From the sequence record PZ445489.1: a stretch of DNA of 64,000 bases. One strand, 5' to 3'. Of the stretch, positions 1 to 64,000 are shown piece after piece. The position numbers were made by a program, and so were the translations under genes. The notes beneath the pieces are model-generated. The model saw nothing but the letters and a program-made list of their open reading frames with translations, made no database searches and was not told the origin of the DNA. The first letter of the stretch is position 1. Every line of letters begins with the position of its first letter. This DNA comes from a phage.

Positions 1-573
1 ACTTTCGTTGATAGATGTAAATAAGAACTTGATTTGACCCTGAGTTACTTTAACATTAGATTCTAGTATTAAGTGCATTCGGATACCTGGTTTTAGCCCA
101 GCCGAAGATGACGCATGAGCGATAAACCCTGCATCAAGAGGAAACATATCCTCACTAATACTATTTAACATCCTAATAATATGTCGAGCCATGCCAACAA
201 GATCAAACTTGTTACAACCTCCTGTATCTACAATACCATCCACATCCATTGCGATTATATGACTTGGATTAGATACATTAAAGTTGCCCTTCTTACGTCG
301 CACATTATTTTTAGGTGCAAGACATCGACCTCGTACCGCAACGATATGAGGGTCAGACGTTAAACGTCTCATAAGAGGAAGCATTTCTACTAGGGTTTGA
401 GGATCAACTTCATCAATTACATCAAACTTGAAGGGCATTGAAGCTGGTTTACCTTCAGGATGCTTTGAGGAAAATCTTTTAGCAAAAAGATAATCTTCTG
501 CTTTAACTTCTCGCCAATTGCCTGTGGCTAAATCGCGATGAAATCCTGCATGACCTTGTAGGATTGAAAACAC
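1..573 (-). CDS. hypothetical protein, 3' end truncated by window edge
   Basis: Open minus-strand frame running off position 1; GTG at 571-573 with AGGAG 7 nt upstream; absent from ORF track because incomplete. Confidence 0.45.
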   Translation of the reverse strand, partial: MFSILQGHAGFHRDLATGNWREVKAEDYLFAKRFSSKHPEGKPASMPFKFDVIDEVDPQTLVEMLPLMRRLTSDPHIVAVRGRCLAPKNNVRRKKGNFNVSNPSHIIAMDVDGIVDTGGCNKFDLVGMARHIIRMLNSISEDMFPLDAGFIAHASSSAGLKPGIRMHLILESNVKVTQGQIKFLFTSINES

Positions 574-1059
574 AACAATACTCCTGTATTGGAAATGAAA
601 TAAGTTTTCTTTAGGACTATTCAGAAAGAATAGAACAACTGTTACTGTCAATTTCTCAACAAATTAATCGCAAATACTGAAGGGGGGTGGCAACTTCCCC
701 TTTCACGCTACACTGCCGCTTCACTATACCGCACAAATCCTTGAGGATGGCCGCTAAGCCAGATTTGCTCACCTAATGCTTCATGTACTAGCTCATACTA
801 GATGTAGTATACCTTACGTCATCACTTCTCAGAGTTTTTCACTCTTCCCGTCTCACTTCACAACCACCTCACACTAGGTTGCTTCGAGGCCTTACCAGGG
901 TTCCTACGGGATGTAGATCGCTAAGTATTCTATTAACTATTTGTTTAAAAACTAACACGTAACAGTTAAAACAACCCTTAATGGGGCAGCCTAACTGTTC
1001 CGTATCGCGGATTGTAAACAAGAAAAATTAGCAAAATCAATTTTTACTAATGTCTCTCA

Positions 1060-1112
1060 ATTCAATATAAATATTATATCAAGATTTTGGGCATCATGCA
1101 AGTAAAATTTTC
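1060..1112 (-). promoter_or_regulatory. T5-type sigma70 promoter, minus strand
   Basis: On minus strand: TTGCAT (1096-1101), 17-nt spacer, TATAAT (1073-1078), conserved leader. Confidence 0.5.
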
Positions 1113-1139
1113 CGGATGGTGCTATCATTGGTCTTGAGT

Positions 1140-1172
1140 ACGGATAAAACCGAGCCAAAATGACTCGGTTAT
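1140..1172 (-). terminator. hairpin terminator downstream of 1178..1375
   Basis: Minus-strand hairpin aaccgagtcattttggctcggtt followed by T-rich run. Confidence 0.4.
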
Positions 1173-1177
1173 GTGGA

Positions 1178-1375
1178 TTAGACACTTAAAATACTTCTAA
1201 TCTCTTCTATATACTTATCTACTTTTTTAGCATCTACTTTATTTAGTTTTCCTATATCAAAACTAGGATCAGTAAACATTCTAGCTATCTCTATCTCTAG
1301 AGACTTACTAATTTTCCCTGTAGTATTCCACTTAGAAATCTTACCTTTTATTTTCCAAAATTCCTTATTCATCAT
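1178..1375 (-). CDS. hypothetical protein (65 aa)
   Basis: ORF; start overlaps stop of upstream gene (translational coupling). Confidence 0.4.
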   Translation of the reverse strand: MMNKEFWKIKGKISKWNTTGKISKSLEIEIARMFTDPSFDIGKLNKVDAKKVDKYIEEIRSILSV

Positions 1376-1757
1376 TTAATCCCGGAACATATATCCCAAC
1401 ACGGTTTAATTGTTCTTTAGCTTCTTTGAGAATATCTGGAGTGTACTCCCAAATATCATCTTCCACCTGTAAAAGATGGGGCGAACAACCATCATCAGGC
1501 ACACGACATATGGCAAAACCACGTGGATGGAACAAAGAGAAATTTAGTGCAACAATTAAACCCATAGCAGACAATTCATTCCAATCCAATTCCCATTCCC
1601 CAGCGTAGCCTGATAGGCAAACACCAATACAGGGATCGTCTATTTGCTGCTCCGGAAAAGTGAAGGAGACTTGTCTTACTCCCAACCAACGTTGTAGCAG
1701 CTTCTCCGCACGTTTCACCAAACTAGGGTCAATCTGACGCCAATATACTTGTTCCAT
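1365..1757 (-). CDS. hypothetical protein (130 aa), paralog of 1767..2195
   Basis: Shares motifs with neighbour: SF.F....ID.PCIG, W.EL..MGL..ALN..LF.P, G..IPGL. Confidence 0.55.
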   Translation of the reverse strand: MEQVYWRQIDPSLVKRAEKLLQRWLGVRQVSFTFPEQQIDDPCIGVCLSGYAGEWELDWNELSAMGLIVALNFSLFHPRGFAICRVPDDGCSPHLLQVEDDIWEYTPDILKEAKEQLNRVGIYVPGLNDE

Positions 1758-1766
1758 TCTGCCTCC

Positions 1767-2195
1767 TTAAGCAGTTAAACCTGGGATCATATACCCGAAA
1801 CGTCGAAGTTTCTGAATCCCCTCATTTACTTCTTCCGGTGAGTAAGACCAACCATAACGTTCATTAACCTGAAAACCAGGAGATTCACTAGTTTTATAGT
1901 TAACAACGAGGCGATGCTTAGCAGGCATAAACAGCTTATAGTTTAACGCAAAAACTAAGCCCATTTCATCTAACTCTTTCCAGCCAACAATTTCTTCAAG
2001 ACCATCTTCTACCTGCACAATTAAACCAATACAGGGGGCCTCATCAATATCATCTTTAAAAGCAAAGGAGATTTCATTATTCTCACACCATATTTTCAGA
2101 GCATTAATAGCCTCATTGTACAGGTTGGCTGGAAGAGTATGCCAAAAATTAACCAATATTGGGTTAGCTTCTTTAGAGAATACATTATTGAACAT
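1767..2195 (-). CDS. hypothetical protein (142 aa), paralog of 1365..1757
   Basis: Tandem duplicate of downstream gene by shared motifs. Confidence 0.55.
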   Translation of the reverse strand: MFNNVFSKEANPILVNFWHTLPANLYNEAINALKIWCENNEISFAFKDDIDEAPCIGLIVQVEDGLEEIVGWKELDEMGLVFALNYKLFMPAKHRLVVNYKTSESPGFQVNERYGWSYSPEEVNEGIQKLRRFGYMIPGLTA

Positions 2196-2197
2196 AT

Positions 2198-2704
2198 TTA
2201 CACCTTAAATTGTTGTAAGGATTTACACATTTCAAGATCTGGGCTAAATTCTAGCATATAGCTAACAGCTTTTAAATCTTGAAGATTTATTCCAGTTCTA
2301 CCATTGACTATAACTGTTGGATACTGATACATCATAGCACCAGCGTCATCCAGTACACACCAATGTTTGAGCTTATGCTTTTCAACGAAGCGAAGAACAG
2401 AATTACCCCTAGATAGCCCACCACCAGTAAAATCCGTTGTACCAAGAAAACGATCGATAAGACCTAATCCGGTCATAATCTGAACGTTCTCCATCTCATT
2501 CCTGACAGAGAACCATGAGGATACTCCAACAATCATTATCGGAGAAGGACGAATAAAGTCCTGAAAAGCCTTGAGAAGCGGTTTGAAAACCCAGTCACTT
2601 CCAAAGAAAATCTTTTCATCATCAGGTGCATGATGGTGGGAGATGCTCGAATTGAGCACCCCATCAATGTCTAGAAAAATAATTGGAGTATTACTTATTT
2701 CCAT
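2198..2704 (-). CDS. HAD-superfamily phosphatase-like protein
   Basis: N-terminal IIFLDIDGVLN resembles HAD motif I (DxDGT/V). Confidence 0.5.
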   Translation of the reverse strand: MEISNTPIIFLDIDGVLNSSISHHHAPDDEKIFFGSDWVFKPLLKAFQDFIRPSPIMIVGVSSWFSVRNEMENVQIMTGLGLIDRFLGTTDFTGGGLSRGNSVLRFVEKHKLKHWCVLDDAGAMMYQYPTVIVNGRTGINLQDLKAVSYMLEFSPDLEMCKSLQQFKV

Positions 2705-2873
2705 TTTTGTTCCTTTCTAAGAACGTATCATACTCAACCGTATTCACATATATAACACCATAGTCATCGGATTTATAGTCCATTTCCCACAACTCACAGC
2801 GATAGTACCAACTACCGTCCGCCCATACAAATATATCATCAGGGTGTGTATACACAGATTTAATTATGGACAT
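2691..2873 (-). CDS. hypothetical protein (60 aa)
   Basis: ORF with start/stop overlaps to neighbours in operon. Confidence 0.35.
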   Translation of the reverse strand: MSIIKSVYTHPDDIFVWADGSWYYRCELWEMDYKSDDYGVIYVNTVEYDTFLERNKNGNK

Positions 2874-3688
2874 ATTTGTTTCCCTGGCATATAAGGTCTA
2901 CCCTCTAGATGAGCTTCTACACGAGCAATAAAATCAGGGTCACTAAAAGCATCTACCGCACCTTTACTCCAGTAAGGAATACCACGATCTTCCAACTGGT
3001 ACATCTCACTACGAGTCATACCTTGATAGCCCGGTTCTGCCGCTAGGGCACTATCGTAGTAGTTAACTACCATTAATTTGGCAGCAGTCAAATTAAGAAC
3101 AGGAAATAATTCCCAGTAGAAGTTAATTACTTGGTTAGAACAACCAACCACAATGATCATATCTTGACTGGTAATATCATCAAAAACATTGTACATTTCT
3201 GTATATGCTGGAGCATGCTCACCAAAGAAGATTACATTAGGTTTAACCCATTTATAATCATCTGGGTCAATAGAGCTATACCCAACATCAATAATTCGTT
3301 TATTACTACTATTGTAGCTGTCAGCTACAACAACCTCTTTTAAATATCCGTGAATGTGCAGAATGTCACTATGTGGAACGCCAGCACGTTCAATAAGGTC
3401 ATCAACATTGGTAGTCAAGTTTACTACTTGACCTGGATATTGTTTATACCATTCACCAATACGCAAATGTGCAAGATTGGGTTCAACAGTTTTTAGCTCT
3501 TCACGACGCTTGTTGTAAAACATATGGGTTTTATGATAAAAATTACCACGAAAGGCATGAATATTACATACTTCTTCTAGATTATAATCATCCCACAATG
3601 CTTTACCACTAGCAGTATCAGTACGAAAAGCTCGTACACCACTTTCAACACTCAAACCCGCACCGCTAATAATAATTAATCTACGCAT
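2864..3688 (-). CDS. Sir2-family (sirtuin-like) NAD-dependent protein
   Basis: Motifs SGAGLSVESGVRAFR, TTNVDDLIERAG, ILHIHG, IVVGCS match sirtuin signatures. Confidence 0.7.
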   Translation of the reverse strand: MRRLIIISGAGLSVESGVRAFRTDTASGKALWDDYNLEEVCNIHAFRGNFYHKTHMFYNKRREELKTVEPNLAHLRIGEWYKQYPGQVVNLTTNVDDLIERAGVPHSDILHIHGYLKEVVVADSYNSSNKRIIDVGYSSIDPDDYKWVKPNVIFFGEHAPAYTEMYNVFDDITSQDMIIVVGCSNQVINFYWELFPVLNLTAAKLMVVNYYDSALAAEPGYQGMTRSEMYQLEDRGIPYWSKGAVDAFSDPDFIARVEAHLEGRPYMPGKQICP

Positions 3689-3902
3689 TTTTCACCTGTT
3701 CTCTGAAGTTTTGCCCAATACTGTCTAATAGCTCAGCTAATTCTTTATTGCCTTTCTCCATTAAGGTGTTAGCAATAACTTCTAGCATAGTAGCGCAGGA
3801 TTCAACCCCATCCTTATAGCCAGTTTCCCAGTGCTGCATTAATGCGTTTTCCAAAGCGGCGTTTAAACCCTTATCTGGTAGCATCGGCTTCGAGAATGCC
3901 AT
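3681..3902 (-). CDS. hypothetical protein (73 aa)
   Basis: ORF, overlapping start/stop in operon. Confidence 0.4.
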   Translation of the reverse strand: MAFSKPMLPDKGLNAALENALMQHWETGYKDGVESCATMLEVIANTLMEKGNKELAELLDSIGQNFREQVKNA

Positions 3903-4074
3903 AAAGTTTCTCCTCTAGTTCCATAACACGATTTTCATAAGAGGCACGCAACTTTTCAATTGCCAGTGCACGCACTGTAACCTCATTAGAATTAATAGCT
4001 AACTGGGCCAGATCTTCTGTTTCCATACGTCCGTTGTAAATTAAGCGATATTTAAGATGTTTTACGTTTTTCAT
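3871..4074 (-). CDS. hypothetical protein (67 aa)
   Basis: ORF in operon. Confidence 0.4.
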   Translation of the reverse strand: MKNVKHLKYRLIYNGRMETEDLAQLAINSNEVTVRALAIEKLRASYENRVMELEEKLYGILEADATR

Positions 4075-4083
4075 TCTTGTTCC

Positions 4084-4365
4084 TTAGTTCTGTACTGTAA
4101 ATTCATTCTTATCACAGTGAGCATAATAATACCCATACATACGATAAATTTTCACAGCCTTAGTAGACCCCTTCGATTCTTCATAATCAATCCAGAGCCA
4201 CTTGTCTTTACCTACATAATGTACCCGAAACTTCTTAGCTTTCTTATCATTCCATGTTGCAACAACACGACGATAATCAAATCCGCCCAACCAATCTAGA
4301 GCCTTACGTTCTTCACTAGGCTCTCCAAGATGGGAGACATCTACTTTAGGAAGCAATTCGCTCAT
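4084..4365 (-). CDS. hypothetical protein (93 aa)
   Basis: ORF immediately downstream of nrdD; no radical-SAM CxxxCxxC motif. Confidence 0.45.
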   Translation of the reverse strand: MSELLPKVDVSHLGEPSEERKALDWLGGFDYRRVVATWNDKKAKKFRVHYVGKDKWLWIDYEESKGSTKAVKIYRMYGYYYAHCDKNEFTVQN

Positions 4366-4399
4366 AGCTTTCTCCTCTCAAATTTATAAATCTATTATA

Positions 4400-4450
4400 T
4401 ATAAATTTTTGGCTGAAAGCAAATAAAATAAAAGCCAGGTCGACTAGCAA
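4400..4450 (-). terminator. candidate hairpin after nrdD
   Basis: Imperfect hairpin agccgggttgc..ctggct followed by T-rich run on minus strand. Confidence 0.35.
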
Positions 4451-4464
4451 CCCGGCTGATTAGC

Positions 4465-6339
4465 TTACTTAGCTCGAATATCCTGATGCTTCACTCTACC
4501 CATCACCTCGTGCTGTTTGCCAGGGTTAAATGGACGAGCACCCGGATTTCCAAGATACCCACAAACTCGACGAGTTACTTCAAGAGTTTCGGGGTCATGA
4601 TTACCACAGATAGGACACTTAAACCCATCTTCGGATGCTATTGTTTCACCTAAGAATCCGCATTTACCGCAAGAATCCACTGGAGTATTAATACCGAAGT
4701 AATGAACTTTACTAGCAGCATAATTAATAACCCATTCCAGTGCATCTGGGAATCGTTTCATATCCGGTAGTTCTACATAGGAAATGCACCCACCAGAAGC
4801 AATAGGCGTAAAGTTAGATTCATAATCAAATTTCACGTTAGGAGCAACTTTACGCTCTACATCAAGGTGGTGCGAGTTAGTGTAGTATCCTTTAGACAGA
4901 ATATCTTCATGCTCTGGGAAATATTCACGGTCTAAACGGCAAAACCTATCACATAGGGACTCTGACGGTGTAGCATACAGGCTATAACCTAACTTAGTCT
5001 CTTCCTTCTTCTGATCGACTCTATCTCGCATGTACTGCAATACACGCTGAACAAACTTGATGCAGGTCTCTGACATTGTGTCTACATCTTTGCCAAACAT
5101 GAACTGTAGCATTTCATGGCAACCAATATACCCTAGAGATACAGAAGCACGGTTATAGAAATGATCGAATACATATTCATCAGGCTCCAAGCGTAACCCA
5201 AAGGCTCCTGACATATAGAGGATGGGTGCAGCTTTAGCTTGGATGTATTTTAAGCGATCAACTCTCCACTCCAATGCTTTTAACGCTGTATCCACACGTA
5301 GCTCAAGCAAATCAAAGAATAGATCAATATTTCCTTCAGCTTCGATAGCAATTCTAGGCAAGTTTACAGAAACAACACCTAAGTTATTACGGCCAGCAGT
5401 TTCACCATCTTCTGCAGCAGCTAGGAATGAACGGCAGCCCATAGAAACTTTATAGTCTCCAGTAACTTCTACAACCTTGTCATAGCTGATATAATCTGGA
5501 TACATACGTTCAGCAGTACATTTCATAGCTAACTTCTTGATGTCATAATTAACATCTCCTGGTTTCATATTTACGCCATCGCGAAGTACAAATACCAGTT
5601 TCGGGAAGATAGCTGTACGTTTATTGATACCTAAACCATCCATGCGTACTTTCAGTATTGCTTTCTGTACTAGACGTGCTTCCCAGGAAGTTCCTAGACC
5701 AAAACCAAAGGTAATAAATGGACTCTGACCATTAGAGTTGAACATGGTATTGATTTCATATTCTAAACCCTGACAAGCGTCATAGACTTCTTTTTCAGTC
5801 ATCTCCGTAGCCATTACTGATGCTTTGGCTTCATCCTTAGTCCAACGTTTTGCAAACGCATGATTTTTGTCATAGGATTTACGAACATAAGGGGCTAATA
5901 CTTCATCAAGGCGATCTACAGAAGTACCACCGTACTGATGGGAGCTAACCTGAGTGATAATCTGAGCAGTAATAGCCGCCGCAGTAGTGATAGAGTTTGG
6001 AGTGCTAATTTCAGCATTACCAACCTTCATACCATTCTTCAACATATCTTCCAAAGCTACCAGACAACAGTTAGTCATGCCTAATGCAGCATAATCAGCA
6101 TCGTGGAAATGAATATCCCCAATCATATGAGCATTTCGAATCTGAATAGGCATTTCTTCTAGAATTAGATACTTACTCAATTCACCTGCAAGCATATCCC
6201 TTTGTGTAGGGAAACGTTCTGAGGGTTTATTGGCATTATTAAACAGCAGCTCTTCATCTGCTGACCCTTCGATAATCTCTTTGCAGTTTCTAATTAACGC
6301 CTGCATTTCTTTATACTTTAGTTCTTCATTACGATTCAT
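4465..6339 (-). CDS. nrdD: anaerobic ribonucleoside-triphosphate reductase (class III)
   Basis: 624 aa; C-terminal glycyl-radical motif RVCGYLG and Zn-ribbon CGKCG..CPICG. Confidence 0.9.
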   Translation of the reverse strand: MNRNEELKYKEMQALIRNCKEIIEGSADEELLFNNANKPSERFPTQRDMLAGELSKYLILEEMPIQIRNAHMIGDIHFHDADYAALGMTNCCLVALEDMLKNGMKVGNAEISTPNSITTAAAITAQIITQVSSHQYGGTSVDRLDEVLAPYVRKSYDKNHAFAKRWTKDEAKASVMATEMTEKEVYDACQGLEYEINTMFNSNGQSPFITFGFGLGTSWEARLVQKAILKVRMDGLGINKRTAIFPKLVFVLRDGVNMKPGDVNYDIKKLAMKCTAERMYPDYISYDKVVEVTGDYKVSMGCRSFLAAAEDGETAGRNNLGVVSVNLPRIAIEAEGNIDLFFDLLELRVDTALKALEWRVDRLKYIQAKAAPILYMSGAFGLRLEPDEYVFDHFYNRASVSLGYIGCHEMLQFMFGKDVDTMSETCIKFVQRVLQYMRDRVDQKKEETKLGYSLYATPSESLCDRFCRLDREYFPEHEDILSKGYYTNSHHLDVERKVAPNVKFDYESNFTPIASGGCISYVELPDMKRFPDALEWVINYAASKVHYFGINTPVDSCGKCGFLGETIASEDGFKCPICGNHDPETLEVTRRVCGYLGNPGARPFNPGKQHEVMGRVKHQDIRAK

Positions 6340-6426
6340 TATACTCTCCTTCTCTAACTAAGACTACTATTATAACTCATTCGAGGGCGGATGTCAACAA
6401 TATTTTACTATAAAGTTCTGTAACAT

Positions 6427-6480
6427 GATCTGAGTCAAAAAATTTTATTTGCCAATCTCTATTAAAAATTGTATAATCAC
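6427..6480 (+). promoter_or_regulatory. T5-type early promoter
   Basis: TTGCCA 6439-6444, 17-nt spacer, TATAAT 6462-6467. Confidence 0.6.
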
Positions 6481-6576
6481 GCACTCGTGCACGCGATATA
6501 AAATGATTATCTAGTATCACACATCTCACGTTAAAAGCAAGCAAATTTTTTATTTAAATGCAATATCATAGGCTTA

Positions 6577-6630
6577 TTTAAAATTGTAGTTGCTTTTTAC
6601 TGTATATATTGGTATAATATATTTGTAAGT
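6577..6630 (+). promoter_or_regulatory. T5-type early promoter
   Basis: TTGCTT 6589-6594, 17-nt spacer, TATAAT 6612-6617. Confidence 0.65.
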
Positions 6631-6691
6631 TGATAAACAAGATCTTTTTGTTGATCCTCTGTTAGCGAAGTACACTATAGGAGTGTTATTT

Positions 6692-7444
6692 ATGGGAAAA
6701 GCACGTCAAAAAAGAGAGAACCGCAATGGTTCAAGAAAGCGTGGCAACAAATATGAGAATAACGTAATTCAGGCTGATTTTTCTAATGATTACGCTAACC
6801 CAGTTGCTAAATCCCTAGTAGGTAAAAACCGCGAGCAAAAATCATATATCAATATGATCAAGAACAACACAGTGACTGTGGGTATCGGTGAGCCAGGTAC
6901 TGGTAAAACCTTTATTCCGTCCGTTCTTGCAGCTCAGGAACTAGTAGACATTCACTCAGATATTGAGCAAGTGATTCTCGTACGTCCTAATGAACCTCTA
7001 GGTAAGTCTCTTGGTATGCTTCCTGGTGATCTAGCGGAAAAGCTAGAGCCTTGGTTGGAGCCAATAGCTGATGGTATGAAATGGGCCATCGGCGATCATG
7101 CATATAAAGGATATGTCGAACGTCAGAAAATTAAATTTTTGGCTATCGAACATGCTCGTGGCAGAACTTTCAACAACTCCTATGTAATTGTCGACGAAGC
7201 TCAGAATATTTCCGTTGAGGCAATGATTTGTCTCCTAACTCGTGTAGGGCAAGACTGCCGTTTAATTATCTGCGGAGATATAGCTCAGAAAGACATTAAA
7301 GGTGACTCAGGTCTAGCACTCCTTCTGGAAGTCTATGAGAAATATGAAAATGCCCCATTCTCAATGATCGAATTGATTGATAACGTTCGTTCTGTTGAGT
7401 CTAAAGCATTCTATGACATTTTTAAAGACATGGGGAAGGTGTAA
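6692..7444 (+). CDS. phoH: PhoH-like ATPase
   Basis: Walker A GEPGTGKTF, Walker B VIVDEAQN; ATG 6692 after AGGAG (track start 6683 is GTG). Confidence 0.85.
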   Translation: MGKARQKRENRNGSRKRGNKYENNVIQADFSNDYANPVAKSLVGKNREQKSYINMIKNNTVTVGIGEPGTGKTFIPSVLAAQELVDIHSDIEQVILVRPNEPLGKSLGMLPGDLAEKLEPWLEPIADGMKWAIGDHAYKGYVERQKIKFLAIEHARGRTFNNSYVIVDEAQNISVEAMICLLTRVGQDCRLIICGDIAQKDIKGDSGLALLLEVYEKYENAPFSMIELIDNVRSVESKAFYDIFKDMGKV

Positions 7445-7445
7445 T

Positions 7446-7667
7446 ATGGGAAACGTCGTTCATCTGAGCCGTAAAACTAAAATACATCGTACTTCACTGA
7501 GTGCTGCTAATATGATTACACGTAAGGAAGGGGAAGAAAGTCCTAAGACAACCCTAGCGTGGAAAATTGTAACCTCAAACCCAAATAAACCATTCAATTA
7601 TAACGAGCTGAGCACCTCCATAGATATTCTATTAAAAGAAGTAGCTAGAGCTAAAGTAATTGAATAA
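7446..7667 (+). CDS. hypothetical protein (73 aa)
   Basis: ATG overlaps phoH stop (TAATATG); track start 7377 lies inside phoH. Confidence 0.45.
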   Translation: MGNVVHLSRKTKIHRTSLSAANMITRKEGEESPKTTLAWKIVTSNPNKPFNYNELSTSIDILLKEVARAKVIE

Positions 7668-7729
7668 GCTAAAAAGCTAGACTGGTAATATACAGGCCTG
7701 GGTATGAAAATACTCGGGCCTTTTCTATC

Positions 7730-7783
7730 AGAAAATTTTATTTGCCTAATGACCAATAATAATGTAGAATATTCCTTAAATCC
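7730..7783 (+). promoter_or_regulatory. T5-type promoter upstream of nrdA
   Basis: TTGCCT 7742-7747, 17-nt spacer, TAGAAT 7765-7770. Confidence 0.55.
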
Positions 7784-7808
7784 TGATAACTATAAAAAGG
7801 AAAGCCAA

Positions 7809-10139
7809 ATGAGCCATCGCATTGAAAAAGTAATTAAACGTGACGGTACTGTAGAAGACTTTGCTCCTGAAAAACTCAATGGTTGGGCAGAGTATGGTTG
7901 CAAAACAGTTGATGTAAGTTGGTCAGCCATTACTATGGCTGCTCAAAAAACTCTACCTAAAGGGGTTGTAGATTCCGACACTCTGATGGACGCATTAATT
8001 AAAGCTGCTGAAAGTCTTATCAAAGATAATCCAGCATACGATGTGCCAGCAAAGGAATTACGTCTTGCGCAAATGCGTAAACGCCTTTATGATTCTTTCG
8101 AACCACCCTCTCTACGCTTCTTCCATGACCATATGGTTAGCGTAGGTGCATGGGAAGACATGAGTGCATGGATTACCGATGAGCAATTTGAAGCTCTGAA
8201 TCAGGTTATAGACCACGATCGTGACCGTCTTTTTACTAGTGGTGGACTGAAGCAGTTCTTTGATAAGTATTCCCGTCGTAACATAGCCACTGGTGAAATT
8301 TACGAAACCCCGCAGTTTGCCTACATGGGTATGGCAATGGCGATGTTATCTCAACCTAACTGGACAATTCTAGATGCAATCGACCTCTACAACGCAATGT
8401 CACTCCACAAAATCAACGTTCCTACGCCGCCACTGGTTGGTCTGCGCTCTAGTGACCGTGGATTTGCTAGTTGCTGCCTCGTGGATTCCACTGACACGTT
8501 GGATTCAATCGACACCGCCGAGCACATCGTCTTCAAAATGGTCGCAGCCAGAGCGGGAATCGGGTATCATCTTGAAAGCCGATCAATTGCTGATCCGGTG
8601 CGAAATGGGGCATTCCCACATTCCGGAAAACTGCCATATTATCGACACATTGACCGCTCAGTAAAGGCCAATACTCAGCAAACTCGTGGTGGTTCTGCCA
8701 CAGTGTCTTATCCATACTTCGACCCTGAAATCATTCAATTGATGCAGGTTAAGCAACAACGTGCTACAGATGAGAATAAAATCGATAAGATGGATTATTC
8801 TCTGAGCTTTAACAATCTTTTGTTAAAACGTTATCTTAAAAACGAGGATATTACGCTAATGTCATACTTCTATGCTCCAGAAGTTCATGAAGCGTTTTAT
8901 AGTGATGACGAGGCTAAATTTGAAGAAATCTACGTGGCAGCGGAGAAACGTGTGGCATCTCTTACAAAGATCGACCACGAAGGAAAAACAGTTCCTGCAG
9001 CTCCTAAAGTCTCTGCAAAAGAAATCCTAGATACTTGGCTACGTATCCGAATGGAAACAGGACGTATGTATGCTCATCACATCGGGGAATCTAATCGTCA
9101 CGGTAACTTCCTTGATCCAATCCGTATGACAAACCTTTGTGTTGAAATTACTCAGCCTACGCGCCCGTTCCATCATATCACAGAACTGTATAAGACAAAA
9201 GAGCAGCTTGATCAAATGAAGCCGGAGGATATTGGTGAAGTATCTCTGTGTAACTTAGGTGGTGTTGTACTGGGGCGCATGGAATCTCTGGCTGAGTGGG
9301 AAAAAACTTGCTACATCCTCCTGAAATTCGTTGATACAATTATTGAAATTCAGGATTATCCGTTCCCAACTATGGAATATACGGCTAAGAAACGTCGTAA
9401 TGTTGGTATTGGCCTAATGAACGCAGCAGGTGCAATGGCAGCAGAAGGTCTGGCTTATGAAGGTATTGAAGCCCGTAACTGGATTCACCGTGAGGCTGAA
9501 AAACTGTCCTACTTCCTGCATAAAGCCTCTGTACGCCTAGCTAAAGAACAGGGTGCATGTGAGTGGTTTGATCGTACTAAACCATCTAAAGGAATTCTGG
9601 TAATCGACACGTACAAGAAAACTGTTGATGAACTGGTATCCGTAGGTCTAGAAATGGATTGGGAGTCTCTGCGTGCAGATATTCTGAAATACGGTATGCG
9701 TAACTCTGTTCTGACTGCTCAGATGCCAGGAGAAAGTTCTTCTGTTCTGTTAGGTGTTACTAATTCTATTGAACCGCCTCGTAAGATTGTATCTATCAAG
9801 GGTAGTGCAGTGAATAAAGTAATTGCAATTGCTCCGGGTGCAACCGATTGGGAAACGTTAATGAGCTATAAACTGGCTTATGATGTAGATCGTATCGAGT
9901 GGATCAAATGGGTAGCAACTATGCAGAAATTCTTCAGTCAGTCTATCAGTACGAATATGTACTATGACTACACCAAGTTTGAGAATGAAATCATTCCTGG
10001 TCCAGTAGTAGTTCGTGATTTCATGACTGCTGTTAAGTATGGGTGGAAGACTTTCTACTACGCAAACTTCAACACCGCTAATGGTGGTGGTGCAGGGGAA
10101 GAATCCGCAGGCTGCGCTTCTGGTGGTTGTACCATCTAA
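7809..10139 (+). CDS. nrdA: ribonucleoside-diphosphate reductase alpha subunit (class Ia)
   Basis: ATP-cone HRIEKVIKRDGT, NLCVEI active-site region, C-terminal CASGGC; start chosen at ATG 7809 after promoter and RBS. Confidence 0.9.
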   Translation: MSHRIEKVIKRDGTVEDFAPEKLNGWAEYGCKTVDVSWSAITMAAQKTLPKGVVDSDTLMDALIKAAESLIKDNPAYDVPAKELRLAQMRKRLYDSFEPPSLRFFHDHMVSVGAWEDMSAWITDEQFEALNQVIDHDRDRLFTSGGLKQFFDKYSRRNIATGEIYETPQFAYMGMAMAMLSQPNWTILDAIDLYNAMSLHKINVPTPPLVGLRSSDRGFASCCLVDSTDTLDSIDTAEHIVFKMVAARAGIGYHLESRSIADPVRNGAFPHSGKLPYYRHIDRSVKANTQQTRGGSATVSYPYFDPEIIQLMQVKQQRATDENKIDKMDYSLSFNNLLLKRYLKNEDITLMSYFYAPEVHEAFYSDDEAKFEEIYVAAEKRVASLTKIDHEGKTVPAAPKVSAKEILDTWLRIRMETGRMYAHHIGESNRHGNFLDPIRMTNLCVEITQPTRPFHHITELYKTKEQLDQMKPEDIGEVSLCNLGGVVLGRMESLAEWEKTCYILLKFVDTIIEIQDYPFPTMEYTAKKRRNVGIGLMNAAGAMAAEGLAYEGIEARNWIHREAEKLSYFLHKASVRLAKEQGACEWFDRTKPSKGILVIDTYKKTVDELVSVGLEMDWESLRADILKYGMRNSVLTAQMPGESSSVLLGVTNSIEPPRKIVSIKGSAVNKVIAIAPGATDWETLMSYKLAYDVDRIEWIKWVATMQKFFSQSISTNMYYDYTKFENEIIPGPVVVRDFMTAVKYGWKTFYYANFNTANGGGAGEESAGCASGGCTI

Positions 10140-10198
10140 TATTAACAAGGGGACATACGTCCCCTTTATTAGACCTTCTATGGCTGTAATTTTAAATT

Positions 10199-10681
10199 AT
10201 GGAAGAAAAATACAAAGAAATAGTGGGGTTATTTGATTATAATCCAGAAACAGGGATATTTACCCATAAAGCTAGAGAAGATAAATCCTTCAATACTAGA
10301 TTTGCTGGCAAAGAAGCTGGTTCTCTAGAAAAATGCTCTGGATATATTGTAATGCAAGTAAAAGGCACTAAGTATTACGCGCATATCCTAGCATTCCTTA
10401 TCGTTAATGGGTATATTCCAAAGGAAGTAGATCACGATAATAGAATACGGCACGATAACCGAGCTATTAATTTAAAGGCCTCTGACAGACACAGTAATGG
10501 TAAAAATGTCGGGGCGCACAAAGATAATAAATTAGGTATTAAAAATATTCACCAAAAAGCGAGTGGATCTTACCAGGTACAGATAGCCCGTAAAGGTGTA
10601 AAATATACTAAAACATTCAAAGAACTTGAGGATGCTATAGAGTGGCGCGATATGAAACTATTGGAGCTTGATAGTTTATAA
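10199..10681 (+). CDS. HNH homing endonuclease
   Basis: HNH-like VDHDNRIRHDNRAINL plus C-terminal AP2-like DNA-binding region; sits between nrdA and nrdB. Confidence 0.7.
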   Translation: MEEKYKEIVGLFDYNPETGIFTHKAREDKSFNTRFAGKEAGSLEKCSGYIVMQVKGTKYYAHILAFLIVNGYIPKEVDHDNRIRHDNRAINLKASDRHSNGKNVGAHKDNKLGIKNIHQKASGSYQVQIARKGVKYTKTFKELEDAIEWRDMKLLELDSL

Positions 10682-10729
10682 TTTTACTTGCTAATCGCTA
10701 CCAGATTTGCTATAATATTCCTGAAATAG
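10676..10729 (+). promoter_or_regulatory. T5-type early promoter
   Basis: TTGCTA 10688-10693, 17-nt spacer, TATAAT 10711-10716. Confidence 0.6.
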
Positions 10730-10747
10730 TGAGAAAGAGGAAAATCA

Positions 10748-11893
10748 ATGACTACTTTACTAAACCTGAATTGGGATCATACTAATGCTGACCTTTTCCT
10801 GGGAGATTCTCTCGGTATCGCAGATTATGTACGTGTAGCACATCCAGAACTAGAACGTCTGGCACTTCTGCAACGCTCTCAATTTTGGACTGAAACTGAG
10901 ATCAGTCTGGAAGCAGATAAGAAACAATGGCCTAACCTCCCACGGGAAATTCAGGAAATTACACTCCTGAACTTAGCATGGCAGACTCAAACAGACTCCT
11001 TTATCAGTCGTGCTCCTGAAGCAGCTATTATGCCACTTGTAAGTCGTCCAGAATTGGAAGGTATGCTCAAACAGTGGAGCTATTTTGAAGACCTGCATAG
11101 TCGTGCTTATAGCAATATTATTCGTAATGTGCTGACTGACCCAGCAGAATTTATTGATTCTGTAACCAAAAACCAAGAAGCATTCGCACGCATCGCTGAT
11201 TCTGTTGAACTATTCGATGAACTGTACCTGTTAGGTCAGTATTTCATTGCAGTACGCGATCATCGTGGCGACAATACATACCCAGAAACTGAGTTCCCTG
11301 AAGTTAAACGTGAAACTCAGGCTAAACTATTAGACGCTTACTTTGCGATCTACGGTCTGGAAGCAATGCAGTTTTACGCATCCTTTGCATGTACCTTTGC
11401 ATTAGCAGAGAATGATATTCTGCAAGGTATTGCTAAAAATCTGCAATTAATCGCTAAAGATGAAGCTCTGCATACTCAGATGTCCAAAGCAATCATCCAG
11501 ATTATGTTTCAGCAATTTGACAAAGATCTGGTAGATGAAGCAGTGGCTAAAGCACCAGCACAGCTCCTGAAAACTCTGAAAACTGAAATTGAATGGGGTC
11601 ATTTCATTTTCAAAGGTCGTAGTCTGATTGGCTTGAACGCAGAACTTCTAGAAGAATATCTGTACTTTGTGGGGCGTAATGCATTTATGCACATTGGTGT
11701 AGAATGGCCTAGTCACTTACCAGTAATCACCAAAAACCCTATTCCGTGGATCATGAACTGGTTGGATACTACTTCTCTACAGCCTGCTCCACAAGAAATT
11801 CAGATTGGTGCAGCTTACCGTGTAGGTCAGGTAACTGAGACATCTACTGATACTCTGAAAGATCTGGGTAATGAATTTGGAGATTTCTTATGA
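10748..11893 (+). CDS. nrdB: ribonucleoside-diphosphate reductase beta subunit
   Basis: 381 aa; di-iron ligand motifs EDLHSRAY and EALHTQ. Confidence 0.9.
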   Translation: MTTLLNLNWDHTNADLFLGDSLGIADYVRVAHPELERLALLQRSQFWTETEISLEADKKQWPNLPREIQEITLLNLAWQTQTDSFISRAPEAAIMPLVSRPELEGMLKQWSYFEDLHSRAYSNIIRNVLTDPAEFIDSVTKNQEAFARIADSVELFDELYLLGQYFIAVRDHRGDNTYPETEFPEVKRETQAKLLDAYFAIYGLEAMQFYASFACTFALAENDILQGIAKNLQLIAKDEALHTQMSKAIIQIMFQQFDKDLVDEAVAKAPAQLLKTLKTEIEWGHFIFKGRSLIGLNAELLEEYLYFVGRNAFMHIGVEWPSHLPVITKNPIPWIMNWLDTTSLQPAPQEIQIGAAYRVGQVTETSTDTLKDLGNEFGDFL

Positions 11894-12423
11894 TTACAGC
11901 AATGTATGCAGTTGGGCCGAATGGGGAGTTCGGCCTCCGCGGTAAACTTCCATGGGGTTCCTTCAAAGAAGAACTAGATGCTTTCTATTCTCAACTGGAC
12001 GTGTTGAATCCAGATAACATCATCATTGGTGCGGGTACTTATTTAGCTCTTCCATACGCCGTTAGAGAACGTATGATTGGAGCTTCTGACCTATTTATTC
12101 GTGCTGATCGTCCACTGCCAGACGATATTACACATGATATTTACACTCCAATTTCTAAGATTGGGGATGCTTTACCTACATTTCTGAAAGATCAGCAGAC
12201 AGTAGTTCTAGGTGGGGCTAACCTTCTTCTAGAAATGTATATTCATGGACATATTGAAAGTGCTTTTGTATCCACAATCTTTAGTGATCAAAAACTAGAG
12301 GCAGATGTACATCTGGATAATACGATTCTAGATTACAACTACGAATCTACTCGTTTAGTTTACGCAACTGGCGCAAACAGTGATAACAGCCTGCGATTTG
12401 TACAGGAATTGGTTACTTATTAA
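11890..12423 (+). CDS. frd: dihydrofolate reductase
   Basis: 177 aa; N-terminal motif ending LPW; position between nrdB and thyA. Confidence 0.7.
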   Translation: MITAMYAVGPNGEFGLRGKLPWGSFKEELDAFYSQLDVLNPDNIIIGAGTYLALPYAVRERMIGASDLFIRADRPLPDDITHDIYTPISKIGDALPTFLKDQQTVVLGGANLLLEMYIHGHIESAFVSTIFSDQKLEADVHLDNTILDYNYESTRLVYATGANSDNSLRFVQELVTY

Positions 12424-13262
12424 TGCAACAATACTTAAAAATTTTGACAGATGTAACTTTACTAGGTGAACCCCGTAATGACCGTACAGGAACGGGCACA
12501 GTTTCAATTTTTGATTCCTATGCTAAGTTCGACCTACGTGAGGGATTCCCGGCTGTAACTACTAAACGCCTGGCCTGGAAATCAGTAGTAGGAGAACTCT
12601 TATGGTTCTTGTCTGGTTCCACAAATCTCCATGATCTACGTGTATTCACATTTGGTCGTGACGAAGGACAGTGGACCATCTGGACTCCAAATTATGAAGA
12701 CCAAGCTATAAGTATGGGGTATGATAAGGGTAATCTAGGACCAGTATATGGTAAACAGTGGCGCAACTTTGGTGGGCGAGATCAGATTCTAGAACTTATT
12801 GAAGGACTCAAGAATAATCCTCATGGCCGCAGACATCTAGTTTCTGCATGGAACGTAGCTGAACTTGATAAAATGGCATTACCACCCTGTCACTACGGCT
12901 TCCAGTGCTATGTAAGCAACGATGGATACCTAGATCTTAAATGGACACAACGTTCTGTAGACTGTTTTCTAGGCCTACCTTTCAATATTGCTAGTTATGC
13001 TTTATTAACACATATCCTGGCAAAACTGACCGGGTTAAAACCTCGCTACCTTATCTTTAGTGGCGGTGATACTCATATCTATAATGACCATATGGAACAG
13101 GTAGAAGAACAGGTAAAACGTAAACCTCGTTCTTTACCAACTCTAGTAATGCCAGAATTTGTAGATCTCTACGATTTACTGGAGAATAATACTGCAGCTT
13201 GGTCATTCCATTTAGAGGGGTACGATCCTCACCCAGCTCTTAAAGCTAAGATGTCTTCTTAA
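12423..13262 (+). CDS. thyA: thymidylate synthase
   Basis: Active-site LPPCHYGFQ and GGDTHIYNDH. Confidence 0.9.
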   Translation: MQQYLKILTDVTLLGEPRNDRTGTGTVSIFDSYAKFDLREGFPAVTTKRLAWKSVVGELLWFLSGSTNLHDLRVFTFGRDEGQWTIWTPNYEDQAISMGYDKGNLGPVYGKQWRNFGGRDQILELIEGLKNNPHGRRHLVSAWNVAELDKMALPPCHYGFQCYVSNDGYLDLKWTQRSVDCFLGLPFNIASYALLTHILAKLTGLKPRYLIFSGGDTHIYNDHMEQVEEQVKRKPRSLPTLVMPEFVDLYDLLENNTAAWSFHLEGYDPHPALKAKMSS

Positions 13263-13267
13263 CTCAA

Positions 13268-13295
13268 ATAGCCCTTTCGGGGGCTATTATATTTA
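13268..13295 (+). terminator. hairpin terminator after thyA
   Basis: tagccctttcgggggcta hairpin then AT-rich run. Confidence 0.45.
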
Positions 13296-13345
13296 AATTT
13301 CATTTGCTTATTTAGTGAAATTTAAATATAATATATTTTATAAAT
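13292..13345 (+). promoter_or_regulatory. T5-type early promoter
   Basis: TTGCTT 13304-13309, 17-nt spacer, TATAAT 13327-13332. Confidence 0.6.
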
Positions 13346-13357
13346 TGGAGGTATACA

Positions 13358-13639
13358 ATGATTTCAGCCAAAGAAGCCCAAGAACTTGCAGGATTAACAG
13401 AAGTACCCGCATTTCTAAAGTTTATAGAAGAAAAGATTGTAGAAGCTGCTAAGTCTGGAAATACAGAAGTAATTATTCGAGATAATCCTTACGCTAGGTG
13501 GCTATATAATCCTAGAGAAATGCCAGGAGCAGCTAAATCGGTACTAAAAACCTTATCGGATAAGGGGTATCATCTCTCACAATACTACCGAGAAGCCGCC
13601 TTTGTAGACATGGGTCTTAAAATTAGTTGGGAGGTATAA
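13358..13639 (+). CDS. hypothetical protein (93 aa)
   Basis: ORF with GGAGG RBS after promoter. Confidence 0.5.
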   Translation: MISAKEAQELAGLTEVPAFLKFIEEKIVEAAKSGNTEVIIRDNPYARWLYNPREMPGAAKSVLKTLSDKGYHLSQYYREAAFVDMGLKISWEV

Positions 13640-14115
13640 TGTCGGTTTTCCACATTTATACAGATGGTGCTTGTAAGTCTAACCCAGGTCCAGGTGCCTG
13701 GGGTTTTATTGTCTATGATGATAACGACGATCGTTTAGGTTCTAAATCTGGTTATAATCCTAAAACTACAAATAATGAGATGGAACTCACAGCTATCGTA
13801 GAAGCCCTACGTTGGTCTGTTAAAAAAGATAATAGACCAATTGCTATCTATACTGACTCTGCTTATTGCAAAAATGGTATGGAAAGTTGGATGTTTTCTT
13901 GGCAAAGGAAAGGCTGGAAGAAAGCAGATGGTGAAGTTCCTCTTAATCTAGAACTTTGGCAGGAAGCATTTAAATTAACACAGCAGTATATCAACTTTCA
14001 TAATACTAATCCTACCTTTATTAAGGTTAAAGGACATTCTGGTATTAGTGGTAATGAAGCTGTAGATGCATTGTGTAACACAGTTATTACTGAGCAAGAA
14101 CTTGCCGAGATGTGA
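13639..14115 (+). CDS. rnhA: ribonuclease H
   Basis: YTDGACKSNPGPGAWG, TNNEMEL, DSAY motifs; ATG 13639 after GGGAGG (track start 13627 is TTG). Confidence 0.8.
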   Translation: MSVFHIYTDGACKSNPGPGAWGFIVYDDNDDRLGSKSGYNPKTTNNEMELTAIVEALRWSVKKDNRPIAIYTDSAYCKNGMESWMFSWQRKGWKKADGEVPLNLELWQEAFKLTQQYINFHNTNPTFIKVKGHSGISGNEAVDALCNTVITEQELAEM

Positions 14116-14123
14116 TAAATAAA

Positions 14124-14177
14124 TTAAAAATCTTCTTGCTTAAAGCCCTCTAATTTAGTATAATATTCGTATTGAAA
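14124..14177 (+). promoter_or_regulatory. T5-type early promoter
   Basis: TTGCTT 14136-14141, 17-nt spacer, TATAAT 14159-14164. Confidence 0.6.
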
Positions 14178-14191
14178 GTGAGGAGGGCTTT

Positions 14192-14470
14192 ATGCGAATT
14201 TATAACTCAAATTCATTAGGATTTAAACCGTTGAGAAAACGTGCACAATCACCTCGTCAAATAAGAAAGGCTAATATTGGTGAGCCAGAGACACGTCTTC
14301 CGCCTCCTCCAGAACAACGTTTAGTTTATCTGGACGAAGAGTTAGCTGAACGCGAAAGAAAAGCTCAAGAAGAGATTGAGCGTAAGAAAATGTGTACTGC
14401 TCCAGCGTATAATAAAGGAGCGTATCAATATGTTTCCGACGCAGAACAAGCTAAGATGGTTGGTAGATAA
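14192..14470 (+). CDS. hypothetical protein (92 aa)
   Basis: ORF with GAGGAGG RBS. Confidence 0.5.
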   Translation: MRIYNSNSLGFKPLRKRAQSPRQIRKANIGEPETRLPPPPEQRLVYLDEELAERERKAQEEIERKKMCTAPAYNKGAYQYVSDAEQAKMVGR

Positions 14471-14471
14471 T

Positions 14472-14535
14472 TTTTAAAAAATTCATTTGCTAAACGCTTC
14501 AAATTCTTGTATAATATACTTCATAAATTGATAAA
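14472..14535 (+). promoter_or_regulatory. T5-type early promoter
   Basis: TTGCTA 14487-14492, 17-nt spacer, TATAAT 14510-14515, leader CATAAATTGATAAAC. Confidence 0.7.
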
Positions 14536-14553
14536 CAAAAAGGAAAACAAATA

Positions 14554-15069
14554 ATGGCTAAGCAGAAAAACGCAAAAACTCAAGCAGCTACTACAGTTAA
14601 AACTTTCCCGCAGACTGAGGCTAACCGCAAAGCTCGTCTGGAACGCCACCTGCGCAAGCACCCTACTGATGCTCAAGCTGCACAGGCACTGAATCGTCCG
14701 GCTCCGATTCGTCAAAAGCCGAAGGCTAAGAACGCTACTCGTTCTGTAGCCCGCCTTGTGACCTATGTACAAGGTTATGGTCACAAATCTGTTCCAGTAA
14801 CACTGAGTTTCAATGCTGGTGCAGAATTGTTCCCTCGTAATGGCATGGCCATGAAAGATTACGAGAAAGCAGTTAACCAGAAACGCAAACCAACGGCAGA
14901 TGTACTGCGTGATGCTCGTGGACAGTTTGGTTCTGTTAAGCCAAATATCTTCGGTGTAGAGTATAGCAAAGATAACGTTCGTGCTCTGTGTTACGGTGTA
15001 GGCATTAAGTTCACGGGTGATTCTGCTCGTAAATCTGCTAAACCAGCTCGCAAGCGTAAAGCGAAGTAA
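14554..15069 (+). CDS. basic Lys/Arg-rich protein, possible nucleic-acid binding (171 aa)
   Basis: Lys/Arg/Ala-rich composition, host-like codon usage. Confidence 0.5.
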   Translation: MAKQKNAKTQAATTVKTFPQTEANRKARLERHLRKHPTDAQAAQALNRPAPIRQKPKAKNATRSVARLVTYVQGYGHKSVPVTLSFNAGAELFPRNGMAMKDYEKAVNQKRKPTADVLRDARGQFGSVKPNIFGVEYSKDNVRALCYGVGIKFTGDSARKSAKPARKRKAK

Positions 15070-15072
15070 TAG

Positions 15073-15100
15073 ATAAGTAGGGGCGAAAGCCCCTACAATC
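15073..15100 (+). terminator. hairpin gtaggggcgaaagcccctac
   Basis: GC-stem hairpin right after stop; weak T-run. Confidence 0.4.
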
Positions 15101-15133
15101 TACTAATTCTCTAACTAATCAAGGATATTTTTT

Positions 15134-15349
15134 ATGTTCTCTAAGAAACCACGTTCTGTTACTGAAATCGTTGCTTCCTTTACCACTATCACTGATGAGC
15201 TTCAAGCTCGTATTGAGGCTGATCAAAAAATCGCAGCTGATATTCAGAAACAGCAGGAAGAACTCGCTTTAAAGTTGGCTGAAACTAACAAGAGTGAAAA
15301 GTCTGCCCAAACTATTATGGAAAATATCCTTAAACTGCTGGGCAAGTGA
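15134..15349 (+). CDS. hypothetical protein (71 aa)
   Basis: ORF. Confidence 0.45.
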   Translation: MFSKKPRSVTEIVASFTTITDELQARIEADQKIAADIQKQQEELALKLAETNKSEKSAQTIMENILKLLGK

Positions 15350-15355
15350 TTTAAA

Positions 15356-15385
15356 TCAGGGGGCGAAAGCCCCTCTTATTTGGAG
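15356..15385 (+). terminator. hairpin agggggcgaaagccccct
   Basis: Hairpin right after stop, followed by TTATTT. Confidence 0.4.
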
Positions 15386-15390
15386 AAACT

Positions 15391-15627
15391 ATGCGTAATT
15401 TTGTAGCAAAGAATGATTTTAACCGTGCTAGCACCCATAAGTCCACTAGAGATTATACACGACTTTCTAGTCATGAGGTAATGGATACCTGTTATGAAGA
15501 GCTGGAAGGTAGCTGGAATGAATGGCCTGACTTTTCTATGGAAGAGAACTGGGATGTCAGTGAGGATATGCTTCCTGGTTTTAAAGACCCCAAGAAGTGG
15601 GAGTCTATTAAAGAGACAGCTCTTTAA
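15391..15627 (+). CDS. hypothetical acidic protein (78 aa)
   Basis: ORF. Confidence 0.45.
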   Translation: MRNFVAKNDFNRASTHKSTRDYTRLSSHEVMDTCYEELEGSWNEWPDFSMEENWDVSEDMLPGFKDPKKWESIKETAL

Positions 15628-15655
15628 TAGTTTTCTACACAATAAAGGATAAGTT

Positions 15656-16357
15656 ATGAAAGTAAAACCATTTGGTATGCTAGATATTGAATCTCTAGGA
15701 ACTCCGGGAGATTGTGGTACTACTCATATTGTAATGCCTTCTTTCGCTTTTGTGGCTATGCATGGGATTGATAAAGACCCTGATCTAGTGTTTGTTACTT
15801 TAGATGTACAAGATCAGCTTAATTCTGGAGCTAAAGTTACGGCATCTACTCTAGCATTCTGGATGGATCAAGCTAAACATAGCCCGTCTGCTATCCACAT
15901 TATGGAAGCTATGAAGGAACGTAATCCAAAACTGATTGCCTTCCAAAATGGTAAACATCATTGCACTAATAAACTCGGCTCTAACTATGCTGCCTTCTCT
16001 ATGGCTAAAAACATTATGGAATTGGCTCTAGGCGACAATGCTTTGTACTATGGCAATGGCCCAGAGTTTGATATGACTATCTACTCTGCAAATACGTTCC
16101 ATGCTGGAACCAATGAAGAGGTAGTTCCGTGGAAATTCTGGAATTTGGGCAATGTTCGATCTCTTCGTAATCTCTGGATGCAAGCTGGATACAGTTATAA
16201 GGCTCTAGAGACCGAAGGTATTAGCTGGGCAATAGCTAAAATGGAGAAGATGGACACTATTCGTTATGGGATCTATCCGGTTAAGCATGATCCTGCATTT
16301 GATGCCTTAGTTGAAAGCTATTGTGTTGCAGCTATGATCGAAAAAATGAAAATTTGA
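15656..16357 (+). CDS. DEDD-type 3'-5' exonuclease-like protein
   Basis: N-terminal LDIESLG (DxE) and C-terminal HDPAFDAL resemble DnaQ-like exonuclease motifs; weak. Confidence 0.4.
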   Translation: MKVKPFGMLDIESLGTPGDCGTTHIVMPSFAFVAMHGIDKDPDLVFVTLDVQDQLNSGAKVTASTLAFWMDQAKHSPSAIHIMEAMKERNPKLIAFQNGKHHCTNKLGSNYAAFSMAKNIMELALGDNALYYGNGPEFDMTIYSANTFHAGTNEEVVPWKFWNLGNVRSLRNLWMQAGYSYKALETEGISWAIAKMEKMDTIRYGIYPVKHDPAFDALVESYCVAAMIEKMKI

Positions 16358-16405
16358 TTTGCTTCCGGCCCCAAAATTCTGTATAATATATTCATAAATT
16401 TGAGA
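16345..16405 (+). promoter_or_regulatory. T5-type early promoter (overlaps 3' end of previous CDS)
   Basis: TTGCTT 16359-16364, 17-nt spacer, TATAAT 16382-16387. Confidence 0.6.
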
Positions 16406-16427
16406 AAACAATAAAAGGAAAACAAAT

Positions 16428-16610
16428 ATGCCAGTATCTAAAAATGTTCGTAAAAATGGTAAGAAAGCTACTCGTAATCTGGGTATCCGTCGTATGGCTG
16501 AACGTCAATCAGGTATCCAGAAAATCTTTGATCTGCTAAATCGTGCTAATCCTAAAATTGATAACAGTAACGATACTGTTCTGCGCACTCTGCTGGCAAT
16601 TGGTCTGTAA
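16428..16610 (+). CDS. hypothetical basic protein (60 aa)
   Basis: ORF after promoter. Confidence 0.4.
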   Translation: MPVSKNVRKNGKKATRNLGIRRMAERQSGIQKIFDLLNRANPKIDNSNDTVLRTLLAIGL

Positions 16611-16663
16611 TAGACCAAATTTAAACAAATTCAAATCTCAAACTTCATATAAGGAAGCAAATA

Positions 16664-17302
16664 ATGACTACTCGTATCTCTAAAACTCGCGCTCTGGCAA
16701 CTATCAAATCTCTGGAAGCTAAAATCCGTAAAGCTACTGAACAACAGCTTCTGATCGCTGTTGGTGAAGGTAAGGATAAAAATAAGGTTGTAGTTGGCGC
16801 TGCAATCGAAGTAGACGATCTATCTGCTCGTATTAAGGCAGATTTCCAGTCTCTGCTGGATATGATGTCCCAGCGTGATCGTATCAAAGCTGCTCTGATT
16901 AAGAGCAATGCGGAAACAATCGTTGAGATTGGCTCTCGTAAGATGACTGTTGCGGAAGCAATTGAAGCTAAGCGTTCTATGGAACTTAAAGCTCAACTGC
17001 TGGCTAACATGCGTAAGCAGTTCCATGCTGCTACGGTTAAGTTTAACACGCAGAAAGTACAGTTTGATGCTAAATATGAGCGTTTGCAGGATAGCATGGC
17101 TACCCGCGATAAGAAAACTTCCGAAGATGAAGTTAAAATGCAGCTCAACCTGCTGGAACTCAAGAATACTCCATTCTTGATTGATCCGCTGGAACTGGAG
17201 AAGCTGATTAAGCAGCATGACGAGGAATATCAGGACTTTGCAACAAATGTTGACTTTGTTCTGTCCGAGTCTAACGCCTCTACCTTCATTGAAGTAGAGT
17301 AA
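16664..17302 (+). CDS. hypothetical coiled-coil protein (212 aa)
   Basis: ORF with host-like codon usage. Confidence 0.55.
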   Translation: MTTRISKTRALATIKSLEAKIRKATEQQLLIAVGEGKDKNKVVVGAAIEVDDLSARIKADFQSLLDMMSQRDRIKAALIKSNAETIVEIGSRKMTVAEAIEAKRSMELKAQLLANMRKQFHAATVKFNTQKVQFDAKYERLQDSMATRDKKTSEDEVKMQLNLLELKNTPFLIDPLELEKLIKQHDEEYQDFATNVDFVLSESNASTFIEVE

Positions 17303-17671
17303 TAATTTAAAAGCTAGTAAATCGGTAGACGAAAGCCCAAGCATCTTACCTCGCAGCAGCGGTTGAAATACGAGGTTAAATAAGACCGCTGACCATACTA
17401 TAAGGTATAATCTATTGGAGATTATGTTTATTACATCAGACATTTAATCTGACACGTAAAAACAAAGCGTCGTTGATATTACCGACACAACTTCAAAGAT
17501 CAACATTTAAGTATGAAAGCTGAAAAGTTTAAAGAACTCAAACTTCTAAACTTCTAAAGCTAAAAGATGCAAAGTATTCGTTGATGATTCAAACCCTAGA
17601 TCAAAGGTACATGGCTCATAAGATATGGCCTGTGGCGCCTCTAGGCTGTTTATCGGTTTACTAGTTTCACA

Positions 17672-17732
17672 ATTTAAAAATGTATTTGCTAATTTACTAA
17701 ATTATATGTATAATATATTTTTAAATTGATGA
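17672..17732 (+). promoter_or_regulatory. T5-type early promoter
   Basis: TTGCTA 17686-17691, 17-nt spacer, TATAAT 17709-17714. Confidence 0.65.
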
Positions 17733-17744
17733 AACGAGGCTATT

Positions 17745-18062
17745 ATGACTTTTCATATTTTGATTGATGATGTGCGTAATCTTCACGGAATGGACATTAT
17801 CATTCGAACCCCAGAAGCCGCTGTCGAGTTTCTGAATAAAACTGATACCACAGGCCACTTCGTTTATATGGATAATGACTTGGCTGTAGATGGTATGGAA
17901 GGTTATCAAATTCTTCGTTTACTCTTAGAATTTGGGCAGAGACCAAAGAAAGTGGTACTAGTAACCTCGAACCCAGTAGCTAAGCAACATATGCGTAATG
18001 ATTTGCTTGACTTAGGGTACAAAGAAAACCCCAATCGTGTTGAATATGATTGGCAGGAGTAA
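17745..18062 (+). CDS. hypothetical protein (105 aa)
   Basis: ORF after promoter. Confidence 0.5.
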   Translation: MTFHILIDDVRNLHGMDIIIRTPEAAVEFLNKTDTTGHFVYMDNDLAVDGMEGYQILRLLLEFGQRPKKVVLVTSNPVAKQHMRNDLLDLGYKENPNRVEYDWQE

Positions 18063-18067
18063 AAAGA

Positions 18068-18517
18068 ATGAAGGCAGCTTTGCTTTTAGTAGCTGCCCTT
18101 ACCTTCAGCTTTAGTAGTCAGGCATCGCACGATGCAAAAGAAATAGATTGCATTGCTAAAAATATCTATTTCGAAAGTCGTGGTGAGGGCATAAAGGGAA
18201 TGACGGCGATTGCACACGTTACTAAAAACCGTGTAAACTCCGGTAAATTCCCAGATTCCTACTGTAAAGTAGTATATCAGTCTAACCAGTTCTCTTGGGT
18301 ATCTAAGAGACCAAAAGTTGATAAAACTGATGAGGCTTGGCAAACCGCTAAGAATTTAGCTAGAGTGATATACTACGTTGATTTACCACAAGATCCTACA
18401 CATGGAGCACTATACTTCCATAGTGGTAAAGATAAACCTTACTGGACAAAGAAGTTTAAGAAAACAACTAAGATTAAGGGACATACGTTTTATAAACCTG
18501 TTGTCACTAAAACTTAA
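18068..18517 (+). CDS. secreted cell-wall hydrolase (SleB/CwlJ-like)
   Basis: Signal peptide MKAALLLVAALTFSFSSQA, then hydrolase-like region IAKNIYFESRGEG..AIAHVTKNR. Confidence 0.6.
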   Translation: MKAALLLVAALTFSFSSQASHDAKEIDCIAKNIYFESRGEGIKGMTAIAHVTKNRVNSGKFPDSYCKVVYQSNQFSWVSKRPKVDKTDEAWQTAKNLARVIYYVDLPQDPTHGALYFHSGKDKPYWTKKFKKTTKIKGHTFYKPVVTKT

Positions 18518-18572
18518 AAATTTACTTGCTTAAATACTTAAATTTCCGTATAATACTTCCATAAATTAATGA
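18512..18572 (+). promoter_or_regulatory. T5-type early promoter
   Basis: TTGCTT 18525-18530, 18-nt spacer, TATAAT 18549-18554. Confidence 0.6.
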
Positions 18573-18585
18573 GAGGAAGCGAAAT

Positions 18586-18756
18586 ATGAAATCAGTTGTA
18601 ATTATTGGTGTTAACACTCGCGGTATTCGTACTACGAAAATTGTTAAAACTTCTAACGTTGCTGAGATCACTACGAACCCTAAAAAGTTTGATTTCGCCA
18701 AAGTCTCAGCAGTTATGACAGAACAATCTTTTAACCAAGCGTTAGGAATGAAATAA
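18586..18756 (+). CDS. hypothetical protein (56 aa)
   Basis: Small ORF with GAGAGGAAG RBS after promoter; below ORF-track cutoff. Confidence 0.4.
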   Translation: MKSVVIIGVNTRGIRTTKIVKTSNVAEITTNPKKFDFAKVSAVMTEQSFNQALGMK

Positions 18757-19199
18757 TGGAAGAGAATATTTTAGATGTTTTGCGTAGAGCTTTGCAGGAT
18801 TCTAAGTTTAATGGTTCTGATAAAGAAGTCGCTAAAAGCTATCAGACCATAATCGGGGATCTTCAGCGTATTAATAAAGATTTCATCACTTCTGAACAAT
18901 TTGTGTCTTATCTCAAAGCTCAACTAAAAAGCATTAACCAGATGAAAGCTAAACTTCATGGTCAAGATCTTGATAGTTATAGCTTGCAGTCCGCTCAGTA
19001 TGAGTACATTCTAAATAAGTGGTTGCAGGAGTATCTGCCCCCTCAGTTATCTGATACTGAGATTCGTAAATACTTTGCAGAATTAGTTAAGCTAAACCCT
19101 GGAATTACAAAAGGTATGCTGATGAAAGCGATTAAGGAAGAATTTCCTGGGCGTTATGATGGTGGTACTGCTGCTCAGATTGCTGGTGAATTTAATTAA
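18756..19199 (+). CDS. GatB/YqeY-domain protein
   Basis: C-terminal EIRKYFAELVKLNPGITKGMLMKAIKEEFPGRYDG resembles YqeY domain. Confidence 0.5.
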   Translation: MEENILDVLRRALQDSKFNGSDKEVAKSYQTIIGDLQRINKDFITSEQFVSYLKAQLKSINQMKAKLHGQDLDSYSLQSAQYEYILNKWLQEYLPPQLSDTEIRKYFAELVKLNPGITKGMLMKAIKEEFPGRYDGGTAAQIAGEFN

Positions 19200-19254
19200 A
19201 AATTTATTTGCTAAATGCTTATAAATTCTGTATAATATATTCATAAATTAGAGA
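19196..19254 (+). promoter_or_regulatory. T5-type early promoter
   Basis: TTGCTA 19208-19213, 17-nt spacer, TATAAT 19231-19236. Confidence 0.65.
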
Positions 19255-19255
19255 A

Positions 19256-20048
19256 CAGCGAGCCGATTACGCTGAACTTGTCTTAATGTAAGATGCGTCG
19301 AGCACTAAGATTCGTTGAATAGAGTCGGTAGGTTAGTTGTAAAACTAGTACACAGGGGGCGGCAATCCCGGTTAGTGGCTAGAACGTGTAAAATGAGGCG
19401 TCTGAAACCTCTCCCCTAAACTCTTCTCTAATTTATAAATAGTGGGGTGTGGAAATCACTTATGTAGTAACACTGCCGTCCTAGTATAATTGGTATTATC
19501 AAGCCGTAACTGGTGGAAGATATAGATTCGAATCCTACGGTCGGTAAGAACTGGATAACTGATGCTTTTAACGTAAAAGCTTCCGAGGTTAGTTGCGCAC
19601 TGCCTAAACCACGCGGTAGTTGGTTCCAGGCTAACCAACCAGTCTGCTGAATAGTTTTATTACGATTTAACTATGTCCAGGCTAAAGAAGAACTTTAGAA
19701 GGTATTCTAGGATAGTGAAGTTTTTTCTCCATATCGGAGTAGTTTTTCAAGCTATCCACAAAGTGGGAAATGCTGACATGAGAGATGTCACTAATGGTGC
19801 ACAATAGCACAGGTAATTCGCGATAACTCCTGTTGAGTAGCAGCAAAAGGCGGGAAGTCATGACCCCAAGCCTAACCGAGTCCTCAATATACCGCAGGAC
19901 ATAACCACTAAGTCACCCTGACTTAAACTGGAAAATAATAGACGTTACTGTATTTTGTCTTGAAATACTTAATGAGTGAGACTTATGACTCTCCCGGTAT
20001 CGTCTGTATTTTTAAGAGTTTTTACGAGAGTTCTTAAAAATATTTAAA
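19256..20048 (+). ncRNA. promoter-driven ORF-free structured region (function unknown)
   Basis: About 790 nt with no ORF over 10 codons with RBS on + strand; hairpins and a T-loop-like GATTCGAATCC; precedes tRNA-Arg. Confidence 0.3.
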
Positions 20049-20123
20049 CGGGGTGTAGTCTAAGGGAGAGGCAGGAGTCTTCTAAATTCCTTTATGCAGG
20101 TTCGAATCCTGTCACCTCGGCCA
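20049..20123 (+). tRNA. tRNA-Arg (anticodon TCT)
   Basis: Hand-folded cloverleaf: acceptor cggggtg/cacctcg, anticodon loop CTTCTAA, T-loop TTCGAAT, encoded CCA. Confidence 0.7.
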
Positions 20124-20157
20124 ATTTTATTAACTGTAACTAAAACAAAGGAAATAT

Positions 20158-21105
20158 ATGTTTAATACTAAAAATATGAAAGAACTGACTTCTGAGCAGA
20201 AAGTAATTCGTACTATTAAACGTTGGGGTATTGGTGCTGTAGTTGGTTTAGCAGGCTTGATTCTAGCCTTTAATTCATATACTATTGTTTCTGATGGTAC
20301 GGTTAAAACCCAAACATTTCTGGGTAAAGTAGATCCTAACCCAGTATTACCAGGTTTCCATCTTGTAAACCCATTTGCATCTTTCGACACTTTTAGTACA
20401 AAAGATATTGCTGTAAAATTAGATAAACTTCAGGTTCCTAGCCAGGATAAGTTTAAATCCACTGTTGACCTGACTGTTATGTTGCAGTTTGATGGTTCTA
20501 AGGCACCAATTAACCGTATTAACGCAGGTACTCAGGATCAAGCGTTAGACAAATATGTAACTGAAAAATTACTGTCTACTATTCGTGAGTTTGGTAAGTC
20601 TGTACCTAAAGCACAAGATTTGTTTGATGCTAAAATTCAGGCTCAATTGCAAACTGCAATTCAACAGGAAGTTGAAGAGTATGCACGCCCATATGGTTAC
20701 ACAGTTAAGCAGGTATTCCTTCAGGATATTACTTTGCCACCGGTAATCATGGAACAGGTACAGAATACCAAAGTTCGTGAAGAACAGGTTAATGCTGCTA
20801 AAGCTGAATTAGCTCGTGTTGAACAGGAAGCACAGCAAAAAGTTAAACAAGCAGAAGCAGATCGTGAAGCTCGCAACAACCAAGCTATCGCTAATGAACG
20901 TGACGCAGATGCTAAACTGTACGCAGCTAAGAAAGAAGCTGAAGCTAACGCCGCACTGCAACGTACCATTACTCCTGAGATGATTCGTTGGAAACAACTG
21001 GAAGTCGAAATGATTCGTGCTCAGAAATATCAAGGTGGTGTACCACAGACTGTGGTAGGTACTGGCTACGATGGTCAAATGATCATGGATATGCGTAATA
21101 AATAA
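20158..21105 (+). CDS. SPFH/band-7 (prohibitin/HflC-like) membrane protein
   Basis: N-terminal TM helix then SPFH-like region and Ala/Gln/Glu-rich coiled coil. Confidence 0.7.
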   Translation: MFNTKNMKELTSEQKVIRTIKRWGIGAVVGLAGLILAFNSYTIVSDGTVKTQTFLGKVDPNPVLPGFHLVNPFASFDTFSTKDIAVKLDKLQVPSQDKFKSTVDLTVMLQFDGSKAPINRINAGTQDQALDKYVTEKLLSTIREFGKSVPKAQDLFDAKIQAQLQTAIQQEVEEYARPYGYTVKQVFLQDITLPPVIMEQVQNTKVREEQVNAAKAELARVEQEAQQKVKQAEADREARNNQAIANERDADAKLYAAKKEAEANAALQRTITPEMIRWKQLEVEMIRAQKYQGGVPQTVVGTGYDGQMIMDMRNK

Positions 21106-21127
21106 TATCCGCATGTAACATCTGAAG

Positions 21128-21170
21128 TAAGCCCTGCGTTCCCTGGAGAGCGCAGGGCTTTTCTTTTATC
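21128..21170. terminator. rho-independent terminator
   Basis: agccctgcg..cgcagggct stem followed by TTTTCTTTT. Confidence 0.6.
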
Positions 21171-21180
21171 TTAAATACAG

Positions 21181-21220
21181 AAAAGCCCCTAAGTCTTTCG
21201 ACTAGGGGCTTTATTGTTTG
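21181..21220. terminator. rho-independent terminator between convergent genes
   Basis: aaaagcccctag..ctaggggcttt stem with A/T runs on both sides. Confidence 0.6.
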
Positions 21221-21225
21221 GTTCT

Positions 21226-21420
21226 TCAGAACCACACTCTCGGTGTACAGCAACCACCCATACGGGAGGCCAATCTTGACTGAAAATCTACTCTAGGGGG
21301 CAGGATAAGAGTAGGCTTAAAGGCAAAGGGATTGAACGCCGGTATTTGTGTAAACATTGCTGGAGAGCAACAACGTGCTACAGGCATTGGGCAGCACGAA
21401 ACAGGTTTTCTGCAACACAT
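21226..21420 (-). CDS. Cys-rich small protein (64 aa)
   Basis: Strong RBS AAGGAG 5 nt before ATG; four CC pairs. Confidence 0.4.
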   Translation of the reverse strand: MCCRKPVSCCPMPVARCCSPAMFTQIPAFNPFAFKPTLILPPRVDFQSRLASRMGGCCTPRVWF

Positions 21421-21429
21421 AATTTCTCC

Positions 21430-21846
21430 TTAGGAGTTATTACCACCATTTTGAGCTTTTGCAACTTGGCTTTGGCAGAAGCTATTAAACTTACCCATAA
21501 GTGATACAAGCTGCTTCCCATCCTCTGTCTTTGCGAAGTCTTCGAAAAGGGCTAGTACTGCCTGTCCTTCCGCAGAAACCTGCGGTTGTTGGGTTTGCTG
21601 CTGAACTTGCTGCTGCGGCATCTGTTGTTGCATTTGTTGAGGCATTTGCGACTGCCCGCTCATTTGCTGCATCATTTGCATAGGACTCACACTTCCAGGG
21701 TTTTGCTGGAGTTGTTGTTGCATCTGTTGCGCTTCTGCTAAACGCTGTTGCAATTGTTGTAAGTAGGGGTTATCCAGACCCGGAATGGGCTGCTGGGAGC
21801 CCATACTTTGATTAAGTCCGTTATTTACAAAACCATATTTACTCAT
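21430..21846 (-). CDS. Gln-rich low-complexity protein (138 aa)
   Basis: ORF with poly-Q/M repeats and structured C-terminal segment. Confidence 0.5.
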   Translation of the reverse strand: MSKYGFVNNGLNQSMGSQQPIPGLDNPYLQQLQQRLAEAQQMQQQLQQNPGSVSPMQMMQQMSGQSQMPQQMQQQMPQQQVQQQTQQPQVSAEGQAVLALFEDFAKTEDGKQLVSLMGKFNSFCQSQVAKAQNGGNNS

Positions 21847-21867
21847 AATGGGCTCCTCCCCTTAATA

Positions 21868-22860
21868 TTAAGCCGGCAGTTTAGCCTGCAGACCAGCCAG
21901 AGTCTGAGTGATAGCACCAAGACTTACAGCGATTTGATTAATTACCTGACCGTTAGCACCGTTACCCGCAGCGATTGCTTCACGTAGGCGACATGCATCT
22001 AACTCATCCTGAATACGAGCAGTAGTTACACCAGCGATAGCAGTCTGAAGTTCACAGCAACATTCAGCGATCTGACGTTCCAGAGAGTTCTGGTTAGCAC
22101 ACATCTGAGCCTGAACAGCGGCAAACTGGTTATTAGTTTGTAAAGTCTGCTGGAAAGCGATCTGTGCAGAATCAAACTTATCTTGTGCACGAGCTATCTG
22201 ATTAGCTGCGAAAGATTGATCAATCTGGCGAGAAAGATCGAACTGACCCTGAATAACGTTGCGAGTTTCCTGACAGATCTGATTAGACAGATTAGCACCT
22301 GTACCATAGATCGTAGTTAGTACAGACTGAGTATCACGGCTCTGGTTTTGGGATGTCTGGCTAAACCCATTGTTAACTGCGCTTAAAACAGCTCCAGTAC
22401 CCTGGTTAGCTTCTGTACGAGTAGTGTTAATAGCTGCTAGAATACTAGCGGTATCTTGGTTCTGAAGTACTGCATCAACTGCGGTACCATCACCAACTAC
22501 ACCACGTCCACCGAATCCACCGAAACCACCGAATCCGCCTGTTAATAGAGCACCGATTAGGATAGCTCCGAATAGTCCCATACCTTCACCACCGAAAGCA
22601 CCTGCGTTTGCTGGGTAACCACCCAGTAGGCCAGGGAAGCCACTAGTAAATACGTTTACTGGTTCTTGCATTTTATGTTTTCCATATTTATGACAATGTT
22701 CATCGTCATCTTCTTCATCATCGTGTTCACGATGTTTTTCTTCGTAGGCTCTGACCTTCTCCCACTTTTTCTTATCTGATTCCTCGTGACGGTGCAGTTC
22801 TGCTGCAACGCTAGCGACGGTCTCAGGACTCTTAGCTACTTCTTCTGTCATTTTTGACAC
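21868..22860 (-). CDS. membrane protein with His/acidic N-terminus, Gly-zipper TM segment and Q/N/T-rich domain
   Basis: GLFGAILIGALLTGGFGGFGGFGG hydrophobic Gly-rich segment; ECCCELQ cluster; RBS GGAGG. Confidence 0.55.
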   Translation of the reverse strand: MSKMTEEVAKSPETVASVAAELHRHEESDKKKWEKVRAYEEKHREHDDEEDDDEHCHKYGKHKMQEPVNVFTSGFPGLLGGYPANAGAFGGEGMGLFGAILIGALLTGGFGGFGGFGGRGVVGDGTAVDAVLQNQDTASILAAINTTRTEANQGTGAVLSAVNNGFSQTSQNQSRDTQSVLTTIYGTGANLSNQICQETRNVIQGQFDLSRQIDQSFAANQIARAQDKFDSAQIAFQQTLQTNNQFAAVQAQMCANQNSLERQIAECCCELQTAIAGVTTARIQDELDACRLREAIAAGNGANGQVINQIAVSLGAITQTLAGLQAKLPA

Positions 22861-22912
22861 CTCCTAGTATATAGAAAATGTGTGTCTCTTTGATCACTCA
22901 TCCATAACATAT

Positions 22913-22942
22913 ACTTTACACTACCCCAGCGAAAATGTCAAG
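22913..22942 (-). promoter_or_regulatory. candidate sigma70 promoter for leftward operon
   Basis: Minus strand TTGACA (22936-22941), 16-nt spacer, TAAAGT (22914-22919); not the T5 early consensus. Confidence 0.3.
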
Positions 22943-23043
22943 GGGTCTTTAAAAATTGCCCCTGAATTTTTAGTGGGGTCACAAATTTTGGTCCTCACCA
23001 CTTATCTGCTATCCTTAAGTGCCCTATGATTTTCCTCTAAAAA

Positions 23044-23104
23044 GTTAAAAAATTTGATTGCTTGAATGCTAAATTCTCTGTATAATATATCTATAAATTT
23101 GAAA
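23044..23104 (+). promoter_or_regulatory. T5-type early promoter
   Basis: TTGCTT 23058-23063, 17-nt spacer, TATAAT 23081-23086. Confidence 0.65.
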
Positions 23105-23116
23105 GAGGAACCAAAT

Positions 23117-23635
23117 ATGAATGTTGATGAGCTAACACAGCACCTCTTATCTAGAGGATTTGATACAGATAAATATCATTGCTGGTTAAGTCCGGAAGGA
23201 TGGCTAACAGTCCCGTTGTATGACTTCTCTGGGATGTTGAGGGGCTATCAAACTTATAATCCTTCTGCTCCAAAAGGTCATGGTAAGTGCCCCTTTGAAG
23301 CTAAATACTTTACTTATTCTACTACCCAGTGTGTATGGGGACTAGAAACTCTCAATGGAGATGAAAAAGTAGTATTGATTGCTGAATCTGTATTTAAGGC
23401 AGTTGCGTTACATAATGCTGGTTATCCAGCCCTAGCAATGTTGGGTTCTTCTCCAGGAAAAGCGTTATTAAAGCAACTGAAATTACTACCTTTTAAATTG
23501 GTAGCTGTCGGAGATAATGATCCTGCGGGTGAAAAATTTGCTAGAAAATTAAACGGCTTTGTTTCTCCCGTAGATGTGGATGAGATGTCTACCGAAAACT
23601 TGAAAAATTTTCTTGCTATGAAGCTAAATTTCTAA
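23117..23635 (+). CDS. Toprim-domain-like protein (172 aa)
   Basis: VVLIAESVFKAVAL..LVAVGDNDPAGEKFARKL resembles Toprim acidic motifs; ATG 23117 after GAAAGAGG. Confidence 0.45.
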   Translation: MNVDELTQHLLSRGFDTDKYHCWLSPEGWLTVPLYDFSGMLRGYQTYNPSAPKGHGKCPFEAKYFTYSTTQCVWGLETLNGDEKVVLIAESVFKAVALHNAGYPALAMLGSSPGKALLKQLKLLPFKLVAVGDNDPAGEKFARKLNGFVSPVDVDEMSTENLKNFLAMKLNF

Positions 23636-23655
23636 TATAATATATCTTATAAATT
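23600..23655 (+). promoter_or_regulatory. T5-type promoter inside 3' end of CDS, upstream of tRNAs
   Basis: TTGCTA 23613-23618, 17-nt spacer, TATAAT 23636-23641. Confidence 0.55.
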
Positions 23656-23656
23656 C

Positions 23657-23745
23657 GGAAGAATAGCATAACGGTATTGCAGCAGATTGCTAATCTGTCG
23701 GTTTGAAATATAGCCTTGTGGGTTCGATTCCCGCTTCTTCCGCCA
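23657..23745 (+). tRNA. tRNA-Ser (anticodon GCT)
   Basis: Acceptor ggaagaa/ttcttcc, anticodon loop TTGCTAA, 19-nt variable arm, T-loop TTCGATT, CCA. Confidence 0.7.
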
Positions 23746-23751
23746 AATTCT

Positions 23752-23829
23752 GGTTCTCAAGCTCATATGGTATGAGCACCCGGCTCATAACCGGAAGGTA
23801 CGTAGGTTCGAATCCTCGGGGAGCCACCA
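23752..23829 (+). tRNA. tRNA with anticodon CAT (Met, fMet or Ile2 undetermined)
   Basis: Acceptor ggttctc/gggagcc (2 G-U), anticodon loop CTCATAA, T-loop TTCGAAT, CCA; T-stem has 2 mismatches. Confidence 0.55.
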
Positions 23830-23848
23830 AATTAAATAGAGGTCACAA

Positions 23849-24037
23849 ATGGATCTATATATAGTTTATGTTGTGTTTATCCAAGATAGAGAATACCCGG
23901 ATGAATATAAAAAAGGATATAGGTTAGCCAGAGCTACCTCTGAAGCCCAAGCTATGGATAAAGTGGCAGATTATATGATTACGGTAGAAAACATACACTA
24001 TATCGACTACCTTGAAGCCTCAAAAGTAATTGACTAA
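23849..24037 (+). CDS. hypothetical protein (62 aa)
   Basis: ORF with GAGG RBS. Confidence 0.4.
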   Translation: MDLYIVYVVFIQDREYPDEYKKGYRLARATSEAQAMDKVADYMITVENIHYIDYLEASKVID

Positions 24038-24046
24038 GGAGACTAT

Positions 24047-24232
24047 ATGTCTAAGTTTCAAGAACTCAAGCAAGAGCTAGAAGAATGTGCCTGCCCTGAG
24101 TGTAGAGGAATTGGTGAAAGTTCTGATGCAGAAGCAGGAGATACTTTTTGCAATATCTGGGTTTGCCCAAATTGCAATGGTACAGGTATTAATCCTAACT
24201 GTGGTATTTCCCTAGATATTGAACGAGGATAA
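24047..24232 (+). CDS. Cys-rich zinc-ribbon-like protein (61 aa)
   Basis: CACPECRG...CPNCNG paired CxxC motifs. Confidence 0.4.
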   Translation: MSKFQELKQELEECACPECRGIGESSDAEAGDTFCNIWVCPNCNGTGINPNCGISLDIERG

Positions 24233-24333
24233 TACCTGTAAAACTAAAAGATTATTATATTGGTTGGTTTGTGGGACTAGTAGTAGGATTTTCACTAGGC
24301 TATAATATGTATCAACTAATAAACTGATTACAC

Positions 24334-24410
24334 GGGGGTGTAATCGAATTGGCATAGGTACTGGACTTAAAATTCAGGTTTTGTGGGTTCGAATCCCACC
24401 ACCCCTACCA
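24334..24410 (+). tRNA. tRNA, anticodon TAA (Leu codon UUA) with short variable loop
   Basis: Acceptor gggggtg/cacccct, anticodon stem ctgga/ttcag, loop CTTAAAA, T-loop TTCGAAT, CCA. Confidence 0.55.
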
Positions 24411-24425
24411 AACTAAGGAAATAAG

Positions 24426-24593
24426 ATGTATAGACATCCACCTCCGCCAACACGTCGTTCTAGAGAAGTTATCCTCATGGAATTGACTAAAAACTTCAAG
24501 GCAACTCTTGAAGATAGAGATCTAGGTACAGATGAAGACGTTGATTTCATTTGTAAACTATTAAAAATGAAGCTGGAGAAACATCATGGCTAA
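24426..24593 (+). CDS. hypothetical protein (55 aa)
   Basis: ORF with AAGGAA RBS; stop overlaps next start. Confidence 0.4.
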   Translation: MYRHPPPPTRRSREVILMELTKNFKATLEDRDLGTDEDVDFICKLLKMKLEKHHG

Positions 24594-24792
24594 CCGTGAA
24601 ATTACTATGCAACGAATCATGACTAAAGGCATGATAGCCGAGGCAGGTATTGAACAAGAAGTAAAAGGCTATTACGAACAGATTAAGACTATTATAGACT
24701 CTGCTAAAAACACCGGAGAAAAAGAACACGGTGCAGCAATTATGGCTATAACTCTTATTAGCCTAGACTTAGCTGAAGAATCTGGAGTTTAG
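24586..24792 (+). CDS. hypothetical protein (68 aa)
   Basis: ORF, ATGGCTAA overlap with upstream ORF. Confidence 0.45.
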   Translation: MANREITMQRIMTKGMIAEAGIEQEVKGYYEQIKTIIDSAKNTGEKEHGAAIMAITLISLDLAEESGV

Positions 24793-24809
24793 CTCCTCCA
24801 AACAGAATT

Positions 24810-24868
24810 TTTAAAAATGTACTTGCCTTTTGCTTTAAATTTCTGATATAATAGTTGTATAAATTGAT
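24810..24868 (+). promoter_or_regulatory. T5-type early promoter
   Basis: TTGCCT 24823-24828, 18-nt spacer, TATAAT 24847-24852. Confidence 0.6.
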
Positions 24869-24882
24869 GAAGGAGTTAACGA

Positions 24883-25158
24883 ATGCAAAATCGTGTTGTA
24901 GCAACTGGTATTGAAAGTGCAATCTGCAAATCCTGGGAAGACTGGGAAGGTGAGATTGAGTGGCTCTATCTCTATAACGTAGATCTTCTACCGGAGGTTA
25001 AAGCTAAATGTATTGAAGCTGGCATGGCTCCAGATGCAAAAGCTGATATTGATATTTCAATGTCTGAACTTAAAGGTCGTGTAATTACTGTTAGTGATGA
25101 GGGCGAAGAAGTTTTCGAACTTCCGTTCTCCTTAACTGTCACTCCTAAGTTCGACTAA
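24883..25158 (+). CDS. hypothetical protein (91 aa)
   Basis: ORF with AAGGAG RBS. Confidence 0.5.
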   Translation: MQNRVVATGIESAICKSWEDWEGEIEWLYLYNVDLLPEVKAKCIEAGMAPDAKADIDISMSELKGRVITVSDEGEEVFELPFSLTVTPKFD

Positions 25159-25181
25159 CTAATACAGCACTGAGCAAGTTC

Positions 25182-25238
25182 TTTAAAATTTGACTTGCTC
25201 AGTGCCTTAAAACTTGGTATAATATTTACCTAATTTGG
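25182..25238 (+). promoter_or_regulatory. T5-type promoter upstream of tRNA block
   Basis: TTGCTC 25195-25200, 16-nt spacer, TATAAT 25217-25222. Confidence 0.55.
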
Positions 25239-25288
25239 AAACATATTTAAAAGTGTTTAAATGAGAATTTTTGAATACTTCTAAATAT

Positions 25289-25379
25289 GTTGGATTAGTA
25301 TCGTAGAGGTAGCGAAGCAGACTGTAAATCTGCCGACTCGGAAGGGTCTCGGGTGGTTCGACTCCATCATCCAACACCA
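25289..25379 (+). tRNA. tRNA-Tyr (anticodon GTA)
   Basis: Acceptor gttggat/atccaac, anticodon stem gcaga/tctgc, loop CTGTAAA, 18-nt variable arm, T-loop TTCGACT, CCA. Confidence 0.7.
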
Positions 25380-25386
25380 AATTTAA

Positions 25387-25463
25387 GTCCTGTTAGACAA
25401 ACTGGTAAAGTCACTACCCTTTCAAGGTAGGATTTGCGGGTTCGATCCCCGCACAGGACGCCA
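25387..25463 (+). tRNA. tRNA-Glu (anticodon TTC)
   Basis: Acceptor gtcctgt/acaggac, anticodon stem ctacc/ggtag, loop CTTTCAA, T-loop TTCGATC, CCA. Confidence 0.7.
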
Positions 25464-25471
25464 ATTTCTGC

Positions 25472-25548
25472 ATTCCTAGAGTGTTACTGGACAGCATGTC
25501 GGTCTCCAAAACCGTACGGTCTAGGTTCGAGTCCTAGTAGGTTTGCCA
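25472..25548 (+). tRNA. tRNA-Trp (anticodon CCA), possibly degenerate
   Basis: Perfect T-arm ctagg-TTCGAGT-cctag, anticodon loop CTCCAAA, CCA; acceptor stem has two U-U mismatches. Confidence 0.5.
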
Positions 25549-25554
25549 AAATTT

Positions 25555-25629
25555 GCACCTTTAGCTGAGATGGATTAGCGCTTGCCTGAAGAGCTTGAGA
25601 GGTTCGTTCGATACGAACAGGGTGCACCA
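25555..25629 (+). tRNA. tRNA-Phe (anticodon GAA)
   Basis: Acceptor gcacctt/agggtgc, T-arm gttcg-TTCGATA-cgaac, loop CTGAAGA; anticodon stem has 2 mismatches. Confidence 0.5.
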
Positions 25630-25646
25630 AATTGAAGGAGCTGCTG

Positions 25647-25919
25647 ATGCATCCTGAAAACTTCTTTATTTACTGCGCTGATAAGTCGCTAAAACGTAGA
25701 ATTAACAAAGTCTACCATTATCGTGCTAGTCAACAGCCTTATGTATATGCTTTTGACGGTGATCACATTCCATTAGAACAATTATCTTGTGATTACATGA
25801 TATTAAAGAACTTTGACGAGACGAAGATCTCAAGCGTTCACAATCGGCAGAATCCATTAACGTGGAAATATAAGAAGAAAAAGAAAGGCATCAAATTCTT
25901 AAAAAATATAGTTGCTTAG
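25647..25919 (+). CDS. hypothetical protein (90 aa)
   Basis: ATG 25647 after AAGGAG RBS (track start 25632 is TTG). Confidence 0.5.
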   Translation: MHPENFFIYCADKSLKRRINKVYHYRASQQPYVYAFDGDHIPLEQLSCDYMILKNFDETKISSVHNRQNPLTWKYKKKKKGIKFLKNIVA

Positions 25920-25955
25920 TTTCCAAAAGTTCTGTATAATAATTACATAAATTGA
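25898..25955 (+). promoter_or_regulatory. T5-type promoter
   Basis: TTGCTT 25912-25917, 17-nt spacer, TATAAT 25935-25940. Confidence 0.55.
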
Positions 25956-25988
25956 ACTGGAGAAGCAACATGACAGAACAAGATAAAC

Positions 25989-26064
25989 CGACCGTTGGCT
26001 GAATGGCTTAGGCGAAGGATTGCAAATCCTTTTTATGTGAGTTCAAATCTCATGCGGTCGTCCA
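25989..26064 (+). tRNA. tRNA-Cys (anticodon GCA)
   Basis: Acceptor cgaccgt/gcggtcg, anticodon stem aagga/tcctt, loop TTGCAAA, T-loop TTCAAAT, CCA. Confidence 0.65.
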
Positions 26065-26071
26065 AATTTTA

Positions 26072-26154
26072 GGGTCGTTAGCCAAGCGGTTTGGCGGTGG
26101 ACTGTTAATCCATGTCGAAAGACAACGTAGGTTCGAATCCTACACGGCCCGCCA
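26072..26154 (+). tRNA. tRNA-Asn (anticodon GTT) with 13-nt variable hairpin
   Basis: Acceptor gggtcgt/acggccc, D-stem gcca/tggc, anticodon loop CTGTTAA, variable gtcGAAAgac, T-arm gtagg-TTCGAAT-cctac, CCA. Confidence 0.6.
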
Positions 26155-26256
26155 AATTCTGTGTAGAGTTAAGTAAACCGGTAGCCAACCAGCTATCATT
26201 GCTGACATCGAATTCAGCCACAGATACCATTTTCATTAATAACTGAGGAAACAAGC

Positions 26257-26442
26257 ATGTCCAAGAATGTAATTGCGCAGCTAGAAGTTCATCGTGATAG
26301 CACTATCAACAATATTGAAGTTGAAAAGAAATACATCGAAGAACTTAAACATGATATACTAGTGAGTCTCAACCGTCTTAATGTACGAAAAGAGTTTCTT
26401 AAAGAACTTAATGCAGCTATTGAAAAACTCAAAGCTGAGTAA
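26257..26442 (+). CDS. hypothetical protein (61 aa)
   Basis: ORF with GAGGAA RBS. Confidence 0.45.
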   Translation: MSKNVIAQLEVHRDSTINNIEVEKKYIEELKHDILVSLNRLNVRKEFLKELNAAIEKLKAE

Positions 26443-26451
26443 ATGAATTAT

Positions 26452-26528
26452 GCGACCGGGGCTGGCTTGGTAATGGTACTCCCCTGTCACGGGAGAGAAT
26501 GTGGGTTCAAATCCCATCGGTCGCGCCA
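26452..26528 (+). tRNA. tRNA-Asp (anticodon GTC)
   Basis: Perfect acceptor gcgaccg/cggtcgc, anticodon stem ctccc/gggag, loop CTGTCAC, T-loop TTCAAAT, CCA. Confidence 0.75.
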
Positions 26529-26554
26529 AATTAATTTAGTATGAGAAATATGCT

Positions 26555-26902
26555 ATGATTAATGCTAAAGAAGAATTGTTACTTGCCCTAAAGAATACTA
26601 ATTCTGAAGTTAAGTGTATTAAGATAGAATTCGGTTATTATGGAGACAAAGAAGTTTGGGTATTACCCGTAGGTTATACAGAAAAAGATATTGAAGATTT
26701 TCTAAATAATCTAGACTTTAAATATGATTCTGGTTTCGGTGGACAATTGCTTTATGGTAACGTATGGTTTACTGATGGAACTTGGTTAGAACGTGGTGAA
26801 TATGATGGTTCTGAATGGTGGGAATATAAGACTACACCAGCAATTCCAGAGGAATGCCGAACAATTAATGGTGAAGTAGATCGTACTTTACTATTAAATT
26901 AA
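26555..26902 (+). CDS. hypothetical protein (115 aa)
   Basis: ORF. Confidence 0.5.
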   Translation: MINAKEELLLALKNTNSEVKCIKIEFGYYGDKEVWVLPVGYTEKDIEDFLNNLDFKYDSGFGGQLLYGNVWFTDGTWLERGEYDGSEWWEYKTTPAIPEECRTINGEVDRTLLLN

Positions 26903-27024
26903 CAAAATCTCAGTGCAGAACACGGAGCTAGCAATTCGGAAGTGCTGACTCATGATAAGCTGCCTATGTACTTGCGAAGCGGTCGTGTCCAAGACTCGGA
27001 CTCTTGCACTGAAAACAATCAAAC

Positions 27025-27145
27025 ATTCTAGCGTGGTTGATGGGGAAACCAGCTTGGCTAGGGCAGAAGCTCGTTCGATTCGAGTGAAAGAATGGTTCTC
27101 GTAAGTCCGCACAAGTGATAGCAGGTTCGAGTCCTGTCTAGAATG
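27025..27145 (+). ncRNA. tRNA-like RNA with about 50-nt internal expansion (about 121 nt)
   Basis: Perfect 7-bp acceptor pairing attctag/ctagaat 113 nt apart, canonical T-arm gcagg-TTCGAGT-cctgt, D-arm-like hairpin; no normal anticodon arm. Confidence 0.35.
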
Positions 27146-27334
27146 ACATATTCTGGAGGTTTTGTGAATTACAAAGAATTAGATCTTTTAGCAAATAAAT
27201 TCACAGAGCTATCTGATAACGTTGTATCAAAGGACTCCAACATAGATAATTTTATTACTGAATATCGTGATGGTATAATCTCTAAACAAGAGTTGTTAGA
27301 TAAAACGTATAAATATTTAAAGGGGTTCAGCTAA
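27143..27334 (+). CDS. hypothetical protein (63 aa)
   Basis: ORF; start overlaps end of tRNA-like element; weak RBS. Confidence 0.35.
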   Translation: MTYSGGFVNYKELDLLANKFTELSDNVVSKDSNIDNFITEYRDGIISKQELLDKTYKYLKGFS

Positions 27335-27631
27335 ACGGTTAAGCACTGTCCTACTTCGGACAGAGGGAGTAACACGTAGTCTCCCAAACTCCCCCAAATT
27401 TAGATTTCTGCTTCCTAGAGAACGGACTTCTGAATAAACAAGGCGATGAAGTTTCCGGCCGGTTCTAGTCGCTAAAGTCCCTCTAACGGGGCGTAAGTAA
27501 ATGAAAGTTTACTTATTATGTAGGTTCCGATAGATCGGCGGGTCTATTCTGGCATTTAAGAGAGGTCTCGCAAACTTCTTTGTCAGCCGTGGGGTTGGTA
27601 GCCTCCAGGTGGCCTACACAATAAGTAAATT

Positions 27632-27692
27632 TATTAAAAATTCATTTGCTATTCTGCTATATTATCTGTATAATATATTTTATAAAGTGAAG
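27632..27692 (+). promoter_or_regulatory. T5-type early promoter
   Basis: TTGCTA 27646-27651, 17-nt spacer, TATAAT 27669-27674. Confidence 0.65.
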
Positions 27693-27706
27693 AGAAGGAA
27701 AGCAAA

Positions 27707-27865
27707 ATGAAACACAAGATAGCTCAAGTTTTTATGACATTATGGTGTATGCCAATAGCTATAACAGCATTTAATCTAGATACTTTTACTATAGAAGAAA
27801 AATGTATCGGATTAGTTAGCGGCTTTAGTATGCTGGGCTTATCTTTGTTGTGGTTGAAGAAATAA
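27707..27865 (+). CDS. small hydrophobic membrane protein (52 aa)
   Basis: ATG after GAAGGAAAG RBS and promoter; below ORF-track cutoff. Confidence 0.4.
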   Translation: MKHKIAQVFMTLWCMPIAITAFNLDTFTIEEKCIGLVSGFSMLGLSLLWLKK

Positions 27866-27868
27866 TAT

Positions 27869-27946
27869 TCTCCGTGTAGCTCAGTTTGGCCAGAGCGTTT
27901 CGTTTGGGGCGATAGGGTCGGGGGTTCAAATCCTCCCACGGAGACC
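27869..27946 (+). tRNA. tRNA-Pro (anticodon TGG)
   Basis: Acceptor ctccgtg/cacggag, D-arm TAGCTCAGTTTGGCCAGAGC, loop TTTGGGG, T-loop TTCAAAT, CCA. Confidence 0.65.
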
Positions 27947-27952
27947 AAACAA

Positions 27953-28030
27953 TTGCGGGTTAGATCTCTGGTAGAGATCGCTAGTCTCATAAGCTAGAAA
28001 GAGGTAGGTTCGATTCCTGCACCCGCTTCC
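27953..28030 (+). tRNA. tRNA with anticodon CAT (Met, fMet or Ile2 undetermined)
   Basis: D-stem gatc/gatc, anticodon stem ctagt/gctag, loop CTCATAA, T-loop TTCGATT, CCA; position 1:72 is U-U. Confidence 0.6.
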
Positions 28031-28220
28031 ACTTTAATAGAGGATTTCGAAATGAAAGTATTTCGATTAGTAGTAAGTGACAAACGTTTAGGTAATAATA
28101 CCTCAAGATCCTTACTTGCACATTATGGTAAAAATTGGGATGAAGTAATGGCAGAGTTTAATACTAATCACCCTTACTTGAAAGTTCACTCTATTAAAGA
28201 GGTATATAATGGTTACTAAT

Positions 28221-28298
28221 AGATCGCTAGCTCAACTGGATAAGAGTAGCGGACCTTTAATCCGTCAGTTCTGGGTTCGAATCCCAGGCGATCTACCA
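28221..28298 (+). tRNA. tRNA-Lys (anticodon TTT)
   Basis: Acceptor agatcgc/gcgatct, D-arm GCTCAACTGGATAAGAGT, loop CCTTTAA, T-arm ctggg-TTCGAAT-cccag, CCA. Confidence 0.65.
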
Positions 28299-28302
28299 AA
28301 TT

Positions 28303-28376
28303 GCTCGGTTAGTTTAATGGGAGAACCCCGTCTTTACACGGCGGTTGTGATAGTTCGATTCTATCACCGAGTACCA
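28303..28376 (+). tRNA. tRNA-Val (anticodon TAC)
   Basis: Acceptor gctcggt/accgagt, anticodon stem ccgtc/ggcgg, loop TTTACAC, T-arm gatag-TTCGATT-ctatc, CCA. Confidence 0.65.
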
Positions 28377-28395
28377 ATTAACTCAAAATAAGGAA

Positions 28396-28764
28396 TTGCA
28401 AATGCAATTATCAAACAAGATTCAAGGTTATTTCGGTCATGTGACAATGGAGTTCGCATTGCAGCATGGCTGGGATATGGAAAAAGATCTATCGGAATTT
28501 TATGAGTCTCATAAAGAGATTGATCTTAGTTCTGTCTATTTGGGATTATCTACTGGTCAAGAACTTACAGAATATGATGTATTCAAGGCAAGTCAAGGTG
28601 AGATAACACCTAGTTTTGCCGAGTTCTGGCTAGGAATTACCTTGAAGGATAATGCACCAGATGAAGGTGTGGTTATGCAAAGTATGCACTCTGGAAGCTC
28701 TGATTACCTTTACGTTCGTGATGTAAAGGAACTACAGGAAATCGCTAAAAATGTACTTGCTTAA
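28396..28764 (+). CDS. hypothetical protein (122 aa)
   Basis: ORF with AAGGAA RBS. Confidence 0.5.
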   Translation: MQMQLSNKIQGYFGHVTMEFALQHGWDMEKDLSEFYESHKEIDLSSVYLGLSTGQELTEYDVFKASQGEITPSFAEFWLGITLKDNAPDEGVVMQSMHSGSSDYLYVRDVKELQEIAKNVLA

Positions 28765-28803
28765 TGCTTAATTTCTTGTTATAATATTTATATAAATTGA
28801 TGC
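28743..28803 (+). promoter_or_regulatory. T5-type promoter (overlaps 3' end of CDS)
   Basis: TTGCTT 28757-28762, 17-nt spacer, TATAAT 28780-28785. Confidence 0.6.
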
Positions 28804-29124
28804 GAAAATAGCTGCCTAGATACCAGGTGTATGACGTCTACACTAGCAGAGCTACCGAAAAAGAGATCCTCAGGATAAACGTCGTAGCAAAATTAGTCTG
28901 GTATCCATCAATTTAGTTCACTAAGGTATTAGCTCGACCTAGGACTGGCTGCCAAAAAGCACGATCCCTACAATTCGGGAGAAGTTCTAGATTAGTCCAC
29001 TAGATTCAGCGGCAACTGAATAGTGTATCGGGTTTGCGAGATGACGCAGTTCCTTCCGCTCGAAGCGAAGGTGCTGTAGTTACGCCGAGCTAATAGCCTT
29101 AGTAAACTTACAGGGGTTAACGCA

Positions 29125-29511
29125 GTGTGTACAAAAACATGTAGAGCCTGTGGGAATGAATATCCGTTAACAACCGAATATTTTTATTCGAATGGATTTA
29201 CTCCTAATGGCACAAAGAAGTGGAAGCCAACATGTAAAGCATGTGAAAAAGCTGAACGAGTAGCTGGACATGAAGAATTAATTAAAGAAGTATTTCCTGT
29301 ATTAGAATGTAGTATTTGTGGATATAATAGGTGTAAACAAGCCCTAGATTTCCACCGTACTAATCCAGAAGAAAAGGAATACTCCATTGCAAGGTTTAGA
29401 ACTTCTCGTAGAAACAGAGAAGTAGTAATAGCAGAACTTAAAAAGTGCGTACTATTATGCTCTAACTGCCATAGAGAAGTACATGCTGGATTAATAAATT
29501 TGGGCGAATAG
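29125..29511 (+). CDS. HNH endonuclease
   Basis: C-terminal LLCSNCHREVHAG HNH motif plus CxxC pairs; GTG start; stop codon lies inside tRNA-Ala acceptor stem. Confidence 0.6.
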   Translation: MCTKTCRACGNEYPLTTEYFYSNGFTPNGTKKWKPTCKACEKAERVAGHEELIKEVFPVLECSICGYNRCKQALDFHRTNPEEKEYSIARFRTSRRNREVVIAELKKCVLLCSNCHREVHAGLINLGE

Positions 29512-29577
29512 TGTCAGCGGGAGCACACCAGACTTGCAATCTGGTAGGGAGGGTTCGAGTCCCTCTTTGTCCACCAA
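29503..29577 (+). tRNA. tRNA-Ala (anticodon TGC)
   Basis: Acceptor gggcgaa/tttgtcc (2 G-U), anticodon stem ccaga/tctgg, loop CTTGCAA, T-arm gaggg-TTCGAGT-ccctc, CCA. Confidence 0.7.
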
Positions 29578-29582
29578 ATACG

Positions 29583-29659
29583 CGTGATTGATGGAATTGG
29601 CATACATACCGTCCTTAGAAGTCGGGTTTTGAGGGTTCGAATCCCTTGTCACGCACCAA
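29583..29659 (+). tRNA. tRNA, anticodon TAG (Leu codon CUA) with short variable loop
   Basis: Acceptor gcgtgat/gtcacgc, D-loop AATTGGCAT shared with tRNA at 24334, loop CTTAGAA, T-loop TTCGAAT, CCA. Confidence 0.55.
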
Positions 29660-29771
29660 ATTTGATGGTCAGAGTAAATTAAACCTACTATCTCGGTTGA
29701 GCTGTTTTAATGGGTTCGAATCCCAGCGAGGCGTAACTGCCTGGTGTGATAGAGGCATCATCTTATTATTG

Positions 29772-29862
29772 GAAGAGCAAATCGAATTGGCGACGAAAAC
29801 CGCTTGGAAAGTGGCTGACTGGTAAAACGGCTTGAGAGTTCAAATCTCTCCTCTTCCGCCAA
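29772..29862 (+). tRNA. tRNA-Ser (anticodon GGA)
   Basis: Acceptor ggaagag/ctcttcc, anticodon loop TTGGAAA, 18-nt variable arm, T-arm gagag-TTCAAAT-ctctc, CCA; architecture parallels E. coli tRNA-Ser. Confidence 0.65.
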
Positions 29863-29868
29863 ATAATA

Positions 29869-29958
29869 GAAGATAGGACGTAGTGGTACGTAACTGGTCT
29901 TGAAAACCAGCCCGCTGTAGCGATACGGTGATGGTTCGACTCCATTATCTTCTGCCAA
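29869..29958 (+). tRNA. tRNA-Ser (anticodon TGA)
   Basis: Acceptor agaagat/atcttct, perfect anticodon stem ctggt/accag, loop CTTGAAA, 19-nt variable arm, T-loop TTCGACT, CCA. Confidence 0.7.
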
Positions 29959-29977
29959 TTAGCTATAAGGAAACCTT

Positions 29978-30151
29978 ATGAGCAAAACAGTTACTGTAAC
30001 AATGAAGGATGGCAAAAAATTTAAAGCATGTCTTCATGAAACAGATAAGGGATGGATGGCTTACTTGCCACACCTAGATTCCACCGGGTATGGAATGACC
30101 CAACGTGAAGCTATTGTTGATGCTTTAAATGAGGCTTCTGCTGGTTTATAA
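29978..30151 (+). CDS. small protein (57 aa), possible HicB-like fold
   Basis: ATG after AAGGAAACC RBS; KDGKKFKACLHETDKGWMAYLPHLDSTGYG loosely recalls HicB-type antitoxin N-termini; unverified. Confidence 0.3.
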   Translation: MSKTVTVTMKDGKKFKACLHETDKGWMAYLPHLDSTGYGMTQREAIVDALNEASAGL

Positions 30152-30520
30152 AAAATTCTTGAAGTATGCCGGAATCGGTAGACGGGGCTGCCTAAAAGGT
30201 TTATAGGGAACATCCACTCCCTGCAACATACCTCATAAAGCGGCTGAGATAAATGGTCTATCTCGTGAAGGTTCAAGTCCTTCTGCTTCTTGATACATCT
30301 ATGGCTCAAAGTGTAACGGTGCTATTTGATGCTCTTGGTAAGACTTCCCCGACATGCGTTCGGGAGTAAGCTGCTAAGACTAGAGTAGAAGAGTTTCTGA
30401 GAGCCGCCACAATTGAAAATTCGTACTCGTCTTGAGCTGCGTGCAATAGGAGATAACTTGATTAGTATTCTAGAACATGCTAATTGAGGAAGGTTTCGCT
30501 AACCCTGCGAGTTTTCAATT

Positions 30521-30597
30521 GTGGCTATATCATAATTGGTTAATGATCCTGATTGTGAATCAGGCCTATGTGGATTCGAATTCCACTAGCCACCCCA
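30521..30597 (+). tRNA. tRNA-His (anticodon GTG)
   Basis: Acceptor gtggcta/tagccac, D-stem tcat/atga, perfect anticodon stem cctga/tcagg, loop TTGTGAA, T-arm gtgga-TTCGAAT-tccac, CCA. Confidence 0.75.
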
Positions 30598-30622
30598 AAT
30601 TAACTTAAATAGGAAATAAAAT

Positions 30623-30829
30623 ATGGCTGATTTCTGCAAACAATGCTCCATTGATATGTGGGGCAGAGATACTGGTGATCTTTCTGGTTTGATTACAGAA
30701 GCTGAGGTCAAAGAAGGTTATGGTGTAGTTGTGGTTTGCGAAGGGTGCGGAGTTATTCGAGTAGATCATGAAGGCAAACGTTTAGAAGATCCAAAAAGTA
30801 TTAAGAAGAAGGTTAGCCAAGTCGGTTAA
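30623..30829 (+). CDS. Cys-rich small protein (68 aa)
   Basis: CKQCS...CEGCG motifs; 3' end overlaps tRNA-Gln by about 23 nt. Confidence 0.4.
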   Translation: MADFCKQCSIDMWGRDTGDLSGLITEAEVKEGYGVVVVCEGCGVIRVDHEGKRLEDPKSIKKKVSQVG

Positions 30830-30882
30830 GGCTGGGGTCTCTGAAACCCCGATCAGTGGTTCGAACCCACTACCTTCTGCCA
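30807..30882 (+). tRNA. tRNA-Gln (anticodon CTG)
   Basis: Acceptor agaaggt/accttct, perfect anticodon stem ggggt/acccc, loop CTCTGAA, T-arm agtgg-TTCGAAC-ccact, CCA. Confidence 0.7.
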
Positions 30883-30888
30883 AACAGT

Positions 30889-30966
30889 TGGGGATTAGCT
30901 TAGCCTGGTCTAAAGCTTCGGCCTTTGAAGTCGAGATCATTGGTTCAAATCCAATATCCCCTGCCA
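30889..30966 (+). tRNA. tRNA-Gln (anticodon TTG)
   Basis: D-stem gctt/aagc, anticodon loop CTTTGAA, T-arm attgg-TTCAAAT-ccaat, CCA; position 1:72 is U-U. Confidence 0.6.
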
Positions 30967-30974
30967 AACAATAA

Positions 30975-31050
30975 GCGGTTAAGCACACGGGTTGTGTCGC
31001 AGGCCTTCCAAGCCTCGCTGAGTAGGGTTCGATTCCCTCTAGCCGCTCCA
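30975..31050 (+). tRNA. tRNA-Gly (anticodon TCC)
   Basis: Acceptor gcggtta/tagccgc, anticodon loop CTTCCAA, T-loop TTCGATT, CCA. Confidence 0.6.
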
Positions 31051-31066
31051 ACTTTAAGGGAACATT

Positions 31067-31288
31067 ATGCACGTTTTTGAGTTTCGTAATAAAAGTACTG
31101 ATAAACGAGTTATTGTTATTGGGGAAACATACCGAGCATACGAACAAACTGACGGTTCTGTTATCCTGAATGATGAGAAAGGAGGTTTTAGCTTTTATCC
31201 CAAAGAAACTTACGAAGAATTTCGTACAAAGTTTCTTCTACCAGACTGGCTAGAAGTAGCGCAGCAACGAGAACCCGAAGATGGCTGA
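31067..31288 (+). CDS. hypothetical protein (73 aa)
   Basis: ORF. Confidence 0.45.
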   Translation: MHVFEFRNKSTDKRVIVIGETYRAYEQTDGSVILNDEKGGFSFYPKETYEEFRTKFLLPDWLEVAQQREPEDG

Positions 31289-31445
31289 CAACCTAAAAGT
31301 CAAGATCGATAAACAAAAGAAACGTGTAGAAGTAGAGATTGGTGAAGAACGTGTAGCCTTCACCTTTGAATTTCTACAACAAATGGCAATGACAGTTATG
31401 ACTGATAAGTCTCCTGTTATTGAAAAAGAAATCCCGTTGAAATAA
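31281..31445 (+). CDS. hypothetical protein (54 aa)
   Basis: ATGGCTGA overlap with upstream stop; below ORF-track cutoff. Confidence 0.3.
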   Translation: MADNLKVKIDKQKKRVEVEIGEERVAFTFEFLQQMAMTVMTDKSPVIEKEIPLK

Positions 31446-31455
31446 CGGGATCATC

Positions 31456-31530
31456 GCTCCTAAAGCATTGCTGGCGATGCAGTTGCCTTGTAAGCATCTG
31501 AACCGGGTTCGATTCCTGGTGGGAGCACCA
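31456..31530 (+). tRNA. tRNA-Thr (anticodon TGT)
   Basis: Acceptor gctccta/tgggagc, D-stem gcat/atgc, anticodon loop CTTGTAA, T-loop TTCGATT, CCA. Confidence 0.65.
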
Positions 31531-31531
31531 A

Positions 31532-31592
31532 ATTTAAAAATTCATTTGCCTTCTCTCTTATTTCTTGTTATAATATCTATATAAATTAATGA
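31532..31592 (+). promoter_or_regulatory. T5-type early promoter
   Basis: TTGCCT 31546-31551, 17-nt spacer, TATAAT 31569-31574. Confidence 0.65.
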
Positions 31593-31604
31593 GAGGGAAA
31601 CCAA

Positions 31605-31895
31605 ATGAAACGTTATCTTTCTGTAGTATTCCAAACTGGTGGTCAAAGATATACCTATGAATTTCCATCTTCTTGGAAAATCAAAGAAGGTGATCAAGTA
31701 GTAGTGTTAACACCGCGTGAAGGATATAAAGTAGTAACGGTTAAACAAGTATTCCCAAAAGATCATGAACCAGCTAAAGGCATTCGCTATAAGATGATTC
31801 ATGGTGTGGTTCGTCAAGTACCACGAACTGAGGTAGAAGTAGATAAGACTGGAGAAGCTAAATTCCATTATACTTCTTACTTAGACAGTGTATGA
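31605..31895 (+). CDS. hypothetical protein (96 aa)
   Basis: ORF with GAGAGGGAAA RBS. Confidence 0.5.
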   Translation: MKRYLSVVFQTGGQRYTYEFPSSWKIKEGDQVVVLTPREGYKVVTVKQVFPKDHEPAKGIRYKMIHGVVRQVPRTEVEVDKTGEAKFHYTSYLDSV

Positions 31896-31910
31896 TGTAA
31901 ATATTCTAAT

Positions 31911-31987
31911 ACTTCGGTAGCTTAGCGATCTAAAGCACTCGGCTGATAACCGAGAGATCGGGGGTTTAAATCCCTCCCGGAGTACCA
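31911..31987 (+). tRNA. tRNA-Ile (anticodon GAT)
   Basis: Acceptor acttcgg/ccggagt, D-stem gctt/aagc, perfect anticodon stem ctcgg/ccgag, loop CTGATAA, T-loop TTTAAAT (atypical), CCA. Confidence 0.65.
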
Positions 31988-32083
31988 AATCTAGGAATTA
32001 AGACTATGCGTCCAGGAAAGTTTAAAAAAGCTAATTGGTCTAAAGAGTATAAAGAATACTTACTTAGTCTAGTAAAACATAAC

Positions 32084-32159
32084 AGTTAGTTGGCAGAGTG
32101 GTTATGCACCTCCTTCATACGGAGCGACTACAGTGGTTCAAATCCACTACTAACTACCA
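32084..32159 (+). tRNA. tRNA with anticodon CAT (Met, fMet or Ile2 undetermined)
   Basis: Perfect acceptor agttagt/actaact, anticodon loop TTCATAC, T-arm agtgg-TTCAAAT-ccact, CCA. Confidence 0.6.
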
Positions 32160-32196
32160 TTAAAAGAGCTAGAGATAGCTAAATATAGGAGCAATT

Positions 32197-32391
32197 ATGT
32201 TAACAGTTAAAATAATGTCCACTGATGGTGGTGAGCAGATTCATGTTGGTAAAAGCGTAGGGTTTAATCCCAGAAATAAAAGCATAGCTATTTCTGGAAT
32301 AGATCAAGCAATCTTCTTAAAAGAAGATGAAGTAGCATACGTTATGAACCAAACTGGTAAGACAGTTTCTGTATATCGTGGTAAACTATAG
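32197..32391 (+). CDS. hypothetical protein (64 aa)
   Basis: ORF with AGGAG RBS. Confidence 0.4.
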   Translation: MLTVKIMSTDGGEQIHVGKSVGFNPRNKSIAISGIDQAIFLKEDEVAYVMNQTGKTVSVYRGKL

Positions 32392-32433
32392 ACAATAAAG
32401 AGCTGAGCCAAATTCTAACATCAGGGAGATCTA

Positions 32434-32802
32434 ATGAAAGCATATCAAAATCTTAAGTCTGGCGTAATTAACCTTGTTCATGAAAATCAGATTATTCAGC
32501 TATACTCCGACAATGGTGAACTTAAACAGAAAGTTCTAGTTGAAGATCTAGAAGGTATCACACCACAATTCGATCCCGAAGCCTTCCGTGAAGTTAAGGT
32601 GGAAGTCGCCCCTCAAATCGAAGGTGGTCAGCACCTAAATGTCAATGTGTTAAGCCGTGATCAGCTTTTGGATGCGCAGAAACATCCTGAAAAATATCCT
32701 CAGTTGACCATCCGTGTCTCTGGCTACGCTGTTCGATTTAATGCACTGACTCGTGAACAACAGAACGACGTTATTAGTCGTACATTTACTCAGGCGATGT
32801 AA
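32434..32802 (+). CDS. grcA: autonomous glycyl-radical cofactor (GrcA/YfiD-like)
   Basis: C-terminal [34 protein letters not shown] closely matches the E. coli GrcA glycyl-radical region as I recall it. Confidence 0.8.
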
Positions 32803-32883
32803 TGGGGTTTGGATACGATTTCTCCCAGCTACGCAAGGTAGTCGAGCAAACTCCGTTTATCTCCCAAGTTTTAGGAGAAATGT

Positions 32884-33198
32884 GTGGATCGAGCATTAAG
32901 ACGCCATCACCGGCAACGTGTGAAGAACAACCGCAAGAAGTATTGGACAGTCTTCCCACATGAAGAAAGCCCTAAGCGGTTAGGTATTATCACTACTACT
33001 CCTTGCATCTGTTCTTGTTGGATGTGCGGGAACCCTCGCAAATATTATAAGAATAGTAAAGCAGGCATGAAAATTTCGGAGATTAGGAAAATGGAAGCAA
33101 TGATTATGGGCATCTCAAATGATGAATTTGATGGCTTTGTAGGATTCGGAGAAGGAATTAGCTCAGGCTGTTTCGAAGATGAACGCCCCGATCTGTAA
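32884..33198 (+). CDS. hypothetical Cys-containing basic protein (104 aa)
   Basis: ORF. Confidence 0.4.
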   Translation: MDRALRRHHRQRVKNNRKKYWTVFPHEESPKRLGIITTTPCICSCWMCGNPRKYYKNSKAGMKISEIRKMEAMIMGISNDEFDGFVGFGEGISSGCFEDERPDL

Positions 33199-33202
33199 TT
33201 AA

Positions 33203-33243
33203 TAACAAACCCCAGCTATTGAATAAGTAGTCTGGGGTTTTTC
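33203..33243 (+). terminator. rho-independent terminator
   Basis: ccccag...ctgggg stem followed by TTTTTCTG. Confidence 0.55.
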
Positions 33244-33319
33244 TGTATAAAGGTACATAATATATGTATAACAAAATTCATCCACATTAGGTTAATTTAA
33301 AAGACTTAATGGAGGTAAT

Positions 33320-33667
33320 ATGAGCCGTACTTATCGTAAACAATCTGGTGATCAGTGGTGGAAGTCTAAAGAACAATTCTCTCAAGAATATTCTTTCATC
33401 AAAGAAAATGGCTACTGGATTCGTGTTATTTATGCTAAATCCTGGGATGATGTAGAACAGGAAATGAAGGAAGCAACCATTCGTAATGAGAAAAAGGATG
33501 GTTATAACTGGAATTCTATTAGTAAGAATGTTAAGTGGCATTCTAATAAAATGGTTCGTCAAGGGAATCGTCAAGAACTCCACCGCGTGATGAAAGATCC
33601 AGAAAATTATGATTATAATCGCGATCATGACATGCGTAAGCGTGGATTATGGTGGTGCTATGACTAA
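33320..33667 (+). CDS. hypothetical Trp-rich protein (115 aa)
   Basis: ORF with GGAGG RBS. Confidence 0.5.
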   Translation: MSRTYRKQSGDQWWKSKEQFSQEYSFIKENGYWIRVIYAKSWDDVEQEMKEATIRNEKKDGYNWNSISKNVKWHSNKMVRQGNRQELHRVMKDPENYDYNRDHDMRKRGLWWCYD

Positions 33668-33670
33668 ATT

Positions 33671-33731
33671 CTGAAATAATTCATTTGCTAAACCTCTCTT
33701 TTCTTGCTATAATATATTTATAAATTGATGA
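33671..33731 (+). promoter_or_regulatory. T5-type early promoter
   Basis: TTGCTA 33685-33690, 17-nt spacer, TATAAT 33708-33713. Confidence 0.65.
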
Positions 33732-33743
33732 GAGAGGTTTGAA

Positions 33744-34025
33744 ATGAAAACTCGTCTAGACTGTGCTGTTCATGTTCTTGAACATGATGTTGTGGGAACC
33801 TGTATGTCTTATCACGAAGCAGGTCGTTTAATTAAAGAACGTGTGGCAGATGTGTGCGGATTGAAGATTACTGCTGAGGAAGCTGATGATCTTTTAGGTC
33901 AAGCACTAGAGAAAACCGAAATGTTTCTCTGCGATTCTTGTTCTTGGTGGTGTGAAGCTCACGAACGTTCTTTCAACGATTATGATGTATGTCGTGATTG
34001 TAGTGGGGAGGATGAAGATGAATAA
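33744..34025 (+). CDS. Cys-rich acidic protein (93 aa)
   Basis: CDSCSWWCEAHE..CRDCSG motifs. Confidence 0.5.
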   Translation: MKTRLDCAVHVLEHDVVGTCMSYHEAGRLIKERVADVCGLKITAEEADDLLGQALEKTEMFLCDSCSWWCEAHERSFNDYDVCRDCSGEDEDE

Positions 34026-34317
34026 GTTTATTATTGCACTGATGATCTCCACAGTTAGTTTCGGTTCTCTGGCATCTATCAAAGTTTCTATGAAAAATGG
34101 TAATGTTAAAGTCCAACAGAACGGCATTATTACCGAGTATGGTAAAGTTCGTGATGTTAAGGAACGTAATGGTAAAGTAGAAATATATACTAATAAAAAC
34201 TTCTCTACTCCAGCCGTTACTATTAGCAAACGCGGTGAAATAACCACTCAACGTACTAATAGCTCCAGTTCTTTTACTTGTCGTTATGATTGCGACTTTG
34301 AAGGTGAAGATGAATAA
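34018..34317 (+). CDS. secreted small protein (99 aa)
   Basis: Signal-peptide-like MNKFIIALMISTVSFGSLAS; ATG overlaps upstream stop. Confidence 0.45.
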   Translation: MNKFIIALMISTVSFGSLASIKVSMKNGNVKVQQNGIITEYGKVRDVKERNGKVEIYTNKNFSTPAVTISKRGEITTQRTNSSSSFTCRYDCDFEGEDE

Positions 34318-34729
34318 TTTAGACCCTAGAATTAAATTTGCAATTACAGAAATCCAAGATCAAATTGATGAGGATTTCACTGTTTGGTCAAGATCTGGTA
34401 ATGGAGAATATTGCCAGCTTTATAGCATGAAAATGGGTATCTCAATTGATCTTAATATCAACTCTGAAGGTAGAGTGGAAGCCCAACCCATGTTCAGTGT
34501 TCCAGGCTTCTCTGGATTTGTTGCAGGTATAAAATTGTGTCTACCAAATAACCATCTTCATCGAGTTATTTGTCAGCTAGAGACTATTAAGCATTTCTTG
34601 CCAGAAGGTAACATTAATGACTACTACCATGAAGTTGTAGCAGCTCATATGATGAAAGAATGCAAACGTAGGAGAGAAGAACGTGAAAAAGCTAAACATC
34701 AACAGCACGGTGCAGATTCCAGCAACTAA
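34310..34729 (+). CDS. hypothetical protein (139 aa)
   Basis: ATG overlapping upstream stop. Confidence 0.45.
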   Translation: MNNLDPRIKFAITEIQDQIDEDFTVWSRSGNGEYCQLYSMKMGISIDLNINSEGRVEAQPMFSVPGFSGFVAGIKLCLPNNHLHRVICQLETIKHFLPEGNINDYYHEVVAAHMMKECKRRREEREKAKHQQHGADSSN

Positions 34730-34979
34730 GGATGTTTTAACATTCCTACGTAGTGAGAATACCCAGTTTTGGCATGACTATATTCAGGAAAATAAAAATA
34801 ATCCAGATGTAGTTGCCTTTGCCAAAAAACGTATCGAAGAATATAAAGATCCAGAGATTAAAGATGGGATGATCACTATGCAGCTGTGGGTAGCTATGAA
34901 TACGTTTGGACCTGCTATGAGTCTAGGGGTTATTCCACTGTTTACTAATATTCTAATTAATGAAAAGGATCTGAAATGA
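34683..34979 (+). CDS. hypothetical protein (98 aa)
   Basis: ORF. Confidence 0.45.
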   Translation: MKKLNINSTVQIPATKDVLTFLRSENTQFWHDYIQENKNNPDVVAFAKKRIEEYKDPEIKDGMITMQLWVAMNTFGPAMSLGVIPLFTNILINEKDLK

Positions 34980-35260
34980 TTATCTCTCCATTTGCTCTTT
35001 GGTTCGTCATTGGATCTATAGTAGCTATTTACAGCTTGGTTGATGATCTGTATATTTCTAAGAATAAAGATGTAATATTATACGTTATACATAAAACTCG
35101 ACCGTTAGATCTGCCTCCTCTTGATGATAAAACATTACTCAGATGTGCTAGATCTATGATATTTATTGTGGATATTCTTCTAGGCCCAACATCTGTGTTT
35201 TTCTTTTATAGAAAGACTCGTAATATGAAAAAATTTAAAGCTGAAATGCAGAATACCTAA
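34976..35260 (+). CDS. small membrane protein (94 aa)
   Basis: Hydrophobic N-terminus; ATGA overlap with upstream gene. Confidence 0.45.
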   Translation: MIISPFALWFVIGSIVAIYSLVDDLYISKNKDVILYVIHKTRPLDLPPLDDKTLLRCARSMIFIVDILLGPTSVFFFYRKTRNMKKFKAEMQNT

Positions 35261-35370
35261 AGAACTCGCGTAGGACCGAGTTGCGTCACCTGCAACTGTT
35301 ACGGATAAGGGAGTCGTGCCCCTTAGTGCGGTAAGTGGTGAGTTGGTCGCTGACCTTAACTGGAGATTAT

Positions 35371-35715
35371 ATGACTATAATACTAATTCTTGTTACCACT
35401 TGGTTTTTAATTGGCGCTGGGTATGCAGTAGCTATACTTAGACACTTAGATGAATATTCTGCTGAATGGTTCATTAAACACCTTCGTATAGACAACAAGG
35501 AGCACGAGTTTGAAAACGAAAAACAAAGAAAAGCAGTTGAAGAAATGACAGGCGAAGAATGCTTGTTCTATATGCGTGCAATAGGATTCTTAGGGTTATT
35601 TAGTGCTGGCCCACTAGGTTTTACCATAGCTCCTTATAAAGAAACAGTAGACGATATTAAGTTATGGAGAAATGCAGGGGTACTACGCAAAGCTAGAGAA
35701 ACTAATATTACATAA
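35371..35715 (+). CDS. membrane protein (114 aa)
   Basis: ATG after GGAG RBS; two hydrophobic segments. Confidence 0.45.
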   Translation: MTIILILVTTWFLIGAGYAVAILRHLDEYSAEWFIKHLRIDNKEHEFENEKQRKAVEEMTGEECLFYMRAIGFLGLFSAGPLGFTIAPYKETVDDIKLWRNAGVLRKARETNIT

Positions 35716-35754
35716 GATTGACACTAAGTCAACTTACTAGCAAAAGCAAATAAT

Positions 35755-35795
35755 GACAAAGCCCAGCACGCACTTTTGCGACTGGGCTATTTTTA
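35755..35795 (+). terminator. rho-independent terminator
   Basis: gcccag...ctgggc stem followed by TATTTTTAT. Confidence 0.55.
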
Positions 35796-35856
35796 TAATA
35801 AAATTTTAGTTGCTTAGATGCCCAAACTTTTGTATAATATGTTTATAGATTGAGGC
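35796..35856 (+). promoter_or_regulatory. T5-type early promoter
   Basis: TTGCTT 35810-35815, 17-nt spacer, TATAAT 35833-35838. Confidence 0.65.
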
Positions 35857-35869
35857 AAGAGGATTAAAT

Positions 35870-36568
35870 ATGAGGATTATTTCTAAGTTCGCCGATGTGT
35901 ATGATTTGCAGAACAGTTTGTTCGACCCCGATCGTGTTTGGGAGCGTAAAACTGAAGAGCTACTGGTTAAGGTAACTGATGATGCAGAAAAGAACATTGT
36001 GCATACTCGCCAAGTATTTCGGGATGGTTCACTATCTTTCCGTGGCGACTTCGAATACTTTGTAAACCCACTGTTTGTTGCAGGTGAAGTTTACTGGTTA
36101 CACGAGCTGTACTGCTGGCATCCAGCATTTAGCTTCAAAACGTTTAATCTCGACACTATGTTTGATAAAATGGAAGAGATGGGATTACATGCTCGCTCTT
36201 ACTTAATGGATAAGAGTCGTGGAGATGTTCGTGAAACAATGCGTGATCTGCTCGCTGAAGCAAAACCTAAAGCAGAACGTATCTTATCCGAACTGCGTGT
36301 ACCAATTGCATATGTGAAAGGTATTAAAAAGAACGATAACGATGATGTTCGTAACTTCGTAATTCAGACTAACATTCGTTTCCATCAGTCCGGTATTCCG
36401 TGGCAGGAAATTGAAAGTAACTTATACCGTTTACACCAAGTTCTCGAACAGTATATCTTCGGTGTACTAGGAACTGGTGAGCCTGATATGATTAAAGTAT
36501 CAGATAAAGACAGGTTAGCAGCGCATGGATTTGATACAAAAACTTCTTTCAGGAATATGGCACGGTAA
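35870..36568 (+). CDS. hypothetical protein (232 aa)
   Basis: ORF with GAGGATT RBS and host-like codon usage. Confidence 0.55.
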   Translation: MRIISKFADVYDLQNSLFDPDRVWERKTEELLVKVTDDAEKNIVHTRQVFRDGSLSFRGDFEYFVNPLFVAGEVYWLHELYCWHPAFSFKTFNLDTMFDKMEEMGLHARSYLMDKSRGDVRETMRDLLAEAKPKAERILSELRVPIAYVKGIKKNDNDDVRNFVIQTNIRFHQSGIPWQEIESNLYRLHQVLEQYIFGVLGTGEPDMIKVSDKDRLAAHGFDTKTSFRNMAR

Positions 36569-36974
36569 GTGGTGTATCCTGGGAGCAGGTCTAGCGATAG
36601 GCATCGGGTTCGGTGCTTATCACTTAGTAGATAAAGTGGAGACTTTAGCGGGTGATCTTGCGGTAGCTACTAAAAAGATCTCTTCTCTAGAAACTTCCTT
36701 GAATAATGTAAAAGTTGAGAGTGAACGTCGTGAGACACGCATGAATCAATATTTTACACTGAATAATGTATCTCAAGCAGATCTAGACAAAAAGATTAAG
36801 CAGCTAGATAAAGCTCTTAGTCGCCAAGATGTTATCGCTGCAAAGCCTGGATTGGTAACATTAATTGCTAAAAAGCAGAATAAAGAGTTCGAGGAAAGAT
36901 TAGCGTGTTTAACTGGAAACTTGGAGTACTGCTCGCAGCCACAATCACAATCACAGGCTGTGCAGAAGAAATAA
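36525..36974 (+). CDS. membrane-anchored coiled-coil protein (149 aa)
   Basis: N-terminal hydrophobic segment then heptad-like region. Confidence 0.45.
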   Translation: MDLIQKLLSGIWHGKWCILGAGLAIGIGFGAYHLVDKVETLAGDLAVATKKISSLETSLNNVKVESERRETRMNQYFTLNNVSQADLDKKIKQLDKALSRQDVIAAKPGLVTLIAKKQNKEFEERLACLTGNLEYCSQPQSQSQAVQKK

Positions 36975-37258
36975 AACCAGAGCCATCTCATGAGTTAAAG
37001 CAAGCTCATGTAGACTGGCCTAAAGGACTTCAACCTTGTAGCTTTGACTTTAAGTTTGAAAAGAAATTAGCTACAAATGGAGAAGATGGCGTAGTAGTTG
37101 TTGTACCGTATAAAGATTGGAATGCAAAAGCAAAATGTGAGGAAGCAGTTTACTCTTACATTTCACGACTGACTGGTATGGTTTGCTTCTATCGCCAAGA
37201 TTTACAAGAAAAACGTTGCTTAGTTTACTATCCACCAATTAACAATAGGAAAGATTAA
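36905..37258 (+). CDS. putative lipoprotein (117 aa)
   Basis: Signal peptide with lipobox-like ITGC; GTG start. Confidence 0.45.
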   Translation: MFNWKLGVLLAATITITGCAEEIKPEPSHELKQAHVDWPKGLQPCSFDFKFEKKLATNGEDGVVVVVPYKDWNAKAKCEEAVYSYISRLTGMVCFYRQDLQEKRCLVYYPPINNRKD

Positions 37259-38010
37259 TGTCAGTATTAGTCGGTTTACATGGTGAAGCTGGTTCGGGAA
37301 AAGATACCGTTGCAAAATTAATTATCGATTGGTGTAATGACACGTATCCAACGTGTTTATCCCGTCGTTATAGTTTTGCTAAGCCCGTTTATGAACTTGC
37401 ATCCGTAATCCTCGGTGTAACTCCAGAGTTTTTAGGAGAGCGCAGGGGAAAAGAGATTGACCAATGGTTTACGGTCACACAATCTCAATTGGAGCGAGCC
37501 AGAGATGTGTGGTTTAAGTACGGTATCGATAAGTTTGAAGACTTCTCGTACGTTTGGCCTATTTTTGAGGAAAAATATCTTAATCCTCAACAACTTATCT
37601 CAGAGAATAAAGAAGACGGACTTTATAGTTTATTTAGTTCTCCGAGAAAAATGTTACAGCTCATAGGGACAGAGCTAGGAAGGCAGCTGGTGCATGAACG
37701 CATTTGGCTCATAATTCTGGAGCAATCCATCGCTAAAGACGACCCAGACGTCGCCGTAATAACAGATGTTAGATTCCCCAATGAAGGAGAGTTACTCAGA
37801 GAAACAAACCATTTAGATATGGATTCTTTGATAGTAAATGTAGTACCCGCTGAGCAGAAGTTCACTATTAAATCAGATCATCCATCTGAAAGTGGTATTC
37901 CTGCAAAATATATTACTCACGAATTAGTTAATAAATTCGATGGTATCAATAACCTTAAACTAGAAGTTTATAACTTCTGTGACTTAGAGCTAGAACCACT
38001 AGTTGGATAA
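37258..38010 (+). CDS. dnk: deoxynucleoside monophosphate kinase-like P-loop protein
   Basis: P-loop GEAGSGKDT near N-terminus; 250 aa matches the T5 dNMP kinase size as I recall it. Confidence 0.6.
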   Translation: MSVLVGLHGEAGSGKDTVAKLIIDWCNDTYPTCLSRRYSFAKPVYELASVILGVTPEFLGERRGKEIDQWFTVTQSQLERARDVWFKYGIDKFEDFSYVWPIFEEKYLNPQQLISENKEDGLYSLFSSPRKMLQLIGTELGRQLVHERIWLIILEQSIAKDDPDVAVITDVRFPNEGELLRETNHLDMDSLIVNVVPAEQKFTIKSDHPSESGIPAKYITHELVNKFDGINNLKLEVYNFCDLELEPLVG

Positions 38011-38022
38011 TCAAGGATCGCT

Positions 38023-38622
38023 ATGACTAATAAAAAAGAAGAAAAGACTAACCTGTTTCACTCCATTCGCCAATCTAATGAGTATACCTTTTTCTTTGAT
38101 GAAGAATTAGGCCCGCCGGATGAATACCGTGATTTATCAATGGTACTTATGCAAGCAAATGAGGACGACGAAATTAATCTGATGATTAATGGCCCGGGTG
38201 GTTATGTTGATACTGCTGCACAGTTATCTAACTTAATTGCTAATTGCCGTGGAACAGTTATAGGGCATCTGATTGGTCCTAGTGCTTCTGCTTACTGCAC
38301 AATTTTCCTATCTTGCCATGGATGGGTAGTACATCCACATGCTACGCTAATGGGACACACGTTCTCTGGCGGGTTCTGTGAGAAAGGTCAAGAAATCAAG
38401 AAAGCCTATGAATCTTACAACAAGTTTGTAGAAGATATGATGCTAGATGTCTACTATCCGTTCTTCTCAATAGATGAAATCGACGAGATGGTAAAAGACA
38501 ACAAAAATATCTATCTAGATAGCAAGGAAATCCGTAAGCGTATTGAAATCTTGGCAAAATATCGATCTGAGCAATATAATAAAGCCCAGTTACCTCAATC
38601 AGAGGAGCATAACGAAGAGTAA
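38023..38622 (+). CDS. ClpP-like serine peptidase
   Basis: INGPGGYVDTAAQL resembles the ClpP INSPGG motif region. Confidence 0.5.
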   Translation: MTNKKEEKTNLFHSIRQSNEYTFFFDEELGPPDEYRDLSMVLMQANEDDEINLMINGPGGYVDTAAQLSNLIANCRGTVIGHLIGPSASAYCTIFLSCHGWVVHPHATLMGHTFSGGFCEKGQEIKKAYESYNKFVEDMMLDVYYPFFSIDEIDEMVKDNKNIYLDSKEIRKRIEILAKYRSEQYNKAQLPQSEEHNEE

Positions 38623-38624
38623 GT

Positions 38625-38660
38625 AATTTTAAGCCAGGGTTTAACGACCCTGGCTTTTCT
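38625..38660 (+). terminator. rho-independent terminator
   Basis: agccagggt...accctggct stem followed by TTTCTTTTAT. Confidence 0.55.
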
Positions 38661-38713
38661 TTTATCTAAAATTCTTCTTGACAACGACAAAATTTTATGC
38701 TCCAGAAGTGATC

Positions 38714-38768
38714 TTTAAAAACACATTGTAATTTTCCTCCAAAATTAGTATAATGGTATTGGTTAGAG
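38714..38768 (+). promoter_or_regulatory. sigma70 promoter upstream of lysis genes
   Basis: TTGTAA 38726-38731, 17-nt spacer, TATAAT 38749-38754; an additional TTGACA at 38678. Confidence 0.5.
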
Positions 38769-38778
38769 GAGGTTACAA

Positions 38779-39435
38779 TTGGAAAAGTTCTTACAATTAT
38801 TAACGGTACTGCTCCAAGAAGCGAAAGATCCAGCATCGCTTCTTAAACGTCTGCTAACTATCTTAGTTGCTGTCATTATTTTCTTATTTGTTAGTAATAC
38901 TAGCGAGGTGATGTCATTCTTAAAGACTTTCTCCACGTCTGCGGTTCTACAGGATGTTCAAACTCAAAGGATAGATAACTTTCCTAATGTAGCTAGAGAA
39001 AAGAGCATGGTACTCTTTTCTCAAACGGGTGCGGATGCTGTTTTTGTCGTCAAGTATAAACCCGATGCCATTAATGATTATTCTAACATTATTGCATGGG
39101 AAAGCAATGCGCAATTAGATAGGGCTGACTTGGCCGATAAAGCGGTAAATAAAACGTCTGAGCTATATAGACGTCACTTGGAAGGCTTTAACTACGCATC
39201 GGATTTAAGTGTAAAAGTAAATAAATACATGGGGTTAAATATACCTGCGTTTAAGAACGTTACTTTTAATTACATATACACTTGTCCGTATTTCAATCTA
39301 AACAATATCTATGCTGGATATATTGGTATTGCTTGGAAAGATAACCCTGTAGATGCAGCCGATTCTGAGAAATTTAAGGAATATTTAACAAAGCTCTGTT
39401 CACCACAACAGAGATCTTTAGGTAGATCAATATGA
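38779..39435 (+). CDS. putative holin (218 aa)
   Basis: N-terminal TM helix LLTILVAVIIFLFV; sits directly upstream of endolysin with 4-nt overlap; TTG start after AGAGGAGG. Confidence 0.45.
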   Translation: MEKFLQLLTVLLQEAKDPASLLKRLLTILVAVIIFLFVSNTSEVMSFLKTFSTSAVLQDVQTQRIDNFPNVAREKSMVLFSQTGADAVFVVKYKPDAINDYSNIIAWESNAQLDRADLADKAVNKTSELYRRHLEGFNYASDLSVKVNKYMGLNIPAFKNVTFNYIYTCPYFNLNNIYAGYIGIAWKDNPVDAADSEKFKEYLTKLCSPQQRSLGRSI

Positions 39436-39845
39436 GTTTTAAATTTGGTAAAAATAGCGAAAAACAATTAGCTACCGTCAAGCCAGAGCTACAAAAAGTA
39501 GCTCGTAGAGCTTTAGAATTATCTCCATATGATTTTACGATCGTACAGGGTATTCGTACAGTAGCACAAAGTGCCCAGAATATTGCTAATGGTACTTCAT
39601 TTTTAAAAGATCCTAGTAAAAGTAAGCATATTACTGGGGATGCTCTTGATTTTGCTCCATACATTAATGGCAAAATTGATTGGAATGATTTAGAAGCATT
39701 TTGGGCAGTTAAGAAGGCTTTTGAACAAGCTGGTAAAGAGCTAGGCATTAAACTTCGTTTTGGTGCTGATTGGAATGCTTCGGGAGACTATCACGATGAA
39801 ATAAAACGTGGTACCTATGATGGCGGTCATGTCGAACTAGTTTAA
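39432..39845 (+). CDS. lys: endolysin, L-alanyl-D-glutamate peptidase (M15-like)
   Basis: 137 aa; HITGDALDF ... DGGHVEL zinc-peptidase motifs; same size as the T5 endolysin as I recall it. Confidence 0.8.
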   Translation: MSFKFGKNSEKQLATVKPELQKVARRALELSPYDFTIVQGIRTVAQSAQNIANGTSFLKDPSKSKHITGDALDFAPYINGKIDWNDLEAFWAVKKAFEQAGKELGIKLRFGADWNASGDYHDEIKRGTYDGGHVELV

Positions 39846-39851
39846 TTAATA

Positions 39852-39880
39852 ACTTAGGCGGGAGTATTCCCGCCTTTTTA
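39852..39880 (+). terminator. rho-independent terminator
   Basis: ggcgggagtattcccgcc hairpin followed by TTTTTAGG. Confidence 0.55.
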
Positions 39881-39923
39881 GGCAAAGGGGGCTTTAATAA
39901 TTTTTTGAAGATAGGAGAAAGCC

Positions 39924-40340
39924 ATGTTTGCAGAACTATTCACTATGATGCTGCTAGGTATCTGGAAAATAAGTCTAGTAGTATTCGTTTTAATGATAGT
40001 CTTTACTATCATTGCATTAACTACCCGAAATAGCTTATTAATAAAGGTTATTCACGGACTAGAGTATATAATTATGGGTTCATTCGGCGTTTGTAAATGC
40101 AATTGCCATAGAGATACGAAATATTGTTGGTTATGGATGGAACTAGAGAATCCTATATCCATAGCTTTGGCTGTTTCATTCGGCATGATTCTTATGGCCC
40201 TTACTCTAGCATTAATACCTTTGATGTTAGCTGGGGGAGTTACAGCGTATTTCACCCTTTTCTCCCCGATACTTATGTACTCAATTTACCCAATAACTAT
40301 GTATCTAGTTAGGAAAAGATTTATACATGCAGTAGATTAA
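39924..40340 (+). CDS. polytopic membrane protein (138 aa)
   Basis: Four hydrophobic segments; just downstream of lysis genes. Confidence 0.45.
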   Translation: MFAELFTMMLLGIWKISLVVFVLMIVFTIIALTTRNSLLIKVIHGLEYIIMGSFGVCKCNCHRDTKYCWLWMELENPISIALAVSFGMILMALTLALIPLMLAGGVTAYFTLFSPILMYSIYPITMYLVRKRFIHAVD

Positions 40341-40400
40341 GATAAAAAAGTAGTTGACTTTTAGCCCTAGTTATTATATAATATATACATAAATTAGTTA
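40341..40400 (+). promoter_or_regulatory. T5-type early promoter
   Basis: TTGACT 40354-40359, 17-nt spacer, TATAAT 40377-40382. Confidence 0.6.
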
Positions 40401-40415
40401 AGAGAGGTATATAAT

Positions 40416-40847
40416 ATGTCTGATCGTTTCTACACTCAAATGGCGGAACATTTTCGTATACCACATTACGAGCTAAACATTGCACTCCGCGATCATGACT
40501 CTCCTGAGTACAAAAAGCTCGAAAAGAAAGCGGAAAAATCTATTGATACAAAGGTAGGTGCATCTATGTCTAAGGGCAAAAAGTTAACTCGTCTTGATCT
40601 TAATAAAATTTTAACTGAACTTTTGGGTACTGATATTGAGGGTGCTAAATTACCGCTTCTTGTACTAGAGACTATGATTAAAAAGGTCAAAAATAAAGAA
40701 TATAAGAAGGTAGAAGTCCCAGAAGGCAGATTAAAGGCTCCTTATCAGGAAGCATTAACCGAGTGTTTGGGTGTAAATCTTGATCTGAGCACCGCAACCG
40801 TAAAAACTATGAAAAACTTCTTAGAGGCCATTAATAACTATGAGTAA
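40416..40847 (+). CDS. hypothetical protein (143 aa)
   Basis: ORF with GAGAGG RBS. Confidence 0.5.
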   Translation: MSDRFYTQMAEHFRIPHYELNIALRDHDSPEYKKLEKKAEKSIDTKVGASMSKGKKLTRLDLNKILTELLGTDIEGAKLPLLVLETMIKKVKNKEYKKVEVPEGRLKAPYQEALTECLGVNLDLSTATVKTMKNFLEAINNYE

Positions 40848-41130
40848 ATTAGTATATCTATTGAAAGGTTCTACTTGCAATCCTTGCAAAATGTTTGAGC
40901 CAGTATTTGATAAAGTAGTCAATGACTATAATTTGGAAGTCCATAAAGAGACTGATAATACAGAATTAATGCAGAAATTTGGTGTACGCCAAGTTCCTGT
41001 AGTAGTTCTAGCGGATCGCTTACCTAATGGTCGAGTAGAAGCTAATCATATTTTGATTGGACGCCAGCTTCGTAAAGAAACTATGCACGAAGCTATTAAA
41101 AATTTCCTGGATGATAATCCAGAGGATTAA
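40840..41130 (+). CDS. thioredoxin/glutaredoxin-like protein
   Basis: CNPC CxxC motif near N-terminus and RQVPVVVL beta-strand typical of the Trx fold. Confidence 0.5.
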   Translation: MSKLVYLLKGSTCNPCKMFEPVFDKVVNDYNLEVHKETDNTELMQKFGVRQVPVVVLADRLPNGRVEANHILIGRQLRKETMHEAIKNFLDDNPED

Positions 41131-41137
41131 TAAACCA

Positions 41138-41168
41138 AGCCTGATCTTAGCGGATCAGGCTTTTATTT
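41138..41168 (+). terminator. rho-independent terminator
   Basis: agcctgatc..gatcaggct stem followed by TTTTATTTT. Confidence 0.55.
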
Positions 41169-41218
41169 TACTTGCTTTTTGCTAAAAATTTTGGTATAAT
41201 AATTATATAAATTGATAA
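41160..41218 (+). promoter_or_regulatory. T5-type early promoter
   Basis: TTGCTT 41172-41177, 17-nt spacer, TATAAT 41195-41200. Confidence 0.6.
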
Positions 41219-41257
41219 GAAGGCTATCTACACACTACAAGAAATAGGGGTATTCCA

Positions 41258-41635
41258 ATGAACTATGCATATCTAATTATTAATAATAACGTAGTTTGTG
41301 GTACTCGCGCTGTTGAGATGGGTATTACAGAAGAAAAGTATAAGTCACTTCCAGAAAAGGAACAACAATATTATGTTGAAGAAGCTGCTTGGGAGTATGC
41401 TGAGGTTTATCCCGAAGAACGTGAAGATTGTCTTACTCTTGTTGTGTCTCTGGGTTTGGTTGGCTGTGATACCGAAGTTGATACAGACCTAGAGACTTTA
41501 GAGGAGTGGGAAGAGTTAGATATTTCAGCTAAAAACTCCTTAATCCGTGAAGCCTTTTGGGAAGCTGTAGATTGCCACGTAGTATTTGAACCTAATGATG
41601 AAGAGGCTGAAAAACATACTAACCATTGGGGATAA
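41258..41635 (+). CDS. acidic protein (125 aa)
   Basis: ORF; Glu/Asp-rich. Confidence 0.45.
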   Translation: MNYAYLIINNNVVCGTRAVEMGITEEKYKSLPEKEQQYYVEEAAWEYAEVYPEEREDCLTLVVSLGLVGCDTEVDTDLETLEEWEELDISAKNSLIREAFWEAVDCHVVFEPNDEEAEKHTNHWG

Positions 41636-41639
41636 TTAA

Positions 41640-41885
41640 ATGTTAGCAGAACAAGCAAAACGTTTAGCTAGAATAAATAGAGCTGCACTCCTTAAGAGCC
41701 GAAAGAAGCCGTATAGATACGTTAAAAGACGGATTCTAGCTTCTGTAGAGGCTGGGGGTTCTTTTATACAATTTAATCGTGATGAAATTAGTTATGAAGC
41801 TATAAAAGCCCTCTATAAAGATGGTTATACTCTAAAACTATCAAATAATTATGGTACAACTATTTTAAATGTTATTTGGGAATAA
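41640..41885 (+). CDS. hypothetical protein (81 aa)
   Basis: ORF. Confidence 0.4.
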   Translation: MLAEQAKRLARINRAALLKSRKKPYRYVKRRILASVEAGGSFIQFNRDEISYEAIKALYKDGYTLKLSNNYGTTILNVIWE

Positions 41886-41887
41886 TT

Positions 41888-42751
41888 ATGAAAAAAGAAT
41901 TTAATGTGCATAAAACACTAGTAGTACCTGATGACGTTAATTTATTCTTTGTTGGTGATATTCATGGATGCAACGATTTACTAGAAGATGCACTACAATT
42001 AGCTGGCTATAACGGCAAGAAAGACTGCGTTGTATGCGTGGGGGATTTAATTGATCGAGGCACGCAGAACCTACAAGTTTTAGCCAAATTCCTGTATAAT
42101 CCACGCTTTATCAGTGTCCGTGGTAATCATGACCAATTTATGATTGTGGGAGATTGGGCTAACTGGATGTATAACGGTGGTATGTGGGCCATGAATGAAC
42201 TAGATGCAGATACCATTAAAAATATTGCTGAAGACATGGCTGAAAAAATGCCAGTATTTCTGACTGTATTGCATCGTGGTAAAAAGTATGGTGTTGTTCA
42301 TGGTGGTGTACCTTTTACGTACAAAGAATGCGGTAACGAAGTAGAAACCCCAGTATGGGATAGTCTTATTGCACAAGTAGAAGCAGCTAAGGAAGACCCC
42401 CATGACCATCCTGGATACCATGTTGAGCCATACTTATGGGATCGAGATGTAATCCAAGAAATAGGTTTTCACTTAGCTAAAAATGGTGAAGAACACTCAT
42501 ATTTCCAGCGTTATGCAGGGTTTAAAGAGAAATACATGGTAGAAGTACCTCCAGTTAAAGGTGTAGATTTCGTGTTTCACGGACATACTGGAGTTCCTTA
42601 CCCACTTCTTTATAAGAACCGTGTTTATCTTGATACTGGCGGTGTTTTCAACGGGCAGTTGACGGTTGCGCAGGTTAACGATGAAACTGGCAAAATCACC
42701 ACATTTACCACAGACAAAAATGATAGCTGCGGTGTACAGAGGATCCTTTAA
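41888..42751 (+). CDS. Ser/Thr protein phosphatase (PPP family, calcineurin-like)
   Basis: GDIHGC, GDLIDRG, RGNHD signature motifs; ATG 41888 (track start 41876 is TTG). Confidence 0.8.
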   Translation: MKKEFNVHKTLVVPDDVNLFFVGDIHGCNDLLEDALQLAGYNGKKDCVVCVGDLIDRGTQNLQVLAKFLYNPRFISVRGNHDQFMIVGDWANWMYNGGMWAMNELDADTIKNIAEDMAEKMPVFLTVLHRGKKYGVVHGGVPFTYKECGNEVETPVWDSLIAQVEAAKEDPHDHPGYHVEPYLWDRDVIQEIGFHLAKNGEEHSYFQRYAGFKEKYMVEVPPVKGVDFVFHGHTGVPYPLLYKNRVYLDTGGVFNGQLTVAQVNDETGKITTFTTDKNDSCGVQRIL

Positions 42752-43050
42752 TGAATGATAGAATGAAAGAAGTACAAGAAGAATTACGAGCAATGCGTAT
42801 TGATGCCCTTCGTTGGAGGGCATTAGTTAATGCTTTCGTCAAAGGAGACACCGGAGTAATATATTCTGGAATAGCAGTCAATTTTTGTTTTAATTCTCCT
42901 GCTGAAATAGAGATAGAAACAAGGCTTACTACCTACCTTAATGAGGTAGATCTTAAGGAAGGAGAGACTCCCGAGGAGTTTAAAACCAAAGTGTTAACCT
43001 CTTGGGTTGATAGTTTAATACAGAATAAGGAAAAGAGTAATGAAAGTTAA
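42751..43050 (+). CDS. hypothetical protein (99 aa)
   Basis: ORF. Confidence 0.45.
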   Translation: MNDRMKEVQEELRAMRIDALRWRALVNAFVKGDTGVIYSGIAVNFCFNSPAEIEIETRLTTYLNEVDLKEGETPEEFKTKVLTSWVDSLIQNKEKSNES

Positions 43051-43630
43051 ATTCTGGTCAGACTTGCATCTAGACCACCCTGGAGCGTTACGTTTCCGTC
43101 CGTGGTTTAAGAACATGAAAGAGCACGATGAGTATATTCTAGATACTTTGTCTAAGCATATTGGTAAACGAACAAAACTTATTTTGCTAGGAGATATTGC
43201 AGTAGGTCGTGAAGGTCTAACCAAATTAAAGTCGGTTATCCACAATGTCCCTAATCAACTTATTATGGGTAATCATGATGCGGAACGTCAAGGACTGAGC
43301 ATCAGGGATTTAGCGGAAGTTTATGACGATATCCAGGCTCTAGGTAAACAGACTGGAGGCGGCAAAAAGTTTTGGCTATCTCACTGCCCTTTGCACCCTA
43401 ATGAACTTCGTGGCAAACTAAATATTCACGGACATGTACATACTACTTCTCTACGTGATCCACGTTATATTAATGTCTCATTTGAAATGAGTAAAACTCC
43501 AATCCCACTGGAGGATATTGTATCTGGTAAGTTTACTAGCTATGATAGAGTAGTTAATTGTACTACCGGCGAAGTATTACAAATAGGGGAAGATGTAGCT
43601 GCCGTATTGCGTGGAGATATAAATGTCTAA
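43040..43630 (+). CDS. metallophosphoesterase
   Basis: DLHLDHP, LGDIAVGREG, MGNHD motifs. Confidence 0.6.
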   Translation: MKVKFWSDLHLDHPGALRFRPWFKNMKEHDEYILDTLSKHIGKRTKLILLGDIAVGREGLTKLKSVIHNVPNQLIMGNHDAERQGLSIRDLAEVYDDIQALGKQTGGGKKFWLSHCPLHPNELRGKLNIHGHVHTTSLRDPRYINVSFEMSKTPIPLEDIVSGKFTSYDRVVNCTTGEVLQIGEDVAAVLRGDINV

Positions 43631-43716
43631 GTATATAGCTGAGGCTATTATTAAACGAATCATACAAACAGTAGCAATACTTATAATCATTTGTATTGCT
43701 ATTGGCACAGGATTAG

Positions 43717-43777
43717 GCATTTTAACTAAAAGTTTTATTTGCTAAAATGCTTAAGTTTCTGTATAATTACTTTATAA
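43717..43777 (+). promoter_or_regulatory. T5-type early promoter
   Basis: TTGCTA 43731-43736, 17-nt spacer, TATAAT 43754-43759. Confidence 0.65.
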
Positions 43778-43797
43778 ATTGATGAGAAGGAATCAAA

Positions 43798-44229
43798 ATG
43801 AACAAAGTTGATAAAGCTCTAGTTTTCGCAGCAGCAGATAAGTTTGAACAAGTTAAGGCAACTTTCCGAACCCTGTTTCAGTCTTACGTTCAGGATAAGT
43901 CTAATCCTATTTCTGAACGCTTGATGGTTTGGGAGTGTCATGCTTGCAATGCCCTATTAATTGCGGATTATCGTAGCGATATAGATAAAGATCTTTGTGA
44001 AATCCTTATCCCCGAGGAAGCAGAACGTTATCAGCTAATCTCTTTCCAAGATTTGGCGGAGCACATCATCCCCGATGATCTTTGGGATAAATACTATGGT
44101 GATCCTGAAGATGAAGGAATGACTCCAGAAGCATGCATTGAGCTGATCTGCAAAGATCATCCTGAAATTACAGAGAAATTTGAAAAAGTTTTTGCTTCTG
44201 AGTTCTCCGGCGTTGTTAATGATTGGTAA
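43798..44229 (+). CDS. hypothetical protein (143 aa)
   Basis: ORF. Confidence 0.5.
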   Translation: MNKVDKALVFAAADKFEQVKATFRTLFQSYVQDKSNPISERLMVWECHACNALLIADYRSDIDKDLCEILIPEEAERYQLISFQDLAEHIIPDDLWDKYYGDPEDEGMTPEACIELICKDHPEITEKFEKVFASEFSGVVNDW

Positions 44230-44232
44230 GTA

Positions 44233-44293
44233 ATTAAAAAATTCAGTTGCTTTAAGCCTTAAAATTCTGTATAATAAGTTCATAAATTAATGA
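44233..44293 (+). promoter_or_regulatory. T5-type early promoter
   Basis: TTGCTT 44247-44252, 17-nt spacer, TATAAT 44270-44275. Confidence 0.65.
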
Positions 44294-44307
44294 GAGAGGA
44301 AATTCTA

Positions 44308-44559
44308 ATGGAAAACATGACTAAAAATGAAATGGCTAACGTTCTGGCAATTCTCCTCGACATGCAGGGTTTTGAGGGTCAGCTCATGAAGATGTCTATT
44401 CCGGCAATGAAAAAGATGTATGATTCTCTGAATAAGAATGCTATGGCATTCAACCTTGCAAAACAGGAAGCACGTTTTGCTAAAGAGCATCAAGCGACTG
44501 CCGAACGTCGTGCAGCATCTTTTGAGCGTGAAGTTAAGCAACTGAAAGGTAAGAAATAA
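44308..44559 (+). CDS. hypothetical protein (83 aa)
   Basis: ATG 44308 after GAGAGAGG; track start 44290 lies in promoter leader. Confidence 0.5.
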   Translation: MENMTKNEMANVLAILLDMQGFEGQLMKMSIPAMKKMYDSLNKNAMAFNLAKQEARFAKEHQATAERRAASFEREVKQLKGKK

Positions 44560-44723
44560 TGGAAAGAGTATCAATTTCAATACTGTCATTCCTTATAGGA
44601 ATACTAATATATAATATGGTTTCTCTTAACATACGCTTAACTGAAGTAGACAAGTCTCTTCATGAGCTAAACGTAGAGATTTGCAAAGTAACGCCAAATA
44701 ACGAAAAATGTAGGGGCATTTAA
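44559..44723 (+). CDS. small membrane protein (54 aa)
   Basis: TAATG overlap with upstream gene; hydrophobic; below ORF-track cutoff. Confidence 0.35.
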   Translation: MERVSISILSFLIGILIYNMVSLNIRLTEVDKSLHELNVEICKVTPNNEKCRGI

Positions 44724-45004
44724 TGTTAACTGAAATTCTCATTGGATTGCTAGTGCTTATGACACTAGTAGCGATTGGCGGGATTATTGGTATTGTAAGC
44801 ATGCGAAAAAATATAGAGAGTATGCTTACTACTAATAGTGGACTTCACTGCCGCTTAATAGAACAAGAACAAGATATTGAACTAGCACAGAGACGCTCAG
44901 ATATTCTAAAAGAAAAACTAAATAATATTGAAGCAATAGCTGGGAATACAAAATTACCTAATAAAGTAATGCGTGCACAGATAATTACGGAGATTAAAAA
45001 ATGA
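44723..45004 (+). CDS. membrane-anchored protein (93 aa)
   Basis: TAATG overlap; N-terminal TM segment. Confidence 0.45.
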   Translation: MLTEILIGLLVLMTLVAIGGIIGIVSMRKNIESMLTTNSGLHCRLIEQEQDIELAQRRSDILKEKLNNIEAIAGNTKLPNKVMRAQIITEIKK

Positions 45005-45246
45005 TGATGTTTATTCTAGCGTTTTATCTAATTGTGGTTGGTGTACTGGTTACCAAGTACCACACATGGACGCCAAAGAATGTTGTTAAGGTAGCTTTAT
45101 TTGTTATTCCAGTCCCACTTATTATATTTTCTATGTTACTGGTGATGTTAATCGGTAGAGTGACGAAGACCGATATTAAGCGCATTGCTGACGAATTGCA
45201 ACAGTCCTGTGATATGGTTGAGGATATTCTTAAAGATGAAGCTTAA
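45001..45246 (+). CDS. membrane protein (81 aa)
   Basis: ATGA overlap; two hydrophobic segments. Confidence 0.45.
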   Translation: MMMFILAFYLIVVGVLVTKYHTWTPKNVVKVALFVIPVPLIIFSMLLVMLIGRVTKTDIKRIADELQQSCDMVEDILKDEA

Positions 45247-45562
45247 TTTTAATGAATTAAATACCTTACATGAGATATTACAGTTTGTGAATAATAATAT
45301 TAGTATTCCAGATGATACACTAGAAGTCCTCATGGTAATCGAGAAAAAGGTAGGAATTGAGATTGAGGACTTCTGGAAACCGCTTTCTGTATTAACACCT
45401 CTTAATATGAAAGTGATAGTTAAAAATATCGATACTGGTGAAGAATGTAAGATGATTCGTAAAGAGCTAGCTGATAGCTATTCACCAAAGTCTGTAGTAA
45501 TGTATCATGATGACACACCTAAGGTTCTACAGACAGCTAATTACGTATGGCGTCTCCCATGA
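45236..45562 (+). CDS. hypothetical protein (108 aa)
   Basis: ATG overlapping upstream stop; track start 45185 is upstream in-frame. Confidence 0.45.
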   Translation: MKLNFNELNTLHEILQFVNNNISIPDDTLEVLMVIEKKVGIEIEDFWKPLSVLTPLNMKVIVKNIDTGEECKMIRKELADSYSPKSVVMYHDDTPKVLQTANYVWRLP

Positions 45563-45661
45563 TTGATTTAGTACCAATTACTGCGGGGCTAATAGCACTA
45601 TTAGTGCTCGCAGTTTTCATTATTGTGGAGCAGGCCAAAGTAATAAGGAGACTTAAAAACA

Positions 45662-45862
45662 ATGATAAAACGTCTTGTTTATCGGGCACCAAAGATTGTA
45701 ACTGAGTATTTTGTATTACTGCCCCAGATTGTATTTCTAACAGCATTATTTAATATACTTTTTCGACATCTAGGAATAACGGAAAATATCTTCTACACTT
45801 CTGAACTACTTCCTTTTATGTATGAAGGCATCATCGTGGCAATTAACGGAGTTCGTAAATGA
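45662..45862 (+). CDS. hypothetical protein (66 aa)
   Basis: ATG after AAGGAG RBS. Confidence 0.45.
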   Translation: MIKRLVYRAPKIVTEYFVLLPQIVFLTALFNILFRHLGITENIFYTSELLPFMYEGIIVAINGVRK

Positions 45863-46320
45863 CAGCACTACAACAACTACAGAATTACTGGTTTGATAAC
45901 CAATTTAACGATCTTTTCATCCAGTTGTTTGTCGAAACGAACGGACGCTTCAACTACCGATTCTTTAATAAGTTTCACGAAACAAAATTCTCGCATACAG
46001 AAATTAATGCAGCGATCCAAGACCTAACTGGTTCTAAAGTAGTTCAATATCGTGAAGTAGACTTTACACCAGATTGTTTTGGGTTTGAATTGTTTAAGAA
46101 AGCATATAAATTTGGTAAGTTTGAGGATGCTCGTCAATGGGTTCATGATTTCTGGTACAACACTGATATTGTTCCTAGTCGTGTACTGATTCTTAGCTGG
46201 ATTGCTAAACAACATCCGCCTAAAGCTCAATCATCCTTCTTACCGACTGACACAGGAAACCTCTACCATGACAGAAAAGAAAAATCCATTATTGGAGCAG
46301 ATGAAGGAGTGGGAGAGTAA
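45859..46320 (+). CDS. hypothetical protein (153 aa)
   Basis: ORF, ATGA overlap. Confidence 0.5.
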   Translation: MTALQQLQNYWFDNQFNDLFIQLFVETNGRFNYRFFNKFHETKFSHTEINAAIQDLTGSKVVQYREVDFTPDCFGFELFKKAYKFGKFEDARQWVHDFWYNTDIVPSRVLILSWIAKQHPPKAQSSFLPTDTGNLYHDRKEKSIIGADEGVGE

Positions 46321-46639
46321 TATTGAATCTGGTCTAATAGATGGTGAAGATATTGTTAACTCCATGCTAGAAGTAACAGTAGATAATATTAATCCTATTC
46401 TGGCTGGAGAAACCTCAGATCTTATAGGACTCTCTAGCACATTTGATTCTTTGGCTAAATTAGCCTTAGACGATGAAGAGATAACCAAAGAAGATCTCGC
46501 TACAGCTATGAATATGGCTATTAACGCTTACATTGGTAAACGTACCGATGAACTCGGTAAACAGATCAATAAGCGTGATACTACGCTAGGTCTTATGGAA
46601 ACGGCCACTATGTTAAGAAGTGGTAAACAACTTCATTAA
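46268..46639 (+). CDS. hypothetical acidic protein (123 aa)
   Basis: Internal ATG chosen to minimise overlap with upstream ORF. Confidence 0.45.
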   Translation: MTEKKNPLLEQMKEWESNIESGLIDGEDIVNSMLEVTVDNINPILAGETSDLIGLSSTFDSLAKLALDDEEITKEDLATAMNMAINAYIGKRTDELGKQINKRDTTLGLMETATMLRSGKQLH

Positions 46640-46641
46640 TT

Positions 46642-46680
46642 TTAAGGGGCCAGGACTTAGTTGTTCTGGCCTTTTGTGCT
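46642..46680 (+). terminator. rho-independent terminator
   Basis: ggccag...ctggcc stem followed by TTTTGTG. Confidence 0.5.
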
Positions 46681-46694
46681 TCAAGGAACTTCAA

Positions 46695-46898
46695 ATGCAA
46701 GTATATGTCCTTACTAGAGATATAAATGAGTATAATCAGGATGGTGAGTATTTTGTAAAAGTATTCGCTGAAAAGCCAAGTAAACAACAATTATTAGATG
46801 CTGGAGTACCGGAAGACCAAGCTAAGTGTTTACTGCAGGATAAAGAGTTTACTGGGGATGCTTACGAATGTTTCTACCTTAACTGTGAGACTATTTAA
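46695..46898 (+). CDS. hypothetical protein (67 aa)
   Basis: ATG after AAGGAA; follows terminator. Confidence 0.45.
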   Translation: MQVYVLTRDINEYNQDGEYFVKVFAEKPSKQQLLDAGVPEDQAKCLLQDKEFTGDAYECFYLNCETI

Positions 46899-46899
46899 T

Positions 46900-47346
46900 A
46901 TGAGAGAGAAAGTAAATGAATTATTAATCGAGGAAGCTAACAACTTTCCAATAAATAGGTTCATTAAATCGGATGGATCTATTAATAGAACTAAGATTAA
47001 GCAGCTACACCCCGACTTTCAACAAGAAGCACTAAACCTTATATTTATCAAGAAAGCCGTTGCAGCTCACGGGGCTTTCTTCGGATATGAGCGTGTAAAT
47101 TATAAAACAATGCAGCAGCAAGTCGAGATTTATTGTCCAGATCATGATGGTTATTACTGGCAGACTGCTAGATCTCATTTAGAAGGGCATGGTTGTCGAC
47201 TGTGTGCACACAAGGTTGTGCAGCGCGTCACGGATTATGGAACTTATACCGTACCAGCATGTTACCATAAATTTGTGATTGACGATAATCATATAGTTTG
47301 GTATAATAAGTTTTCAAAGCTAAGAATGGAGATAAATAGTGAGTAG
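46900..47346 (+). CDS. hypothetical Cys/His-containing protein (148 aa)
   Basis: CPDHDGYYWQ..HGCRLCAH cluster suggests metal binding. Confidence 0.45.
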   Translation: MREKVNELLIEEANNFPINRFIKSDGSINRTKIKQLHPDFQQEALNLIFIKKAVAAHGAFFGYERVNYKTMQQQVEIYCPDHDGYYWQTARSHLEGHGCRLCAHKVVQRVTDYGTYTVPACYHKFVIDDNHIVWYNKFSKLRMEINSE

Positions 47347-47629
47347 CTATATTGTATGGTCAAACCCACTAGCAGCACTTAGTAACAAACTATTTAAAAC
47401 AACGTGGGGATATAATGAGATAGACTTAGGTAGTCGCCCAATACCAAACAAACACCCCTTAGTTCCAGAGCTGTATAGGGTAGTAATAAATGGCGCAGAG
47501 TATTTGGTTGATAAATTTGACAGAAAACGTTTACTAGAGGGTATCTACGATAATTCTACATCAATAAATGAATTAGTAGAACATGCTCAAATATATGATA
47601 AAAGCTGGATGTTAATATGGAGATCATAG
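47339..47629 (+). CDS. hypothetical protein (96 aa)
   Basis: ORF; GTG start. Confidence 0.45.
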   Translation: MSSYIVWSNPLAALSNKLFKTTWGYNEIDLGSRPIPNKHPLVPELYRVVINGAEYLVDKFDRKRLLEGIYDNSTSINELVEHAQIYDKSWMLIWRS

Positions 47630-47850
47630 TAATTATTTTAGCAGTTATGTTATTTATTGTAACATTTGTATCATTTGCTATTATGCGCAGAGCTAGAGAA
47701 CTAGCGGAAGATATAACAAAATTACGTGGTGAGTTAGCTGCTCTTAAATTACAGCGTGAGGCTTTAAAGTTGTTTGTGGTTCAGGGTAGCGTAGAACATA
47801 CAACAGAAGACTTCATCACGTATCTCAAACGTTACATGGGAATTAAATAA
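47617..47850 (+). CDS. membrane-anchored protein (77 aa)
   Basis: N-terminal TM segment. Confidence 0.45.
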   Translation: MEIIVIILAVMLFIVTFVSFAIMRRARELAEDITKLRGELAALKLQREALKLFVVQGSVEHTTEDFITYLKRYMGIK

Positions 47851-48035
47851 TGGAAACTCTTTTTCTTTTAATGCTCGTAGGTTCCCTGCTAGTTATACTA
47901 GCACTTCTACTAATCTGTAATATTCTTAATAATAAGAATTTAGAGTTAAAGTGTGAGAACCAAATCCTTAACCGTGAACTTAAACAATATAACCTAGCAG
48001 CTCATAAGCTGTTAGACAAACTGGAGAATAAATAA
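47850..48035 (+). CDS. membrane-anchored protein (61 aa)
   Basis: N-terminal TM segment; ATGG overlap. Confidence 0.45.
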   Translation: METLFLLMLVGSLLVILALLLICNILNNKNLELKCENQILNRELKQYNLAAHKLLDKLENK

Positions 48036-48655
48036 TGACTTTATATGCACAACAATCTATTCAAGTAGTACCAGAGCATGAACTGAATACATGGGATTAT
48101 AGCTTTAAAGATTTAACTGCTACTGTACAATTCAAATCTATGAAGCTAACCTTTGCACACACTAGTATTAAAGCATGTAAAGATCTTGAAGGTAAGCTCG
48201 AAGATGCTCGCAAGATTTTTGGTACGGCTCGCATCCCGGCGGATAACCTGATTAATGCACTGATCGATGCAGGGTACAAACTTGTGAAGACTGAGGTGAA
48301 CCGCCCCAGTACTCCAGTGACTATTAGAGATCCGTGGCAGTCAGGGACAATCTCAATGCTGAATAACTCCGATAAAAGATTAATGTCGGATATGCACAAT
48401 GTTCCTTGTGGGGGTGTGGTAAGTAGTACGAAGTCATATAAGTTTGGGGAAGATTACGGCCCTTCTGTACAGTTGAAACATACCCAAGAAGCTTTTGAAT
48501 CTGATATGCGAAGCGTAGCACCTGTGGATGCTGGAGTTTCTAGGAGTTCTGTTTGTACTATTCATTTTAATAATCCTAGTAAACATGGAAGTCTAGAAGA
48601 TGCAATTATGGAAGCACTGGGAGCTGTTATTAATGAAGATAAGAGGGGTAATTAA
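48035..48655 (+). CDS. hypothetical protein (206 aa)
   Basis: ORF. Confidence 0.5.
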   Translation: MTLYAQQSIQVVPEHELNTWDYSFKDLTATVQFKSMKLTFAHTSIKACKDLEGKLEDARKIFGTARIPADNLINALIDAGYKLVKTEVNRPSTPVTIRDPWQSGTISMLNNSDKRLMSDMHNVPCGGVVSSTKSYKFGEDYGPSVQLKHTQEAFESDMRSVAPVDAGVSRSSVCTIHFNNPSKHGSLEDAIMEALGAVINEDKRGN

Positions 48656-49386
48656 TGAAAGATTTGGCAGTAAAATTTAAGAATATTCTAGCCCTCGCTA
48701 AGGGGGCTGATCATCGCTGTTTCTCTGATCTAACTGCTCAAGAGAAACATGCAGTAATGTTTGTTTGTGAGATGTTCCCAGCTAGGTGGGAAGGTGGTAA
48801 GATTAAGTATGATAACAAAGCTGCAAAAGCTGACCTTGCTTACTCTTATGTTGATATGAATAAACTTCTCAAGTCTTTAGATCCAACTGCTAAAGGTCAC
48901 ATGGGAAACTATATTCATGTTATTATTGATGAACCTCTCCCAGCGTATAGAGAAACATCCGCTAGAGAAGCGTTAGAAGCGTATCCTGAGCAACTTCTTA
49001 TCCCACCTAAGAAATGTAAGTTCGATCATCTTCCAGCATTAGCTTTTGAAACTAGCATTACGTTTGAAGATATTTATAGAACGATTGGAGCTGTAGTAGC
49101 ACGGATTGCAGTGGCACATCATCGTGATATAGAACTAACTACAGCGGAAGATTACATTCTATATGCTATCCACGATGAAAAGGACTCCTTCAAACGTTTA
49201 ATGGATGCGCTAGGATTAGGTAGTCTCACTGCACTTGTGCTTAACCAGGCTCCTAGAACTAAGCGTTATGCAAAAGGATCTATTACTCTTGAAGAAACAG
49301 GATCTACATCTTCATTCCTTGCTACGTATATTTATCTAGCATCTAAAGGAATCTATCTAAAGGCTAGAAAGAATGTCACTATATAA
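48655..49386 (+). CDS. hypothetical protein (243 aa)
   Basis: ORF. Confidence 0.5.
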   Translation: MKDLAVKFKNILALAKGADHRCFSDLTAQEKHAVMFVCEMFPARWEGGKIKYDNKAAKADLAYSYVDMNKLLKSLDPTAKGHMGNYIHVIIDEPLPAYRETSAREALEAYPEQLLIPPKKCKFDHLPALAFETSITFEDIYRTIGAVVARIAVAHHRDIELTTAEDYILYAIHDEKDSFKRLMDALGLGSLTALVLNQAPRTKRYAKGSITLEETGSTSSFLATYIYLASKGIYLKARKNVTI

Positions 49387-49729
49387 AGTATATATTCTTG
49401 CAAATAGGGATCTGACGAAGATCCCTAAGAGAACAAAGATCGGTATTAGTATGAATCCACATAATAGGATTCAAACACTAAACTTAGATAAGATAGTTTA
49501 TCGTGGTTTTGACGATTTATACGTGTATGGGATCTATGAAACCCATAATCCTAGAGATCTAGAAGCCGCTGCACATATCTACTTTAAGAAATACCGCTGT
49601 AATTTAAAGGGATTCGAAGGATGCACAGAGTTCTTTGATATTCACCCACAACTTGCAGAACGATTCCTATTAAATACAGGAGCCAAGAAGATTTACGACC
49701 CCAATATCAATCTCGAAGGAGATGTATAA
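49373..49729 (+). CDS. GIY-YIG-like nuclease domain protein (118 aa)
   Basis: YKVYIL...KIGISMNPHNRIQTL resembles the GIY-(N10)-YIG-..R..N pattern; weak. Confidence 0.4.
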   Translation: MSLYKVYILANRDLTKIPKRTKIGISMNPHNRIQTLNLDKIVYRGFDDLYVYGIYETHNPRDLEAAAHIYFKKYRCNLKGFEGCTEFFDIHPQLAERFLLNTGAKKIYDPNINLEGDV

Positions 49730-49734
49730 ACGTT

Positions 49735-49790
49735 AACAAAATCTTCTTGACAACTCATTGCGGAACATGTTATAATAATCTCATAGATTA
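49735..49790 (+). promoter_or_regulatory. near-consensus sigma70 promoter with no downstream ORF
   Basis: TTGACA 49747-49752, 18-nt spacer, TATAAT 49771-49776. Confidence 0.5.
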
Positions 49791-49815
49791 AAAACAACTC
49801 TTGTTTTGAACTCTA

Positions 49816-49911
49816 GGGGCGATGATTATTACACTTAGTATTACGTCTATACGTTGCGACAGCACGAGTATAGATCTAATTACTAAGTCTTCCGTAATAC
49901 TCACGCGCCCC
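49816..49911. repeat. imperfect nested palindrome (about 95 bp)
   Basis: ggggcg..gtattacg..ctatac..gtatag..cgtaatac..cgcccc. Confidence 0.5.
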
Positions 49912-50224
49912 ACGAGGAATCTCACATGAAATGGGGGTATATTTACTTTTAAATAACTAAAAATATTTAAAGGCAATATCTGTGTTCAAGATGATACACC
50001 TGTTGCCGCTCATCTGCTAGGATGGCACAACACTTTCTAGTAGACTCCTAAGTTTCTAGGAATAGTTGAGCACTAACTCTAGAGTTTACATTAAACTTTA
50101 AATCTGTTTCTCTAGCCAACTCAGGCGGTTTTCATTGTTCCTAGAAACTCTAGCAATAGGCGGTTATAGGGAGGGCGGTTATTTCTAGAAGACATTTTTT
50201 GAAAACACATTTCCAGAAATTACT

Positions 50225-50825
50225 GTCGGATTTGCACACTGCATTTCTAGAAATTTATGGTCGGATTTGCACAAACGCCTAAGTTTTTAGGGACACATAA
50301 TCTCCTGAAAATAGCAGCATTATTTCGGGCCGAAGGCCCATGATTGCCTGAGTTTTTAGAGCCACAGAAATTTTCACTTGTCAAGCTATTTTGCCCCGTT
50401 TAGCTAATAAAATTTTACTTTTTCTGCACCTATCTCAAATTAACCCAAATTATCTCACATCTTCCCCAAAATCCCCGCAAATCAGGTGCTCCGCACCAAA
50501 CATGCGCCCCATCCTTCTAGCCTCCCAAATTTCTCTCACTCTCTCATCTTCTCCTCAAACCCACACAATCACACACCCTCCAATCGAAGTCACAAAAATC
50601 TTGTCGGATTCGCACAAATAAACCCATGTCGGATTTGCACATATTCTAGCTAATTCCACAGGATTGATGCGCAGCATCGGATTGCTGGAGTTTTTGGGAA
50701 AATTCATTGTCGGATTTGCACACTATAAAAATTTTTCGGGTCGGATTTGCACACTACCAAAAATTGTCGGATTCGCACATACATGCCCGCACGTAACACC
50801 CGTGGAGCAATGTCGGATTTGCACA
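50225..50825 (+). repeat. eight direct copies of 14-bp box GTCGGATT(T/C)GCACA
   Basis: Copies at 50225, 50260, 50603, 50628, 50709, 50740, 50766, 50812, all same orientation. Confidence 0.8.
50510..50585 (+). other. G-free C/T/A tract on + strand (about 75 nt)
   Basis: cctcccaaatttctctcactctctcatcttctcctcaaacccacacaatcacacaccctc has no G. Confidence 0.7.
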
Positions 50826-50871
50826 AAAGCGCAGGGCAATTGCCCTGCTAGCCTGAATGCGAATGATAATA

Positions 50872-51000
50872 AGAATCATTATCATTTAAAAAGCGAAATG
50901 AGAACTATTCAAAAAGTGAAATGATTCTCATTTAGGAAAGGAAATGATTATCGGTTAGAAAGTGAAATGCGAATGAGAATAATTCTCATTTAAGAATGGA
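50872..51000. promoter_or_regulatory. cluster of palindromic AATGAGAAT-N-ATTCTCATT-type operator-like boxes
   Basis: Palindromes at 50872-50896, 50928-50943, 50982-51000 plus GAAATGA half-site repeats. Confidence 0.55.
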
Positions 51001-51023
51001 AGTGAGAAACACTGTTATTTAAG

Positions 51024-51105
51024 TTATCCACAGACTTATTAACAGCACGATTTGACTTGACAGAATCCTAGCCATTTTGAGGCGTTATTAACAGACTTAT
51101 CCACA
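51024..51105 (+). promoter_or_regulatory. two DnaA-box-like TTATCCACA sites
   Basis: TTATCCACA at 51024-51032 and 51097-51105. Confidence 0.5.
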
Positions 51106-51129
51106 GCTTATCCTACTGTATAAATATAC
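51094..51129. repeat. 36-bp inverted repeat, left copy (partner 54637-54672)
   Basis: gacttatccacagcttatcctactgtataaatatac; 34 of 36 match reverse complement of right copy. Confidence 0.7.
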
Positions 51130-51327
51130 AGTATTCCTACGTAGTGAATAATTCTAATATACCGCTAAAACGTCCTAGATCGCATTCTAACGCGTTTAAT
51201 TTTGGTGGGGATACTAAAACAAGGGCAAAATTGGAGGAGGCTTAAAAATTAGTTAGCCCGCTAACGATCACACAAGTCGACACGTAACACCCTAATCATT
51301 AGCAGGCTAACCATCGCGGGCGCGCTC

Positions 51328-51348
51328 AAATGAGAATGATTCTCATTT
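51328..51348. promoter_or_regulatory. palindromic operator-like box AAATGAGAATGATTCTCATTT
   Basis: 10-bp arms, same family as the 50.9-kb boxes; just beyond 3' end of leftward operon. Confidence 0.5.
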
Positions 51349-51389
51349 GAGAATTGGGGGCACTCCCTGGTAGTTGCGCCCCGTTATTA

Positions 51390-51584
51390 TTAATCCGGTA
51401 ATTGATGCGTGATCTTCTCCTCTTCCCCATAGGAATCGACCAAATGCTGATAATAACCATCGGCATCATAAATAACGCTATCATATTCCCCCCGCTCGAC
51501 CGCTTGCCGGTTTTCCGGCGTATCGGGCACGTAAAAAACATCAACCATTGTACTGATTTTGGTTACAACAATTTTATTGCTCAT
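51390..51584 (-). CDS. hypothetical pre-early protein (64 aa)
   Basis: ORF, last gene of leftward operon; ATGA overlap with upstream gene. Confidence 0.45.
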   Translation of the reverse strand: MSNKIVVTKISTMVDVFYVPDTPENRQAVERGEYDSVIYDADGYYQHLVDSYGEEEKITHQLPD

Positions 51585-51925
51585 TGCGCCACCTTTCGAA
51601 ACGCTGTTTCAATACTATCCGCAGTGGATTGAATATACGCGCCTTTCATTACTAGGCGCTCGGTGCATACCTTGCGGAAAATATTAATAAAATCATCTTC
51701 ATTTTCTGCAATTAATGCTTCACCCATAACCTGAACGTCACAAGATGCAAAGGTCAAAAATTGAAACGCTAGTTCACGGGCAACGACCGCATTAATCTTA
51801 TAATGCGCTTTGCCCTCATAAATATTAATAACGCCCTTATAAGCTGGTGAAAGCTGGTTTAAATAGTTTGCTAACAATGCCGGGCGGCAATTAGCAACAA
51901 AGCGGTTGCCCTCATAAATAACCAT
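51581..51925 (-). CDS. hypothetical pre-early protein (114 aa)
   Basis: ATG after GGGAGG RBS (track start 51940 is upstream in-frame). Confidence 0.5.
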   Translation of the reverse strand: MVIYEGNRFVANCRPALLANYLNQLSPAYKGVINIYEGKAHYKINAVVARELAFQFLTFASCDVQVMGEALIAENEDDFINIFRKVCTERLVMKGAYIQSTADSIETAFRKVAQ

Positions 51926-51926
51926 T

Positions 51927-52052
51927 TTATAACCTCCCAATCAGATAGCCAGATAAAAGCATAAAAACCCCCAGTAAAAGGGGATCATTCTTAAATAGGG
52001 TGGCGGTAAAACCGCCAACCATTGCAAGGATAATAATAATAACGCTTTTCAT
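51927..52052 (-). CDS. small hydrophobic membrane peptide (41 aa)
   Basis: Single TM helix; stop overlaps next start; below ORF-track cutoff. Confidence 0.3.
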   Translation of the reverse strand: MKSVIIIILAMVGGFTATLFKNDPLLLGVFMLLSGYLIGRL

Positions 52053-52261
52053 AGTACCCCACGAAACGCAGCGTAAAAGGTGGCAAAGTGTTTAACCGTT
52101 TCAGCGATCACGTTGCCGCGCTTGTCAAATTTCTTTTCTGTAACACGAAAGGCATTCTTATTACGTGCTACATATTCGATTTTACAATCTTCACGCTCGA
52201 ACGTGTTAACATCCACCAGCTTAAAGCCTTTCGAACGGGCAAGGGAAACATTGCGGATCAT
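52049..52261 (-). CDS. hypothetical pre-early protein (70 aa)
   Basis: ATG after AAGGAG RBS. Confidence 0.5.
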   Translation of the reverse strand: MIRNVSLARSKGFKLVDVNTFEREDCKIEYVARNKNAFRVTEKKFDKRGNVIAETVKHFATFYAAFRGVL

Positions 52262-52263
52262 TT

Positions 52264-52419
52264 TTATTCTCCTTTACTAGTCATGCAGCCCAGCAGATAA
52301 GAAAATGCAGCGATACCTGCGCCAATAATAACCGCGTGAACGCCGAAAGCTATTGCAAACAACGATAAAATAGCGCCCAAGATACCCGCTAAAATAGCTC
52401 GAAAAATAACCATTTTCAT
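52264..52419 (-). CDS. small hydrophobic membrane peptide (51 aa)
   Basis: Single TM helix; below ORF-track cutoff. Confidence 0.3.
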   Translation of the reverse strand: MKMVIFRAILAGILGAILSLFAIAFGVHAVIIGAGIAAFSYLLGCMTSKGE

Positions 52420-52460
52420 TCCCCCTAGTTAGTGGGGCGAAAATAACGCCCCGTTATTAA

Positions 52461-52769
52461 TTACATTAAAACAATTTTAGCCGCTTGTTTTTTGGTGCAA
52501 TGTTCTGCTTTCAGGGTATCCAGCAAAAAGCCCGCCGTTTGCTGATCGATTTGATCATTATCATAAAGCGCCTGAATGGTAGTGTATGTTTTAGCAATGC
52601 CATATTCTTGCACCATTTCGTGAATAATAACGCGGTTAGATACCCAGCCTTGAGCGGTGAACAGATGACTAGCAGAAGAATAAGCAACCATTTTAAGCCT
52701 CCAATTTTTGGGAAAATTTTCAACCGTCCTCAAACGGTGTAAAGGCATTATAACAAAAAAGGCCACCAT
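52461..52769 (-). CDS. hypothetical pre-early protein (102 aa)
   Basis: ORF. Confidence 0.5.
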   Translation of the reverse strand: MVAFFVIMPLHRLRTVENFPKNWRLKMVAYSSASHLFTAQGWVSNRVIIHEMVQEYGIAKTYTTIQALYDNDQIDQQTAGFLLDTLKAEHCTKKQAAKIVLM

Positions 52770-52796
52770 AAAAGGCGACCTTTACAAAACTTTACA

Positions 52797-53291
52797 TTAG
52801 ACTACTTGTAGGGATTCAATATTGAAACATCGTTTCAATTCGTCATGCAAAACAGCATATTCATCCCATCGGGTACTATCAGGAATATAAACAAGCTGTT
52901 TTAATCGATTTGCGTATATTACCGCTTTGTTACCAACTATCTCGACGCCACCATATTTAATAATTAATCTCATGACGGAATTAATAGGATCGCCGCCGTT
53001 TACATATGTGCCGGATTTACTTAATTGATAATGATAAAGGCTTGCATATACGTTTTCATTTTCATACCATTCGCCAGTTTCTTCGTCTTCGTAACCATCG
53101 CTACCAAAACGAGAAGCATTATCAATAGCCATTTCCTGAGCGAAAGCGTCCAGATTACAGCCAGCTGGAACAAAATGTTCCTCCGTCCAACCTTCCCCGC
53201 AATAGCCAGTATGACAATCGACCAAAATGATCATATCATGTTTTGCCATGCTCACTTCTCCCAGTGAGAAGCCATATTTTTCATCAGCCAT
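52797..53291 (-). CDS. hypothetical pre-early protein (164 aa)
   Basis: ORF with GGAGG RBS. Confidence 0.55.
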   Translation of the reverse strand: MADEKYGFSLGEVSMAKHDMIILVDCHTGYCGEGWTEEHFVPAGCNLDAFAQEMAIDNASRFGSDGYEDEETGEWYENENVYASLYHYQLSKSGTYVNGGDPINSVMRLIIKYGGVEIVGNKAVIYANRLKQLVYIPDSTRWDEYAVLHDELKRCFNIESLQVV

Positions 53292-53356
53292 TTATTAGCC
53301 TCCTATTAATTAACAAGGGAATACTAAAGCGGGGTAACAATCCCCGCTTAGTATTA

Positions 53357-54367
53357 TTACTCGCTTTCGGTGTTAGTAGTAAAAGTAGAAATATCAATAC
53401 CTTTTACCATTTCATCAATCATTTCAGCGATGTTAAAACTTTGCACCATTTCTAACATAGCCGCTTCCATAGCCGCGCCTGCTACCGCTTTCGCTTTCTG
53501 GTTACTCGGGGCATACTGGTCAACCGCTACACTCAGCAGGTTGGCAATCACTACCCGACCAATCGGTGTATCAATATAACCTTTGATCATAAACGGTGCT
53601 TTTTTAGCCGCTACTTTCGTGATTTGAGTCAATGCAATTTTACCTGCTTCCAGTTTTGCAGCATTTACAACAGCGGATTTATTAGCGGCAACAATATTAG
53701 CGATCTTGGTCATGGTGTTTTTTCCTTTGTTTTCAGTAGTTTGAATTTTAACGCTTTGAGTGTTAGAATTTACAGCATGGTTTTCTACGCTGTCAATAAT
53801 CTGATCTTCATCTTTCCAGAAAGAAAAACCAGCGCTTTCTATATCCCCATCATAAATATATGGGTATAGCTCCCGTGGTAACAAAAAATTACCGTCGCCA
53901 TCAAAAGCCATTATACCGGTATATTGAGATCCGTCGTTATCCGGCTTATGCCATCCAGCCGGTAAATACTTCCAGATAACATCTAAAAATCCCTCAATAC
54001 TAGAAAGTCCGTTTATCAGATCAAGCCCAATAAGCTCAAAACCATTTATATTAAATGATTGACGGCCTGAATTGCTATGATACGCAACAATATTATTACC
54101 CTGTGCAACAATAAAATCGGTATCCGGCCCCGCTCCCCTGCCAGTAAAGATATGGCAATCACGGTTATATAAAACTAGCGTTGCCCCGTACTTATATAAT
54201 GGCAAAAAACCTTCCATATCATAGGCGTCATAGTCATCAAAAAAGTTTTGATGAATAGTTTCAGCCTTGTTAATAAAATGTTTAATGCTGGTTGACTTGC
54301 TACCGTCCAGCAGGTTACGCAGCGCACCTTTTAAGACGGTAGCATTATCAGGTTTATACAGCCTCAT
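53357..54367 (-). CDS. hypothetical pre-early protein (336 aa)
   Basis: First and largest gene of leftward operon; RBS GGAGG. Confidence 0.55.
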   Translation of the reverse strand: MRLYKPDNATVLKGALRNLLDGSKSTSIKHFINKAETIHQNFFDDYDAYDMEGFLPLYKYGATLVLYNRDCHIFTGRGAGPDTDFIVAQGNNIVAYHSNSGRQSFNINGFELIGLDLINGLSSIEGFLDVIWKYLPAGWHKPDNDGSQYTGIMAFDGDGNFLLPRELYPYIYDGDIESAGFSFWKDEDQIIDSVENHAVNSNTQSVKIQTTENKGKNTMTKIANIVAANKSAVVNAAKLEAGKIALTQITKVAAKKAPFMIKGYIDTPIGRVVIANLLSVAVDQYAPSNQKAKAVAGAAMEAAMLEMVQSFNIAEMIDEMVKGIDISTFTTNTESE

Positions 54368-54636
54368 TTGTTCGGCCTCCCTCGTTAATCGGTGAGTGAA
54401 TGATATAGATATTTTCTTTCTAGGGGCAAATATTATTTTACCTTTTTATTTTCCTTGCCTAGCGCCTAGTTTTATGCTAACCGCGCAGCGGTGCAATAAA
54501 GAGCAAAACACGGCGAAGCCCCCAGGGCGACGGGTGAAGGCTTTACTTTAATATTACCCCACCGCATTTAGCTCGTTAGAAAGCGTTTTAGGCCGCTTAA
54601 AATTGATTGCAGTTGTTAACACTACCTTTTTACCTT

Positions 54637-54672
54637 GTATATTTATACAGTAGGATAACATGTGGATAAGTC
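54637..54672. repeat. 36-bp inverted repeat, right copy (partner 51094-51129)
   Basis: gtatatttatacagtaggataacatgtggataagtc. Confidence 0.7.
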
Positions 54673-54742
54673 TGTGGATAAGCCCTTATATCGCCGCCTA
54701 TTGTGTCAAATCATTTTGTGCTGTGGATAACGTTGTGGATAA
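54661..54742 (-). promoter_or_regulatory. cluster of four DnaA-box-like sites
   Basis: TGTGGATAA on + strand at 54661, 54673, 54722, 54734 (TTATCCACA on minus). Confidence 0.55.
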
Positions 54743-55025
54743 CTTAAATGATAGTGGTTCTCACTTAGGCCGATAGTTTCTTATAGTTATTATTTCTATT
54801 GGTTACGATTTCTTATAATTATTATTTCTCATTAATTTATATGTATATTATATATCATGAAATAGTTAGTTGGCTAATGAGATTTTCCGTGATTAATAGT
54901 CTGCTAATAATTTAAGCCGTTACAATCCACCAGCACGATTATCATCCTAGCAATTATAAGCCTGCTATTCTCCCAATACACACTAACAAACAAAAGTCAA
55001 TTAATTTATTTCATAAAATAAGTAG

Positions 55026-55058
55026 TTATCCACTGGAAAATAAAAGTCAAGTGGATAA
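55026..55058. promoter_or_regulatory. inverted pair of DnaA-box-like sites
   Basis: agttatccact and agtggataact, 11-bp arms 14 nt apart. Confidence 0.5.
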
Positions 55059-55459
55059 CTAGGAAAATTTCATTTTTGCTTTTTGGGGATAAGTTATCAA
55101 CAAGGCTAGAATGCGCCTAAAACGCCCTAGAACGCGATGAAAGTTTTAGCCATGCCATTGCATTGCCTACCCTCGTTTATCGCTGCCACGAGCTTTTTAA
55201 GTTTTGTCAATACCCCCAAAGCAAATATAGATGAAAAAATTACTTGCCAACCTGCTGGGTTTTATGGTATTCGCGCGCCCGTTTCTTTTAATTTTAGTGC
55301 GGCGCGCCCAGGTCGCCGCACGCCGTCCGGTTAATCGTGTCTTTACGTTTCTTTACAAAAATAAGGTTGCGCCATTTTTGGTATTTGCTATTATTTACCA
55401 CGTAGGGCGGCAATGACGAACTACACGGCGGGAAGTTTACCGCCGCGCTCTTTAAAAAT

Positions 55460-55483
55460 TGGGTACATCTTAAAGCCTATCGG
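55460..55483. repeat. 24-bp perfect inverted repeat, left arm
   Basis: tgggtacatcttaaagcctatcgg; exact reverse complement at 55729-55752. Confidence 0.8.
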
Positions 55484-55516
55484 CGGTAAACTTATTCATT
55501 ATAAGGAATCGACGAT

Positions 55517-55720
55517 ATGAAACAAACTTTATTGATCACTGGTAAACCTAGCAAGGCACTGGACAGCAAAACAAAAAATTTGTTGACAGTAGCGCAAAGA
55601 TCGGTAAAATATCGATTTAAGCAGTACAAGAAAGGCCGCCAGCAAGGTCTGGAAATGATCTGGCGTAATATTATGATTGACTTAAAAGAAAATCATAAAA
55701 AACTGCAAAAAATTGTTTGA
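55517..55720 (+). CDS. small basic protein (67 aa) bracketed by 24-bp inverted repeat
   Basis: ATG with weak purine-rich RBS (GGAATCGACGAT upstream); Lys/Arg-rich. Confidence 0.45.
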   Translation: MKQTLLITGKPSKALDSKTKNLLTVAQRSVKYRFKQYKKGRQQGLEMIWRNIMIDLKENHKKLQKIV

Positions 55721-55728
55721 CACCCTAG

Positions 55729-55752
55729 CCGATAGGCTTTAAGATGTACCCA
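55729..55752. repeat. 24-bp perfect inverted repeat, right arm
   Basis: ccgataggctttaagatgtaccca. Confidence 0.8.
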
Positions 55753-55947
55753 GTTCGATAAGAGCGATAACTTGATAAAATTTGACGGTCGGCACTTACC
55801 ATAATGTGCCCCGCCCCCTAACTGGGATATAGCGGCCTGCGTGGAGTTCTTTAAATTGATTATATTGGCGAGCGGATTGTTGCTTATTACCTGCTAGAAA
55901 GTAGCAGGTAATGCGGAACAATCCCCTAAATAACTGGAGTTTATACT

Positions 55948-56199
55948 ATGCAAAACGTTATCATTACGCCGAAAGTTGGTCAATCCGTTTTTATTCCTTT
56001 CGTTACTAAAACGGATGAATTAACCGGAAAGGCCGAACGCATTAAAGGCGCGGCGCTTATGCCGTTCGATACAATCGACGCGGTATACGCTGAAACGGAA
56101 CGGAGTAACAACGGCAAAACCGTTTTTAGCGTTCGCGTTAAATCCGGCGACGTTGTAAAGGTTGTCCAGCGTAACGAAAAATGGGAAGCTGTAGCGTAA
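55948..56199 (+). CDS. hypothetical pre-early protein (83 aa)
   Basis: ATG after GGAG RBS. Confidence 0.5.
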   Translation: MQNVIITPKVGQSVFIPFVTKTDELTGKAERIKGAALMPFDTIDAVYAETERSNNGKTVFSVRVKSGDVVKVVQRNEKWEAVA

Positions 56200-56300
56200 T
56201 ATAGTGTTAACTTTATATTCCTCTGAAATATGGGGAATATAATGATTAACATTAAGTTAATCATTAAATCCCTTAAATTAAACTAACAGGAGCTACAATC

Positions 56301-56708
56301 ATGACTAACGTTAAAACCGCAAAATTCTCATGGAATGAAGAAAACACCCAAAAAGCTGTTACCATGTACCAGCAGTTAATTAATGAAAACGGTTTAGATT
56401 TCGCAAATAGCGACGGCCTGAAAGAGATTGCAAAAGCAGTTGGCGCGGCCTCCCCCGTGTCCGTTCGCTCAAAATTGACCAGCGCGAAAGCGTATCAGAA
56501 AAGCGATAAGCCGCGCAAAGTTGGCGGCGGTAGCTCAATCCGCAAAGCGCATTATGTGCGCGTTATTGCAAAACACGCTATCGATTCCGGCATTATCAAA
56601 GACGCCGACGATCTGGCATCACTGGAAAGCGCAAAACTGGAAACGCTGGACGCCGTGGCGCAACTGTTAGGCGTTGCCGATGAAGTGAAACAAGCCGCAG
56701 GCGAATAA
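56301..56708 (+). CDS. A2: pre-early protein, A2-like by size and position
   Basis: 135 aa, AGGAG RBS, directly upstream of A1-like gene; assignment by synteny and size only. Confidence 0.4.
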   Translation: MTNVKTAKFSWNEENTQKAVTMYQQLINENGLDFANSDGLKEIAKAVGAASPVSVRSKLTSAKAYQKSDKPRKVGGGSSIRKAHYVRVIAKHAIDSGIIKDADDLASLESAKLETLDAVAQLLGVADEVKQAAGE

Positions 56709-56765
56709 ATTTAATTAGTGGGGAATATTCCCCACTATAATTTCCCTTTGACTGGAGTTATTAAA

Positions 56766-56963
56766 ATGATCTTTTACCCTACTGAATCCTTAATTCTAGG
56801 CTTATTTATTATGGCGGCCTCATTACTATTCGCTTATTTTCAAAATGATTTAGATTCATATTATTTTAAACGTAAATCTAAGTTAGCAAAGCGTTTAGGT
56901 CTGATTTGTTTTATTGCCGCCGTTGTTTGTGGTGTTAGTTCTAGCCTTATGCCTTTAAATTAA
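56766..56963 (+). CDS. small membrane protein (65 aa)
   Basis: ATG after GGAG RBS; two hydrophobic segments (track start 56718 is upstream). Confidence 0.45.
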   Translation: MIFYPTESLILGLFIMAASLLFAYFQNDLDSYYFKRKSKLAKRLGLICFIAAVVCGVSSSLMPLN

Positions 56964-57060
56964 TGTTGCAAATTATAACGCCTCAAATAATAGGCGTTAT
57001 ATTTGGCAATATTTGCCAATAACAAACGTTTTTTAATCCCTTTAATGGAGTTTTATTACT

Positions 57061-58725
57061 ATGATTATTTCCGCAGAAAAACAAACCGTTATCCTGAAAA
57101 TGGCCGCTGACTTTAATTTCTACGGTAAACGTCTGCGCGCTACTAAACTGGAGGTCTGCGACGATATATCAAAAGCGGTTTACGATACTCCAAAACATTC
57201 CACCGCTATTTGTGATTGGCTGGAAGCAAATAAACCAGCGAAACCGAAAGCGGCGAAAGTAGCAAAAGCCATTAAAAACGATGAGCGCCCAGAAGCGGCG
57301 GGGATTGTTTCTAGCACGGTGGAAAGCTGGGAAGTAAAACAAGGCAAACGCTTTATTATTACATCGATTCAGAATAATACGTTCCCGCATAAAAACTTTT
57401 TAGCCTCACTGGAGCAATTTGCTAAATATATCGGCGCTGATTTGCTGGTTAGCAAGTATATTTATAATAAAAACGGATTCCAAAATGGCGAGGGCGCGGA
57501 TGGAATAAAATATGATTCCGCGTTCGATAAATATATTTGCAGCAAAAACGTGTTTTTGAATAATCGCCGTTTTGCTTTCATGGCTGAAATTAATGTTTTG
57601 CCCACCGCAGATTATCCGCTTTCTGGATTCGCTGAAACTGCAACCGCGCTTAATCTGGAAGGTCTGGCAATTGGTCACGCTAAAATCACCGCCGAAAGCG
57701 TGCCAGCTTTAAAAGGTGAAGTAGTGCGCCGCATGTATTCAACTGGCACGGCAACGCTTAAAAATTACATCCAGCAGAAAGCAGGACAGAAAGCGGAAGC
57801 ACTGCATAACTTCGGTGCGCTGATTGTTGAGTTCGACGAAGACGGTGAGTTTTTTGTTCGCCAGCTTGAAACAATGGACGAAAGCGGGGTGTTTTATGAT
57901 CTGAATGTTTGCGCTACTCCCGCCGGATGCTATGAAACATCGGGGCATGTTTTAGGCTTACAATACGGCGATATTCACGCAGAAAAATTAGATGAAGAGT
58001 GCGCCGCCGCGTCATGGGCTGGCGAAAATAGCTTGCTTGATATTCTTAAACCAAAATATCAGTTTATCCATGACGTTCACGACTTTACATCACGCAACCA
58101 TCACAACCGCGCTTCGGGTGTATTCCTAGCAAAACAATACGCCGCCGGACGTGATAAAGTTCTGGATGATCTTATCGATACCGGTCGCGTGCTGGAATCA
58201 ATGGAACGTGATTTCTCGCAAACAATCATTGTTGAATCTAATCACGATCTGGCGCTATCCCGTTGGCTGGATGATCGTAATGCTAACATTAAAGACGACC
58301 CCGCAAACGCGGAACTATATCACCGCCTTAATGCCGCGATTTATGGCGCTATTGCAGAAAAAGACGATACTTTCAACGTGCTAGATTATGCGCTGCGTAA
58401 GGTTGCAGGTTGCGAGTTTAACGCCATTTTCCTAACGACTGACCAATCATTTAAAATTGCAGGCATTGAATGCGGCGTACACGGTCACAATGGCATAAAC
58501 GGCAGCCGTGGCAATCCGAAACAGTTTAAGAAATTGGGCAAATTAAACACGGGGCACACTCATACCGCCAGCATTTACGGCGGGGTATATACCGCTGGCG
58601 TGGCTGGTAGTCTGGACATGGGTTACAACGTTGGCGCGTCAAGCTGGACACAAACGCATTTAATTACCTATGCAAATGGTCAGCGTACTTTGATCGACTT
58701 TAAGAACGGTAAATTTTTTGCGTAA
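57061..58725 (+). CDS. A1: pre-early protein A1-like with calcineurin-like phosphoesterase motifs
   Basis: 554 aa; GDIHAE, ESNHD and GHTHTAS resemble Mre11/SbcD-type metallophosphoesterase motifs; size matches T5 A1 as I recall it. Confidence 0.55.
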   Translation: MIISAEKQTVILKMAADFNFYGKRLRATKLEVCDDISKAVYDTPKHSTAICDWLEANKPAKPKAAKVAKAIKNDERPEAAGIVSSTVESWEVKQGKRFIITSIQNNTFPHKNFLASLEQFAKYIGADLLVSKYIYNKNGFQNGEGADGIKYDSAFDKYICSKNVFLNNRRFAFMAEINVLPTADYPLSGFAETATALNLEGLAIGHAKITAESVPALKGEVVRRMYSTGTATLKNYIQQKAGQKAEALHNFGALIVEFDEDGEFFVRQLETMDESGVFYDLNVCATPAGCYETSGHVLGLQYGDIHAEKLDEECAAASWAGENSLLDILKPKYQFIHDVHDFTSRNHHNRASGVFLAKQYAAGRDKVLDDLIDTGRVLESMERDFSQTIIVESNHDLALSRWLDDRNANIKDDPANAELYHRLNAAIYGAIAEKDDTFNVLDYALRKVAGCEFNAIFLTTDQSFKIAGIECGVHGHNGINGSRGNPKQFKKLGKLNTGHTHTASIYGGVYTAGVAGSLDMGYNVGASSWTQTHLITYANGQRTLIDFKNGKFFA

Positions 58726-58781
58726 ATAATTAATACCCTAGCGGCTTGAAATATAGCCGCTATTATAGGAGCTAAATTAGA

Positions 58782-59039
58782 ATGAAAGTTACATTACCCA
58801 AAACGCTGGACGAAAAAGCATTTATTTCACCGGATGAAATGGAATCCGATAAAGTTTACAGCTTCGGGCCTATCCTAGCCGCCAAAACTAATACGGATGG
58901 GATTATTACGGTCGATTATCGTGATAATGATATTATCCCTTTTGACGATGATGACGCTTTTTATGAGTGGCTAAGCGATAATAATTTACCCGTAAATGGT
59001 GAATTAACGCCGTATCAAATGCAGATTATTATCAAGTAA
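58782..59039 (+). CDS. hypothetical pre-early protein (85 aa)
   Basis: ATG after AGGAG RBS. Confidence 0.5.
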   Translation: MKVTLPKTLDEKAFISPDEMESDKVYSFGPILAAKTNTDGIITVDYRDNDIIPFDDDDAFYEWLSDNNLPVNGELTPYQMQIIIK

Positions 59040-59079
59040 ATTAAATACCCTTTATTAAATTAATTGGAGTTTTATAAAT

Positions 59080-59472
59080 ATGAAAAAGCAAAATATCCCA
59101 TTCGATCGCGCTCAATCTTCCATTGTTCTGGTTTATTCTAATGGTGAACGTTACCACGTCGAGGCGGGGCACGTTATTGATGAGCTATTGGACTTTAACG
59201 ACGCTTTGCAGGTTACTACCTTTGCCTATACGCAAGGTAAACTAACTAGCCATATTAAAGCAAAAGGTGTTTATGTTGACACTGTGAAACAAGAAACGAT
59301 TATCATCGACGCCGTAAAATCCGGCCTAGCCTTTGCAGTTGTCGCGCCTTGCCCCGCTTGCCTCGATGATCAATTGACCAGCGCAAAGGTATATACCTGC
59401 GCGGGCATTCGTTCCGGTGTATCTGGTGAAGATATTAGTTTTATTGCTGATGCGTTGGCGTATGGTCTTTAA
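59080..59472 (+). CDS. hypothetical pre-early protein (130 aa)
   Basis: ATG after GGAG RBS. Confidence 0.5.
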   Translation: MKKQNIPFDRAQSSIVLVYSNGERYHVEAGHVIDELLDFNDALQVTTFAYTQGKLTSHIKAKGVYVDTVKQETIIIDAVKSGLAFAVVAPCPACLDDQLTSAKVYTCAGIRSGVSGEDISFIADALAYGL

Positions 59473-59552
59473 TAGTTAATTTATTATTACCCGCTTATAA
59501 ATAGCGGGTAATGCTGAATTAATCTAATCCCTTAAATGGAGAACGTAACAAA

Positions 59553-60287
59553 ATGAATCAAGTTAAAACGAATATTACCCGTAATTTCCCGCATATTTCC
59601 CGCGTCATGATTTGGGATCTGGACGGAACTATCATTAATTCTTTCCATCGCGTAGCGCCTTGCTTTGATAGCGAGGGCAATTTAGATTTAAATAAGTATA
59701 AAAATGAAGCATGTAAACATGATTTAATAATGCAAGATACACTATTGCCGCTTGTTACATATATGCGCCAGTGCATGAATGATGTTAGTACGTTAAACAT
59801 TATTTGCACCGCTCGACTGATGAGCAAGTCGGACTATTATTATTTGCGCAAACAAGGATTGCGAGGGCGTGGGGATAGTAATATCCGTGTATTTTCCCGC
59901 GATACACTACACAAATATTTTGAGGCTGATAAAGTTAGCGAGATATACCACAGCAAAGACGCTATTTATAAAAGCCATTACTTTGAGTTATTTAAACAAT
60001 TATATCCGAACGCTGATTTCACGATGATTGATGATCATAAAGGCGTGCTATCAGCGGCGGCGTCATACGGATTTAAAACGCTGGACGCGCAAGCCGTTAA
60101 CGATATTCTATCGATTGGGGTTACATTGATAGGTGAAACCTTTATCGATGAATCTCTTGAGGATGATAATGATTATCAGTTCCTAGCCGACCGCCTGCAA
60201 TTATGTTGGGAAGGTATGACCGAAGAAGAACGCGCAGAATATAGTTGCAGCCCGCAACAATATATTGAGAAATTAAAAGTTGCGTAA
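59553..60287 (+). CDS. dmp: HAD-family 5'-deoxyribonucleotidase-like protein (Dmp-like)
   Basis: 244 aa; HAD motif I IWDLDGTIIN; size and position match T5 dmp as I recall it. Confidence 0.55.
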   Translation: MNQVKTNITRNFPHISRVMIWDLDGTIINSFHRVAPCFDSEGNLDLNKYKNEACKHDLIMQDTLLPLVTYMRQCMNDVSTLNIICTARLMSKSDYYYLRKQGLRGRGDSNIRVFSRDTLHKYFEADKVSEIYHSKDAIYKSHYFELFKQLYPNADFTMIDDHKGVLSAAASYGFKTLDAQAVNDILSIGVTLIGETFIDESLEDDNDYQFLADRLQLCWEGMTEEERAEYSCSPQQYIEKLKVA

Positions 60288-60299
60288 TAATTAAAGTTG

Positions 60300-60345
60300 A
60301 AATAGTCACGGTGTGTAATGATAACATGCCGTGACTATTAGCCTG
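60300..60345 (+). terminator. hairpin after dmp-like gene
   Basis: agtcacggtgtgtaatgataacatgccgtgact stem-loop; no clear T-run. Confidence 0.35.
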
Positions 60346-60438
60346 CTAAGTACCGGGCGGTAATGAGACTCATTCTCATCTGGAGGGCCACTGGACACAC
60401 CTCCATGTGTAATCTTATGAAATTTGGCAAAAAGTCAA

Positions 60439-60684
60439 TTAGCGCATAGAAGGGTCATCAAAACGATGTTCAGGTTTAAACTCACGAAATCTCTTCCGCG
60501 ACGCCCGAGATCCATCCGACCATTCTCGCTCAAACTCCGCACGTTTCTCGTCAAACTTCCGCTCCCTATCCGCAATCTCCCGCGTCACTCCCGCAATATA
60601 TTTACGATGCTTGTTGATTGCCGCAGTTGTCCCGAAAACCCCCGCGAGTATCCCGATAATAAAAGCAATTACAATACTAAACAT
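60439..60684 (-). CDS. small membrane protein (81 aa)
   Basis: N-terminal TM helix then charged tail. Confidence 0.45.
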   Translation of the reverse strand: MFSIVIAFIIGILAGVFGTTAAINKHRKYIAGVTREIADRERKFDEKRAEFEREWSDGSRASRKRFREFKPEHRFDDPSMR

Positions 60685-60871
60685 CTAATTCCCTCTCAAT
60701 TTGCAGAATACGGGTACTATCACAACGTTGCAGTAGTGCTAGCTTTTCTAGAGTAACTTGTTGTTGTTTTACCTGAGCTTCTAGCGTTTTTAGGCGAACG
60801 TACACGGTGTAAGAAATAATGAAAACTGCCCAGACTAGTATTACTGTTAGTGTAGCTACTACCTCCATCAT
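60677..60871 (-). CDS. small membrane protein (64 aa)
   Basis: N-terminal TM helix; overlaps downstream gene start. Confidence 0.45.
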   Translation of the reverse strand: MMEVVATLTVILVWAVFIISYTVYVRLKTLEAQVKQQQVTLEKLALLQRCDSTRILQIERELDV

Positions 60872-60974
60872 TTACATTTCTCCGATAGTAAGGTTTCGAT
60901 TCTAGCTAAGTGATTATCTAAGATACATTGCCCAATAATCACAATCCCTAGTAATGCAATAATTACCCATTCCA

Positions 60975-61160
60975 TTAAATCCATCCCGCCATAGCTGCTA
61001 ACCAAAAACCTACGAAGATTAGGAATAATACAAAACCAAATCCGTAAATATTAATCCACTCTTCGTACACCTCTCCGCGTCTGTTCTTTCTTTTGTTGCC
61101 GTTTGACATGTCTTTCATACTCCCGTAAATGTGGTATTTGGAATATTCTAGCAATTGCAC
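60975..61160 (-). CDS. small membrane protein (61 aa)
   Basis: C-terminal TM helix. Confidence 0.4.
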   Translation of the reverse strand: MQLLEYSKYHIYGSMKDMSNGNKRKNRRGEVYEEWINIYGFGFVLFLIFVGFWLAAMAGWI

Positions 61161-61272
61161 AAGTCATAACATTTTATCTTATATGATGTTCTGAATGACC
61201 TCAATTGCATTGTGAACTAGTTTTGACCTAGGATCCACCCTAAGTGGCATGGGTTTATGGGAGGGATTCTCC

Positions 61273-61506
61273 TCAGAAAACTCCTTCACATGTATTCCCC
61301 TCGGTAAAGTAGCTTACTGGAGCCCAGAAAGATCCATAGGCCATGATTGGTGCCACCAGGAACATATCCCCTTTTCTATCAAAAACATTAGCCTTATATT
61401 TCACATGATCTTGTACATAGTAGGCCTCACATTTAATATCTTTAGGCCCAAAAGTAGAGCAAGCCGAAAGAAGTACCACTGCCATAGCTAAAAATAATTT
61501 TTTCAT
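61273..61506 (-). CDS. llp: lytic-conversion lipoprotein Llp-like
   Basis: 77 aa; signal peptide with lipobox LSAC; AGGAG RBS; divergent from pb5-like gene as in T5. Confidence 0.75.
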   Translation of the reverse strand: MKKLFLAMAVVLLSACSTFGPKDIKCEAYYVQDHVKYKANVFDRKGDMFLVAPIMAYGSFWAPVSYFTEGNTCEGVF

Positions 61507-61585
61507 TTACATTCTCCTCTGTTTAATTTATAATACTATTATACAGAATTATAGCAACATAAGCAATTAAATTTTTGGAGAACTT

Positions 61586-63508
61586 ATGAGTTTTTTCGCT
61601 GGCAAGCTAAATAACAAATCTATACTCTCTCTACGCAGGGGTAGTGGCGGAGATACTAATCAACATATTAATCCTGACTCTCAGACCATATTCCATTCAG
61701 ATATGCCCCATGTTATCATAACAGAAACTCACTCCACAGGGTTGAGGCTAGATCAAGGTGCTGGAGATTACTACTGGTCTGATATGCCTAGCAGAATTAC
61801 CCAGTTACATAATAATGATCCTAATAGGGTTGTGCTGACAGAGATTGAGTTCTCAGATGGCTCTAGACATATGCTATCTGGCATGTCTATGGGGGTAGGA
61901 GCTAAAGCGTATGGAATTATAAATCCGCAGGTCATGTCTCAAGGTGGTTTAAAAACACAAATAACAGCTAGTGCTGATCTATCTCTTGATGTAGGCTATT
62001 TTAATAGTGGTACTAGCGGTACGATCCCCCAGAAGCTTAGAGATGGTACTGGATGTCAGCATATGTTTGGAGCCTTTAGTGGGCGTAGAGGATTTGCATC
62101 TAGTGCAATGTACTTAGGCGGTGCCGCTCTTTACAAATCTGCCTGGGATGGTTCAGGATATGTAGTGCCGGATTCAGGAACTCTAACTATCCCTAGCGAC
62201 TACGTTAGGCATCCAGGAGCTAGAAACTTTGGATTTAACGCCATATATGTTCGTGGTAGGTCTTGTAATAGAGTTCTTTATGGTATGGAAGGGCCCAACT
62301 ACACCACTGCTGGAGCTGTACATGGGGCGTCGAGTTCAGGGGCTCTTAACTTTATGTCTAATCCTAGCAATCCCTCGGCTCCTAAGTACTCTGTAGGTTT
62401 CGCACGTGCTGATCCCACTAACTATGCGTATTGGGAAAGTATGGGTGATCCGAATGATGCTGCTAATGGGCCCATAGGTATATATAGTGAGCACCTCGGT
62501 ATTTATCCATCTAAAATTACCTGGTATGTTACTAACTTAGTGTATAATGGTTCAGGTTATAGTATTGATGCTGGATTATTTACAGGTAATGATATAAAAT
62601 TAAGCCCCACTGAATTTATTATTAAAGGTATTAACGTTAATAATACATCTTGGAAGTTTATCAACTTTGTTGAGAAAAACTTTAATGTAGGGAGCAGAGC
62701 TGATTTTCGTGATGTTGGGTGTAACTTGAGTATGGGTGGCCCCTCTACTGGGATCTCTGGCATAGCAACATTTGGACTACCAACCACAGAAAGCAATAAC
62801 GCACCAAGTATTAAGGGTGGTAACGTTGGTGGTTTAAATACTAATGTAGTTAGTATTTATAACTTTTTACCTTCAGCATCTTGGTATGTTTCTAGTAATC
62901 CTCCAAAAATAGGGAGTAATTATGGGGACGTTTGGAGTGAAAATCTTCTACCTTTAAGACTTCTAGGTGGTAGCGGAAGTACTGTACTATCTGGTAACAT
63001 AGTATTTCAGGGTAATGGTTCCGTGCATGTTGGTACCGTGGGACTAGATCTTAATAGTAGTAGAAATGGTGCAATTGTATGTACTATGGAGTTCCTAGAT
63101 GACACATGGTTGTCTGCAGGAGGTATTGGCTGCTTTAATCCTACGGAAATGCTATCTAAAGGCGCTGAATATGGCGATAGTAGGTTTAGAATGGGTGGCA
63201 ATACTATTGATAAAAAACTTCACCAAATATTGTCCCTACCTGCAGGAGAATATGTACCATTTTTTACTATTAAAGGTACTGTAGTAAATGCTTGTAAATT
63301 ACAGGCTGCTGGGTATACTCCAACTCCGTACTGGGTATCTGGGTTGCCAGGATCCGTAGGTCAAACGGGTTACTATACTCTAACATACTATATGAGAAAT
63401 GATGGAAATAATAATATCTCTATTTGGTTAGAATCCTCTATGAGCAATATAATTGGCATGAAAGCATGCTTACCAAATATTAAACTTATAATTCAACGCC
63501 TTACCTAA
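61586..63508 (+). CDS. oad: receptor-binding tail protein pb5-like
   Basis: 640 aa, the size of T5 pb5 as I recall it; Gly/Ser/Asn-rich; adjacent and divergent to llp-like gene. Confidence 0.65.
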
Positions 63509-63518
63509 AGGAGGAAAT

Positions 63519-64000
63519 ATGGCAAATGATGTATTAGTACCAGATCTTATGTCCCCTGAAGGGATGGATGTAATTGAAGCTTATTTACAGTGCGGCAGCG
63601 ATGTGCCTTCTGCCGCACGTAGTCTTGGAATGTCCGAAATTGCTTTCCGAGATATTATGAATCGTAGTGAGGTTAAGAACTACTTAAATGGTATTTTTAT
63701 GGAGAGTGGTTTCCGTAATAGGGATCGTTTATTTGGTGTTCTGGATGAAGTTATTAAGCGTAAGCTGGAGGAACTAGAAGAAACTGGCATGGGTTCTGAC
63801 CAGGATATTATGGATATTCTCTGGAAAGCACACAAAATGAAGATGGAAGAAATGAAGATGATGGTGGAGTTAGAAAAAGCTAAAGCTGCCATCCGAGCTC
63901 CTGCTAATCAGACTAATATCCAGAATAACATTATTGCTGGAGCCGGGGATCAAAACTACATGGATTTAATTACTTCCCTAGCTACTGGAGGTAAGAAGTA
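63519..64000 (+). CDS. late-region protein with HTH-like N-terminus, possibly terminase small subunit; 3' end beyond window
   Basis: Open frame from ATG 63519 to window end; RBS AGGAGG; [16 protein letters not shown] helix-turn-helix-like segment. Confidence 0.35.

What the first reader, a model, noticed from the sequence alone, without database searches (positions are those of the whole stretch)
19256..20048. About 790-nt promoter-driven ORF-free region before an isolated tRNA-Arg
A strong T5-type promoter (19196-19254) is followed by about 790 nt with no plausible ORF on the + strand, then tRNA-Arg(TCT). The stretch contains several hairpins, including a T-loop-like GATTCGAATCC enclosed by a ccgta/tacgg stem. 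It may encode stable RNA(s) or a processed leader. A group I intron is not supported (see rejected list).
Basis: seen in the sequence. Interest (0 to 1): 0.5.

Follow-up and report, generated by a model that had tools for sequence, protein, structure and literature searches.

The report
T5-type phage stable RNA "RNAX"
The ORF-free 800 bases before tRNA-Arg are the gene for a large, heavily folded non-coding RNA. A 2004 GenBank record of a sister phage already labels it "RNAX, stable RNA with unknown functions", and it is conserved across T5-like phages, but it is in no RNA family database and its job is unknown.

Summary
A T5 early-type promoter (-35 at 19208, -10 at 19231-19236) is followed by about 800 nt with no conserved ORF, then tRNA-Arg(TCT) at 20049-20123.

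The window is a Tequintavirus, 99.8% identical to Escherichia phage SP15. The stretch is 98.8% identical to misc_RNA rnaX ("RNAX, stable RNA with unknown functions") in GenBank AJ604531.1, Salmonella phage 5. The feature is therefore already on record, but I found no paper on it and it matches no Rfam 15 family.

New here:
- RNAX is a mosaic of separately folding modules: a 5' domain closed by a 13-bp helix, a tRNA-like cloverleaf without a normal anticodon loop, several hairpins, a multi-helix junction, a 3' three-way junction, and a hairpin abutting tRNA-Arg.
- Compensatory base changes support these folds, well above shuffled and slid controls.
- G.U pairs outnumber A.C about 10:1, so the folded molecule is the + strand RNA.
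- Sequence conservation equals that of the flanking genes.
- The layout recurs in Epseptimavirus, Klebsiella Sugarland-like phages and Pectobacterium DU_PP_V.

Function is inferred only. I favour a co-transcribed precursor cut by tRNA-processing enzymes into stable trans-acting RNA(s). This would resemble GOLLD/ROOL RNAs, which also sit near phage tRNA islands, but RNAX fails their models.

The parts
19189..19249 (+). Early sigma-70 promoter: -35 TTGCTA at 19208-19213, -10 TATAAT at 19231-19236, with an A/T-rich upstream part. Homologue of phage 5 'promoter P16-17'.
   Evidence: Consensus scan. Member of an 8-9 copy promoter repeat family (D2/D3). 93% identical to the annotated P16-17.
19249..20048 (+). 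The whole RNAX gene, a non-coding RNA of about 800 nt, as delimited by homology to misc_RNA rnaX of AJ604531.1.
   Evidence: 98.8% over 734 nt plus the 5' 27 nt. No conserved ORF. No Rfam family.
19243..19436 (+). Module M1, a 5' domain closed by a 13-bp helix: AUAAAUUAGAGAA (19243-19255) pairs with UUCUCUAAUUUAU (19424-19436). It contains the hairpin CAGCG..CGCUG. The interior is missing in T5, which keeps the closing helix.
   Evidence: Inverted repeat found by BLAST. Present in the minimum-energy fold. T5 and other lineages compared; CAGCG/CGCUG becomes CAGCA/UGCUG in DU_PP_V and Proteus.
19475..19547 (+). tRNA-like element with acceptor, D and T arms. The 'anticodon' arm is a short stem with no canonical 7-nt loop, and no CCA is encoded. 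In this window the T stem carries two G>A changes (19522, 19526) that make A.C mismatches.
   Evidence: Rfam tRNA 22.3 bits, below the gathering score of 29. Relaxed ARAGORN on relatives. Cloverleaf covariation. Comparison with SP15.
19441..19474 (+). Conserved 5' flank of the tRNA-like element (UAGUGGGGUGUGGAAAUCACUUAUGUAGUAACAC). It is retained even in lineages that lack the tRNA-like element.
   Evidence: Alignment; BLAST blocks.
19548..19612 (+). Conserved 3' flank AAGAACUGGAUAACUGAU, then two covarying hairpins: GCUUUU..AAAAGC (19564-19580) and AGGUUAGU..ACUGCCU (19586-19605), then AAACCAC.
   Evidence: Variants read by eye: GCUUC/GAAGC, GCUUAU/AUAAGC and GGUUC/GAACC for the first hairpin; GGCAGU/ACUGCC and GACAGU/ACUGUC for the second.
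19685..19757 (+). Module K, a small multi-hairpin unit: UAGAA..UUCUA, CUCC..GGAG, and GAAGAAC paired with GUUUUUC. It is present in Tequintavirus, phage 26175II and Klebsiella Sealy. Most Epseptimaviruses carry a different module in its place.
   Evidence: UAGAA/UUCUA versus UAGGC/GCCUA; BLAST block 19684-19756, 85% identical to Sealy.
19763..19908 (+). M4 5' domain, a multi-helix junction closed by GUGG (19763-19766) with CCAC (19905-19908). It holds four hairpins. hpA is 19775-19789. hpB is 19809-19833, with conserved loop UAAUUCGCGAUAACU. hpC is 19848-19873, whose loop carries the invariant palindrome GUCAUGAC at 19857-19864. hpD is 19880-19900.
   Evidence: RNAalifold. Pair counts: 95.8% of cells paired, 18 pairs with changes on both sides, and hpD covaries at 5 of 5 pairs.
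19910..19933 (+). Near-invariant hairpin AAGUCA-CCC-UGACUU followed by UAAACUGGAA. Within RNAX relatives only the loop (CCC/CCU) and the outermost pair (A-U to U-A in Sealy/SEL21) vary; DU_PP_V has a variant with a 7-nt loop. The 20-nt core also occurs in unrelated phage contigs.
   Evidence: outer pair A-U becomes U-A in Sealy/SEL21. Collection scans.
19938..20007 (+). M4 3' three-way junction. The closing helix AUAGACG (19938-19944) pairs with CGUCUGU (20001-20007). Inside are hp1 GUAUUU/AAAUAC (19950-19968), the junction sequence CUUAAU (19968-19973) and hp2 GAGA/UCUC (19978-19993).
   Evidence: Covariance model R1 finds this copy, which was not in the seed, at 84 bits. Pair counts: the closing helix covaries at 6 of 10 pairs, and hp2 varies AGGG/CCCU, GAAGG/CCUUC, AGGGG/CCCCU, GGAG/CUCC.
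20011..20038 (+). 3' hairpin UUUAAGAGU / loop UUUUACGAGA / GUUCUUAAA, 10 nt upstream of tRNA-Arg. A version of it also precedes tRNA-Arg in a FelixO1-like phage.
   Evidence: 99% paired; the only variation is G.U to A-U or C-G changes on one side. JohannRWettstein.
20049..20123 (+). tRNA-Arg(UCU) with encoded CCA, co-transcribed immediately downstream of RNAX.
20158..21160 (+). The rest of the transcription unit: the SPFH/band-7 gene ('ORF trn 1.1', 20158-21105) and an intrinsic terminator (21129-21160).
   Evidence: ORF; terminator; no intervening + strand promoter; annotation ter1.

Best explanation
The region is the gene for RNAX, a non-coding RNA of about 800 nt.

Proposed mechanism:
1. 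Host sigma-70 RNA polymerase starts at early promoter P16-17 and reads through RNAX, tRNA-Arg(UCU) and the SPFH/band-7 gene to terminator ter1.
2. The RNAX part folds into a chain of independently folding modules. In order, these are: a 5' domain closed by pairing of the transcript's first 13 nt; a tRNA-like cloverleaf lacking a real anticodon loop; hairpins; a multi-helix junction with conserved loops; a three-way junction; and a hairpin abutting the tRNA.
3. RNase P must cut at the 5' end of tRNA-Arg and probably also at the tRNA-like element (acceptor plus T arm is its minimal substrate). This would free one or more stable structured RNAs, above all the roughly 290-nt conserved 3' part (M4).
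4. These RNAs then act in trans as a folded scaffold or decoy for a protein or RNA partner.

What is shown: it is non-coding, structure is under selection on the + strand, and it is modular and conserved across Demerecviridae. The single transcription unit is predicted only, from consensus promoter and terminator scans. What is inferred: processing, stability (taken from the GenBank annotation) and trans action. The partner and the biological role are unknown. The setting beside the phage tRNA island, and the known use of T5 tRNAs against tRNA-targeting defences, make translation or anti-defence the likeliest arena.
For: Identity:
- 98.8% identical to annotated misc_RNA rnaX 'stable RNA with unknown functions' of AJ604531.1, in the same position between P16-17 and tRNA-Arg.

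Non-coding:
- Every ORF is disrupted in relatives.

Structure:
- M4 alignment of 15 phages: 95.8% of cells paired versus 35-46% when partners are slid. 18 pairs changed on both sides versus 8.2+-1.9 in shuffles (0 of 500 as high) and 2-5 when slid.
- A covariance model of the 3' domain, built without Tequintavirus sequences, recovers the window copy at 84 bits and DU_PP_V at 50 bits. It gives no hit at E<=1 in 70 unrelated viral contigs.
- The model-based alignment is 93.3% paired, with 10 double-change pairs versus 5.1+-1.1.
- tRNA-like cloverleaf: 7 double-change pairs versus 2.2+-1.1.

Strand:
- G.U versus A.C cells are 89:8, 91:7 and 26:4 in the three alignments.

Selection and spread:
- Identity to Epseptimavirus is 81-88% for M2 and the M4 5' domain, the same as flanking genes at 85-89%.
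- Matches in 540 phage records.
- The same layout is present in Sugarland-like, phiR2-01 and DU_PP_V phages.

Transcription unit:
- One + strand promoter and one + strand terminator are predicted.

Other:
- No similarity to E. coli genomes or plasmids.
Against: - No expression, end-mapping or stability data were available here. 'Stable RNA' is a depositor's annotation with no paper found.
- Folding energy is not better than shuffles (z = -1.2).
- Modules are dispensable in some lineages. M1's interior is absent from T5 and the tRNA-like element is absent from PSa2, SH9 and L029.
- This window's own tRNA-like T stem is damaged.
- The sequences are phylogenetically related (effective number 1.24 in the model seed), so shuffle controls overstate significance.
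- Several helices are invariant and therefore untested.
Confidence: 0.75

Rival explanations
1. RNAX works only in cis. It would be a long structured 5' leader that controls the yield, timing or processing of tRNA-Arg and/or the downstream SPFH mRNA, for example by guiding RNase E or RNase P or by protecting the transcript. It would be degraded after cleavage rather than acting as a stable RNA.
For: It is physically the 5' part of the tRNA-Arg/SPFH transcription unit, with no internal promoter or terminator predicted. The 3' hairpin directly before tRNA-Arg is the most widely conserved piece and travels with tRNA-Arg even into a FelixO1-like phage.
Against: 800 nt of multi-domain structure with many invariant loops is far more than known tRNA leaders need. 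In relatives, homing-endonuclease ORFs or other genes separate RNAX modules from tRNA-Arg by 500 nt or more, yet the modules stay conserved (S147, L029, L030, Sealy). The depositors annotated it as a stable RNA.
Confidence: 0.15
2. The region is evolutionary debris. It would consist of decayed tRNA genes and remnants of homing-endonuclease insertions in a recombination hot spot, transcribed but without function.
For: It contains a degenerate tRNA, called a pseudogene in T5 and DU_PP_V records. The region is mosaic, with indels and HNH endonuclease genes inserted in relatives. The window's tRNA-like T stem carries disabling changes.
Against: Conservation equals that of neighbouring coding genes. 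Compensatory changes maintain helices across genera and subfamilies. No part resembles a coding remnant, since no ORF is conserved in any frame. Only one tRNA-like unit is detectable.
Confidence: 0.05
3. The conserved inverted repeats act at the DNA level. The palindrome GTCATGAC and the repeat AGTCAnnnTGACT would be protein-binding, nicking, replication or homing-endonuclease sites rather than parts of an RNA.
For: Two of the most invariant elements are DNA palindromes or inverted repeats. The T5 tRNA region is rich in site-specific HNH endonucleases. A major T5 nick is annotated about 1 kb downstream.
Against: Strong strand asymmetry, with G.U pairs about 10-fold more frequent than A.C, and covariation that keeps pairing while changing sequence. 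Both fit a + strand RNA and do not fit duplex DNA sites. The motif always has the orientation of the flanking genes in unrelated contigs. This rival could still be true for the two invariant motifs alone.
Confidence: 0.05

Closest known systems
RNAX (gene rnaX) of Salmonella phage 5, GenBank AJ604531.1 'Bacteriophage 5 tRNA gene region'
   Same: Orthologue. 98.8% identical over 734 nt plus the 5' end, in the same place between promoter P16-17 and tRNA-Arg(AGA), followed by ORF trn 1.1 and ter1.
   Different: The window copy is 15 nt longer (800 versus 785 nt) because of an indel near 19276-19314. The record gives only 'stable RNA with unknown functions', with no structure, family or function.
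Pseudo-tRNA / 'tRNA-OTHER' annotated in T5 (AY587007), NBEco001, Baret, DU_PP_V; 'tRNA-Sec(TCA)' in Epseptimavirus records
   Same: It is the same element as window 19475-19547.
   Different: Those annotations treat it as an isolated, broken or odd tRNA. Here it is one module inside a longer conserved RNA. Its acceptor, D and T arms are kept by compensatory change, while the anticodon arm is not tRNA-like. T5's annotation is displaced by 68 nt.
GOLLD and ROOL large ornate RNAs (Rfam RF01998, RF03087; PMC12286853)
   Same: They are phage-encoded, sit next to tRNA islands, span hundreds of nt (many GOLLD members exceed 800 nt) and have many helices and unknown function. [quoted passage not shown] RNAX has a conserved 3' domain, a mosaic 5' part and an internal tRNA-like unit.
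   Different: No match to either Rfam model at E<=10 in the window or E<=1 in eight related or motif-bearing loci. Those RNAs come mainly from Firmicutes, Actinobacteria and metagenomes, not enterobacterial T5-like phages. Oligomerisation of RNAX is untested. RNAX modules are gained and lost between lineages, which argues against one rigid fold.
Small stable RNAs of phage tRNA clusters: T5/phage 5 RNA I, RNA III, RNA IV, RNA 2H and tRNA-like RNA1-3; T4 species 1 and 2 RNAs (the T4 RNAs from my own knowledge)
   Same: They are non-coding RNAs embedded in a phage tRNA gene region, co-transcribed with tRNAs and of unknown function. Homologues of all seven phage 5 RNAs are present in this window.
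   Different: Those are 70-170 nt, whereas RNAX is about 800 nt and multi-domain. BLAST finds no similarity between RNAX and the rest of the window.
tRNA-like processing or mimicry modules (for example MALAT1 mascRNA, bacterial YrlA Y-RNA-like RNAs; from my own knowledge)
   Same: An acceptor/T-arm mimic sits inside a longer non-coding RNA, with the anticodon arm replaced.
   Different: There is no sequence or Rfam relationship. No Rsr/Ro gene was looked for. Processing at the RNAX tRNA-like unit is only inferred.

Membership tests
RNAX (AJ604531.1 misc_RNA rnaX) | Sequence homology over the full annotated span | tested here: met
   98.8% over 734 nt plus 96% over the first 27 nt; maps to window 19249-20048.
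RNAX (AJ604531.1 misc_RNA rnaX) | Position: directly after early promoter P16-17 and directly before tRNA-Arg(AGA), followed by ORF trn 1.1 and ter1 | tested here: met
RNAX (AJ604531.1 misc_RNA rnaX) | Accumulates as a stable RNA in infected cells | not testable with these tools
   This is the depositors' annotation only; no paper was found.
tRNA (Rfam RF00005) for the element at 19475-19547 | Score at or above the family's gathering threshold (29 bits) | tested here: not met
   22.3 bits in the window. Default ARAGORN does not call it. The DU_PP_V copy reaches 38.3 bits.
tRNA (Rfam RF00005) for the element at 19475-19547 | Acceptor, D and T arms maintained | tested here: met
   84% of cells paired and 7 pairs with compensatory change. 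The T stem varies GUAGG/CCUAC, GCAGG/CCUGC, GUGGG/CCCAC. In this window the T stem has two A.C mismatches.
tRNA (Rfam RF00005) for the element at 19475-19547 | 5-bp anticodon stem with a 7-nt loop (U33, purine 37), a consistent anticodon, and a 3' CCA | tested here: not met
   The stem has 3-4 pairs and the loop is non-canonical. The 'anticodon' reads ACT, TCA or CGA depending on lineage. In Sealy the arm is a long insertion and in DU_PP_V a 3-5 nt loop. The 3' flank is AAGA, not CCA, whereas the window's tRNA repeat families (16 copies) show encoded CCA.
GOLLD (RF01998) / ROOL (RF03087) | Match to the family covariance model | tested here: not met
   No hit at E<=10 in 19190-20130 or at E<=1 in 8 related or motif-bearing loci.
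GOLLD (RF01998) / ROOL (RF03087) | Phage-encoded large (over 500 nt) multi-helix RNA beside tRNA genes | tested here: met
   The description of the families comes from PMC12286853.
GOLLD (RF01998) / ROOL (RF03087) | Homo-oligomeric RNA-only assembly | not testable with these tools
   The only lead is an invariant self-complementary loop, GUCAUGAC at 19857-19864.
Group I intron (RF00028) | Match to the covariance model (P3-P9 core) | tested here: not met
   No hit at E<=10. The same search method did find an intron in unrelated locus L274.
Type III antitoxin RNA (ToxI-like) | Tandem array of direct repeats of about 36-45 nt | tested here: not met
   No direct-repeat family falls inside 19249-20048. 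Tandem 41-nt units are seen only in the unrelated contigs L036 and L053.
Protein-coding small ORF | An ORF kept open in relatives, with excess third-position substitutions | tested here: not met

The most novel reading that the evidence does not exclude
RNAX, or at least its roughly 290-nt conserved 3' part (19759-20043), may be the founding member of a new class of large ornate phage RNA. It would be functionally parallel to GOLLD/ROOL. It sits at the head of the tRNA island and carries a tRNA mimic. It would act as a folded RNA machine, possibly self-associating through the invariant palindromic loop GUCAUGAC, that handles tRNAs or translation factors or blunts tRNA-directed host defences. 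Its 20-nt hairpin-plus-UAAACUGG core may mark a wider family of small RNAs scattered through unrelated phage genomes.
Probability: 0.2. Interest if true: 0.8.

Novelty: already known. Interest (0 to 1): 0.55.

Why it matters
T5 is a classic model phage, and its tRNA region has recently been shown to counter host defences. PMC11464382 shows a T5 tRNA-Lys neutralising PARIS, and PMC10644984 cites T5 tRNA-Tyr rescuing a retron's toxicity.

An 800-nt RNA at the head of that region is as conserved as the genes around it and folds into at least ten covarying helices. Yet it has no Rfam family, no published structure and no known role, and most genome records leave it blank or fill it with spurious 'hypothetical proteins'.

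Recognising it would have three benefits:
- It would correct those annotations.
- It would give a ready covariance model for T5-like phages.
- It would offer a genetically tractable E. coli system for asking what large structured phage RNAs next to tRNA islands actually do. That question is still open for GOLLD and ROOL.

Tried and rejected
- Group I intron, tmRNA, RNase P RNA, 6S, GOLLD, ROOL, HEARO, riboswitches and ribozymes. Rfam gave nothing for the window or for eight related or motif-bearing loci beyond tRNA hits.
- Small proteins. No ORF is conserved.
- Host-derived or antisense-to-host sequence. There is no match in 5,426 E. coli genomes or in PLSDB plasmids.
- Paralogy with the other stable RNAs of the window. 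None was found.
- Thermodynamic stability as evidence. z = -1.2 on both strands, so it is uninformative.
- Pistol, hammerhead or N4-type promoter hairpin readings of the AGUCA-CCC-UGACU motif. These were considered from memory; none fits the conserved residues and none is supported by Rfam.
- Wasted effort. A mis-specified test alignment. An A/T-rich 15-mer scan of viral contigs that returned mostly chance hits. Retrieval of loci through the SleB-like hydrolase, which brought mostly unrelated phages; these were later useful only as a negative set for the covariance model.
- Literature searches for RNAX or for a T5 transcriptome found nothing relevant.
Full report
**What the window is.** The 1,011 bases around the finding are 99.8% identical to Escherichia phage SP15 and at least 93% identical to about 200 Tequintavirus (T5-like) genomes. 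The finding lies between a YqeY/GatB-domain gene (18756-19199; named from relatives' annotation) and tRNA-Arg(TCT) at 20049-20123. That tRNA is the first tRNA of a 12-kb island holding 23 tRNAs.

**Checking the observation.**
- A sigma-70 promoter, TTGCTA-17-TATAAT, lies at 19208-19236. It is one of 8-9 copies of a roughly 60-nt early-promoter repeat in this part of the genome.
- At other copies of the repeat the promoter is followed by a ribosome-binding site and an ATG. Here it is followed by about 800 nt whose longest + strand ORFs are 34-45 aa and longest - strand ORFs 59-60 aa.
- I aligned each ORF to its counterpart in up to 16 relatives. Every one is broken by frameshifting indels, stops or loss of the start codon. 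The breaks occur in relatives ranging from about 63% to 98% identity, and substitutions show no third-position excess.
- The T-loop-like GATTCGAATCC is real.
- No + strand terminator or further + strand promoter is predicted before the terminator at 21129-21160, downstream of the SPFH/band-7 gene.

**It already has a name.** A BLAST of 19755-20048 against GenBank phage records hit AJ604531.1, 'Bacteriophage 5 tRNA gene region' (Salmonella phage 5, a Tequintavirus). The matching stretch is annotated there as misc_RNA, gene rnaX, product 'RNAX', note 'stable RNA with unknown functions'.
- The feature runs from the end of 'promoter P16-17' to the base before tRNA-Arg, and maps to window 19249-20048 at 98.8% identity.
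- The same record annotates seven other non-tRNA RNAs in the tRNA region: RNA I, III, IV, 2H and tRNA-like RNA1-3. All have homologues in this window.
- T5's own record marks only a pseudo-tRNA inside the region. Most modern records leave it blank, call a 'tRNA-OTHER', or place short hypothetical proteins on it.
- I found no paper describing RNAX or a T5 transcriptome in the library.
- Rfam 15 has no family for it. At E<=10 the only hits are tRNA-Arg and a sub-threshold tRNA match at 19475-19546, scoring 22.3 bits against a gathering score of 29.

**Anatomy: a mosaic of modules.** Pairwise comparison with 30 or more relatives shows sharply bounded blocks that are present, absent or replaced independently.
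- M1 (19243-19436) is closed by a 13-bp helix between the first bases of the transcript (AUAAAUUAGAGAA) and UUCUCUAAUUUAU at 19424-19436. T5 and several others lack the interior of M1 but keep both strands of this helix as a simple hairpin.
- M2 is the tRNA-like element with strongly conserved flanks.
- Next come two hairpins (19564-19580 and 19586-19605) whose stems differ between lineages but stay paired.
- A 'K' module (19685-19757) is shared with phage 26175II and Klebsiella phage Sealy. Most Epseptimaviruses have a different module there, and Sealy has both.
- M4 (19759-20043) is the most widely conserved part.
- In several relatives, homing-endonuclease or other ORFs sit between modules.

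**The tRNA-like element.** With relaxed settings ARAGORN calls it tRNA-Ser(ACT) in most Tequintaviruses, tRNA-SeC(TCA) in some Epseptimaviruses and tRNA-Ser(CGA) in phiR2-01. It has no consistent anticodon.
- On an alignment of 12 phages from four groups, the acceptor, D and T stems are 84% paired. Seven pairs changed on both sides, against 2.2+-1.1 in shuffles and 0-3 when the partners are slid.
- A U.U mismatch in the acceptor stem is kept in 10 of 12 sequences, including DU_PP_V.
- The anticodon arm is a 3-4 bp stem with a non-canonical loop in Tequintavirus, a long insertion in Sealy and a 3-5 nt loop in DU_PP_V.
- No CCA is encoded, although the window's tRNA repeat families show encoded CCA.
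- The element is missing from PSa2, SH9 and L029.
- In this window two G>A changes put A.C mismatches in the T stem. A19526 is not shared even with SP15.
- I therefore read it as a tRNA-shaped module, not a decoding tRNA. It fails the tRNA membership test on anticodon arm, CCA and score.

**M4: structure under selection.** An alignment of 15 Tequintavirus and Epseptimavirus sequences folded with RNAalifold gives ten helices.
- They include a long-range GUGG/CCAC helix closing a junction of four hairpins, a near-invariant hairpin AAGUCA-CCY-UGACUU followed by UAAACUGGAA, and a 3' hairpin.
- Of 60 pairs, 95.8% of cells are standard pairs, against 35-46% with slid partners. 18 pairs show changes on both sides, against 8.2+-1.9 in shuffles (0 of 500 as high) and 2-5 when slid.
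- Examples: hpA GACAU/AUGUC becomes GGCAU/AUGCC, CACAU/AUGUG, or UCACG/CGUGA in T5. hpD GUCCU/AGGAC becomes GUUCU/AGAAC or GCACU/AGUGU. hpB ACAGG/CCUGU becomes CUAGGAAG/CUUCCUAG, while its loop (UAAUUCGCGAUAACU in the window) stays largely conserved.
- The 3' three-way junction has entirely different sequences in Tequintavirus, Epseptimavirus, ph2-3/Sealy, phiR2-01 and DU_PP_V but the same shape.
- I built a covariance model from ten non-Tequintavirus sequences. It finds the window copy at 84 bits (E about 1e-15) and Pectobacterium DU_PP_V, from a different subfamily, at 50 bits. It gives no hit at E<=1 in 70 unrelated viral contigs.
- On the model-based alignment of 20 sequences, 93.3% of cells pair. 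10 of 32 pairs changed on both sides, against 5.1+-1.1 in shuffles and 0-4 when slid. The junction's closing helix covaries at 6 of 10 pairs.

**Strand and level of selection.** In the three alignments G.U cells outnumber A.C cells 89:8, 91:7 and 26:4. Pairing drops by 9-14 points if the same helices are read on the opposite strand. The folded molecule is therefore a + strand RNA, not duplex DNA or an antisense transcript. Identity between the window and Epseptimaviruses is 81-88% for M2 and the 5' half of M4, the same as the flanking protein genes at 85-89%.

**Caveats.**
- Folding energy alone is unremarkable (z = -1.2).
- The sequences are related, so the shuffle control is generous.
- Several helices never vary and are therefore untested.

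**Distribution.** BLAST finds parts of the region in 540 phage records.
- The promoter - long non-coding stretch with a central tRNA-like unit - tRNA-Arg layout is present in Tequintavirus, Epseptimavirus, Yersinia phiR2-01, Klebsiella Sugarland-like phages, Pectobacterium DU_PP_V and, more loosely, Proteus Novosibvirus.
- Vibrio phage Bennett lacks it.
- A FelixO1-like coliphage shares only the 3' hairpin plus tRNA-Arg.
- Nothing similar exists in E. coli genomes or plasmids.

**How it most likely works.** Established points are that the region is non-coding, that its structure is selected on the + strand, that it is modular, and that it is deeply conserved. That it forms one transcription unit with tRNA-Arg and the SPFH gene is predicted from consensus scans.

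The following is inferred.
- RNase P must cut at position 20049 to make tRNA-Arg. That cut necessarily detaches RNAX from the rest of the transcript.
- The tRNA-like unit presents the acceptor/T-arm stack that RNase P recognises (established enzymology, from my own knowledge), so a second cut at 19475 is plausible.
- The products, especially the roughly 500-nt 3' piece carrying M4, would be the 'stable RNA'.
- Many invariant loop sequences point to contacts with a partner or to tertiary structure. These include AGUGGGAAA, AAUGGUGC, UUCGCGAUAAC, GGGAGUCAUGACC, AUAACCAC, UAAACUGGAA, CUUAAU and UUUUACGAGA.
- I cannot name the partner.

The rivals are weaker but not excluded: a purely cis-acting leader (0.15), decayed tRNA and endonuclease debris (0.05), and DNA-level sites (0.05).

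**Comparison with known systems.** RNAX is the orthologue of the annotated RNAX of phage 5, so I rate it 'already known'. In kind it resembles the small stable RNAs of phage tRNA clusters, but it is five to ten times larger.

Its closest functional analogues are GOLLD and ROOL. According to PMC12286853 these are large ornate RNAs of phages and prophages, 'often near tRNA islands'. [quoted passage not shown] RNAX shares all of these contextual traits but fails the defining test, a match to their covariance models. Its lineage-specific gain and loss of modules also argues against a single rigid architecture.

The invariant self-complementary loop GUCAUGAC is a lead for RNA-RNA association, nothing more.

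**A side observation on the 20-nt core.** The sequence GUCACCYUGACNUAAACUGG occurs exactly in non-T5 viral and metagenomic contigs of 32-57% G+C. In most of the clearer cases it sits just after an ORF's stop codon, in the orientation of the flanking genes.
- In one group (L264, L273, L274 with two copies, L281, L285) it is followed by a hairpin whose stem covaries. In L274 and L281 a terminator follows.
- In L038 it heads about 540 nt of non-coding sequence that ends at a tRNA.
- Only 2 hits occur in 596 Gb of bacterial genomes. By my estimate that is no more than chance would give.
- Some metagenome hits are also chance: L268 is eukaryotic rDNA.
- No Rfam family covers these.
- This may be a wider phage RNA motif. 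I did not model it.

**Verdict.** It is already named in one GenBank record but is otherwise uncharacterised. It is more interesting than its 'already known' label suggests, because the structure, family breadth and modularity shown here are not documented anywhere I could find. I give it moderate interest (0.55).

Noticed in passing
window 26157-26229, 27024-27148, 27520-27620, 28927-29098, 30158-30302, 30303-30409, 30414-30519: These are homologues (93-100% identical) of the seven other non-tRNA RNAs annotated in phage 5 record AJ604531.1: RNA3, RNA2, RNA IV, RNA 2H, RNA1, RNA I and RNA III. Those are labelled 'stable' or 'tRNA-like RNA with unknown functions'. None has an Rfam family apart from weak tRNA-model hits (for example 30160-30291 at 25 bits).
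   Followed up: partly
L036 and L053 (around 5185), L038/L265, L056/L280, L059/L269, L264, L273, L274 (4892 and 5033), L281, L285: The exact 20-nt core of the RNAX hairpin (GTCACCYTGACNTAAACTGG) occurs in unrelated phage and metagenome contigs of very different G+C. In most of the clearer cases it lies just after an ORF's stop codon, in the orientation of the flanking genes. In one group a covarying hairpin follows, and a terminator in L274/L281. Bacterial genomes give only 2 hits, which I estimate to be no more than chance. No Rfam family covers it.
   Followed up: partly
L036 about 5020-5140 (the same sequence occurs in L053): Three tandem degenerate units of about 41 nt (GTGGCGATTTGGCCACCGTCnnCnnGACGTTAACTGG) lie directly upstream of the canonical motif in a GC-rich viral contig. 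The arrangement recalls type III antitoxin (ToxI-like) repeat arrays.
   Followed up: no
L003 (T5, AY587007) 1733-1965: T5 carries the hairpin-plus-UAAACUGGAA motif twice, flanking an 87-nt insertion that itself forms a long hairpin. The covariance model scores both copies (37.7 and 64.5 bits). Metagenome contig L270 has the same duplication.
   Followed up: partly
L003 (AY587007.1 record 40626-40700 and 41285-41356): The T5 record's coordinates for tRNA-Arg and the pseudo-tRNA are displaced by 68 nt from where the sequences actually lie. BLAST places tRNA-Arg at locus 1970-2044 against the annotated 2038-2112, so the annotated tRNA overlaps the next CDS.
   Followed up: partly
L005 1229-1726 and 2314-2823; L174 699-1181; hit H55 (phage MSP1): In several relatives, ORFs sit between RNAX modules or between RNAX and tRNA-Arg. 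Those in phage 2-3 and MSP1 are annotated as HNH/homing endonucleases, while S147's two (orf80, orf81) are annotated only as hypothetical proteins. Module boundaries appear to be insertion points.
   Followed up: no
L257 (Escherichia phage JohannRWettstein, Felixounavirus) about 2000-2116: A FelixO1-like phage has a hairpin with the same stem design and a similar loop (CUUUAAGGGC..UUUCUAAGAGA..GUCUUUAAAG) directly before a tRNA-Arg(AGA) that is 80% identical. This suggests exchange of a hairpin-plus-tRNA cassette between phage families.
   Followed up: partly
window 19522 and 19526: Two G>A differences from the family consensus create A.C mismatches in the T stem of the tRNA-like element. A19526 is absent even from SP15, which otherwise differs from the window at only one other base in 1,011. 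It could be a real disabling mutation or a sequencing error.
   Followed up: partly
window 23752-23826 and 30974-31047: Rfam finds tRNA-like matches that ARAGORN did not call: tRNA at 40.3 bits (above the gathering score) and a tRNA-Sec-like match at 30.9 bits. They correspond in position to phage 5's tRNA-Ile2 and tRNA-Gly.
   Followed up: no
window 18756-19199: The gene immediately upstream of the RNAX promoter is annotated in relatives as a YqeY/GatB-domain protein ('tRNA amidotransferase'). As I recall, this domain type is thought to bind tRNA. It is syntenic with RNAX in Markadamsvirinae but absent in the Klebsiella Sugarland-like phages.
   Followed up: no
L274 845-1321: A group I intron (Rfam 72.6 bits) with an adjacent HNH endonuclease ORF lies just upstream of, and overlapping the start of, a thymidylate synthase ORF in a metagenomic phage contig that also carries two copies of the 20-nt motif.
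   Followed up: no

What the first reader, a model, noticed from the sequence alone, without database searches (positions are those of the whole stretch)
21226..22860. Leftward three-gene module inside the rightward early region
Three minus-strand genes are flanked by bidirectional terminators (21128-21220) and a non-T5-type promoter candidate (22913-22942). They encode a 330-aa protein with an acidic His-rich N-terminus, a Gly-zipper hydrophobic segment and a Q/N/T-rich domain with an ECCCE cluster; a 138-aa poly-Q protein; and a 64-aa Cys-rich peptide with a strong RBS. Composition and orientation differ from all neighbours.
Basis: seen in the sequence. Interest (0 to 1): 0.6.

Follow-up and report, generated by a model that had tools for sequence, protein, structure and literature searches.

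The report
Dispensable three-gene membrane cassette in T5-like phage
This is a real, self-contained three-gene operon, already annotated in phage T5 as the hypothetical genes T5.077-T5.079. It is an optional cassette of unknown function that encodes a membrane-anchored, cysteine-rich helical protein and two small partners, and it is shared with unrelated phages.

Summary
The window is 99.9% identical to Escherichia phage SP15, a T5-like phage. The three minus-strand ORFs are the homologues of T5.077, T5.078 and T5.079. The T5 reference record already annotates them with promoter P12 and a bidirectional terminator.

Nothing in Pfam, NCBIfam, PADLOC, PDB sequences or fold libraries names a function. 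PHROGs files the two larger proteins under 'unknown function'.

What I add:
- **Optional.** The cassette lies inside the T5st0 deletion and is missing from phage Bas33. It is found in 222 phage records, against 446 for the neighbouring gene. A published knock-down screen scores all three genes 'Not Fit'.
- **One negative test.** In SP15, genes 1+2 were cloned as fragment 'F9' and were not among the fragments that neutralised retrons Eco2 or Eco7.
- **Mobile as a unit.** The trio also occurs in distant ~110-kb phage contigs, in a lambdoid phage (antisense, between the Q gene and the lysis genes) and in Pseudomonas phage RSP.
- **Wide family.** Protein 1 belongs to an undescribed 'AECCCE' triple-cysteine family. 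Members occur in crAss-like phages, Seuratvirus, eiAU and one giant-virus-like contig.

Best reading: a moron-like accessory operon that builds a thiol- or metal-linked inner-membrane complex with a conditional role, probably in phage-phage or phage-host conflict. The function is inferred, not shown.

The parts
22913..22941 (-). Sigma-70 promoter, equivalent to T5 promoter P12: -35 TTGACA (22941-22936), 17-bp spacer, -10 TAAAGT (22918-22913)
   Evidence: Consensus scan. Annotated as promoter P12 in NC_005859. Hexamers invariant and spacer variable in 18 distinct T5-like sequences.
22852..22906 (-). Conserved 5' untranslated leader ending in the Shine-Dalgarno AGGAGG (22865-22860)
   Evidence: Nearly invariant across T5-like phages. 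Sequence read directly. The transcription start is inferred, not mapped.
21868..22851 (-). Gene 1, 327 aa (T5.077 homologue, phrog_8119). Acidic/His-rich N-terminal helix, glycine-zipper hydrophobic segment (residues 90-115), then a roughly 200-residue alpha-helical rod with invariant C251 and C264-C265-C266 and a highly conserved C-terminus.
   Evidence: TM flank analysis. AlphaFold2 with 73 sequences: pLDDT 72, helix 173-324.
21430..21846 (-). Gene 2, 138 aa (T5.078 homologue, phrog_7894). Q-rich protein with a conserved N-terminal helix (YLQQLQQRL) and a conserved C-terminal motif F.EFA.T(E/D)DGKQLV..GKF..FCQS. It has no hydrophobic segment.
   Evidence: Preceded by GGAGGAG (21853-21859 on the plus strand).
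21226..21420 (-). Gene 3, 64 aa (T5.079 homologue). Starts MCC, has four CC pairs, and has a Pro/Phe-rich middle (IPAFNPFAF). It has no signal peptide and no lipobox.
   Evidence: The ORF is intact in the T5 record and all 19 IMG/VR T5-like loci; 12 of 24 variable columns fall at codon position 3. An equivalent MCC/MCGCC ORF follows gene 2 in L005, L006, L007/L008 and RSP.
21171..21212 (-). Intrinsic terminator of the operon: hairpin 21182-21212 followed by UUUUCUGUAUUU on the minus strand. On the plus strand it also reads as a terminator, so it is bidirectional.
   Evidence: RNA fold -23.2 kcal/mol, z = -5.5. The equivalent T5 site is annotated 'efficient bidirectional rho-independent transcription terminator'.
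21129..21170 (+). Intrinsic terminator of the convergent SPFH/Band-7 gene. It is a boundary of the cassette, not part of it.
   Evidence: -26.2 kcal/mol, z = -5.2. It is retained in Bas33, which lacks the cassette.

Best explanation
This is the SP15 copy of the T5.077-T5.078-T5.079 operon. It is a self-contained unit running from a sigma-70 promoter to a terminator. It lies antisense to the surrounding early genes, inside the tRNA-rich 'anti-defence island'.

What it encodes:
- Protein 1 is a single-pass inner-membrane protein. It has an acidic/His-rich N-tail, a glycine-zipper transmembrane helix and a long alpha-helical rod with an invariant Cys plus a Cys-Cys-Cys.
- Protein 2 is a soluble Q-rich protein with one invariant Cys.
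- Protein 3 is a 64-residue proline-rich peptide with several CC pairs.

Because the three genes move together between unrelated phages, they most likely form one complex at the inner membrane. That complex would be held together by thiol chemistry, either disulfides or bound metal. Family-wide charge patterns suggest that the rod and both partners are cytoplasmic (N-out, C-in).

The cassette is not needed for lytic growth in laboratory hosts, and only about half of T5-like phages carry it. It therefore behaves like a moron, an accessory cassette with a conditional benefit. The most likely benefit lies in phage-phage or phage-host conflict: exclusion or defence against competitors, or counter-defence.

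Shown: operon anatomy, conservation, mobility and dispensability. Inferred: membrane insertion and topology, complex formation, and the conflict role.
For: - **Identity and anatomy:**
- **No known domain:**; PHROGs lists 'unknown function'.
- **Trio conserved as a unit:** distant ~110-kb phage contigs, a lambdoid phage (antisense between the Q antiterminator and holin-lysozyme-Rz) and Pseudomonas phage RSP.
- **Dispensable:** the T5st0 deletion spans T5.068-T5.081. Bas33 has a clean deletion. The cassette is in 222 records against 446 for the SPFH neighbour. CRISPRi-ART scores all three genes 'Not Fit' (PMC11879866 supplement).
- **Genomic setting:** the cassette is next to Rad, the anti-retron gene (SP15 ORF75, T5.076), and to tRNA genes, in a region described as an anti-defence island.
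- **Membrane segment:** an uncharged stretch of 19-26 residues (longer in a few members) is preceded by D/E, usually with no K/R in the 15 residues before it, and is followed directly by R. Many members have very short acidic N-tails.
- **Partners are probably cytoplasmic:** neither has a signal peptide (sequence).
- **Cysteine theme:** Cys residues are invariant in proteins 1 and 2, and Cys pairs recur in protein 3. crAss-like homologues carry a Cys/Gly-rich tail fused to protein 1, and Seuratvirus has a separate MCGNACC peptide.
- **Rod:** AlphaFold2 gives a 150-residue helix at pLDDT 80-95.
Against: - No experiment shows any phenotype, so the conflict role rests on context alone.
- Genes 1+2 of SP15 (fragment F9, which omits gene 3) were not among the fragments that rescued deletion phages from retron Eco2 or Eco7 (PMC11555353; primers, text).
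- PADLOC finds nothing.
- No prophage copy was found in 185,579 species-representative genomes or in complete E. coli genomes. Expression from a prophage therefore rests on a single lambdoid lineage (two near-identical contigs).
- Topology is ambiguous for the T5-type protein. Its N-tail, about 89 residues before the hydrophobic segment, carries many Lys/Arg.
- Known anti-defence proteins are usually small and soluble, not three-part membrane complexes.
- In several other phages the family lies near lysis genes or at the end of the tail genes.
Confidence: 0.45

Rival explanations
1. Envelope or lysis accessory. Protein 1 would span the periplasm as a helical, disulfide-linked rod, like an i-spanin or a lysis-timing factor, and the proline-rich small peptide would be its partner.
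For: - Relatives sit beside lysis genes. In the lambdoid contigs the cassette is next to holin-lysozyme-Rz. In crAss-like cr4_1 and cr52_1 the homologue is near holin, endolysin or a LysB-like gene. In L010 it is near an M15 peptidase.
- The architecture (TM segment, long helix, conserved Cys, small Pro-rich partner) recalls Rz/Rz1.
- A 150-residue helix is about 22 nm long, similar to the periplasmic width (width from general knowledge).
Against: - T5 already has Rz-like spanins, T5.044 and T5.045, and the lambdoid relative has its own Phage_lysis/Rz gene.
- Gene 3 has no signal peptide or lipobox, and gene 2 has none either.
- The family-wide charge bias predicts that the rod is cytoplasmic.
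- The operon is driven by an early-region sigma-70 promoter, 16-18 kb from the T5 holin/endolysin genes.
- Knock-down has no fitness effect, and T5st0 lyses normally (general knowledge).
- There is no Pfam lysis hit.
Confidence: 0.12
2. Metal or redox device. The His-rich/acidic tail, the CCC helix and the CC-pair peptide would bind thiophilic or divalent metals at the membrane. The complex would then sequester, sense or deliver a metal, or act as a redox switch.
For: - His-rich tracts recur: HHYHHHHHEH in some T5-likes, and in distant members P0038 and P0039.
- In eiAU and Seuratvirus a separate His-rich protein is encoded next to the family member.
- Cys clusters are invariant.
- Engineered triple-cysteine motifs are used to bind main-group metals (paper titles and abstracts listed).
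Against: - The His-rich tract is absent from many relatives that are otherwise well conserved (P0020-P0026).
- There is no similarity to any known metal-binding family.
- This is a chemistry, not a biological role, and it is compatible with the main explanation.
Confidence: 0.1
3. Only a two-gene operon. The 64-codon ORF would not be translated, and its conservation would reflect RNA or DNA constraints in the 3' region before the terminator.
For: - SP15, VAH1 and many other records do not annotate it.
- It matches no PHROG.
- Its composition is odd (Cys/Pro/Phe/Ser/Arg-rich).
- Only 12 of 24 variable columns fall at codon position 3, a modest bias.
- Between the two lambdoid contigs, 3 of 6 differences change the amino acid.
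Against: - An ORF of 60-69 codons starting MCC or MCGCC directly follows gene 2 in five divergent lineages: T5-like, L005, L006, lambdoid and RSP. All share CC pairs and an 'NPF'-like core, although the DNA has diverged.
- A similar MCGNACC peptide lies in the Seuratvirus block.
- It has a strong Shine-Dalgarno sequence.
- A 64-codon open frame arises by chance about 5% of the time per frame, so five lineages are very unlikely to share one by chance (my estimate).
- It is annotated as T5.079 in the reference record.
Confidence: 0.1
4. Virion-associated fibre or spike, as some crAss-like homologues are labelled ('outer capsid protein/viral fiber', 'spike protein/glycoprotein').
For: - Those labels appear in crAss-like genome records.
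- In eiAU, Seuratvirus and several metagenomic contigs the family member lies just after the tail genes.
- The protein is predicted to be a long helical rod.
Against: - T5st0 lacks the cassette, and Bas33 lacks it too; both are viable phages.
- The cassette is in the early region with an early-type promoter.
- The labels look like generic coiled-coil matches. My fold searches gave nothing better than E = 2.
Confidence: 0.03

Closest known systems
Phage T5 genes T5.077, T5.078 and T5.079 with promoter P12 and the bidirectional terminator (NC_005859 37954-39720)
   Same: Orthologous locus: same three genes, order, promoter, terminator and neighbours (the SPFH gene T5.080 and the Toprim/Rad gene T5.076). 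DNA identity is about 90% or more.
   Different: Nothing essential differs. SP15 annotation omits the 64-aa ORF. T5.077 is 321 aa against 327 aa here, because the acidic/His tract varies in length.
Phage 'morons' and early exclusion genes that encode envelope proteins, such as T5 llp, HK97 gp15, lambda bor and phi80/N15 cor (recalled from general knowledge)
   Same: An autonomous promoter-to-terminator unit, oriented independently of its neighbours. Presence varies among close relatives. It is not needed for lytic growth and is predicted to act at the envelope. In the lambdoid relative it sits antisense in the late operon.
   Different: There is no sequence similarity to any of them. The cassette has three co-inherited genes rather than one. 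No exclusion phenotype has been tested, and no prophage copy was found in reference genomes.
Two-component spanins Rz/Rz1
   Same: A membrane-anchored helical protein with conserved cysteines, plus a small proline-rich partner encoded beside it. Some relatives lie next to lysis cassettes.
   Different: The small partner has no lipoprotein signal. The predicted topology is reversed. The carrier phages already encode Rz-like proteins. The protein is about twice as long as Rz. The genes are not in the T5 lysis cassette.
Lambda RexA/RexB-type membrane-plus-cytoplasmic-partner exclusion systems (analogy only, from general knowledge)
   Same: A dispensable, phage-borne pair or trio that combines an inner-membrane component with cytoplasmic partners.
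   Different: No homology. RexB is polytopic. No abortive-infection phenotype is known here, and PADLOC is negative.
Uncharacterised phage families phrog_16490 and phrog_9288 (crAss-like phages, eiAU, Seuratvirus and others)
   Same: They share the glycine-zipper segment and the AECCCE helix. Profile-profile probability is 99.0-99.2%, and there are cross-hits in PHROGs.
   Different: Partner genes and genomic positions differ. crAss-like members carry a fused Cys/Gly/Tyr-rich tail instead of a separate peptide. All are of unknown function.

Membership tests
T5.077 / phrog_8119 family (protein 1) | Full-length sequence match to the family profile | tested here: met
   E = 4.2e-203 over residues 4-330, against profile positions 1-332 of 332. 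Identity to close cluster representatives is 96-97%.
T5.078 / phrog_7894 family (protein 2) | Full-length sequence match to the family profile | tested here: met
   E = 2.7e-80, residues 1-138 against profile positions 1-139. 127 homologous clusters, all unnamed or 'hypothetical'.
Moron-like accessory transcription unit | Own promoter and own terminator flanking the genes | tested here: met
   Conserved TTGACA, 17 bases, TAAAGT. Terminator hairpin with z = -5.5. Both are annotated in T5. Promoter activity was not measured here.
Moron-like accessory transcription unit | Present in some close relatives and absent from others; dispensable | tested here: met
   222 records against 446. Clean deletion in Bas33. 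Inside the T5st0 deletion. CRISPRi-ART 'Not Fit'.
Moron-like accessory transcription unit | Found in unrelated phages (horizontal spread) | tested here: met
   The same trio occurs in a lambdoid phage and in Pseudomonas phage RSP.
Moron-like accessory transcription unit | Expressed independently of the lytic programme, or from the prophage | not testable with these tools
   Only orientation is available: the cassette is antisense to the late operon in the lambdoid relative.
Two-component spanin (Rz/Rz1) | The small partner is an outer-membrane lipoprotein with a signal peptide and lipobox | tested here: not met
   The gene 3 product starts MCCRKPVSCCPMPVARCC. It has no hydrophobic h-region and no L-x-x-C lipobox.
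Two-component spanin (Rz/Rz1) | The large partner is N-in with a periplasmic coiled coil; match to Pfam Phage_lysis; located in the lysis cassette | tested here: not met
   No Pfam hit. The charge bias predicts N-out/C-in. T5 spanins are T5.044 and T5.045, elsewhere in the genome. Topology itself is a prediction.
Known anti-phage defence systems (PADLOC-DB) | Match to any defence-system protein model | tested here: not met
   No family at E <= 1 for any of the three proteins.
Anti-retron factors of the T5/SP15 tRNA-rich region | Rescues deletion phages from retron Eco2 or Eco7 when expressed in trans | tested here: not met
   This comes from the literature, not from my own test. F9 equals genes 1+2 (primers). 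Only F6 and F8 are reported to rescue. Gene 3 was not in F9, so the result is incomplete.
Superinfection-exclusion proteins (Imm, Sp, SieA, Llp, Cor, gp15) | Blocks entry of a second phage when expressed | not testable with these tools
   No sequence family in Pfam, NCBIfam or PHROGs links them. The phenotype needs an experiment.
'AECCCE' triple-cysteine helical domain superfamily (undescribed; defined here) | Conserved block FAA..Q..C.NQNAL..QIAECCCE....I......R..DEL...RL in a long helix | tested here: met
   90 of the 110 related proteins checked (the hits) carry CCC in this context. hhalign gives 99.2% (E = 2.6e-19) and 99.0% (E = 5.6e-18). No Pfam model covers it.

The most novel reading that the evidence does not exclude
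The invariant AECCCE helix marks a previously undescribed viral protein domain. It occurs in T5-like, lambdoid, Pseudomonas, Seuratvirus/eiAU and crAss-like phages, and on at least one giant-virus-like contig. In this reading, the domain, a glycine-zipper anchor and dedicated CC-pair peptides together build a thiol- or metal-crosslinked, membrane-attached scaffold. That would be a new kind of viral machine. The T5-type trio would be its most tractable form, because it is dispensable and sits in model phages.
Probability: 0.2. Interest if true: 0.7.

Novelty: new member of a known kind. Interest (0 to 1): 0.4.

Why it matters
T5-like phages are model systems and are used for biocontrol and therapy. 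About half of them carry this cassette, and nobody knows what it does.

It lies in the island that holds Rad and the tRNA genes, which counter bacterial defences. It is therefore a reasonable candidate for a trait affecting host range or competition between phages.

The AECCCE family to which its main protein belongs reaches abundant gut crAss-like phages and has no Pfam model. A phenotype found in T5 or SP15, where clean deletions already exist, would annotate a sizeable piece of viral 'dark matter'.

As it stands, the locus is an already annotated set of hypothetical genes, and no long-standing question hinges on it.

Tried and rejected
- **Domain and sequence searches.** Pfam, NCBIfam, PADLOC and PDB-sequence searches of all three proteins gave only noise.
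- **First structure model.** AlphaFold2 with 16 sequences gave pLDDT 48 and was unusable.
- **Second structure model.** With 73 sequences pLDDT rose to 72, but the model is an extended helix. Foldseek against PDB and BFVD gave nothing below E = 2, only generic coiled coils such as vimentin.
- **Heptad analysis.** Hydrophobic periodicity peaks near 3.6 residues, not 3.5, so I do not claim a canonical coiled coil.
- **Prophage search.** Two scans of species-representative bacterial genomes and one of complete E. coli genomes found no copy. The lambdoid contig matches no deposited phage.
- **Literature.** Searches for T5.077-079, the PHROG numbers, the CCC motif and glycine-zipper phage proteins found no functional study.
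- **Bas33 data.** The Bas33 RNA-seq and proteome paper cannot help, because Bas33 lacks the cassette.
- **Toxicity screen.** The T5 toxic-gene paper reports only three toxic genes, T5.008, T5.011 and T5.015, and never mentions T5.07x genes.
- **Read-through fusion of genes 2 and 3.** In T5-likes they are in the same frame, 3 codons apart. I rejected this as a conserved feature because the frames differ in L006.
- **High GC as proof of recent transfer.** Rejected, because the cassette is slightly GC-richer than its flanks in every lineage.
- **Names from clusters.** Cluster look-ups and a third homology search returned only 'hypothetical protein'.
Full report
**What is there.** The window is a T5-like phage. 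The region 21100-23000 is 99.9% identical to Escherichia phage SP15 and 83-99% identical to more than 200 other T5-like records. The three minus-strand ORFs exist as described.

The 330-codon reading starts at a GTG that lies inside the Shine-Dalgarno sequence AGGAGG. The real start is the ATG at 22851, giving 327 aa, as SP15, VAH1 and T5 annotate it. Each gene has its own strong ribosome-binding site. The gaps between genes are 21 and 9 bases. No minus-strand terminator or promoter was predicted inside the unit.

In the T5 reference genome the locus is T5.077 (321 aa), T5.078 (138 aa) and T5.079 (64 aa). It is transcribed from the annotated promoter P12 and ends at an 'efficient bidirectional rho-independent transcription terminator'. 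All its neighbours lie on the other strand.

**Signals.** The only sigma-70-like site in the region is TTGACA, 17 bases, TAAAGT at 22941-22913. In 18 distinct upstream sequences from T5-like phages both hexamers are invariant and the spacer varies, which is the pattern expected of a working promoter. The leader of about 55 nt is almost invariant.

Downstream there are two hairpins. The first, at 21129-21160 with a T-run, ends the convergent SPFH gene. The second, at 21182-21212, is followed by U-runs on both strands. The cassette has 46.4% GC against 38.4% for its flanks. The same small excess appears in every lineage that carries it, so it probably reflects the Gly/Ala/Gln-rich proteins rather than recent import.

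**The proteins.** None matches Pfam, NCBIfam, PADLOC or any solved structure by sequence. PHROGs places proteins 1 and 2 in phrog_8119 and phrog_7894, both 'unknown function', and does not place protein 3.

Protein 1 has these features:
- A confidently predicted N-terminal helix (residues 12-41, pLDDT 92-97).
- An acidic/His-rich tract of variable length.
- The motif M-Q-E-P-V-N-V-F-T.
- An uncharged Gly-rich segment of 26 residues.
- About 200 helical residues with invariant C251 and C264-266, and a nearly invariant C-terminus, NGQVINQIAVSLGAITQTLA.

With a 73-sequence alignment AlphaFold2 gives one helix from 173 to 324 at pLDDT 80-95. It has no significant structural neighbour.

Protein 2 is 28% glutamine. 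It has a conserved N-terminal helix and a conserved C-terminal motif that contains its only cysteine. Protein 3 starts MCC, has four CC pairs and is proline-rich. It has no signal sequence.

**Is the 64-codon ORF real?** It is intact in the T5 record and in all 19 T5-like loci fetched from IMG/VR. Those sequences fall into 13 DNA variants, and 12 of their 24 variable columns are at third codon positions.

More tellingly, an ORF of 60-69 codons that begins MCC or MCGCC directly follows the gene 2 homologue in four other lineages: two distant ~110-kb phage contigs, a lambdoid phage and Pseudomonas phage RSP. All carry further CC pairs and an (I/V)P..NPF.F-like core. In these lineages protein 1 is only 36-47% identical to the SP15 protein. 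I take the ORF as coding with about 90% confidence.

**It is optional.**
- The deposited genome of the T5st0 deletion mutant is 8.5 kb shorter than wild type. Its recombination site joins T5.068 to T5.081, which removes T5.077-079.
- Phage Bas33 (HildyBeyeler) lacks the cassette. Its SPFH gene is followed after 288 bases by the Toprim gene. Alignment shows that the loss runs from just after the first hairpin to just upstream of the gene 1 ribosome-binding site, so a promoter remnant is left behind.
- The neighbouring SPFH gene is found in 446 phage records and the cassette in 222. A protein-level search finds 223.
- In the genome-wide CRISPRi-ART knock-down of T5, all three genes are 'Not Fit' and annotated 'unknown function' (PMC11879866 supplement).

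**It has been handled experimentally once, without being noticed.** Azam and colleagues studied SP15 itself. They describe an ~8-kb tRNA-rich region, called an anti-defence island in the preprint, that is lost spontaneously in SP15m and in a T5 stock. They cloned the SP15 region as nine fragments.

Their F9 primers start at the ATG of gene 1 and end at the stop of gene 2. F9 is therefore this cassette without the 64-aa ORF. Only F6 (tRNA-Tyr) and F8 are reported to rescue deletion phages from retrons Eco2 and Eco7, so F9 was evidently negative. F8 carries ORF75, named 'Rad', which is the Toprim gene at 23066-23635 in this window.

The preprint also notes that the T5 deletion strain plates less well on AVAST type 2, and the responsible gene is not identified. 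The cassette is one of about a dozen candidates, so this is only a lead.

**It is mobile and belongs to a large unnamed family.** The trio is a unit in four kinds of phage:
- T5-like phages.
- Distant ~110-kb phage contigs.
- A lambdoid phage. There it lies between the Q antiterminator/NinG genes and holin-lysozyme-Rz, on the opposite strand, so late transcription must cross it antisense.
- Pseudomonas phage RSP (RSP_0092, RSP_091 and RSP_0090).

An exhaustive profile search found only five strong 50%-identity clusters and about 90 weaker hits. Among the 110 related proteins I checked (hits), 90 carry CCC in the motif (K/Q)N..L..Q(L/I)AECCCE(L/I)K..I......R(L/I).D. Many also have the Gly-zipper segment.

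Profile-profile comparison confirms homology: 99.2% with E = 2.6e-19, and 99.0% with E = 5.6e-18 over 201 columns that include the hydrophobic segment. Members occur in:
- crAss-like phages, where they are labelled 'spike' or 'viral fiber' and lie near lysis genes.
- A Bacteroides phage.
- Edwardsiella phage eiAU and Seuratvirus STP-SP5, just after the tail genes.
- One contig whose other genes (XRN exonuclease, SWIB, GT41, SNF2, DUF5764) look like a giant virus.

No Pfam model covers the motif, and no source gives a name.

Two observations tie the cysteine-rich peptide to protein 1. First, crAss-like members end in a fused Cys/Gly/Tyr-rich tail such as ...GCGCGY. Second, the Seuratvirus block contains a separate 69-aa MCGNACC... 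peptide.

**How it probably works.** Shown: an autonomous operon, three co-inherited products, dispensability and horizontal spread.

Inferred: protein 1 is anchored in the inner membrane. Across the family the hydrophobic segment is preceded by D/E, usually with no Lys/Arg in the previous 15 residues, and is followed directly by Arg. Many members have N-tails of only 5-15 acidic residues. By the positive-inside rule this predicts N-out/C-in, with the helical rod in the cytoplasm.

That topology fits the two partners, which lack signal peptides. The cysteines would then be reduced and free to bind metal, or would be oxidised only on some trigger. For the T5-type protein, with its N-tail of about 89 charged residues, the topology is less certain.

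The recurring His-rich tracts and the Cys clusters suggest metal or thiol chemistry as the glue. The biological role is inferred from context only: an accessory cassette in an anti-defence island of a virulent phage, and an antisense, moron-like position in a temperate one. I therefore favour a conditional role in conflict, either exclusion or defence against competing phages, or counter-defence. I put about 0.45 on the overall picture and much less on any single sub-role.

**Rivals.**
- A spanin-like or lysis-timing role is suggested by the neighbours in other phages and by the TM-rod-Cys plus Pro-rich-peptide architecture. Against it are the missing lipoprotein signal, the predicted topology, the resident Rz genes and the lack of a fitness effect.
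- A virion-fibre role is excluded for T5 by T5st0 and Bas33.
- A purely metal-handling role is possible, but it is a chemistry rather than a biology.

**Verdict.** The locus is already annotated and already known to be deletable, and its function is unknown.

The new information is that the cassette is a mobile three-gene unit, that it carries an undescribed and widely spread triple-cysteine domain, and that published constructs tested only two of its three genes. Interest is moderate: a good, tractable lead into viral dark matter, but not yet a surprise to a T5 specialist.

Noticed in passing
window 23066-23635 (+): The 189-aa Toprim protein next to the cassette is SP15 ORF75 (T5.076). It is published as 'Rad', a factor that neutralises retrons Eco2, Eco7 and Eco4. 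RefSeq still calls it 'DNA primase'.
   Followed up: partly
window 20158-21105 (+): The convergent neighbour is an SPFH/Band-7 protein (Pfam E = 2e-17) with an N-terminal hydrophobic segment. It is labelled 'lipoprotein' in RefSeq and PHROGs. It occurs in about twice as many T5-like records as the cassette.
   Followed up: partly
window 22852-22990 (-): The P12 leader of about 55 nt is almost invariant across T5-likes. CCCC...GGGG inverted repeats lie upstream of the -35 hexamer and overlap it. This may be an operator or an RNA element that controls the cassette.
   Followed up: no
L037 (Bas33, MZ501074) 6100-6390: Bas33 lacks the three genes and the second terminator but keeps a diverged remnant of the promoter region. 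This looks like a deletion of the cassette rather than an empty site that was never filled.
   Followed up: partly
L045 7001-7792 (JGI contig Ga0654492_0000048): A soluble AECCCE-motif protein lies on a contig with XRN exonuclease, SWIB, a GT41-like glycosyltransferase, an SNF2 helicase and DUF5764. That gene set looks like a giant virus, so the domain may not be restricted to phages.
   Followed up: partly
L043 (Salmonella phage STP-SP5) 3068-5114; L042 (eiAU) 4839-6693: In Seuratvirus and eiAU the CCC protein follows the tail genes. After it come a His-rich protein of about 121 aa with a MazG-like C-terminus, a ~175-aa protein and a ~90-aa protein. STP-SP5 also has a 69-aa MCGNACC... peptide that resembles gene 3.
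   Followed up: partly
L033, L038, L039 (crAss-like and Bacteroides phages): crAss-like CCC proteins end in Cys/Gly/Tyr-rich tails (GCGCGY, CGCGC). The next gene starts with an F-N-P-Y-P-F-like motif that recalls the NPFAF core of gene 3. Several of these ORFs contain in-frame stops, consistent with stop-codon reassignment.
   Followed up: no
window 21420-21432: In T5-likes the stop codon of gene 2 (TAA) and the ATG of gene 3 are in the same frame, three codons apart. Read-through would fuse the two proteins. The frames differ in the distant relative L006, so this is probably incidental.
   Followed up: partly
GenBank records of relatives: Several records carry unsupported names for these genes. 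Gene 2 homologues are called 'cAMP-dependent protein kinase catalytic subunit', and the RSP gene 3 homologue is called 'alpha/beta hydrolase like protein'.
   Followed up: no
L006 5573-6145 (-): In one distant ~110-kb relative the convergent neighbour is not the SPFH protein. It is a 190-aa protein with an N-terminal transmembrane segment that looks LemA-like by eye, so this is again a membrane protein.
   Followed up: no
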